Positions 1 to 32,000 of a stretch of 32,000 nucleotides of DNA are shown piece by piece. Each line of letters starts with the position of its first letter. Position 1 is the first letter of the stretch. The notes under the pieces were generated by a model, which was given only the letters and a program-made list of their open reading frames with translations, was not told the DNA's origin and did not search any database. Source of the DNA: an uncultured Colwellia sp. (GTDB lineage Bacteria > Pseudomonadota > Gammaproteobacteria > Enterobacterales > Alteromonadaceae). The stretch covers positions 6,748 through 38,747 of the forward strand of contig CAJXUT010000004.1 in assembly GCA_913061365.1 (NCBI GenBank), read 5' to 3'. The translations under genes were made by a program, and so were the position numbers.

Positions 1-1012
1 GTTGAAATATTTCATGATCAATGCCGTATTCAGTTTTTATGGTTCGTGCTGCGGCTGCAGCTGCTTCCCCTTCTGATAAACCTTGCTTCATTGCAGAGGT
101 AATTAATTGACCTCGCATTTGTTCAATAGCTTCTTCTTGGGTAGCACCTTGCTTCACTAATTCATCAATACCGTTTTTAGCGATAGGTGCTGATTTTTCT
201 TGCCATGACAATACTTTTTGCGCACCTTCGGTTGATGTACGGATAACACTACCAACAACAAAACCACCAACAAAAGCTTCGTCTAAACCACTAATTTCCG
301 TAATATCTTTACCTGCACCCCATTGCGCTAACGCTTCTTGCCCTGACTCCGTAACACCTTCCCATGTAGAGCCTTTTAATACACGTTTGGAAAATTCTAG
401 TGCGCTTTTCGGGTTTTTGATTGCATCAACAAATTCCCCTTTTTGATAGCGCTTGGCTGTAGCCATAACACCATCTTTCATAATATCTTTGCCAATTTGA
501 CCAAGTGAGCCCTTGATACCTAAACGTTCAAGCGCCATTTGGCCAACACCAGAAGTAATAGCTTTTAACTCGCTTTTTTCATCTTCTGGCTGCGCTTCAT
601 ATGCTTCTTGGGATAAACCACTAGCCATACCAGCAGCACCAACACCTGTTACAGCTGCGCCCATGTAAGGAATAGAACCAGCAACTAATTCACCTACATA
701 ATTACCAGCATCAGAGATGGAATCAACGTCTTTGTATGATTTTACTGTAGGCTCATATGCTTTTTGCTCTTCAATATTTCTATCAATACCTTCCTGAGCA
801 AATTCAGCTAACGCGCCATCTTTTTCAATAAAGCCATCACCATCATTACCTACATCAGCAAACCCCTTTAAAGCGCGATAACCAAGCTCTTGCACCTTAT
901 CAACGCCTGCACCAAAAGCCGCACCCATGCCGCCTTTATCTTCTTTAGTGGCAAACGGATCAATGAATTCAAATTCTTCATTAGTAAACGGATCTATAAT
1001 TTTATTCGTCAT
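1..1012 (-). CDS. Large virion-associated (internal/ejection-like) protein, N-terminal 337 codons; 3' end lies beyond the window start
   Basis: Hand translation from ATG at 1012 (MTNKIIDPFTNEEFEFIDPFATKEDKGGMGAAFGAG...) stays open to position 2. The start overlaps the end of the upstream ORF (stop 1002-1004) by 11 nt. It is absent from the ORF track because no stop falls in the window. Function is inferred only from its position after the other small virion-protein-like genes. Confidence 0.5.
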   Translation of the reverse strand, partial: MTNKIIDPFTNEEFEFIDPFATKEDKGGMGAAFGAGVDKVQELGYRALKGFADVGNDGDGFIEKDGALAEFAQEGIDRNIEEQKAYEPTVKSYKDVDSISDAGNYVGELVAGSIPYMGAAVTGVGAAGMASGLSQEAYEAQPEDEKSELKAITSGVGQMALERLGIKGSLGQIGKDIMKDGVMATAKRYQKGEFVDAIKNPKSALEFSKRVLKGSTWEGVTESGQEALAQWGAGKDITEISGLDEAFVGGFVVGSVIRTSTEGAQKVLSWQEKSAPIAKNGIDELVKQGATQEEAIEQMRGQLITSAMKQGLSEGEAAAAAARTIKTEYGIDHEIFQ

Positions 1013-2258
1013 TGGTTAAGTAACCTTGATTAGTTGCTGCAGCAATGGCTTGTTGTTCTGTCATGCCTTTATTTGCACTCATAAACTTAGCGACAACACC
1101 GTTAACATCTTGCCCTTCAACAGTGCTTTTATAATTTGCGGTGCTTGCTGTAGGCTCAGGAGCTTTTTCACTTTTAACACCGTAAGCATTATCAATTTCA
1201 GTCAAAGCATCATTAAAAGGTTTTAAGAATTTAGTGCGTTCGTCACCTTCTAGCATTTTTTCATTCGCCTCAGATTCAGCTTTTCGCAGTTCTTTTTTAA
1301 TGGCGTTAACTTCTTTTCGATAGGCTTTCTTATCCTTAGCACCACCAAAGCCCATAGCTTTAAGTGTATTGCCACTACGATTAAGGTAATGCTCTCCATT
1401 TTCTGCCATATCAGCCATGTTGCTGCGAACTTCAATAGTAGATAAAAGCTCTTTTAACTCCAATTCGTTAACAGGATCTTCTTGGTCGCTAGTTCGACCT
1501 TTAGTCATAGGCTGAATTTCGGTATACGTTTTCCCATTATTGTCTTGATAGGTAACTTTTAAGCCAATAGATACTTTACCGTTACGAGTAGGGATGAGTT
1601 GAGCAACTTCTTTATCAACAACCGTAGCATTACGAACTAAATCAACCTCGCCAATACCTTGTTTTATTTTTGACTGGAATGCTTGATCAAATAGCTTGAT
1701 GTACTCAGGATTTTTAAACTCATGAAGTTTTTTGCTTTTAAAAATCTCATGAGTCTTATTGCGAAGCATTTTTACTGCTTTTCTATACTCAGGGTTTTTA
1801 TAACTGTCAGGGTTATAATCGTTGTACTGAGGGTTTTCTTCAAAGAATTTCGCTGCTTGTTCTGGTAGCTTGCCTGTTTTAAAGTATTCTTGATGAATAT
1901 TTTGCATTTGTGGAGCAATAAGCCCCCACTGTTTTTGTTCTTCAGCTTGATTTACTTGCCATTGTCGATGTTCAGCTGCTTTGGTATTTTGTTGCTCACG
2001 ATACTTTGCCGTTGCCTCTGTCGTTTGTTGGCGATATTTAGCAGTGTTATCGGCTGTCTTATTGCGGTAATCAACTGTATCTTGATATTGTTCAGATTTT
2101 TGCTGATCCATATCAGCAAGCCTAGTTTGACTATCTTGATAGCTAGACTCGTTTATTTTATCAAGTTTTTCTTGTCGCTCTTCACGGCCAATACGTGCAT
2201 TGTGTCGTTCCATCATACTGAAGCCACTTTGAAAACCTTCTAATAGTGCTCTACCCAT
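1002..2258 (-). CDS. Virion internal/ejection-like protein, highly charged Q/E/K-rich (function unknown)
   Basis: 418-aa ORF with a strong RBS (GGAGG 5-6 nt upstream of ATG at 2258). The N-terminal half is low-complexity and charged; the C-terminus overlaps the next gene. Position is downstream of the tail fibre. Confidence 0.45.
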   Translation of the reverse strand: MGRALLEGFQSGFSMMERHNARIGREERQEKLDKINESSYQDSQTRLADMDQQKSEQYQDTVDYRNKTADNTAKYRQQTTEATAKYREQQNTKAAEHRQWQVNQAEEQKQWGLIAPQMQNIHQEYFKTGKLPEQAAKFFEENPQYNDYNPDSYKNPEYRKAVKMLRNKTHEIFKSKKLHEFKNPEYIKLFDQAFQSKIKQGIGEVDLVRNATVVDKEVAQLIPTRNGKVSIGLKVTYQDNNGKTYTEIQPMTKGRTSDQEDPVNELELKELLSTIEVRSNMADMAENGEHYLNRSGNTLKAMGFGGAKDKKAYRKEVNAIKKELRKAESEANEKMLEGDERTKFLKPFNDALTEIDNAYGVKSEKAPEPTASTANYKSTVEGQDVNGVVAKFMSANKGMTEQQAIAAATNQGYLTNDE

Positions 2259-2267
2259 AATAACCTC

Positions 2268-2504
2268 CTAAAGTGAACCGCCAAGTAAACCAATAGCACC
2301 GCCAATTCCAGCGCCAACAGGTCCGCCAATCATAAAGCCCATCGTAGCACCAGTAGCAACTCCACTCATTTGACTTTGTTTTTTTTGTGAGTCAATTTGA
2401 TCGTTGGCTATTTCTCGGTTTTGCTCCATATCAGCCAAGGTTTTTAGTGACTGTTTTGATTGGGCTTTAGTGCTTCGCCCTATATCCATAATGCTATAAC
2501 TCAT
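2268..2504 (-). CDS. Small glycine-zipper membrane protein (virion/ejection module)
   Basis: 78-aa ORF. The C-terminus GVATGATMGFMIGGPVGAGIGGAIGLLGGSL is a glycine-zipper-type hydrophobic segment. The start overlaps the upstream stop (TAATG), suggesting translational coupling. Confidence 0.55.
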   Translation of the reverse strand: MSYSIMDIGRSTKAQSKQSLKTLADMEQNREIANDQIDSQKKQSQMSGVATGATMGFMIGGPVGAGIGGAIGLLGGSL

Positions 2505-3004
2505 TAGCCTTTACCTCCTATATCAGCAAGCGTTTGAGGTGCCCCACCCTGTCCAGTAATGATTTTGTTTTGCAAATCATCTACTGCGGTTCTTGTTTCA
2601 TTATTAACTGAAGCAGTCGTTAAACTTTTCAATAAGCCTTTATTGTTTTTGCTTTGAGTTGAATCTTCAGGGGTAAGCCCAAATCGCCCCATGCGCATTG
2701 ACTCGCCTTGGTCAGCCAAAGAGAAAGACTTTTCAACATTGACTTTATTTCTATCAAGCTGCTCAGTGAGTAACTGGTCATTATTGGCCAATGCAAGCAA
2801 GTCATTTTGAGCAGGCAAATAACGAGTTTTAAAGTCTTCCCATTGCGCCCTTGTTAAATCAGCCATCGTATCTTGATAACTTTCAGTGCGAATTTGTGTG
2901 GGTTGATTAGCAACTACGCTACTCTCATCAAGGTTGTTTCCTGTATCTAATGAAACTTCGCCTACGGCATTAGTATTGATGTTTGATAAGTATTCATTAC
3001 TCAT
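2504..3004 (-). CDS. Hypothetical virion-module protein (start revised to ATG at 3004)
   Basis: The ORF-track start at 3022 is a TTG inside the upstream gene. ATG at 3004 (MSNEYLSNI...) lies 2 nt after the upstream stop (3007-3009), with AGGA about 9 nt upstream. Confidence 0.5.
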   Translation of the reverse strand: MSNEYLSNINTNAVGEVSLDTGNNLDESSVVANQPTQIRTESYQDTMADLTRAQWEDFKTRYLPAQNDLLALANNDQLLTEQLDRNKVNVEKSFSLADQGESMRMGRFGLTPEDSTQSKNNKGLLKSLTTASVNNETRTAVDDLQNKIITGQGGAPQTLADIGGKG

Positions 3005-3006
3005 GA

Positions 3007-3633
3007 TTAAAGTCCTATCCAATCGCCATTAGAGTCAAGATAGTTAGCACTATCTGCCGCAGCTTTAGAATTTTTTGCTGCATTGCTTAAGCTATTGCTT
3101 GTGAAAGCGCCGCCAATAGCTCCTACAGCAGAATGTACGTTCGCTTTATTTTGAGAAGAAATAGAGGCATCACTCACAGCTTTACGCTGAGAACTAACGG
3201 CAATATCATTTAACGACGCAACTGCTTCTTGTGATTCACCTTGCCCCATAGCTACAACATTACTCATTTTATCAATGTGACGCTCTTGCCCTGCAATTTC
3301 AGAACGACTTGTTGCATCAGCTTTAACAGAGGCTTCAATATCGGCAAGTGAGCTAATAGTGGCCTTAGCTTTGCCTGAGCTTGGGTCAACACCTTGAGAA
3401 GCTAAACTTTCAAGTGTTTGTTTTCCTGCTTCGCTAAATGACTTTTGATAACCTAAGTTAGTATTGTCGCTAATCTCTTGATAAACAGATTCATCATTAC
3501 TAGCTTTTGCCTCATCTATAACTTGGTTTTCAACAGGGATAATATTTTTCTCATAGTAATCCCATTGTTCACCGTAAATTTTAGCGAGTTCTTTTTCGTA
3601 CTCTGTTTCTTCTACTTCATTTGATTTACTCAT
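3007..3633 (-). CDS. Hypothetical virion-module protein
   Basis: 208-aa ORF with AAGGG RBS 6 nt upstream of ATG at 3633. Ser/Ala-rich; no recognisable catalytic motif. Confidence 0.5.
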   Translation of the reverse strand: MSKSNEVEETEYEKELAKIYGEQWDYYEKNIIPVENQVIDEAKASNDESVYQEISDNTNLGYQKSFSEAGKQTLESLASQGVDPSSGKAKATISSLADIEASVKADATSRSEIAGQERHIDKMSNVVAMGQGESQEAVASLNDIAVSSQRKAVSDASISSQNKANVHSAVGAIGGAFTSNSLSNAAKNSKAAADSANYLDSNGDWIGL

Positions 3634-3641
3634 ACTGGCCC

Positions 3642-4052
3642 TTAAAGATAATACCGCCAGATGGCGAGATGTTGATGTTGTCCGTGATAAGTCAGTCCAG
3701 CTCGCTTGGCTATTTTGCGAACACCTTTTCTAACAGTTAAGAACTCAATGAATTGTGCATCTGTTTTTTTAGCTATAGCGTAAACTAAAGGCACAAAATG
3801 ACTAGTTACATCACCACTTGAACAGTAGGCGACGCTTATTTCGATATAGTTAATGTTGTTTTTTGCGCGAGGACGTAAGACAGTAAAACCTTCATCCGCT
3901 AGAAACAAAAAAGCCCACTCATTTGAGCAGGCTTTGTCGATGTTGGTATAAAGTTGGGGGTCGTCAGCTTTTAAGCCTATTTCATCAATAAAGGGCTTTA
4001 ACCTTTCTCGATGTTCTGACCACTTCACTTTTACCAAAGAGAAGTTTTCCAT
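3642..4052 (-). CDS. Hypothetical 136-aa protein directly downstream of the tail fibre gene; no Shine-Dalgarno, possibly near-leaderless
   Basis: ORF MENFSLVKVKWSEHRERLKPF... The 35 nt between the fibre stop and this ATG contain a promoter-like element (see feature 4062-4090) and no purine-rich RBS. Confidence 0.5.
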   Translation of the reverse strand: MENFSLVKVKWSEHRERLKPFIDEIGLKADDPQLYTNIDKACSNEWAFLFLADEGFTVLRPRAKNNINYIEISVAYCSSGDVTSHFVPLVYAIAKKTDAQFIEFLTVRKGVRKIAKRAGLTYHGQHQHLAIWRYYL

Positions 4053-4061
4053 AATGGGGAA

Positions 4062-4090
4062 ATAATACGCTTTTTTGGGGTGTTTGACTA
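4062..4090 (-). promoter_or_regulatory. Promoter-like element, second copy of the conserved late-promoter-like motif
   Basis: Minus strand: TAGTCA - 17 nt (AACACCCCAAAAAAGCG) - TATTAT, then TTCCCCATTATG. The ATG of the 136-aa gene lies 10 nt after the -10. Confidence 0.35.
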
Positions 4091-7000
4091 GGAAATAGTA
4101 CCGCCTTCTTTAAAGCAACTGACAGCTATTTTTTGCGCCTTAACTATTAAGTTGCCAACAGCGCCCCCTTGAAAGCTAGCCTCTGCGCTAGATACGCCTG
4201 CTTGAATTCTGTATACGTCATTTCCTGATGTTCTAGATGCAAGATAGTCAACAACAGGGCTGGTAAGTCCGCCAGCCAAAGAGCTATAAATTTCTACGTT
4301 ATTTTTTGTAACACGATACCAAGACCAGTTGTTGTTAGCGAATTCATCCTCATCACCATAGATATGGATACCGCCATCAACTTTAAACGTCCGGGCAAAC
4401 GGCATTCCGGAAACGGTAAACGTTGCAAGAGTATGCCACACTCCGCGTGTAATAAACCCATCCATTACAAGACTATTTTTTATTTTGACATCAGTAACAT
4501 CACCTTCCATTTCTTTGGCGTGAACAGTACCTAAGAACGTAGCATCTTTACCAAACAACGTATCGATATAAGCCTGATCAATTTGAGCACTTCCAATTGC
4601 ACCTGCTTCTATATATGTCGTTATATTCGTTGAAAGTATTTTATTTAACCCTGCGAACAGCCCTAGAGTTGGTTTTCCTGTGACTGAATCATAACTAACA
4701 CTATTCAGAGCTGCTAAAGCTCCAAGAGTCGGCTTACCTGTCAGGGCGTTATACCCTAATGAGTTTAATGCAGCTAAAGCGCCTAACGTAGGTGCTCCGG
4801 TTAATTTTGAATATGGAACAGCGCCAGTAGAGGACATAACCACATTGCCGCTTGAGTCCTTGATAGTAACTGACTCTAACACAGCGCTTTTAGCAACCAT
4901 ATTGCCGCTAGGATCTAGTGAGAAATTATGACTTCTAACACCAGTAGTTTTGTTGTAGTTAATCGATGGCGTATTAAGTTCAGAGCCAACGACTATACGA
5001 TTCGACAATAAATCATCGGTAACAAGTGATTGTATATGCGCATCATCAATTAACGCGCTTTTCATTACAGTTTTACCATCAACAACAGAAAAAACAGGAG
5101 TAAGAACAGTTGGGTCTTGCTCTGTTATGACGGCAAATTTAGCACCTTTGATAGCAAAGATAGGATCATCACCATCATTAAGTAAACCGAATGAAGCTGT
5201 GATTTCTGCAACGGTAGTTTTTACGCCCCACATTGCTGAAAAATCACCACTGTTATTAGCCACAGTTTCGCTTAGCGTTTGCAGTGATGCACCCACACTA
5301 TTTCCATTAGCGTCTTCAATTAACGCTTGTAATGTGCTGCTTGCGGTTGCTATTGCGGTGTCAGTATCGGTTTTAGTGCGATAATCTGTTACTAAAGCAG
5401 CGCCAATCGATGAGCCATCAGGATCTTCTATCAGAGACTGTAAAGCGTTTATTGCTGTGGATATCGCTGTATCTGTATCGGTTTCAGTGCGGTAATCAGA
5501 AAATAATGTAGCACCAACACTTGAACCATTCGGATTTTCAATTGCTGCTTTTAATATAGTAATAGCCGACGATATAGCAAGATCAGCCGCAGTTTTCGTA
5601 TAGTGATTAGTGTTTAAATCAGCAGCGACACTCGATCCGTTAGGGTCTTCGATTAATGTTTTTAAAGCAGTTATAGCGGCAGCGGTCGCTAAGTCAGAAT
5701 TTGCCTTAGTGTAGTGATTAGTCACCAAATCAGCCCCAACACTAGAGCCATTCGGATCTTCAATTAACGCTTTAAGCGCTGTGATTTCTGCCGCAATAGC
5801 AAGATCAGCGTTAACTTTAGTGTAATAGTTAAGCGCTAAGTCAGCACTAAGAGTACCAAGGGTGCCACCATCACCTTCAATAACGGATTGCAAATTAGTT
5901 ATAGCGGTTGCTATCGCCTCGTCTGCGTCTGTTTTTGTATAATGATTCGTAGCTAAGTCAGCCCCAACACTAGAGCCATTTGGATTTTCAATTATTGATT
6001 TAAGTGTTGTTATTGCTGCAGCTGTGGCTAAATCAGCACTAGCTTTTGTGTAATAATTAGTTGATAGATTAGCGCCAACACTATCTCCATTAGGATTTTC
6101 AATAGCCGACTTCATAGCAGTGATAGCGGTGGCAATAGCAAGATCCGCATTAACTTTCGTGTAATGGTTAGTTACAAGATCAGCAGCTACACTAGAGCCA
6201 TTAACATCTTCTATTGCGGATTTTAACGCAGTAATAGCGGCAGCAATGGCTAGATCTGCATTCGTTTTGGTGTAATAGGTATTAGCTAGGTTAGCACCAA
6301 CCGATGAACCGTCAGGGTCTTCTATAGCAGATTTCATAGCTGTAATAGCGGTGGCAATAGCTAAATCAGCACTTGTTTTAGTGTAGTGATTGGTAACAAG
6401 ATCAGCGCCAACGCTAGAGCCGTTTGGATTTTCTATAAAAGACTTTAATTCTGCTATAGCAGCAGAAATAGCAAGGTTTGCATTCGTCTTAGTGTAGTGA
6501 TTGTTTACTAATGTAGCACCTAAACTCGTTCCGTCAGGGTCTTCAATTATTGCTTTTAAAGCGTTTATCGCTATAGCTGTGGCTAATCCTGCCTCATAAG
6601 TTGTAGAATAATTATTAGCTAAGTCTGCGCCAATACTATCTCCTAAAGGGTTTTCTATATCGACTAATAGCTGTGGTATATCGAGCATCAACTGAGGAAC
6701 ATCAATCATAAGTTGCGGCACATCAATTAACAATTGCGGCATATCAAGCAATAGCTGATCAACATCATCGCTTATGGTTGGTATTCTGCCTATTTCCGTT
6801 GTTAAAAAATCGCCAAGGTGAGTACCTTCAATTCTTCCTTCAATTTCTGCGAGAATAGCATCGGCTGATAGGAGCGTTTCAACATATAAGCCATTAGCGT
6901 TATGTATAGGACCAACAACATCAGCTTGGTTAACAAAGCGAACCCAATAATAGTAAGCTGCGCCCATATTTACTGAATCGCTGTAGGTGTCAGATACTTC

Positions 7001-7387
7001 CGTTGATACCCTTGTTGCTGTGCTAAATGCGTTTGTATCACTCCTCCATATTTCAGCGTAAGCATGACCACCGTAGGTGGGGCTATTCCATGTTATTGCT
7101 ATAAATGTAAAGCCGCCAACACTTTGCAAATTAACAGGTGCATGAGGTAATTCAACACCAACACCAAGTATAGGTGTGCCAGTATTCGCTCCTTTTTTAG
7201 CAGAAGCAACGAGCGCCAGTCGCTTGAGTTCATCAAGGTTAACTAAATCACGATAAAGTAACGCTCTATTAAGTTTATCGCCACGTTGCCCGGTTAAAAC
7301 TTCAATATTCTCAGTCAGCGCATCTTGAGTAGGATCTCTTTTTGTTGCGCGAGGAACACCACTAAAATATGATTTTTTACGAGTCAT
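4088..7387 (-). CDS. Tail fibre / host-specificity protein with N-terminal FN3-like domain, about 12.5 tandem 37-aa repeats, and a C-terminal receptor-binding-type domain
   Basis: 1099-aa ORF. FN3-like block FIAITWNSPTYGGHAYAEIWRSD...YYYWVRFVN resembles the FN3 of lambda-J-type host specificity proteins. Also present: PQL heptad repeats, IE(D/N)P(D/N)GSSVGADL..N.YTK..ADLAI..AI..LK repeats, and three GKPTLGALAALNS repeats. Confidence 0.85.
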   Translation of the reverse strand: MTRKKSYFSGVPRATKRDPTQDALTENIEVLTGQRGDKLNRALLYRDLVNLDELKRLALVASAKKGANTGTPILGVGVELPHAPVNLQSVGGFTFIAITWNSPTYGGHAYAEIWRSDTNAFSTATRVSTEVSDTYSDSVNMGAAYYYWVRFVNQADVVGPIHNANGLYVETLLSADAILAEIEGRIEGTHLGDFLTTEIGRIPTISDDVDQLLLDMPQLLIDVPQLMIDVPQLMLDIPQLLVDIENPLGDSIGADLANNYSTTYEAGLATAIAINALKAIIEDPDGTSLGATLVNNHYTKTNANLAISAAIAELKSFIENPNGSSVGADLVTNHYTKTSADLAIATAITAMKSAIEDPDGSSVGANLANTYYTKTNADLAIAAAITALKSAIEDVNGSSVAADLVTNHYTKVNADLAIATAITAMKSAIENPNGDSVGANLSTNYYTKASADLATAAAITTLKSIIENPNGSSVGADLATNHYTKTDADEAIATAITNLQSVIEGDGGTLGTLSADLALNYYTKVNADLAIAAEITALKALIEDPNGSSVGADLVTNHYTKANSDLATAAAITALKTLIEDPNGSSVAADLNTNHYTKTAADLAISSAITILKAAIENPNGSSVGATLFSDYRTETDTDTAISTAINALQSLIEDPDGSSIGAALVTDYRTKTDTDTAIATASSTLQALIEDANGNSVGASLQTLSETVANNSGDFSAMWGVKTTVAEITASFGLLNDGDDPIFAIKGAKFAVITEQDPTVLTPVFSVVDGKTVMKSALIDDAHIQSLVTDDLLSNRIVVGSELNTPSINYNKTTGVRSHNFSLDPSGNMVAKSAVLESVTIKDSSGNVVMSSTGAVPYSKLTGAPTLGALAALNSLGYNALTGKPTLGALAALNSVSYDSVTGKPTLGLFAGLNKILSTNITTYIEAGAIGSAQIDQAYIDTLFGKDATFLGTVHAKEMEGDVTDVKIKNSLVMDGFITRGVWHTLATFTVSGMPFARTFKVDGGIHIYGDEDEFANNNWSWYRVTKNNVEIYSSLAGGLTSPVVDYLASRTSGNDVYRIQAGVSSAEASFQGGAVGNLIVKAQKIAVSCFKEGGTIS
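4634..4804 (-). repeat. Three ~20-aa repeats near the fibre C-terminus
   Basis: Residues 862-918: LTGAPTLGALAALNSLGYNA / LTGKPTLGALAALNSVSYDS / VTGKPTLGLFAGLNKIL. Confidence 0.7.
5321..6658 (-). repeat. Twelve in-frame tandem repeats of about 111 bp (37 aa; one unit 39 aa) in the tail fibre gene, plus a partial 13th unit downstream
   Basis: Protein residues 244-689 are units beginning IE(D/N/G), consensus IE.P.GSSVGADL.TN.YTK..ADLAI..AIT.LKS. The last two units change to DYRT.TDTDTAI. Confidence 0.9.
6659..6751 (-). repeat. 21-bp (7-aa) tandem repeats in the fibre gene
   Basis: Residues 213-243: LLDMPQL LIDVPQL MIDVPQL MLDIPQL LVD. Confidence 0.8.
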
Positions 7388-9002
7388 TTAGCGCCCTCTT
7401 TATTTCATTCATAGAAGAAGCAATAATTACTTTTTCAACTTCGCCACTCCCGTAGAGCTCAAACGACCAATTATCACCACGTTCATCAGATAAGCGAAAA
7501 GCATATTTTGTTAATGTGCCTGGTGCTTTGTCTAACACTTCGACACCATCAACAAAGATTTTAAGGCCTACTAAATTAATATCTGTACCCTGAACTAGTG
7601 CACAGCCCATATTGATATCTGAGAACTGATATTCTTTAGAGCGCCATACGTAAGGCATTACACTATTTGAAGCTTCCCAACGACTAATTACGCCATCATT
7701 ACTAAGATAAAGCGCATCACTCAAAAGGCTGTTAAACCCACATTGAGCCGTAGTATCAAAATGCCTAAAGTCTCCCGTTTCAGGATCAAAAATAAAACCT
7801 TTATCATGCGAAGCACCATAAAAAGCCAAATAGCGACCTTCTTGAAAATAAGCTTCAATTGTTTCAGGTTTAAAAGCTTGCCATTGCTCACGGGTTATAA
7901 TTTTATCCGTTAAAGGAATTGCGCCATTACCTGTTAAGGCGACTAACCCATCAGGACTAGCATAAATTAAAGCACCATTAACAATTACCGCAGAACGCTT
8001 GCTTACACACGCTTGGTTAGACTCTAGCTTTTGACCTGACATTGCATCTGGTGAATTGCCTGCAAATATCCAAGGATAACCCTCGGTTAGTACTGCTAAC
8101 GAATTACCCATAGCCACCATAGCAACGATATTATGCTCAGTAGTCATCTGGTATTCTTTAGGCCATGCGTAACCTAAATACGCCATACTGAAACAAACAG
8201 TATTACCCGTAAAGCCAGTTAAAATACCATTTGCCATACTTGCTAATCCTGCCATATCCTCAGGAGGCAACTCATAGTCGTAAGTTTCTAATGCTGAGCC
8301 AAGTTCATCACCGGCAACATTATCAACAAACGTTCCTTGAGCAATAGGTATTTCAGCAATAAATAAATAATCAGCAATGCCACCTCCTGTAGTGGTTCTA
8401 TAAATGCGACGATGAGTAATGTTTGATGCGTTAACATTCGGTGGTGACAATGATAACGTAACAAAGGTACCCTCTTCTTCAGGATAGAGTAGTTCAATTT
8501 TTCCTGAAGGCTCACCAGGTGCGCCTTCTTCACCTTGCTCGGTAACAAACGTATGCGTGTAATAACGTGTTTCATCATCATTCGGATCAACATCTTCCGT
8601 CGCTGATTCAGTAACCACGCCAATGATTGCTATTTCTGGTGCTTGAACACCTAAGCGATACGATACTGCTGGCATATTAGCGCCACTGAAAACAGCATTA
8701 TTTGTCACTTTAGGGTAACCATCACCAGTAAAATAAACTCGTTGCCATGGATCATTAGCTACTGGACTATTTACCGCATCAACTTCAGTACTCCATGAAA
8801 ACCAATGCTCGTTTAAATACTCAAAGATAGTCTTCGTGTTGCTTAATACTGTTTCACCATTAACTAACGGTGTTTTCAAAGGTGATAAGTTACCGTGATA
8901 AAAATGACAACCTTTTGCTACTTGTGCAGCCTCATTAGGCAAATGTCTAGGGTCGAGTTTCGGCCTCTCTCCGGAGAAAGATTTTAAAAATATTGCAGTC
9001 AT
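7377..9002 (-). CDS. Tail structural protein (541 aa; exact role unknown, possibly tail hub/nozzle)
   Basis: Long ORF immediately upstream of the fibre gene and overlapping it by 11 nt. Assignment rests on position in the tail module only. Confidence 0.45.
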   Translation of the reverse strand: MTAIFLKSFSGERPKLDPRHLPNEAAQVAKGCHFYHGNLSPLKTPLVNGETVLSNTKTIFEYLNEHWFSWSTEVDAVNSPVANDPWQRVYFTGDGYPKVTNNAVFSGANMPAVSYRLGVQAPEIAIIGVVTESATEDVDPNDDETRYYTHTFVTEQGEEGAPGEPSGKIELLYPEEEGTFVTLSLSPPNVNASNITHRRIYRTTTGGGIADYLFIAEIPIAQGTFVDNVAGDELGSALETYDYELPPEDMAGLASMANGILTGFTGNTVCFSMAYLGYAWPKEYQMTTEHNIVAMVAMGNSLAVLTEGYPWIFAGNSPDAMSGQKLESNQACVSKRSAVIVNGALIYASPDGLVALTGNGAIPLTDKIITREQWQAFKPETIEAYFQEGRYLAFYGASHDKGFIFDPETGDFRHFDTTAQCGFNSLLSDALYLSNDGVISRWEASNSVMPYVWRSKEYQFSDINMGCALVQGTDINLVGLKIFVDGVEVLDKAPGTLTKYAFRLSDERGDNWSFELYGSGEVEKVIIASSMNEIKRALNDS

Positions 9003-9036
9003 GTAGGTACTCTAAAGGAAGGGTTTTGCGCGAAAG

Positions 9037-10050
9037 CTAAAGTTGAATGAACTCAAAAGCTAATTTGTATTCAGTCCTTTCTGTGAATATTGGCTCACCT
9101 AAAGGATGATCATCATCGTAAATAATTAACGCACCAATAACTGAATTCTTTGGTGGAGTAGGTATTGAACCAAGTATAAAAGTTACGCTTGATTCTCCAA
9201 ACTCCATAAAGCCACCTGAAGCTTTGTATTCAACCCCTTTAATGACTACGCCAACATCAGTGACGCCTCTTGCGGCAAGATCGTGCGGTATGCCATCAGC
9301 CAAAATAGGTAATGTATATGGCTTATTTCGTTTTATATAAAAATTAATTTTTTCTGTTTTAGTGCGCTCTTGACCTAAAACACTGTAATTACCATTTTGA
9401 GATACGAACGAATATTTTACGTTAAACTCAGCTTCAGTTAATAAAACAGAAGTATCATTTGTAGTGAAATCAACAAGCGTAGACCAAGCACCATTACCAG
9501 CCGCATTAATAGCTCTAACTCTAATAGAATACATCGTTGAAGCAGTTAAGCCTGTGAGCGATATTGGGTTAGCACCACTAACTATCGAACCATTATCAAC
9601 TTGATACTCAAAACCTTCTTGATCTAATTCAGAGTAATTAAAGGGAACTGTAGCTGAAGAGTCAGACTCAACAACCACTCCAATAGTTACAACGCCTTGC
9701 GGCACCACGGGAACTTGTTCCGCTTCTGAAGTAGTAACGTTTATTACGGCTGACCAAGCACTTGCACCAGCATTATTAATCGCTCTCACTTCAACTTGAT
9801 AAGCAGTATCAGCAATCAATCCCAATATAGTTAAAGGGTTGGCGCAGTTGTTAGCTGCTCCGCCATTTAATCTATATTCAAAACCTGTCTGATCTGATTC
9901 TGAATATAAAAATGGAATCGTAACGCTATTTTCAAGCTCTACAATAACCCCTACTGAAATAACACCTTGCGGCAGAGCTCCACTATTAACAGGGCTCCAT
10001 TCGTTGTACCCACTCCACTGATTAAACATTACTGTGTTACTCCATAACAT
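9037..10050 (-). CDS. Tail-module protein with two tandem FN3-like domains
   Basis: 337-aa ORF. Two ~83-aa units 90 aa apart (LPQGVISVGVIVE...YQVEVRAINNAGASAWS...TTSE and VPQGVVTIGVVVE...YSIRVRAINAAGNGAWS...TTND). Alternative start ATG at 10029 would overlap the upstream stop as TAATG. Confidence 0.65.
   Translation of the reverse strand: MLWSNTVMFNQWSGYNEWSPVNSGALPQGVISVGVIVELENSVTIPFLYSESDQTGFEYRLNGGAANNCANPLTILGLIADTAYQVEVRAINNAGASAWSAVINVTTSEAEQVPVVPQGVVTIGVVVESDSSATVPFNYSELDQEGFEYQVDNGSIVSGANPISLTGLTASTMYSIRVRAINAAGNGAWSTLVDFTTNDTSVLLTEAEFNVKYSFVSQNGNYSVLGQERTKTEKINFYIKRNKPYTLPILADGIPHDLAARGVTDVGVVIKGVEYKASGGFMEFGESSVTFILGSIPTPPKNSVIGALIIYDDDHPLGEPIFTERTEYKLAFEFIQL
9457..9975 (-). repeat. 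Tandem duplication (~270-bp period) encoding two FN3-like domains
   Basis: Residues 26-108 and 116-198 of the 337-aa protein align with many identities (PQGV..(I/V)GV(I/V)VE, GFEY, ANP, VRAINxAGxxAWS, TT). Confidence 0.8.
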
Positions 10051-12092
10051 AACACTCCTGTTACTGGAGGATTATTTCCATCACATATAGACTTAACAAG
10101 TGTCCCGTTATTTAGGGGAACCTGTAGCGCGGCAGTGCCAGAAGAGAAAGTGATATTTTCTACAGATACTCTAATCATAGGCGATTGAGAAGCATCCCAA
10201 ATCTCGAAAGAATATGAGCCATCAGGAATACCAGTAGCAGTCAGGGTAAGAGTAGAATCAGATGAACTTTCTATTGCCACAAACAAAGGCTCTACAGCGA
10301 CGCCAACACCACCGTAAGTTAAGTCGCCTCTCGGCATCTTAGTATGGTCTGGGTCGGACGCGGTGTGACTATTAATTTCGACCTCTCCCGTAGGAACGGA
10401 GTCTAAAACAAGAGTTATAGTATTACCGACAGTAGAGATACTTTCTACAGAAATAGTAGAATCAAATCCGTCAACAGATACGCCAAAACATTCTTCACAC
10501 CCTACTGGCAATGTAACCCCAGCACTGCCATTAAGGTTGAGAAATATCGTAACTTCATTTCCTTCTAAAGACGCTCCCAATGGTATCGGCCCTCGACCAG
10601 AATTATTAGAGGTTCCTTGCAAGTTATTAAAGGAATCAGCAAACCGCAAAATAGCTTGCAACCTGCCTGCATCCTCTCTGTGCAAAGTATCCGACATAGG
10701 TAGGTCAATAGTCTGGTGACTTATGTGTACATCTGCGTTAGCATTTGCGAAGTTAGTCTGGGCTTGTCGTACAACATTCCATACATCCCCCGTAATGCCT
10801 TCTTTCCTACCAAGCTGCGCAATAAACATAGGGATTTCGCTAGAAGGTTGTCCAGTAACAGACAATAAATCTGCTCTAAGTAGTCCTAGATTATCGAAGT
10901 ACGCTGCGTTGTATGGGTGAGATGTATCAGACTCCCCATGCCCCCAAAAAAAGTTATTAATTTTCCCCCCTGCTGCGGCAATAGCTGCGACAGTATTTGC
11001 GTGATTCGCGCCAGAAGGGAGGTGGGTTGCTATCGCGGAACTATTTACAGCGGTGTTGAACACAGCTACACAACAATTATTTTCAGCAGCTATGACATTG
11101 AGCGCATCAATTATAGGCTCATCAGTAGGCAAAGCCCAAGAGCCTACGCCATCGAAAATACAGGTATCTTCGTGAGGAACCGTAGTCACGCTAGTCTCCG
11201 AAGTCCAACGCACAGTACCAGACTGACCGCCCAACAAAATAAGAAACCCGAAGCCTACTTTGCCACTCTGCGCAACAATAGAATTATCATCATCGAATCT
11301 AACCAGAACTCTACAATATTTGGCTTTAGGGACTTCAATTTCTCCAGAGAATACCCCACCAGAAAGGTCTGCATCTACGACAGTCCAGTCTACAAGGACG
11401 GTGTTACTAACATACTCTTCTACCTTAACTTTTATTACAGAAGGCGCATCAGCTTTCTGATAAGAACCAGATACAGGGAGTAGACAAACACCACCAAAAG
11501 TAGGGAACACTCTGTTCTGTGGATAAGGGTCTAAGGTAATAGAATCAGTGGAATAGTTGCCTACAGAAATATCTCCAGAAATGTCCACACCACTCTTTAG
11601 GTATGCACCTGCCCCTGTAGCACCTTCGTGCATACCAGTCGCATCCATATCGGTTCCGTATTGAACATCGTTCCACAAGAATTTCAATACATTATCTTCA
11701 ACGCTTAACTCAGCAACGCCGCCAATCTCATGCGTAAATCCTGATATATCTTGTATAGTATTTCTGACACCAGCTACGACATGCACTACTCGAACACTAG
11801 TAGCACTTAGCTTGAAATAGCCTATGTAGTTATCTACATCAACAATACGTACAGCACAGCCCTGATAGTTGACTATTTTTGTAATAGCCATCTGCACAAA
11901 ATGGTCATCGGAACCTGTGTCATATGTAACAACTACAGGATTAAGAACTACATTATCTAGCAGTCCACTTCCATTAGTAACTATGCCTGATAAGTCGTTA
12001 GAATAACTAGCAGAAGTAGCCCAGCCCGGTATACTTTGAACTTCAGTTCCTACTGGAAAGTCAGCCCACAAATCATTATAAATTACGTTCAT
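10029..12092 (-). CDS. Tail-associated protein with SASA/SGNH-like carbohydrate O-acetylesterase domain
   Basis: 687-aa ORF. Motifs in order: LLGGQSG (GQS nucleophile block), FFWGHGESD (QGE.D-like block), SDTLH (D..H). This matches the pattern of the sialate O-acetylesterase (SASA, DUF303) family. ATGA overlap with the upstream gene. Confidence 0.6.
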   Translation of the reverse strand: MNVIYNDLWADFPVGTEVQSIPGWATSASYSNDLSGIVTNGSGLLDNVVLNPVVVTYDTGSDDHFVQMAITKIVNYQGCAVRIVDVDNYIGYFKLSATSVRVVHVVAGVRNTIQDISGFTHEIGGVAELSVEDNVLKFLWNDVQYGTDMDATGMHEGATGAGAYLKSGVDISGDISVGNYSTDSITLDPYPQNRVFPTFGGVCLLPVSGSYQKADAPSVIKVKVEEYVSNTVLVDWTVVDADLSGGVFSGEIEVPKAKYCRVLVRFDDDNSIVAQSGKVGFGFLILLGGQSGTVRWTSETSVTTVPHEDTCIFDGVGSWALPTDEPIIDALNVIAAENNCCVAVFNTAVNSSAIATHLPSGANHANTVAAIAAAGGKINNFFWGHGESDTSHPYNAAYFDNLGLLRADLLSVTGQPSSEIPMFIAQLGRKEGITGDVWNVVRQAQTNFANANADVHISHQTIDLPMSDTLHREDAGRLQAILRFADSFNNLQGTSNNSGRGPIPLGASLEGNEVTIFLNLNGSAGVTLPVGCEECFGVSVDGFDSTISVESISTVGNTITLVLDSVPTGEVEINSHTASDPDHTKMPRGDLTYGGVGVAVEPLFVAIESSSDSTLTLTATGIPDGSYSFEIWDASQSPMIRVSVENITFSSGTAALQVPLNNGTLVKSICDGNNPPVTGVLCYGVTQ

Positions 12093-12373
12093 TTTATTAC
12101 CTTTTTCTTTTTTGTTTTCTCGCCATTTTTATAGCGATCGTAGGAATACTCATTAAAGCCAAGGGTTTTAGTTATGAAATTTTCAATTTCTCTCATATCC
12201 GCGATAGTGCCTGCTTCATTCTCCTTGAACATCAAACCATCAATACTTAATTCACCGTTTACTATGATCAATCTAACTATTGCACTATAAGGAGCACCAT
12301 AGCTTTTGGTGCGCATTGCTCGTACTTCTTTTATCTCGAACAACCAGTTTTCACTCGCTGTTATATGCTTCAT
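12089..12373 (-). CDS. Hypothetical 94-aa protein with Lys-rich C-terminus
   Basis: ORF MKHITASENWLFEIK...KTKKKKVIK. Tightly packed between neighbours (3-nt gap upstream, 4-nt overlap downstream). Confidence 0.5.
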   Translation of the reverse strand: MKHITASENWLFEIKEVRAMRTKSYGAPYSAIVRLIIVNGELSIDGLMFKENEAGTIADMREIENFITKTLGFNEYSYDRYKNGEKTKKKKVIK

Positions 12374-12375
12374 TG

Positions 12376-12705
12376 TTATTCAACGAGCCCTTGCTCTAAC
12401 TCCCATTCATACGCGCGTTTACAATGCTCTTGCTCACCACTAAGCAAAGCTATTAAACAATCTATTATTCTTGCTTGAACGTTATAATTAGGTTTTAAGG
12501 CCATAAACTGCCCACTCCATCCGCTAATAGTTCTTCGGTAGGTTCCGTGAGCAACTGTGCAAATCATTACATCAATAGAAAACCAGATCCTAAATGCATA
12601 CTCGTTCTTTTTTACCCAAGGCAATAACGGAACAAACCAAACACCAACAAGCAAACCAAGAACTACATAAGCAAACAAAGTGCGAATTACTTTCACCAAA
12701 ACCAT
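12376..12705 (-). CDS. Small membrane protein (moron-like position)
   Basis: 109-aa ORF with a hydrophobic N-terminus (IRTLFAYVVLGLLVGVWFVPLLPW) and a good RBS (AAGGGG). It sits directly after an intrinsic terminator at 12727-12756. Confidence 0.55.
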   Translation of the reverse strand: MVLVKVIRTLFAYVVLGLLVGVWFVPLLPWVKKNEYAFRIWFSIDVMICTVAHGTYRRTISGWSGQFMALKPNYNVQARIIDCLIALLSGEQEHCKRAYEWELEQGLVE

Positions 12706-12726
12706 TGTTACCCCTTATTTTTTACA

Positions 12727-12756
12727 TAAAAAAACCAAGTGATAACTTGGTTTTAT
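12727..12756 (-). terminator. Intrinsic terminator after the 217-aa structural gene
   Basis: Minus strand: AACCAAGT TATC ACTTGGTT followed by TTTTTTAT. An A-run on the other side makes it potentially bidirectional. Confidence 0.75.
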
Positions 12757-12793
12757 TTAATTCTCATGTGACTAACACTAAAAACAGTGTCTG

Positions 12794-13447
12794 CTATTCT
12801 TTAACTAACTCACCTGCCATCGAGCTATCTGTCTGTGTTTTTTCACCTAACTGTGTCTTAAATGCATTTTGGTGCATCATACTTTTGTTAGGGTTAGCAG
12901 CATATTCAGCATCTTTCATGTAGCAGCGATACATGATCCATTCAATGATTGCGTTAACATAAATATCATCAAGTGATATCAATTCATCTGCGTCATTATC
13001 AACCATCGAAATTGTCGGTGGTGCTTTCGAATAAACCACGGTAAGCACAGTAGACACCACTACACCAGGGTAAAGATAGAACGTCTTCGGGTTACGCTCG
13101 TCATAGATAAACAATTCTGCTTGAGTAGCGGAGTTGCCTGCATACCACTCAGGGTAGTTATCATCAAGTACAGCTCTATCGAATGGCCCTCTAATTGCTC
13201 GGCCACTTGCATTACGAGGAATATCAATTAAACGCAAAGCATCTGCAGGCAATGCCTGTTTAGTGCCAGCAATACACTGGTAATCATCTACATCACTTGT
13301 AAAAGCATCAGGTCGTCGAAGCACAATAGCTCGCTGGCCATCATTTAGATAATCTAGTAATTCTTGTTTTGGCCAACGAATAAAACCACTATCATTTAAT
13401 AAATTATTAACACGTAATAATATTTCGTTTGAGGTAATGAGTGACAT
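12794..13447 (-). CDS. Virion structural protein, head-tail connector/adaptor candidate
   Basis: 217-aa ORF, start overlapping the upstream stop. Position is between the head genes and the tail module; no diagnostic motif recognised. Confidence 0.35.
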   Translation of the reverse strand: MSLITSNEILLRVNNLLNDSGFIRWPKQELLDYLNDGQRAIVLRRPDAFTSDVDDYQCIAGTKQALPADALRLIDIPRNASGRAIRGPFDRAVLDDNYPEWYAGNSATQAELFIYDERNPKTFYLYPGVVVSTVLTVVYSKAPPTISMVDNDADELISLDDIYVNAIIEWIMYRCYMKDAEYAANPNKSMMHQNAFKTQLGEKTQTDSSMAGELVKE

Positions 13448-14019
13448 TAGAAAAAGTCTCGCTTAGATATAGGTTGAAGTTGTCTTTCATCATTGGCAGC
13501 GACTCGAACTCTAAAAGCTTCACGATGCCCTTTAATAAAATCTTGTTGGTAAAAATTACTTAATGCGATATCGGTCCATATTTGACCAGGCATAATACGG
13601 AGTAAAGAAGCTGCACCAGCGGCTATTTCGTCAGGCCAACGGTTCAAAAGGTTGTCGTTAACCTCCATACCATCTTCCATCGGTAATTTAGGCACAATAG
13701 AATAAGTTACTTCAACAGAGTTAAACCGCTTATCGAGCGTGATTTCATTACTCGTATTAACCTTGTAATCAACTCCTTTAGTTAGCTCTTCACCATTTAA
13801 ATCATCAACACCATTAATTTGATGTATAAAATGATCATAATTTGGTGACAGCTCAACACGACCATTAAGCTCACGATCTACGATTTCTACTTGCTGAAGG
13901 TAACCCGATTCAAGACAAAAGTTTCGATACGCTTTTTTTAGTTGATCAATTGCTTGCTGCTCAAGCATGCCTGAGCACTTTTCTCGCAACAAAGGCAATA
14001 ACTCACTTAATTGTGCCAT
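13447..14019 (-). CDS. Virion structural protein, head completion/adaptor candidate
   Basis: 190-aa ORF with AGGAA RBS. Assignment by position only. Confidence 0.35.
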   Translation of the reverse strand: MAQLSELLPLLREKCSGMLEQQAIDQLKKAYRNFCLESGYLQQVEIVDRELNGRVELSPNYDHFIHQINGVDDLNGEELTKGVDYKVNTSNEITLDKRFNSVEVTYSIVPKLPMEDGMEVNDNLLNRWPDEIAAGAASLLRIMPGQIWTDIALSNFYQQDFIKGHREAFRVRVAANDERQLQPISKRDFF

Positions 14020-14023
14020 TTAC

Positions 14024-14476
14024 TTATTCCTGCTCTTTTAGCTCAGGAGCGCCGTTTTTTTCACGCAAGGCATCACGGATAGCAAGACGGTAATCAGCTA
14101 CAGGCTTTTTCTTAGTTGTAATTATTAACTCTTCAGCCTCAACAAGCGTATCTAATTGTCGTGAGCTATATTTAGCAATATCAAGCTGTTCTTCATTAAC
14201 TACAACAATCATGTTTAACTCAAGATCAGCAGATGCTTGCGCTTCTTTTTGCTTTGCTAATTGTTCTGCAATCGCTTCTTCTTTAGCTAACTGCTTAGCA
14301 ATAACTTTTTCAGCATCTTCTTCAAGCACCCATACTTCAGGGTAATCAAGTAATCGCTGAGCAATATCGTTTTCAACGGATACTGCTTTAAAACGAGGAA
14401 ACACTAAACGAGAACCTGTGACGGTATCTTTCTTTTTAGGCTTCTTTCCAATATATACAAGATTAATTTTTGACAT
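14024..14476 (-). CDS. Hypothetical head-module protein
   Basis: 150-aa ORF with GGAGA RBS and a central EAIAEQLAKQKEAQ coiled-coil-like stretch. Confidence 0.45.
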   Translation of the reverse strand: MSKINLVYIGKKPKKKDTVTGSRLVFPRFKAVSVENDIAQRLLDYPEVWVLEEDAEKVIAKQLAKEEAIAEQLAKQKEAQASADLELNMIVVVNEEQLDIAKYSSRQLDTLVEAEELIITTKKKPVADYRLAIRDALREKNGAPELKEQE

Positions 14477-14489
14477 TTTCTATCTCCAT

Positions 14490-14516
14490 TAAAAAGCCCG
14501 GACAAATGCCGGGCTT
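14490..14516 (-). terminator. Intrinsic terminator after the decoration-candidate gene
   Basis: Minus strand: AGCCCGG CATTTGT CCGGGCT followed by TTTTTAAT. Confidence 0.75.
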
Positions 14517-14548
14517 TTAGTGATTAAATTAATGGTTAGCTTTACTAA

Positions 14549-14929
14549 TTAATAACCTTTAAAGCGATATTCAAGCTGAATAGTGACTTCACCCGTAGCA
14601 TCACTACCACCAGTATTCGTCAACACCAAATCGCTTGGACCATTATCATTAATGTACACTGGCTTTAAGGGTTTATTGCCAATATCAGCAGAGATTGTAG
14701 CAACAGCAAGCAACTCTGTTTTTGCATCAGCCCCATCAACCAACTCAACCTTAATTGCTGTACCAGCACCTAAATTTTCAGTAATGTGACGAATACCAAC
14801 AATTTCAGTGCCGATAGGCAACTCTTCTTCAAGATTAACGGTACCTGAAGCTGCTAATGCAGATAGCGCAACAGTCATGGTATGTAGAGACAAGTTGCCG
14901 TGTGCACCGCGATAAAATAATTTTTTCAT
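14549..14929 (-). CDS. Head decoration/cement protein candidate (start revised to ATG at 14929)
   Basis: The ORF-track start at 14965 lies inside the terminator hairpin. ATG at 14929 (MKKLFYRGAHG...) has GGAG 9 nt upstream. The gene sits directly after the major capsid gene and is bracketed by two intrinsic terminators. Confidence 0.4.
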   Translation of the reverse strand: MKKLFYRGAHGNLSLHTMTVALSALAASGTVNLEEELPIGTEIVGIRHITENLGAGTAIKVELVDGADAKTELLAVATISADIGNKPLKPVYINDNGPSDLVLTNTGGSDATGEVTIQLEYRFKGY

Positions 14930-14944
14930 TGAAGTAACTCCAAA

Positions 14945-14977
14945 ATTTAAAATAAAAAGCCACAATAAAGTGGCTTT
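14945..14977 (-). terminator. Intrinsic terminator/attenuator after the major capsid gene
   Basis: Minus strand: AAAGCCAC TTTATT GTGGCTTT followed by TTATTTT. Confidence 0.7.
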
Positions 14978-15002
14978 AACTATTTATGATGTTTAAAAAG
15001 GA

Positions 15003-16214
15003 TTATTGAAGCGTTACAGCAGTATCAATAACCATGGTACCGTAATCATTCATTCGGCCTGACTTGTTTTTGAAGCGAACTTTTTTACAGCCGTCCATCC
15101 AAACAATTGCCGTTTGACGGTTATTGCCCATATCGGTTTTTTCAGTAACCATTGAGAAATGATGACCAGATTCAGAACCACCATAAGCATTCGCTAATGA
15201 TTGACCACCTAATAAAATAGCGCGGTCAATATCAGTACCAGCCGTTACTTGTGATTCAGTAGCCGCATTGTTGTTTTGTGAAATATTCACAGTATCACCG
15301 GCATAAAAGCGAACTGGTTTACGATATTGGCGAATTAAAATATTACGCCACATCATCACATCACCTTTAAATACTGAGTGATTAAAGCCTTGACCACGGC
15401 GCATTGCAGCAGCTTGAAGCTCATTAATCTTCTTATCAGTAGCATCTTTACGAATGTCACGCCATTGGCGAGGTGTAACGAAAAGAATATAGAAAGGTGA
15501 CTCATTAGCCATTTGGTCGGCTTCAAACGATACATGTTTGATAGGGTTTGCTTGTTCTTCAAGGATTAACGCTAAATCATCCACTTTATCAAGTGTCATA
15601 ATGTCAGCAGGATCAATCGTTTCAAAACTAGTAGCATCACCACCGAACAAATGACGATCATAAGTTGGAGCCATTACAGGGTTAACCATAATTTCGCCAA
15701 ATTCTTCATCGTTACTTAATGGTGTAATAATGCCATCACCTTGGAACGAACCACGCGCACCAGCAAGATGATATAAGCAGCGCTCATCTTGAAGATCGTT
15801 GTAGTAATTACCAAGTAAAACCTTAGCAGTAGAAAGCAAGTTATGCTTAGTACGCTTTTGTTCCATCTTACCGCCTGACGTTACAGGCTTACGGCCTTGA
15901 TCAATTGATAGTTCAAATACTGTTTTACTTAAATCTTCAGTACGACCATCAATTAATTTGTCACCCATTGTTGGGCGACCGGTTAAATCATGAAACAAAT
16001 CCATTTCAACCGTATCACCGGCTTGGCTTTCCAAATCATTAATCATAACGATTGGAGCACCTTTTTCAGTTTGATTTTTACCGTGGTTTTTATCTTTTTT
16101 TGCTGATTTAGGAGCTGCACCAGTCATCATGTTTACAAATGTATTTTGACGACGAGTATGTAAGAAAAAGGCAGCGCCAAAGGCTTTAGCCGCCTGAGCT
16201 TTAGAGATTGTCAT
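15003..16214 (-). CDS. Major capsid protein
   Basis: 403-aa ORF immediately downstream of an acidic scaffold-like gene and followed by an intrinsic terminator. The order portal-scaffold-capsid is canonical. Confidence 0.7.
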   Translation of the reverse strand: MTISKAQAAKAFGAAFFLHTRRQNTFVNMMTGAAPKSAKKDKNHGKNQTEKGAPIVMINDLESQAGDTVEMDLFHDLTGRPTMGDKLIDGRTEDLSKTVFELSIDQGRKPVTSGGKMEQKRTKHNLLSTAKVLLGNYYNDLQDERCLYHLAGARGSFQGDGIITPLSNDEEFGEIMVNPVMAPTYDRHLFGGDATSFETIDPADIMTLDKVDDLALILEEQANPIKHVSFEADQMANESPFYILFVTPRQWRDIRKDATDKKINELQAAAMRRGQGFNHSVFKGDVMMWRNILIRQYRKPVRFYAGDTVNISQNNNAATESQVTAGTDIDRAILLGGQSLANAYGGSESGHHFSMVTEKTDMGNNRQTAIVWMDGCKKVRFKNKSGRMNDYGTMVIDTAVTLQ

Positions 16215-16223
16215 TTTGTATAC

Positions 16224-17327
16224 CTATAAAAAATCCGAGGCACCTTCTAACAAGTCTTCAATTTGCGCATCACTCATACCTTCCATAGATGCAGCCATAG
16301 TAGCTGCATCTTGGTCGAGTAATTGACTATTATCGCTCATATCAGAGCCTTGATGTCCGATATCTGTCGGAGAGTTTGGAATAGGAGCTTTTTGAGATTG
16401 AACTAATGATTTACTTGCTGGAGTTTCAACTTTATCAGCTGGTGCTTCTTCAGCAGTATCACCAAACGCGCTCATTACACGTTTTTCAACTTCAAGAAAT
16501 CGCTCCGAAGGAGTTTTATTATCAAACGATGGGTCTTTCGCAAGTTGTGCATCAACCAGTGTTGCCATGTTCCAGCGTTCAGGGTCGCTTTTATTCCAAC
16601 TCTTAAGGTGAGTTGATTGATCAAAAGCTTCTGTTACTGGGTCTTGGTCAGCATCAACAGGTGTTTCCACTTGTGCTTGCTGTACTGGTGCCGCTTGCAA
16701 TTGACTTGCTAACGCTTCAACCAGTTCACCGATTTGCGGATAATCTTCTTTGACTTGAGCCATTAGCTTAGGGTCTTTAAGCATTTGCTCAGGAAGTAAT
16801 TTAGGATCTAATCCCGCTTCACTTAATTGCTTAGAGTGAAGTTCAGCAACACGTTTAGTGTCATCAAGATCGCTTTGCAATTCAGCACTTAACTTTTGCT
16901 GCTCTTCAAGCTGTGCTCTGACTTCTGCTGTTTCACCTCTTGCGCCTGCTAACAGGTCATAAGGTAATTTGTGCTTGCCATTTTTAGATTCTAAATCTGC
17001 GTTATCTTTTGAGACTTCAACAAAATACTTGCCGTCTTGCTCGATAACGTTTGATGGGTTTGCTTCTTCAGCCGGTGACGATTCCGGTGCTGCTTCAGCT
17101 GGTTTATCAGCTTCTACAACTACGTCATTTTTATCAGATGCTTTATCATCAATTACTTCTTCAGCTACTTCTTTTTCAACTACTGGTGTTTTAGCTTCTT
17201 CACCTGGTAACTCTTCTTCGACTTCTTCACCAAAAAGTAATTCACCAGATATTTCTGCTTCATCTAATGCTGCTGCAATAGCCTCATCATCACCAGATGC
17301 TAATATTTCATCAAAATTATCACTCAC
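16224..17327 (-). CDS. Scaffolding protein
   Basis: 367-aa, very acidic (runs of E/D), Ala/Glu/Lys-rich helical-looking protein between portal and capsid genes. GTG start with GAGGA RBS. Confidence 0.6.
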   Translation of the reverse strand: MSDNFDEILASGDDEAIAAALDEAEISGELLFGEEVEEELPGEEAKTPVVEKEVAEEVIDDKASDKNDVVVEADKPAEAAPESSPAEEANPSNVIEQDGKYFVEVSKDNADLESKNGKHKLPYDLLAGARGETAEVRAQLEEQQKLSAELQSDLDDTKRVAELHSKQLSEAGLDPKLLPEQMLKDPKLMAQVKEDYPQIGELVEALASQLQAAPVQQAQVETPVDADQDPVTEAFDQSTHLKSWNKSDPERWNMATLVDAQLAKDPSFDNKTPSERFLEVEKRVMSAFGDTAEEAPADKVETPASKSLVQSQKAPIPNSPTDIGHQGSDMSDNSQLLDQDAATMAASMEGMSDAQIEDLLEGASDFL

Positions 17328-17420
17328 GTTTTTTCCTCATCGACCATTTATCGTATGGTTACGAAATTTATGTTCAGGCGTATCGCTGCCAGTGCGAAGG
17401 TTGTGCAGTTTTGCTAGGCA

Positions 17421-17486
17421 CAAAAAAACCGCCTCAGATTGCTCTAAAGCGGTTTTGTTTTAACTAGCTAGGGGATTACTCCCCTA
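17421..17486 (-). terminator. Tandem hairpins after the RyR-domain gene; the second is an intrinsic terminator
   Basis: Minus strand: TAGGGGA GTAA TCCCCTA (17469-17486, no T-tract), then AAACCGC-16 nt-GCGGTTT followed by TTTTTTT (17421-17455). Confidence 0.6.
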
Positions 17487-17489
17487 TAC

Positions 17490-18221
17490 TTAATTTTTTA
17501 TTGCTTGATGTACTATTGAGCGAAATATATGGTCTTTAGCTTGCTGTTCAGTAGGTAAGTGATGAAATGGCTTTAAGCTTGGGTGAGTTTTTTCGGTGAA
17601 ATTATGGGTTTTGCCATACTTCCACCCATCACTCAGCATTTTAACCATCCAGTTATCATGAGATGCGTTTGGCTTTGAGTCAGGGTAAAGAATATGAAAA
17701 GCAACACGACCAAGAATAACTTCCTGTTCCTTTTCGTTTAAGTCACCCCAAGGCTTTGTATCTTCTCGAAGTGCTGCACAATAAGCGCGATTCACTTCAT
17801 GGCACATTTTGGCAATAGAAGTAACTTGGTCCATATGTTCTGCAGGAATACTTAGCTCGCTATCATCATCACCTAAATTAACAAATTCAATTTTGCTGTA
17901 ACCATCTTCAAAAGCCTGTTTAGGGATAATGGCAACATTATCATTTTCATAAAGAACTAAGTAGTCGCCAGCGACCGGCATATAGCGTTGATATAAATCT
18001 TGGTAAACTTTATAAGGTATCTCGATATCAGTATCAGGTAACCCGATTATCGTAGTTAAATATTGCCCCCTACCCTCGGTTGCCTTCCAATCAATTTCTT
18101 TAATAACTGCAGCCATAACCACTTTATGACACTGGAACTCAGCCATTACTTCACGAATATGTACTACTGCTTGCTCGTCATCACAAAGAACAACATCTTT
18201 TATTTGTTTAACTTCAGTCAT
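17490..18221 (-). CDS. RyR-domain-containing protein (C-terminal RyR-like domain, unknown N-terminal domain)
   Basis: The C-terminal half SHDNWMVKMLSDGWKYGKTHNFTEKTHPSLKPFHHLPTEQQAKDHIF matches the RyR domain pattern (H..W.....GW.YG......K.HP.L.P...L......D). An upstream half-motif CHEVNRAYCAA...KPWGDLNEKEQ is also present. Confidence 0.65.
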   Translation of the reverse strand: MTEVKQIKDVVLCDDEQAVVHIREVMAEFQCHKVVMAAVIKEIDWKATEGRGQYLTTIIGLPDTDIEIPYKVYQDLYQRYMPVAGDYLVLYENDNVAIIPKQAFEDGYSKIEFVNLGDDDSELSIPAEHMDQVTSIAKMCHEVNRAYCAALREDTKPWGDLNEKEQEVILGRVAFHILYPDSKPNASHDNWMVKMLSDGWKYGKTHNFTEKTHPSLKPFHHLPTEQQAKDHIFRSIVHQAIKN

Positions 18222-18223
18222 TG

Positions 18224-20320
18224 TTATACCTGTATCGCATCTAGTTGCGCTTGAATATTATTGGTTAGTGTTGATTTCATGGCCGCTATTTCAGTGCGGT
18301 TATGCTCAATTTCAACGAGGATTTTTTCAGTTTCAGCGACAACCTTGTCATCTTTAACTTGCTCAGTTTCAGTTCTTGCTTGAAGCGCTTGAATATCAGC
18401 ACCCAACTTGTCATTTTCAAGCACCATTTTTTCGATTTTGGCGTTAATTTCTTTCATTTGCAGCTGCTCCATATCCTTAGCTTTTTGCTGCTGTTGTTGA
18501 TGAACTGCTAATTCTTCCTCGCTCATATCTTCCTGAGCTTTAGGGATATTCATTGCTTGGCGAATAGTTGAAAGAAACTCTTCTTTGTTCGGTAAATCCA
18601 TTAACTCAACAAGCATAGGCACAACAGCTGCTTGCGCTTGCTCTGGTAATTTAGCCATAGCTTGAGTTAACAATGTTGCTTGTTGTTGGCGATAAGTAGG
18701 TGTTGCTTGTATTGGCATTAGAGCAATGTGACCTCTCCAACGTGATACATCGTTATTTCGCTTATCACTACCTTCTTCAACGCCATTAATGCGAATAACT
18801 TTTTTCTTAGCCTTGTCTTTTTTATTGACTGTTATGTCAACATTATCGCGCCCTGCCATATCTTCAATGATGAACGCCAAGAGCAAATCGGCTACTTTGT
18901 TACGTGAGTAATGAAAGTTGTCATTCAATTCAGCTAGTGTTGTTGTTCCCTGCTCTACCAAGTTAGCAATAGCAACGCCAGACGTAGCATTGGAGTCTTG
19001 ACCGAGCATTGAGTTATAAACACCAGCGGTGTCTTGAATTAGCCTCATATCGTTTTGCATAAGGCTAAATTGTTGAGCTGCAATACCTACATCGTTTTGA
19101 ACATTGAATGAATCAGATACCGAGCGTTTATTTTTACGCTCAGGATTTAACGGAATATAGCCATCAGGTTTTTCAACTTCTTCTTTAAGTTTTGTTTCGC
19201 TTAAATTTGTAGCATCATCATCAGCAATAATACGACGAGCTTGAAGTAAGAAGTTAAGGCGAATAACGCGAGAGTTAATACCGTCTTGCGCTGGTATCAT
19301 GCGAGAAATCAAGCCGTATGGCTCACCGCTATTATCTTTTTTATAACCAATAAACCCAACTAAAGGGTCTTTAGCATCAGGAGTCGGGCAAAATCTATCA
19401 ACAATACGATGAGGACCAACAAACCACGCTTCACGCATTTTAGGGAATGCAGCGTATTCAAGTTTTACTTTTCCTGCTTGAACTGCGGCAACATGAACAA
19501 CGTTATCCTTGTCATACTCAAGTACTTGGCCATCAGACAACTTAATAACATGAGCGCGTTTCCAAACGGTATACATTGCCACTTGAAGCAATACACGATC
19601 TCGCTCTGTATCCATCCATTCTGATTGCTTTCTATCCCAACTATCATAATTATGCCAAGCAGCATGCAAGCTAGGATCTTCATTCTCTAGATCTTCTGTA
19701 TTTGCAAAGTCTTGCCAATCGTTTTTGCAATTTTCTAAGATTTCTTTATGCTCAGGAAAAACGCTATAAGCTTCGTCCAAGTCCATCCACTTTTTATGTA
19801 TTTTCCATCGAGTATTGCTTAAATCAATTTCCTCAGAATGCCAATCCCACCAAATATTACGACGATGAACGAACTTAACGCGATATTTAGCACCAAAAGG
19901 TATAGGGTTACGCGATACTTCAACCCAACCTAAACCAGCCTTTAATTGTGCCGCATACGCATCAGAACAAGCTCTATCAGCATTAGATAATCTCCAAGCA
20001 TCTTTAAACTCTTCATTTAGTGCTTGTGCAAGCTCTTCACCATGCTCATCATCAGCGCTTACCATTAAATCAGCGCGAGTACGGGCTTCCATACCCAATA
20101 CGCCATCAATGGTAGGGCCAATCATATTGTGAACTATTTTAGGCTGTCCACGTTTATGTAAAACTTGAAGTACTCTTTCACTTAATTGATCACCGTCATA
20201 ATAAGCGCATGCAATTGAAGCAGGAGATCGCCAATCAGGTTGCGCATCTATCGCGCTCATTAATTTCAAAAGCTGTTCTAGTGACATGCCTTCTTTATTA
20301 TTTTTAACGTGATCAACCAT
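18224..20320 (-). CDS. Portal protein
   Basis: 698-aa ORF directly after the large terminase. The long C-terminal coiled-coil (QQQQQKAKDMEQLQMKEINAKIEKMVLENDKL...) is reminiscent of the P22-type portal barrel. Confidence 0.8.
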   Translation of the reverse strand: MVDHVKNNKEGMSLEQLLKLMSAIDAQPDWRSPASIACAYYDGDQLSERVLQVLHKRGQPKIVHNMIGPTIDGVLGMEARTRADLMVSADDEHGEELAQALNEEFKDAWRLSNADRACSDAYAAQLKAGLGWVEVSRNPIPFGAKYRVKFVHRRNIWWDWHSEEIDLSNTRWKIHKKWMDLDEAYSVFPEHKEILENCKNDWQDFANTEDLENEDPSLHAAWHNYDSWDRKQSEWMDTERDRVLLQVAMYTVWKRAHVIKLSDGQVLEYDKDNVVHVAAVQAGKVKLEYAAFPKMREAWFVGPHRIVDRFCPTPDAKDPLVGFIGYKKDNSGEPYGLISRMIPAQDGINSRVIRLNFLLQARRIIADDDATNLSETKLKEEVEKPDGYIPLNPERKNKRSVSDSFNVQNDVGIAAQQFSLMQNDMRLIQDTAGVYNSMLGQDSNATSGVAIANLVEQGTTTLAELNDNFHYSRNKVADLLLAFIIEDMAGRDNVDITVNKKDKAKKKVIRINGVEEGSDKRNNDVSRWRGHIALMPIQATPTYRQQQATLLTQAMAKLPEQAQAAVVPMLVELMDLPNKEEFLSTIRQAMNIPKAQEDMSEEELAVHQQQQQKAKDMEQLQMKEINAKIEKMVLENDKLGADIQALQARTETEQVKDDKVVAETEKILVEIEHNRTEIAAMKSTLTNNIQAQLDAIQV

Positions 20321-20323
20321 GTG

Positions 20324-22057
20324 TTAACGTGCCATCCAGTGATTAGGGTTGTGTGGTGATTCTGAATTATCAATAACTCGACGCTTAGGCATTCGAGCTC
20401 GCATTTCTTGTGCAATCATGTAGCTCATAACTTGATCATCAAAGCCGCCTGCTTGAGCGCCCATACGACCTTTTTTGTCATAAACAAATATATTTAATTC
20501 GGCAACAGTGCCGCGCCAACGCAAACCATCAGTATCATTAGCGAGTAAATCTTCAAATGAACCTGTTAATAATGGCTTTGATTGTGCTGAGGTATGCCAA
20601 CCGACTTTGTTTGTTTCTTCGTCGGTATCTTCACGATCAATATGTTCTTCATGGTAAATGCGTGAAGTAGGATAAATTTCTACTAATTCTTGAAGTACGG
20701 CATGACCGTGATTGTTTCTTTCGGGGCCAATGTAGGCCAAGTTGTACCAGGTACCAATGTGAGCCATTAATCGAGCAAAACGTTTAGTATCTAAATGACC
20801 GAACCAATGCGCTACTTGTCGACCATCAGACTTAGCAACGATATCAAATGAACTTCTATCGCCATGCTCTAAACCTTCGGCAACATCACCACCCATGGCA
20901 TAATCTTCATCTTCGTCGGGTAATTCCCAAACAAGAAGATAACCTAAGGTAGATTGCGCTAATTTATCAGCAGCTTTTAATGATAAATCGACTTTGCCAT
21001 TAACTTTTTTACGTTTACCTGTGTTCGGGTCCACATCATAAACAAGTAATGGTTTAGTGCAGCGCCCTTCAGCTCGCATTAAATCATCACTATCAAAAAC
21101 TTTACGTCCAGAAGTAAGAAAAGCTTCCATCGGTGTTGATGGAAACTCTTGTTTCATTTTGCCTTTTTGAGAGCTTTCTTTTTTGATGTACCAGTTTTTT
21201 TGCTCATCACTAAGTATTACCTTAGAAGCAGCTTGAACACTGGTGAAATACTTAACCCACTTTTTAGTAAGCTTTAAGCCACTATCAGGAACAGGTAAAA
21301 CATATTTAGGATCGTCAAACCAAGGATAAAAGTGAAACTTGAAATCTAACTTACTTAAATCAATGCCTGACTCAAGCAGCTCCATCGACTCAACGGACAT
21401 TTCAAAGAAATTACCCGTTGCACCTTCAGCCGTACTTTCAACAAAAAGCAACGAACCTTCATGAATAGCATTTAATGAACCACTTTGAACTTCATCAGCT
21501 CGCAGTGGGAAAGCTGCACAAATTTTACCGTACTCAGAGATATGAAGTACTTGCAATGTTCCTGAGCGAAAACTAACAGCTATACGAACATAACTATCAT
21601 TAGCAAAGTAAATTGCTGTCCCTGTCTTGCTTGTTATCGCTCTATTACCCGTTTTAAGCCAACTTGGAAGCCGAACATACGGATATAAAATTTTACTGGC
21701 AAAGATTGCCCTAGCTTCACTCAGTCCTTGAGCGATAACGCCACACTGCCTATCGTTATTAAACAGCGCATGATCTAAGATGAAAACTTGAATTGCAGTA
21801 CTAAAGCCTAACTGTCTGGCTTTAAGAATTATATTTAGGTACCACATCACACAAAACAAAACAGTTTGTGCAGTACGACAACGAAATAAAACTGGTTGCC
21901 CGTACTCATTAGCGATGATGTATAAATTATTTATACGCCACCACCAGCAATCTAAATACTTTTCACAGCGTTCAAACAGTTCAGCCTCATCTAAGTTGAA
22001 CCGTTCTTCTTCAGTTAACCAAGTGCTTTTAGGGTACTTAGCCGTATTAGGATGCAT
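20324..22057 (-). CDS. terL: Terminase large subunit
   Basis: 577-aa ORF between the small terminase and the portal. Walker-A-like ARQLGFST block near the N-terminus and an acidic nuclease-type C-terminal half. Start overlaps the terS stop. Confidence 0.85.
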   Translation of the reverse strand: MHPNTAKYPKSTWLTEEERFNLDEAELFERCEKYLDCWWWRINNLYIIANEYGQPVLFRCRTAQTVLFCVMWYLNIILKARQLGFSTAIQVFILDHALFNNDRQCGVIAQGLSEARAIFASKILYPYVRLPSWLKTGNRAITSKTGTAIYFANDSYVRIAVSFRSGTLQVLHISEYGKICAAFPLRADEVQSGSLNAIHEGSLLFVESTAEGATGNFFEMSVESMELLESGIDLSKLDFKFHFYPWFDDPKYVLPVPDSGLKLTKKWVKYFTSVQAASKVILSDEQKNWYIKKESSQKGKMKQEFPSTPMEAFLTSGRKVFDSDDLMRAEGRCTKPLLVYDVDPNTGKRKKVNGKVDLSLKAADKLAQSTLGYLLVWELPDEDEDYAMGGDVAEGLEHGDRSSFDIVAKSDGRQVAHWFGHLDTKRFARLMAHIGTWYNLAYIGPERNNHGHAVLQELVEIYPTSRIYHEEHIDREDTDEETNKVGWHTSAQSKPLLTGSFEDLLANDTDGLRWRGTVAELNIFVYDKKGRMGAQAGGFDDQVMSYMIAQEMRARMPKRRVIDNSESPHNPNHWMAR

Positions 22058-22770
22058 TATCCAATTACCTGATCAACACTTGAACCGACTTTCTTATCAA
22101 TGTAATCATCAATCTTACTTGTGCCGCCAGCTTCTTTACGTGCTTGCTTAACCTGTAACTCAACTAACTCCGTTTGAGCAATTGATTTTTTAGCGTTGAT
22201 AACAATAGCTTTGGTCGCTTCATTGTTTTTACGTGTATCAGCAAGTATTTTATGTTCGTTAACGTCATCTATCCTGATTGACGATAACGTTTTAGTGATT
22301 GATTCTACTCGAGCAACGTTTCTATCTAATGCCGTATCAGCTTTAAATAGCGATTCATATAAACTTGCTGCAACTTCAGGCTCAACTCTTGGCTCTTTTT
22401 GTTCAAGCCTACGTTGAATTTCTTCAATCGTACAAACAACCAAGTGAATACGTGCACGACAAAGATCTAATTCATCCGTTAAGTCTGTCCCATCAACTAG
22501 CGTTGTAATGTCTTTATTGAAGTACTTTGAATAACCACCATGCTTCAATTGGCCAAGCGAACGTTTTTGAACAGGTATTTTTTTATTTGTCGGCTTTCTA
22601 ACTGCCGCTTCTTGCTTAATTCGTGCTTTAGTTTTGGTTATCTTGATGTAACGACGAGCGCTTGAGTAATTTAGCCCTTGCTCATCACACCAATCTTTTA
22701 CTTTTACGCCTGTTTTTTCATGAGCCTTAGTAAAATCAGCTTGTAATTGTACCCAATTGTTTTTAGCCAT
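22057..22770 (-). CDS. terS: Terminase small subunit
   Basis: 237-aa ORF immediately upstream of terL. N-terminal HTH-like segment (VKDWCDEQGLNYSSARRYIK) typical of small terminases. Confidence 0.6.
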   Translation of the reverse strand: MAKNNWVQLQADFTKAHEKTGVKVKDWCDEQGLNYSSARRYIKITKTKARIKQEAAVRKPTNKKIPVQKRSLGQLKHGGYSKYFNKDITTLVDGTDLTDELDLCRARIHLVVCTIEEIQRRLEQKEPRVEPEVAASLYESLFKADTALDRNVARVESITKTLSSIRIDDVNEHKILADTRKNNEATKAIVINAKKSIAQTELVELQVKQARKEAGGTSKIDDYIDKKVGSSVDQVIG

Positions 22771-22782
22771 TTACTAGCCACA

Positions 22783-23115
22783 TTACTTGTCACTTGAGAG
22801 CCCGATACGCTTATGAATGAAACGTTCAATCATGTAAATGCCTCGACCTCCCATATGACCAGCCACGCCAGCAGCCGCAGCGGTATACATAAAAGATATT
22901 TCCATTTCTTGGCAGATAAAAGCTGTGATCAATCCAGAGAAACCTGAAATAACCCATTCACCGATTAGCTCTACAATGGAAAATGGTGATTTGTCACTTT
23001 TTCTTCTGGCGATATAATTCACGGTGCCGCCCCAAGCAGCTAGAAAAATAAACCAAACATAACCCAAACCTGCATCAAGAAGCTGCTTTAAAAGTGGTAT
23101 ATTGCTTTCTGGCAT
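22783..23115 (-). CDS. Holin (three predicted transmembrane segments)
   Basis: 110-aa ORF with three hydrophobic stretches (LGYVWFIFLAAWGG, IGEWVISGFSGLITAFI, FMYTAAAAGVAGHMGG) and a charged C-terminus. Last gene of the lysis cassette. Confidence 0.6.
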   Translation of the reverse strand: MPESNIPLLKQLLDAGLGYVWFIFLAAWGGTVNYIARRKSDKSPFSIVELIGEWVISGFSGLITAFICQEMEISFMYTAAAAGVAGHMGGRGIYMIERFIHKRIGLSSDK

Positions 23116-23681
23116 TATTTAGACTTCCATAAACTTACTAAATCAGAAACAACCGACTTAGGCTCAGAATTTGATATTGCATGGTATTTTTGTTGTTTTT
23201 CTTTGGTTCTCATTCCGAAGTAAGCACGTAGTAACGCTGAAGGAATAGTTAACAATGCCGTAACTAAAGGCCAGTTATCACCTATAGCTTTAATTGTCTC
23301 AATATTATTGTTAATAATAGATATAGCCAACATCGTAATAAGAATGATGACTGAAAAAGCTACAATCTGCGCCATCATCATAGCAATTGCAGGTCTTGTT
23401 GAGTTACCTGTTTTATCTACCTCACCAAGAGCTGTAATAACTTTGGTATGTTCTTGTATTTCGATTTTTTCTACATCAAACTGCTTATTTAACAATATAG
23501 CTTGAGATTTAGGGGGCATTTTAGAAATAGCGCCTTGAATATCAGCACCAGTACATTTTTCAGGTAACTTAGATTCTTCTGGTAAGAACTCATTCACTAC
23601 TCTTAATATAGCGTTACCACCTGGCACAACATCAGCAAGTATAGAGCCACCAACTTTGCCTAGTATTTTTAATAGATTCAT
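23115..23681 (-). CDS. Lysis-cassette membrane protein, possibly DUF3154/3TM-holin-like
   Basis: 188-aa ORF with a soluble ~95-aa N-terminus followed by hydrophobic segments (IAMMMAQIVAFSVIILITMLAISII, WPLVTALLTIPSALL). ATGA/TAATG overlaps with both neighbours. Confidence 0.4.
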   Translation of the reverse strand: MNLLKILGKVGGSILADVVPGGNAILRVVNEFLPEESKLPEKCTGADIQGAISKMPPKSQAILLNKQFDVEKIEIQEHTKVITALGEVDKTGNSTRPAIAMMMAQIVAFSVIILITMLAISIINNNIETIKAIGDNWPLVTALLTIPSALLRAYFGMRTKEKQQKYHAISNSEPKSVVSDLVSLWKSK

Positions 23682-24106
23682 ACTTTCACCAATTCAAAGT
23701 GTGGCAAATCTACAAAGGTTTCATCTGAAGTCCTTCCATCACCATCCCAATCACCACCCCAACGAAGGCGATGAGTAATTAATTTTTTATCTAAAAGCTC
23801 ATCCGCAATACGCATACAATAGCCAGCAAAAACAGCAAATGCTTTATGATCTTCCCAATCAGTATTTTTTAACTCGATAAAATATGGCCCTGCATCTGTA
23901 GCCATACTTGGAAATTGATTATGTTTTGATTCTGGATATCTAACTTGAGACAAGCCATTATCAAAAGCTTTATTTTGGTTAGCTTCACCTCGATGGCCGC
24001 AAAAAATTGAACACTCAACCGTTTTGATTGCGGTATTGAATACCAACTGCAAGTCAGGATGGCAAGTTGCTAACCGTTCTCTAGATGCTTTACCGAACTT
24101 AGGCAT
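23678..24106 (-). CDS. Endolysin, peptidase M15 family (D-Ala-D-Ala carboxypeptidase-like); start revised to ATG at 24106
   Basis: MPKFGKASRERLATCHPDLQLVF...GHRGEANQNKAF...SKHN...MATDAGPY...RWGGDWDGDG...DLPHFE matches the small phage M15 peptidase pattern (HPDL, R..Q, S.H..A.D, WGGDW, D..HFE). The track start at 24178 is a TTG without RBS and spans a terminator hairpin. Confidence 0.8.
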   Translation of the reverse strand: MPKFGKASRERLATCHPDLQLVFNTAIKTVECSIFCGHRGEANQNKAFDNGLSQVRYPESKHNQFPSMATDAGPYFIELKNTDWEDHKAFAVFAGYCMRIADELLDKKLITHRLRWGGDWDGDGRTSDETFVDLPHFELVKV

Positions 24107-24120
24107 AATTGAATTCCAGA

Positions 24121-24149
24121 AATAAAAAAGCCCCATCAAAAGATGAGGC
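24121..24149 (-). terminator. Intrinsic terminator 15 nt upstream of the endolysin ATG
   Basis: Minus strand: GCCTCATC TTTT GATGGGGC (8 bp with one G-U pair) followed by TTTTTTATTT. Confidence 0.65.
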
Positions 24150-24243
24150 AAACATAGGGAGATATGACTTATAAGCAATTGTTAAAGGTTCGTCAGTCCT
24201 AAGCTGTGTTATTTATCGTGAAATAACTTTCGCCAAATCTAAA

Positions 24244-24279
24244 CGCAAAAAAATCCGCATAGAGTTAACTAGCGGATTT
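24244..24279 (-). terminator. Intrinsic terminator (first of two upstream of the endolysin)
   Basis: Minus strand: AAATCCGC-loop-GCGGATTT followed by TTTTTTT. Confidence 0.7.
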
Positions 24280-24293
24280 CTTCAACATGGGAA

Positions 24294-24322
24294 ATATTAC
24301 TCTTGTTTTGGGGTGTTTGCAA
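24294..24322 (-). promoter_or_regulatory. Candidate late promoter (PR'-like)
   Basis: Minus strand: TTGCAA - 17 nt (ACACCCCAAAACAAGAG) - TAATAT. It is followed within about 15 nt by an intrinsic terminator and lies upstream of the lysis cassette. Confidence 0.45.
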
Positions 24323-24334
24323 GATGTTATAAAT

Positions 24335-24778
24335 TCATCTCGATACTCTTGCTTTATATTCTTTACTTATAATGCGATCTCTCGCTTGTTTTTTTTCAAA
24401 TTCCCAATCATCACCATCTGGGTACATCAATAAAACTTGCTCATCGGCTATTTCTTCGCACTTTTTCATTATTGCGATTAAATCAAGCTCGCTGATAGCG
24501 CTATAATCTATCGGCTTTGTGCTTAACTTCTGATGATTGTTGTTTTTAAATACACCTTCCGCCAACTTAGTAGCTGCATCTCGCAGTATGATTTCTAATT
24601 CCCAAGTAACAATGACTTTAGTAGCAGAAACAACATCTTTAGGTGGTATTTCATTGGCTTTAAGGCAGGGAATTACTTTGTGGTGACGAATCAAACCCAG
24701 TTCACCATTAAAAGAAGCTGCAACTGAGTATTCATTACCAAAGTCTTCAAACTGATATTCCCATTCAATTTCGCGCAT
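24335..24778 (-). CDS. Hypothetical 147-aa protein (accessory island)
   Basis: ORF with a good RBS (AAAGGTG). No recognisable motif. Followed by the late-promoter-like element and a terminator. Confidence 0.5.
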   Translation of the reverse strand: MREIEWEYQFEDFGNEYSVAASFNGELGLIRHHKVIPCLKANEIPPKDVVSATKVIVTWELEIILRDAATKLAEGVFKNNNHQKLSTKPIDYSAISELDLIAIMKKCEEIADEQVLLMYPDGDDWEFEKKQARDRIISKEYKARVSR

Positions 24779-24918
24779 TTGTTACACCTTTCTCGTTATT
24801 TATGCAATAAATCGTCTGCAAAGTTTGTTAACGTTAATTCTATCATTGTTTCTATTTGTTGCTTTCAGTTTTACGGAAGTAATCACTTGAACCAGTAAGC
24901 CTTTCGATAACAGCAGAG

Positions 24919-25542
24919 TTAATCATACAAATACTCATGCTTAATACTACCTGATATAAAAACACATTTACTCTCAAAGCTTTCACAGGTAAAGCTTTCG
25001 TTGTCTGTAAACCCTAACCCTTCCTGATTTCCAAAGCTGCTTTTATTACCAAGTTCAAGTTGCTCAGCTAAAAAACAAAGAACGCTAGGAGCGTAATTAG
25101 CTAAGCGATTATCATGAGCCATCCTAAATGATAATTCGATATTAAGCTTCCTGCCTGTTACGCCCTCCCATTTAATTGCATTAGAGTTGAGTATATTTAA
25201 TTGCATGTTTAGTTCGTTAACCGTCTTGGACTCGCTGCCTCTCAAACCAAGCATATGTTCCGGCACACCTATAGCCTCACATACCTTTTGTTCAGCACGT
25301 TCTTTCGCTATCGCTTCTGGTGGTTGGTTGATTTGGAGCTTTAGTGCTTCACTTTTTATTGCTTGATAGTCATCAACTAAACCACCATTATCGGACCAAG
25401 TTACATTACCAAAGGAAGAAATATTACACGCTCTATCTTCAAACAATAAAGTAGCGTTCTTTTCATCAAGGTAAGCTATTTCAATAAACTTATCTAGCTT
25501 TAATAATTCATTAAGTTTTTGTAACGCTATTCTGGTAAACAT
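24919..25542 (-). CDS. Hypothetical 207-aa protein (accessory island) preceded by TGCGCA array
   Basis: ORF with RBS AAGGTGA. No recognisable motif. Confidence 0.5.
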   Translation of the reverse strand: MFTRIALQKLNELLKLDKFIEIAYLDEKNATLLFEDRACNISSFGNVTWSDNGGLVDDYQAIKSEALKLQINQPPEAIAKERAEQKVCEAIGVPEHMLGLRGSESKTVNELNMQLNILNSNAIKWEGVTGRKLNIELSFRMAHDNRLANYAPSVLCFLAEQLELGNKSSFGNQEGLGFTDNESFTCESFESKCVFISGSIKHEYLYD

Positions 25543-25553
25543 AAATCACCTTT

Positions 25554-25611
25554 TGCGCAGCTGCGCATTTTATTTGTGCGCACGATTGCGCAGTGCGCAG
25601 AGATTTGCGCA
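25554..25611. promoter_or_regulatory. Array of six TGCGCA palindromes (operator-like cluster) directly upstream of the 207-aa gene RBS
   Basis: TGCGCA hexamers start at 25554, 25562, 25577, 25587, 25594 and 25606. The first two form the 14-bp palindrome TGCGCAGCTGCGCA; the third sits in GTGCGCAC. The region is otherwise AT-rich. Confidence 0.5.
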
Positions 25612-25754
25612 GGGTTGAATGCTGAGCAACGAACGAGCTTAAAATACCTTACCATATCCTTCTTTCTCTGCATAAACCGTTAAGTTATTGATTTGACGTG
25701 ATAACGTTACTGTAGAAAGCGTGGTTTTTCCAAGCGAAATATAGTGTTATGTTA

Positions 25755-26012
25755 CTAAACCAAGTCTAGCAAACTAAATACTACAAACCCTTCTTTCTGC
25801 TCATAGTTTGTTATAAATCCAATTCGCTTTGTTATTGTTCTACCAGAATAATGCGGAGCTTCGTCGCTATATTCATGCATAACAATAAAATCACCTTTTT
25901 TGTAACCCCTGTCATCAAATCTAATTTCAAACTTCTTAGTTCCAGCAAGCACAGGTTCAAAAAAACGCTTTAATATTCTAAGGTTGTGGCAATTAACTTT
26001 TTCCATGTTCAT
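25755..26012 (-). CDS. DUF3850 / ASCH-like (PUA-fold) domain protein
   Basis: HNLRILKRFFEPVLAGTKKFEIRFDDRGYKKGDFIVMHEY...YSGRTITKRIGFI...EGFVVFSL follows the DUF3850 pattern (H.LK....F..v..G.K.FEiR.nDR.y..GD.l.l.E......tGr.....I..i.....egyv). Confidence 0.7.
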   Translation of the reverse strand: MNMEKVNCHNLRILKRFFEPVLAGTKKFEIRFDDRGYKKGDFIVMHEYSDEAPHYSGRTITKRIGFITNYEQKEGFVVFSLLDLV

Positions 26013-26099
26013 GATTATTTCTCCAATTCAATATTTGTAACGGTAACATAACAAAATAAATCAAGCGGATTTCGTACCTCAACGCGCTTATTTAAACGG

Positions 26100-26348
26100 T
26101 TAGTTTGCTTTAATATCAGGTAGTGTTTCTATCCACTCAAAAACGTCTTGAGAATTATCTAATTCCATAGTAGTTTCAAAGTTTACGTTTTTATCTGCTT
26201 CCCATACTCTATTTTCTAGAGCTTCGCTAAATGTAAATACATAACCGTTAGCGTAACCTTCTGGGACAGGACAACGTCTCTCATACTTAGCACTAATTGG
26301 AGTTATCCCTTTATCTCCTAGCTTTTTAACCATTTTTGCAATAGCCAT
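26100..26348 (-). CDS. Hypothetical 82-aa protein (accessory island)
   Basis: ORF only; acidic C-terminus; no motif recognised. Confidence 0.45.
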   Translation of the reverse strand: MAIAKMVKKLGDKGITPISAKYERRCPVPEGYANGYVFTFSEALENRVWEADKNVNFETTMELDNSQDVFEWIETLPDIKAN

Positions 26349-26360
26349 CGTAATACCCCT

Positions 26361-26450
26361 TTAAATTAAATTTACTATAGCTACGATAACGACAGTTACC
26401 ATACCACCAGTAGCGTACCCAACCCAAAAACTGTAACTTTCTACTTTCAT
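26361..26450 (-). CDS. Possible 29-aa hydrophobic peptide (below the ORF-track size cut-off)
   Basis: Hand translation gives MKVESYSFWVGYATGGMVTVVIVAIVNLI then TAA at 26361-26363. An in-frame ATG at 26459 would add MGL. It lies 12 nt upstream of the next gene; the RBS is weak. Confidence 0.3.
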   Translation of the reverse strand: MKVESYSFWVGYATGGMVTVVIVAIVNLI

Positions 26451-26500
26451 TAATCCCATCTTCTATCTCGCTTATATATTTGTGTAATCAGCAAAACTAA

Positions 26501-26534
26501 CAACAAAATAAACAGGGACAACTTACAGTTGCCC
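26501..26534 (-). terminator. Probable intrinsic terminator inside the accessory island
   Basis: Minus strand: GGGCAACT GTA AGTTG(T)CCC (8 bp with one bulge) followed by TGTTTATTTTGTTGTT. Confidence 0.45.
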
Positions 26535-26567
26535 GTTATTTTATAAGGTTATTCAACCTGAATAGGT

Positions 26568-26777
26568 TTAAAAATCTTTTTCGAATTTTTTAACTGTTAC
26601 TTCTTTAACTTCAGTTAATGGTGAGATTTTTTCCATGACAAGCGCAACAGCAAGATTAGTGTTAGGTGCTTCATATTCATTTACCAAATAATCCGTATTA
26701 ATGGATTTTTTATTTTTAAGTGTTGTTACGGTTACCTTGAAGAAATCTATTTTGTTTCCTCTTTTAAGTTCAAGCAT
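26568..26777 (-). CDS. Hypothetical 69-aa protein (accessory island)
   Basis: ORF overlapping the upstream gene by 8 nt and followed by a hairpin plus T-rich tail. Confidence 0.45.
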   Translation of the reverse strand: MLELKRGNKIDFFKVTVTTLKNKKSINTDYLVNEYEAPNTNLAVALVMEKISPLTEVKEVTVKKFEKDF

Positions 26778-26982
26778 GATGCACCTCCAGTTTACTATTT
26801 ACTTCTTTTAGCCATTCATACCATTTTTCAGGAATTGGTTTACCTGCATTCATGTAACGTTCAATTGCAGCTTCTATGGCCGCCTTTCTGTTGCATAGCC
26901 ACATTTCATCATCGATTAACCCTAACAGTGGTTTAGTCATATCAATACATGCCATGCTGATTGAATTTATTTGTAATTTCAC
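26770..26982 (-). CDS. Hypothetical small protein (57-70 aa; start uncertain)
   Basis: The track start at 26982 is a GTG inside the upstream gene. In-frame ATGs occur at 26955 and at 26940 (1 nt after the upstream stop). No clear RBS for any of them. Confidence 0.4.
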   Translation of the reverse strand: MKLQINSISMACIDMTKPLLGLIDDEMWLCNRKAAIEAAIERYMNAGKPIPEKWYEWLKEVNSKLEVHHA

Positions 26983-27376
26983 TTTGTATTTGAAACTTCA
27001 TGCTTTCAAAAGGCAAATGAAACATACTAACAATACCCTTCATTACAGCTTCTTCTGCGCTTGTCTCGATGAATGACTTAAGTTCTTTAGCCATTAGCTC
27101 TTGGTTATCATCAATCCAGCCTCGAATAGCATTGTCCATGCGCTCGGCTAAGAGTTCTTTAACTAATTTTTTAAATACTGAATCTTCATATATTGTTTTT
27201 GAATTAAATCCGGTACCAGTTTCTTTTCGCTGGTCTTCGAAGAAACAATCCTCAGTTGCTTTTTCAATCATAGCTACCAAAGCTTCATCAGGGATTAAAT
27301 CACCGATATCTTTAGTTAGTCGTTCTTTTATTTTTTCTTCGAATGATTGTGTTGCTGTTAAATTTGTGTTGCTCAT
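26942..27376 (-). CDS. Hypothetical 144-aa acidic protein (accessory island)
   Basis: ORF with ATGA overlap to the Q-like gene, suggesting co-translation with it. Confidence 0.5.
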   Translation of the reverse strand: MSNTNLTATQSFEEKIKERLTKDIGDLIPDEALVAMIEKATEDCFFEDQRKETGTGFNSKTIYEDSVFKKLVKELLAERMDNAIRGWIDDNQELMAKELKSFIETSAEEAVMKGIVSMFHLPFESMKFQIQSEITNKFNQHGMY

Positions 27377-27939
27377 GCCACTTCTCCCATTTTATCGTTA
27401 ACATTTTTAATTATTTCTTGTTCCCATGATGAGATAATGCGCATGATTTCTTTGCTTACTTCATCGTGGGAATTGGTGTAACTTTTATGGTCAATACCGA
27501 TAACCCTGCAACGTTCACGGCCTGATATTTTTTTACGACCATGGCCTTTGCATGTTTCGCACTCTTTGCTTGAGTTTCCTGCACTAGTTACTGACCAACC
27601 AGAGCCGTGGCACACACCGCAAACAGGCTGAGTAAATTCAAGCATTGCCGCTCTAACTAAACCATCCAAGGTGTCAGGTTTTATTTTAAATTTACGTATC
27701 TTGATAAATAACGTTACAAGCATGGTGAGCGCTTTTATTATTTGACGCTCTTTACTGCTAATACCTTCATCATGACCGCAGAATCTATACAACGCCCAAT
27801 TATAAGGCTCTTGTTTTAATCCAACTAAAGCGTGTGAAGCTGTACGCCAATCAATTACATCAAGTGAACTACCACCACCAACATTGCCAAGGTTTAATGT
27901 TTTAGGTGTCATTTTTGCTAAAAGTTTAATCGGATGCAT
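27373..27939 (-). CDS. Late-gene antiterminator Q-like protein (zinc-finger type)
   Basis: Paired C..C.G.G motifs (CGVCHGSGW and CETCKGHGR) are followed by ISGRERCRVIGID..SY, as in the phage antitermination protein Q family. Position is at the end of a nin-like block, as in lambdoid phages. Confidence 0.6.
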   Translation of the reverse strand: MHPIKLLAKMTPKTLNLGNVGGGSSLDVIDWRTASHALVGLKQEPYNWALYRFCGHDEGISSKERQIIKALTMLVTLFIKIRKFKIKPDTLDGLVRAAMLEFTQPVCGVCHGSGWSVTSAGNSSKECETCKGHGRKKISGRERCRVIGIDHKSYTNSHDEVSKEIMRIISSWEQEIIKNVNDKMGEVA

Positions 27940-28339
27940 TATCTACCCTAAGTGCTATTGCTTCTTTTATCCAAGTGAGCATTTGCCCGTTCTTTACATG
28001 CGCTGTTGTTGCTTCAATTACTATCCAACCAAGTAGCTGAGCAGTATTCATTTTTACTTTATCTTCGGTAAAACCTTTTCCCCTGGTGTGACGGCCATTA
28101 GTAAACACACCGCCATGAACTTCTAAAGCTATTTTTATGTCCGGCCATGCGTAATCAAAGCGCCATCGCCTTTCAGGGTGAAACATTATTTCTTTTTCAT
28201 GCTCGGGTAACTCTGATAAATTTATTTCTACTAATTCAGCTAACTTTCTCGCCTGCTCTTTTGCTTTAGCTTTGCTTTTTGCTTTTGGTGAAGTCATTTT
28301 CCTATACGCTTCAAGGCTGATTGACTCCATTATTACCAT
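27926..28339 (-). CDS. PD-(D/E)xK-type endonuclease (Vsr/DUF559-like fold) in the nin-like region
   Basis: RWRFDYAWPDIKIALEVHGGVFTNGRHTRGKGFTEDKVKMNTAQLLGWIVIE fits the D...E.-G..H...D..K...L...GW pattern of the restriction-endonuclease-like superfamily. Start could also be ATG at 28330. Confidence 0.5.
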   Translation of the reverse strand: MVIMESISLEAYRKMTSPKAKSKAKAKEQARKLAELVEINLSELPEHEKEIMFHPERRWRFDYAWPDIKIALEVHGGVFTNGRHTRGKGFTEDKVKMNTAQLLGWIVIEATTAHVKNGQMLTWIKEAIALRVDNASD

Positions 28340-28542
28340 CGCCTTTGGTTAATTCTTGATGTAAAGCGAGCTGCTCTTGATTCTTTCCAGTCTTCAGGTT
28401 GTTTAGCGAACCATGCCATAGCAGATTGCTTATCAAGTTTTTCAATGTTGTGCTTAGCTAAACAATCCATACGATGCCAATTCATTTTTATTGCTTCTGC
28501 CTCAGTTTGTGGGCCAAGCTTGCAAGCGTTGTGATAAGTCAT
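28333..28542 (-). CDS. Hypothetical 69-aa protein (start revised to ATG at 28542)
   Basis: ATG at 28542 forms an ATGA overlap with the YbcO-like stop (28539-28541). The longer track ORF would overlap that gene by 64 nt. Confidence 0.45.
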   Translation of the reverse strand: MTYHNACKLGPQTEAEAIKMNWHRMDCLAKHNIEKLDKQSAMAWFAKQPEDWKESRAARFTSRINQRRW

Positions 28543-28838
28543 GCGACTTTGATTAACTCCATAGAGCACAATATTTCTTGAGTTCTTTGCACACCATGCC
28601 AAGCGTAAAGCTCTGCTTTTTCCGCATCCATCAACCGAGTTCTTCTGTCAATTTCGTCATGGCAAGAGCTGCAGCAATAAGCAATATGAAGATCACTTAC
28701 CTTGCTACCCATTCCACCACCGTTACCGATATGAGCTGGTATTGTTGTTTCAGGATTAAAATTACAAATACCAGGTAGCCTAACTTGGCAATCTTGTCCT
28801 TGAGCGCTTTCACGAATTTTCTTGCTACGTACTTTCAT
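28539..28838 (-). CDS. YbcO-like (DUF1364) putative nuclease
   Basis: GQDCQVRLPGICNFNPETTIPAH...IAYCCSSCHDEIDRRT closely parallels the E. coli DLP12 prophage YbcO blocks (ECQVRIPGVCNGNPETSVLAH, ACSACHDEIDRRT) as I recall them. Confidence 0.8.
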   Translation of the reverse strand: MKVRSKKIRESAQGQDCQVRLPGICNFNPETTIPAHIGNGGGMGSKVSDLHIAYCCSSCHDEIDRRTRLMDAEKAELYAWHGVQRTQEILCSMELIKVA

Positions 28839-29287
28839 TAAAAGAAACTCACTAATTTATTGTAAATAAGCTCATCTGAGCCTTGAAAGATGTTTGCCAT
28901 TGCAGCTTGCGTTAACGCGACATAGCATTGCCTAAACTCATCCTCACCCATATTGTCGTAAGCTAAGCTTTTAGCCTCATAACCAACCGTTTTTGTGCGC
29001 AAATTAACAAACTCATTCCTGTAACCAGCTAAAATTGTTAATTGTTTTCTAAATGCATTTTTTTGAGCTCTTTCATCCATATATTGATAGTTGATTTCAG
29101 CAGCCCAATGATCAAAGCAAAAATTAAAGAACTGAAAAACTTTTTTATGAAATTCATAGTTTCTCGTTTTAGTTAATTTCGACTTAAAATACGTTCCTGT
29201 TTTTATCGACGTTAAGTAATCAGCCGTTTCATCATCAGCCGGCAGTAAAATACCGCCAGCAGTTTTCTGAAAGAAACAATCAGCCAT
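28838..29287 (-). CDS. DUF1367-like lambdoid nin-region protein (start revised to ATG at 29287)
   Basis: GGILLPADDETADYLTSIKTGTYFKSKLTKTRNYEFHKKVFQFFNFCFDHW follows the DUF1367 N-terminal pattern (P......L...K.G......F...RN..FH.K.F.L....F..W). ATG at 29287 overlaps the upstream gene by 8 nt. Confidence 0.6.
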   Translation of the reverse strand: MADCFFQKTAGGILLPADDETADYLTSIKTGTYFKSKLTKTRNYEFHKKVFQFFNFCFDHWAAEINYQYMDERAQKNAFRKQLTILAGYRNEFVNLRTKTVGYEAKSLAYDNMGEDEFRQCYVALTQAAMANIFQGSDELIYNKLVSFF

Positions 29288-29483
29288 TAAACTTCTGCAC
29301 CAAAACAACAGTTAGCAATAAAACAATAATTACCTTGGCAATATAGAGTTTAATCTCAGTAAAATTTTTGTATTGCTTTGGTGTCATAATGCTAATCAAC
29401 TCAAATTTAACTTGAGTTCGCTTGCAGCCAAGCCAGTAGATAAACAAAACAACTATTATTTCTACCAAAATTTGAATGTACAT
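29280..29483 (-). CDS. Small two-TM membrane protein
   Basis: 67-aa ORF with two hydrophobic segments (ILVEIIVVLFIYWLG and IAKVIIVLLLTVVLV). TAATG overlap with the upstream gene and 8-nt overlap with the downstream gene. Confidence 0.45.
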   Translation of the reverse strand: MYIQILVEIIVVLFIYWLGCKRTQVKFELISIMTPKQYKNFTEIKLYIAKVIIVLLLTVVLVQKFNG

Positions 29484-30145
29484 TAGGCTGCATCCTCATC
29501 TTTCAGGTTAGGAATTGAGGTTTTAGGGTGATGAGATATCGCCAAAGGCTCATGATTTATTAATTTGATATTGTCAGAGCCGTACTTATAAACTTTTCGA
29601 CACTCAGTGATATCACCAATAGTTACAGGTGGGGCAATCGCATGCATGAAACCTTGAGCAAGATTGTTTGATTCATAGTAACCAATAAGTTTGCGAGGAA
29701 ACTCTTTAACACCATGCTTGCTATGGCTGTTGTAACGTTTCTCAAATTCTCTCGCTTTAAATGGCAATTCATCTTCTTCAACAGTGCATAGCTTAGACCA
29801 CCCCCCCATATCTGCTATTGATGCATGAATAAAGCGATCGTCAAAACAAACTGTTGTCCCTCCACCAACGGAGCCGATAGCTTTTTGAACTTTAGCCCAA
29901 GCTAACATTGCTCGCGTTTCTCTGCTTCCTTCGATGTTACGAATAATATTTGCAGGCTTTGGAGCAAATTGGCCAACATCAGGATCAACAATGTGAGCAC
30001 CAAAAGCCATTTCAACAATGTGAAATTCATATTTTTCTAATGCATTCCACCAAATGTTAATCACAAGTTTGCTTGTTCGCTGCCCGTAAACCTCTAATGC
30101 GCCCGTCAGTAATTCGCTAAAAGCTTTTAGTTCGTTAGTATTCAT
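29483..30145 (-). CDS. Replication accessory protein, helicase-loader candidate with G39P-like N-terminal region
   Basis: The N-terminus (LEVYGQRTSKLVINIWWNALEKYEFHIVEMAFGAHIV....QFAPKPANIIRNI) resembles the G39P loader pattern (Y........W...L..Y.....A.......F.P..A.I). ATGA overlap with the O-like gene. No Walker motif. Confidence 0.4.
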   Translation of the reverse strand: MNTNELKAFSELLTGALEVYGQRTSKLVINIWWNALEKYEFHIVEMAFGAHIVDPDVGQFAPKPANIIRNIEGSRETRAMLAWAKVQKAIGSVGGGTTVCFDDRFIHASIADMGGWSKLCTVEEDELPFKAREFEKRYNSHSKHGVKEFPRKLIGYYESNNLAQGFMHAIAPPVTIGDITECRKVYKYGSDNIKLINHEPLAISHHPKTSIPNLKDEDAA

Positions 30146-31056
30146 GGGTTCACCTCGATTTCAGGTTGTTTGCTAGCAAGCCATTCGTCCATGGCTTGTT
30201 GGTTATGATCATTAACGCTTTGATGGCTTCTGTTAAATTGGGTGGCTGGCTGCGGCAGCGGAGTTAGCCATTTTTTATCACGAATGAATTTTGTAATACC
30301 AAAAACAAATTGCCCATTAGCCTCTGTTTTCCAATCAGGATTCGTATTTGCAGCTGAAGTTAACCAATCAAGTGCGGATTGTGCATCAAGATCAGTGAGC
30401 TTTTCAGATTTCCAGACTTTCCATGCTTGTGCGTCAGTTCCACCTTTTCGGTGAGCTGGGTATAATTTGAAAAAAGCCTTGAACTGTTTAGGTTTTTTAA
30501 TACGAGAAGATACTGGAGTTTTAGGTATGTCTTTTGTAATAGTGTCTTTTGTAATAGTGTCTTTCTTTTGTATGGGTCTAGTTTTACTTGTTTTTAAGTC
30601 TACTTGGATAGGTGCAAGGGTCTGATTAGACTTATTCAAGGGTCTAGATATACTTACTGCACTCTTCTTGTTTTGGGTCTGTTTAGACTTAAAAACCCAG
30701 TCTGAGACAATAGGGTTTATGCCCACTTTTTTCCCATCAACAATAATTATTTTTCTTTGTACTAACCTTTTTTTTACCTTGCTAATGTTATCAACACTAA
30801 TGCCGGTTAACTCTGATATTTGCTCGTAGCAAACCCAATCAAACATCTTGTTCCAACCAAATGTTTTAAACATAACAGTGTGAACAATCCGCCCTTCACT
30901 ATCGTTTAAATGAACTTTACATAACGCTAGACCAATTTCATTAGCTACCCGATAATAGCCGTTATCGATGTCTGCTTTCACGTACTCACGCCCCTGAGCT
31001 TGCTTTTGTTCTATTTCCCTTTCAGGAAAGTTGATTATTTCTGCTGAATTTGTCAT
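30142..31056 (-). CDS. Replication initiator, lambda O-like N-terminal domain, with origin iterons inside the coding sequence
   Basis: GYYRVANEIGLALCKVHLNDSEGRIVHTVMFKTFGWNKMFDWVCYEQISELTGISVDNISKVKKRLVQRKII fits the phage replication protein O N-terminal winged-helix pattern. Iterons occupy the central linker. GAGG RBS. Confidence 0.8.
   Translation of the reverse strand: MTNSAEIINFPEREIEQKQAQGREYVKADIDNGYYRVANEIGLALCKVHLNDSEGRIVHTVMFKTFGWNKMFDWVCYEQISELTGISVDNISKVKKRLVQRKIIIVDGKKVGINPIVSDWVFKSKQTQNKKSAVSISRPLNKSNQTLAPIQVDLKTSKTRPIQKKDTITKDTITKDIPKTPVSSRIKKPKQFKAFFKLYPAHRKGGTDAQAWKVWKSEKLTDLDAQSALDWLTSAANTNPDWKTEANGQFVFGITKFIRDKKWLTPLPQPATQFNRSHQSVNDHNQQAMDEWLASKQPEIEVNP
30528..30572. repeat. 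AT-rich 15-bp tandem repeat (2 full copies plus a degenerate third) flanking the iterons
   Basis: TGTCTTTTGTAATAG at 30528-30542 and 30543-30557, then TGTCTTTCTTTTGTA. It encodes KDTITKDTITKD in the O-like protein. Confidence 0.8.
30574..30690. repeat. Origin-of-replication iterons (4 copies) inside the O-like gene
   Basis: GGGTCTAGTTTTACTT (30574), GGGTCTGATTAGACTT (30618), GGGTCTAGATATACTT (30640), GGGTCTGTTTAGACTT (30675). Spacings are 44, 22 and 35 bp, roughly helical multiples. Confidence 0.65.
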
Positions 31057-31059
31057 AAT
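31031..31059 (+). promoter_or_regulatory. Plus-strand (antisense) extended -10 promoter overlapping the O-like start codon
   Basis: Plus strand: TTGATT - 17 nt - CATAAT with TG at -15/-14 (TGTCATAAT). The CAT of the -10 is the complement of the O-like ATG. Confidence 0.4.
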
Positions 31060-31075
31060 TGACCTCGTTATATTA

Positions 31076-31117
31076 AAACCGCTTTGTAATCTTTCTCAGG
31101 GATTAAGCGGTTTTTTT
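31076..31117 (+). terminator. Strong hairpin with T7 tract on the plus strand (antisense terminator; may also act weakly on the minus strand)
   Basis: Plus strand: AAACCGCTT ... AAGCGGTTT (9 bp perfect, plus an inner AATC/GATT pairing) followed by TTTTTTT. The minus-strand tail is only TTTTAATAT. Confidence 0.55.
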
Positions 31118-31123
31118 GTATCC

Positions 31124-31153
31124 GTCTGGTGGTAAAACACCAGACACCTTTTT
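31124..31153 (+). terminator. Second plus-strand hairpin with T5 tract
   Basis: Plus strand: GTCTGGTG GTAAAA CACCAGAC (8 bp perfect), then ACC TTTTT. There is no T-tract on the minus-strand side. Confidence 0.4.
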
Positions 31154-31278
31154 ACATACTGTTGTAACTTCCGAACTGGTATGCGCAATTCCTCATAACG
31201 GCCTGACAACGTGCCTACACGTCTTTCCGTAGTGTCAGTGACTTAAATTGGTTATCACACGCCTTTAATTTTTTATCG

Positions 31279-31464
31279 TTAATGCAACTTATCCATACTC
31301 AGCCCAAAACCAAGCGGTTCACGTTGCACTGTTTCAATTTGTTTGCGTGGTGGATCTGCACCACACAAGTTCACAGTATTGGCGTTGCATGGGCCAATTC
31401 TGAAAACAGGGGCTATAATCACCTGGTAAACATAACCAAATAGCCCGTATATAAATAAAATCAC
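31279..31464 (-). CDS. Possible 61-aa protein with hydrophobic N-terminus
   Basis: GTG start forming a GTGA overlap with the upstream stop. N-terminus ILFIYGLFGYVYQVIIAPVF. No other support. Confidence 0.3.
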   Translation of the reverse strand: MILFIYGLFGYVYQVIIAPVFRIGPCNANTVNLCGADPPRKQIETVQREPLGFGLSMDKLH

Positions 31465-32000
31465 GCAGCAGCTCGCTCTAAATCACCTTTAATCTCAAGT
31501 AATAATTCAGCTATATCCTCACTCAATAGAGGTGCTAATTTAGCTAACGCTTGCCCTTTCAGCTCTAGATCATCAATAACCAATACAGGCTTACTTAACT
31601 TTTGCTCAAGTAAATCAATTGAAGCAAGTACGGGATGCTGCTCAGTAGAAAAATCAATAGCATCTTGTACATGAGGTTTAAGCTTTTTACTGCCTTCGAT
31701 AGCATCACTCGCTTGCTGTTCGTCTTTGGCTGTTAATTGGGTTGTAGGCATTGAAGACAATGGCGCTTTATCTTTTATATCATCTGAAATACCAACAAAC
31801 GCTTTGCCGTCTTTAATAAGATAAATTTCATTTGCAGGTGTTACATTCACATAACCAATAGCCTTTAAACCATCGACTATTTCACCTATCTCATTTCGTG
31901 CCTTTCCAGTTGCTTTTACTAATTTTGCATAGCTTGATTTAGCTGGGTGACAAAGGTGAATAGCTTTTAAAATTTCATGTTCGTGCATCGTTATTCGCAT
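31461..32000 (-). CDS. Early-region protein with winged-helix-like N-terminus (start at or beyond window edge)
   Basis: The ORF reaches the window end. The N-terminus ILKAIHLCHPAKSSYAKLVKATGKARNEIGEIVDGLKAIGYVNV looks like a MarR/winged-helix DNA-binding segment. It sits upstream of the replication genes, where cII-like regulators lie in lambdoid phages. Confidence 0.35.
   Translation of the reverse strand: MRITMHEHEILKAIHLCHPAKSSYAKLVKATGKARNEIGEIVDGLKAIGYVNVTPANEIYLIKDGKAFVGISDDIKDKAPLSSMPTTQLTAKDEQQASDAIEGSKKLKPHVQDAIDFSTEQHPVLASIDLLEQKLSKPVLVIDDLELKGQALAKLAPLLSEDIAELLLEIKGDLERAAA

Follow-up and report, generated by a model that had tools for sequence, protein, structure and literature searches.

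The locus described here raises the question of why a short promoter-like element should occur twice in one prophage, at sites 20 kb apart, and of what reads it. The window, meaning the whole stretch of DNA analysed (32,000 nucleotides from an uncultured Colwellia sp., contig CAJXUT010000004.1), is a lambdoid-type prophage of marine Gammaproteobacteria. Its genes lie on the minus strand throughout. The large terminase is 75-82% identical to prophage genes of Shewanella, Pseudoalteromonas, Psychromonas, Parashewanella and Psychrosphaera, and the GenBank phages contain no near-identical DNA for 12 kb of the window. In the order of transcription, a lambda-O-like replication gene, NinB and an HNH endonuclease lead to the gene of a Q-like protein. 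This is followed by approximately 3 kb of small cargo genes and then by the first copy of the element, site A. The endolysin, holin, terminase, portal, head and tail genes come next, ending in a tail-tip gene of 1099 aa. Site B, the second copy, follows the tail-tip gene and is itself followed by a 136-aa gene and by more virion genes, which continue past the end of the window. The first-pass annotation placed one copy ahead of the lysis, packaging and structural genes and the other ahead of a block of genes beyond the fibre gene. This description is correct, as the block after site B consists of the 136-aa gene and the distal virion structural genes, all on the same strand as the genes after site A. 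The coordinates of the features are collected in Table 1.

Three other regions of the window carry features of their own. The lambda-O-like replication initiator gene (30142-31056) contains 2.5 perfect copies of the 15-nt sequence TGTCTTTTGTAATAG at 30528-30564, which are candidate origin iterons. The origin of lambda is likewise within its O gene. The stretch from the Q-like gene to the late promoter (24335-27376) is a variable cargo slot, measuring 686-4755 nt among the relatives, and in the window it holds six small genes, one of which encodes a DUF3850/ASCH-like protein (25755-26012). The tail-tip or J-like gene contains approximately ten tandem copies of a 111-nt (37-aa) unit at 5526-6641, with a mutual identity of 61-70%.

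Table 1. Features of the two candidate late cassettes and of the associated genes, in window coordinates.
Feature	Position	Strand	Remarks
Q-like gene, 188 aa	27373..27939	minus	distant homologue of the Q-lambda antiterminator
Site A late promoter	24284..24322	minus	candidate cassette; putative start near 24288-24287
Site A -35, TTGCAA	24322-24317	minus	
Site A C-rich spacer core, CAAACACCCCAAAA	24319-24306	minus	candidate Q-binding element
Site A -10, TAATAT	24299-24294	minus	
Site A -10-like hexamer, CATGTT	24289-24284	minus	candidate sigma-dependent pause element
Site A terminator 1, GAAGAAAUCCGCUAG-loop-CUAUGCGGAUUUUUUU	24244..24283	minus	ends ~45 nt past the putative start
Site A terminator 2, GCCUCAUC-UUUU-GAUGGGGC and U run	24120..24149	minus	just 5' of the probable endolysin ATG at 24106
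Tail-tip / J-like gene, 1099 aa	4088..7387	minus	stop codon overlaps the site B -35-like hexamer
Site B promoter	4051..4090	minus	candidate cassette; putative start near 4055
Site B -35-like hexamer, TAGTCA	4090-4085	minus	contains the tail-tip gene stop codon
Site B core, CAAACACCCCAAAA	4086-4073	minus	
Site B -10, TATTAT	4067-4062	minus	
Site B -10-like hexamer, CATTAT	4056-4051	minus	
136-aa gene, phrog_610	3642..4052	minus	
Embedded intrinsic-terminator hairpin and T run	3900..3935	minus	codons 39-52 of the 136-aa gene

The two copies of the element read TTGCAA ACACCCCAAAACAAGAG TAATAT TTCCCATG (site A, minus strand 24322-24286) and TAGTCA AACACCCCAAAAAAGCG TATTAT TTCCCCATTATG (site B, minus strand 4090-4050). 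Both sequences, quoted by the first-pass annotation, were found at these coordinates, and the shared run of 14 nt, CAAACACCCCAAAA, occurs exactly twice in the window, at the two cores of Table 1, in agreement with the claim that no further exact copy exists. A match with two mismatches at 406-419 was considered as a third copy and rejected, lying as it does inside a coding ORF. Hexamers of the sigma-70 type with a 17-nt spacer are present at both sites and are conserved in relatives. The -10 of site A had been credited with five matches to TATAAT out of six; the recount gives four, so that site A agrees with the promoter consensus at 8/12 positions (site B at 9/12) and is absent from the list of a consensus promoter scan. 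The agreement between the sites was also put slightly too high, at about 31 of 34 aligned positions, as a gapped alignment contains 30 identities in 34 columns with two mismatches and two single-base gaps. These gaps cancel, and the distance from the C-tract to the CAT-hexamer at the start point is exactly 27 nt in both copies. The similarity had been thought to stop about 8 nt past the -10, but a weaker similarity (the hexamer, a G and a purine run) extends for approximately 15 nt more. The flanks of A and B are unrelated, and the pair is therefore not part of a longer duplicated segment or the end of a mobile element, a possibility that had been raised at the outset.

By itself, the shared 14-mer is within chance expectation. 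There are 24 maximal direct repeats of at least 14 nt in the window, Markov shuffles give approximately 5.8 such pairs, and the A-B pair is not among the top ungapped repeats. As the 14-mer is statistically unremarkable, the case rests on its position and on the comparison with related phages. A chance resemblance of AT-rich intergenic stretches would draw on the many exact repeats of 14-16 nt in the window, and also on the outcome of a search of IMG/VR with the strict pattern CAAACACCCCAAAA-N5-6-TAWTAT (in which 19 bases are fixed and one position, W, allows two). Of the three matches to this pattern, the one at 356-381 of the contig designated L002 fell by chance within an ORF with a Walker A motif in an unrelated phage, from which it follows that the pattern can give chance matches at the size of this database. 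The comparative data contradict such an origin, which is extremely improbable, as several lineages keep both sites at orthologous positions and with variants that match. The A/B pair is confirmed as real by this conservation in other phages. A strict pattern made for the lineage designated group 2 found one copy per IMG/VR contig; the B sites, missed because their spacer differs, were recovered through the neighbouring proteins.

The gene that had been called Q-like encodes a genuine distant homologue of Q-lambda. Comparison of a 56-sequence profile with Q-lambda by hhalign (with a Q-lambda sequence identical to 7ubm_Q) gave a probability of 97.2% and an E-value of 3.5e-11 over 150 columns, and 7ubm_Q was the top match in an hmmsearch of PDB sequences (E 8.7e-9). 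The best four Foldseek matches in the PDB are all structures of Q-lambda (E 5e-3 to 6e-2, probability 0.99-1.0, TM 0.42-0.47), and from the fifth match onward E is above 1.6. With these TM values and a pLDDT of 75, the structural match of the model to Q-lambda is modest. At E <= 0.01, neither the window protein nor ten distant relatives match the Pfam Q families, including PF03589. Searches of Pfam, NCBIfam and PHROGs yielded no usable name, with only weak matches to phrog_127 and to a DnaJ zinc motif, and the close homologues are all unnamed. As the profile and the fold both tie the protein to Q-lambda and the curated Pfam Q models do not recognise it, it is assigned to a new, distant branch of the Q-lambda lineage. 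The family comprises 806 clusters at 50% identity (full scan, E <= 1e-3).

The AlphaFold model of the protein (pLDDT 75.5) contains a disordered N-terminus, a helical body, a Cys4 zinc ribbon and C-terminal helices, a domain order that agrees with the one given for Q-lambda (PMC9388147). The zinc ribbon consists of two CxxCxGxG motifs (C107, C110, C127 and C130), which are invariant in the homologues. In the first hhalign alignment, FCGHDE of the window protein stands opposite FCGKHE of Q-lambda, in the segment with C53 and H56. These two are among the residues of Q-lambda required for antitermination and not for DNA binding (PMC9388147). A residue-level rule linking the zinc ribbon or the C-terminal residues to the variants of the DNA core was sought and none emerged, each Q clade having its own core. 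A Q-lambda-like gene is also found in Vibrio phage douglas 12A4 (L097), as VPAG_00015; it is annotated as hypothetical and its product is 33% identical to the window protein.

A homologue of site A lies downstream of the Q-like gene in all 31 related loci that have the gene and readable sequence beyond it (five bacterial genomes and 26 IMG/VR contigs, with Q proteins 47-76% identical to that of the window). It is found 686-4755 nt from the Q stop codon in these 31 loci, with the lysis and terminase genes further downstream. The module in the relatives is composed of TTGCAA, AC-NN-CCC-AA, a variable stretch, the -10, TTyC, CATGTT, GAAGAAATCCGC, a variable loop and GCGGATTTTTTTT, and the sequence on its flanks is unrelated between phages. 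The first terminator (in the window, dG -17.2 kcal/mol and z -4.9) has a nearly invariant stem and a variable loop. It had been stated that the conserved part of the element is the spacer and the start region. Both are indeed conserved, but conservation is not confined to them, as the -35 and the terminator stem of site A are also maintained.

Two further loci have a promoter comparable to site A. The Q gene of douglas 12A4 is followed directly by TTGACT-18-TATGAT, TTTTC, TACATT and a terminator (L097, 11109-11211), and then by the lysis and terminase genes; the promoter, the TACATT hexamer and the terminator are all unannotated in the record. In Shewanella surugensis (L005, 1-7800) there is a site-A-like promoter, TTGCAAACACCCCA...CATTAT...TACATT, with a terminator. 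The 7.8 kb upstream of it contain large ORFs of 397, 1020 and 729 aa and no Q-like gene, an observation that weighs against the Q reading; the gene may be further away or of another type. Two other interpretations of site A were discarded. A short ORF (MLKKSAS) was rejected because its ATG is missing in L004, L021 and L022. A promoter for an ECF or phage sigma factor, suggested by the AAC motif, was rejected as well: the downstream hexamer, rich in A and T, is of the sigma-70 kind, and no gene for a sigma factor turned up.

Site B is conserved in four lineages at the junction of the tail-tip and 136-aa genes. In the IMG/VR relatives having the 136-aa gene, these two genes and the virion genes that follow form a syntenic block. 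The 136-aa homologues align from M1-E2 throughout, both residues being invariant. The ATG is situated 9 nt past the -10 of site B, and a Shine-Dalgarno sequence was looked for ahead of the gene and is absent; a transcript from site B would thus have a leader of approximately 2-3 nt and be near-leaderless.

The hairpin embedded in the 136-aa gene, AAAGCCTGCTC-AAAT-GAGTGGGCTTTTTTGTTT, would lie at about +120 to +155 from the start at site B. Its nucleotides are almost invariant across lineages whose 136-aa proteins are only 45-63% identical. The amino-acid changes that do occur within it, W to Q (L076) and W to R (L091), both turn G-U pairs into Watson-Crick pairs. Where invariant residues have degenerate codons, the third position is invariant in 8/10 cases inside the hairpin vs 2/27 outside, and the two that vary inside are both in the loop. 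The freezing of synonymous sites indicates selection on the nucleic acid at this position. With its embedded terminator under selection, site B possesses the full set of promoter, hexamer and terminator.

The -35 of site B is weak in every lineage (TAGTCA, TGGATA), and this fits an activator-dependent promoter equally well. It is conceivable that both sites are late promoters activated at initiation, where a phage factor bound to the C-rich element at about -30 recruits or stabilises the polymerase, as at the MotA box of T4 middle promoters. The factor would be the Q-like protein or another, and the terminators ordinary operon punctuation. The centre of the conserved element, at about -25 to -30, is where such a factor would sit, and at site A, too, the promoter agrees with the consensus at only 8/12 positions. 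On the other hand, the -35 of site A, TTGCAA, is well conserved, and the sole candidate regulator found is a homologue of an antiterminator. Terminators stand directly past both promoters, ahead of the first completed gene product, and a hairpin under nucleotide-level selection within a coding sequence is left unexplained. Activation of initiation is therefore judged unlikely.

Beyond the 14-mer, sites A and B share a fixed geometry. At A and at B, in every lineage indexed (four), AC-NN-CCC begins exactly 27 nt 5' of the start-point hexamer. The -10 is shifted by 1 nt between A and B, and the constancy of the 27 nt in spite of this explains the two compensating gaps of the alignment. The start-point hexamer is CATGTT, CATCTT, CATATT or TATGTT in 24 variants of A, and CATTAT, CACTAT, CACAAT or CATAAT in 17 variants of B; the A-type sites of L004, L005 and douglas have TACATT. 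It can be written as NANNNT, with A2 and T6 invariant in 24/24 A and 17/17 B variants at 27 nt from the core. These two positions are the bases most important for recognition by sigma region 2. The hexamer is accordingly a -10-like candidate for a sigma-dependent pause element in the initial transcribed region.

The cores of the two sites also tend to vary together. Sites A and B both have ACACCCCAAAA in the window (ACACCCC), ACCTCCCG in L021 and L077, and ACCCCCCAA in group 2 (ACCCCCC), whereas the match is poorer between TCCCCCCCAAAAAA at site A and ACCCGACAAAAAAA at site B in L023 and L076. In 3/4 lineages, a lineage-specific variant of the C-tract is thus common to the lineage's own A and B. 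Pairing each A with its own B gives the highest identity of the 24 permutations, with a sum of 51 vs 50 for the next-best, although for L023/L076 the own pair is not the best. This co-variation is marginally significant and suggestive only. It has a bearing on the proposal that duplication or gene conversion gave rise to two constitutive promoters, in which the spacer reflects descent or a preference of the polymerase and has no specific reader. Marginal co-variation, and the abundance of short shared 14-mers in the window, are what this proposal can call upon. It does not account for an element that is matched over 20 kb in 3/4 lineages when the flanks and most of the remaining spacer have diverged, nor for a hexamer kept at 27 nt when the position of the -10 differs by 1 nt. 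Moreover, with terminators right behind it, a constitutive promoter would give no late product. Such an origin is considered quite improbable.

The conserved segment might instead act as RNA, either an antitermination RNA like HK022 put or a small RNA from site A, or it might mark a recombination boundary at a junction of modules. The homology between phages ends exactly at the upstream edge of the element, as a boundary would, and in Stx phages a short transcript from pR', ended by a terminator, can have a function as a small RNA (PMC7547250). The C-tract is positioned 5' of the putative start points, however, and would not be transcribed from these promoters. No RNA family of Rfam matches anywhere in the window. 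An RNA of the HK022 put type was rejected on this ground, along with the position of the part shared by A and B, mostly 5' of the putative start, and the lack of a common RNA structure downstream of the two sites. A small RNA from site A would be compatible with a Q cassette there and no replacement for it. Taken as the explanation of the element, an RNA or a boundary has very little probability.

The reading favoured here is that A and B are probably two late regulatory cassettes of the lambda pR' type, read by the phage's own Q-lambda-like protein. The suggestion of a Q-loading site is supported to this extent, each of its predictions that could be examined in the sequence having been borne out. 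This support is at the level of sequence: the protein is homologous to Q-lambda, the anatomy of the sites is conserved and their spacing fixed, terminators are present, and the embedded hairpin is under selection. The start points, the binding of the C-tract by Q, the pause through sigma, antitermination and the translation of a leaderless mRNA are inferred from these.

The proposed mechanism is as follows. Each cassette would comprise a sigma-70-type promoter, a C-rich AAAC-NN-CCC-AA in the spacer as the candidate Q-binding element, the NANNNT hexamer and at least one intrinsic terminator. Both promoters would be fired by the host sigma-70 polymerase. At the start point, sigma would rebind to NANNNT and hold the polymerase in a promoter-proximal pause. 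In the absence of Q, transcription from site A would yield an RNA of approximately 45 nt, with a back-up terminator 100 nt further on, and transcription from site B a truncated RNA of approximately 150 nt ending inside the first gene. When present, the Q-like protein would occupy the C-rich spacer element behind the polymerase and load onto the paused complex. The modified polymerase would be terminator-resistant and ignore the hairpins, and the lysis, packaging and virion genes would be transcribed from A and the distal virion genes from B, beginning with the near-leaderless 136-aa gene. Site B, 20 kb from A, may thereby renew Q-modified transcription across the distal virion genes. It may also provide a near-leaderless mRNA from which the 136-aa gene, otherwise devoid of a ribosome-binding site, would be translated. 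The embedded terminator would keep the output of B dependent on Q and stop unmodified polymerase arriving from upstream.

Symmetric hairpins with A and T runs also occur inside the late operon, just past the major head gene (14956-14977) and past the structural gene at 12794-13447 (12731-12754), and they score as terminators on both strands. Strong terminators between A and B fit a terminator-resistant late polymerase.

A broader proposal, for which the arguments appear evenly balanced, is that a so far unannotated part of the Q-lambda superfamily, comprising ~800 clusters at 50% identity outside the Pfam Q models, reads a C-rich spacer and loads twice per late operon. The second cassette would be built into a gene junction, with its -35 over a stop codon, a near-leaderless gene and an embedded terminator, and it would insulate and re-prime the distal virion genes. 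Q antitermination is a textbook switch, described for a few coliphage types of Q, and each phage described in the literature searched has a single loading site. That literature yielded no report of another Q-dependent late promoter or Q-loading site in the same phage, which is not proof of absence.

If the proposal is true, the Q-lambda fold reaches into a large unannotated family in phages of marine Gammaproteobacteria, and many "hypothetical" genes gain a function. The lineage-matched pairs of elements (ACACCCC, ACCTCCCG and ACCCCCC), together with the cognate Q proteins, would be suited to a test of Q-DNA recognition. It would also mean that one late operon can contain a Q-loading cassette more than once, that such a cassette can overlap coding sequence, and that a terminator within a gene can be kept at the cost of amino-acid identity. 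This would bear on the question of how expression at the far end of long late operons is kept high while still depending on Q.

Among known systems, lambda pR'/qut has the same order of Q gene, promoter, pause-type hexamer, terminator and lysis/structural genes, the components by which a Q-dependent cassette has been defined (PMC9388147). As in lambda, the candidate binding element is between the -35 and the -10, a -10-like hexamer is at the start point, and the Q-like protein is homologous to lambda Q, with the same layout of body, zinc ribbon and body. The systems differ in that the window protein falls outside PF03589 and that the candidate binding element is C-rich. Variable cargo of 0.7-4.8 kb separates Q from its promoter here, whereas in lambda the promoter is directly after Q, and a second cassette is present 20 kb downstream inside the late operon. 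The first terminator of site A is only ~45 nt from the putative start; in lambda this distance from the pR' start is roughly 190 nt. The hexamer begins 10-11 nt past the start of the -10, compared with 13 nt at lambda pR'; this offset, like the distance of up to 4.8 kb between Q and the promoter, weighs against the Q reading. It has been reported that the hexamer of lambda pR', AACGAT at +1 to +6, causes the +16 pause required by Q (PMC4005639).

The AlpA/PalpB system of Pseudomonas aeruginosa also has a binding element between the -35 and the -10 and an intrinsic terminator downstream (PMC9371919). It requires a sequence resembling a -10 and a pause that depends on sigma, and the AlpA structures were solved by fitting onto models of the 21Q complex (PMC9371919). 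AlpA is unlike the present system in controlling a chromosomal lysis operon and not a phage late operon, and the Foldseek match of the Q-like model to the AlpA complex chain 7xyb_G has an E-value of only 4.7.

The 6S RNA of lambda is a short terminated pR' transcript. Site A should likewise make a terminated RNA constitutively in the absence of Q, in the manner described for StxS of Stx phages (PMC7547250). Unlike 6S and StxS, the RNA predicted for site A is only ~45 nt long and almost entirely terminator hairpin, with no function indicated.

Phage morons resemble site B in that a gene block inside the late operon has its own promoter. The terminator at site B, however, is inside the first gene (codons 39-52) and not behind the unit. 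Every relative with the 136-aa gene has it in synteny with virion genes, and the promoter of the gene copies the late promoter of the phage. The site B block is on these grounds not regarded as a moron, which would be an insert of variable presence with a terminator behind its gene. The system proposed here thus departs from the described Q systems in its C-rich candidate element, in a terminator within ~45 nt of the putative start and in the kilobases of cargo between Q and its promoter. Above all, it departs from them in the conserved second cassette within the late operon, with its near-leaderless gene and coding-embedded terminator.
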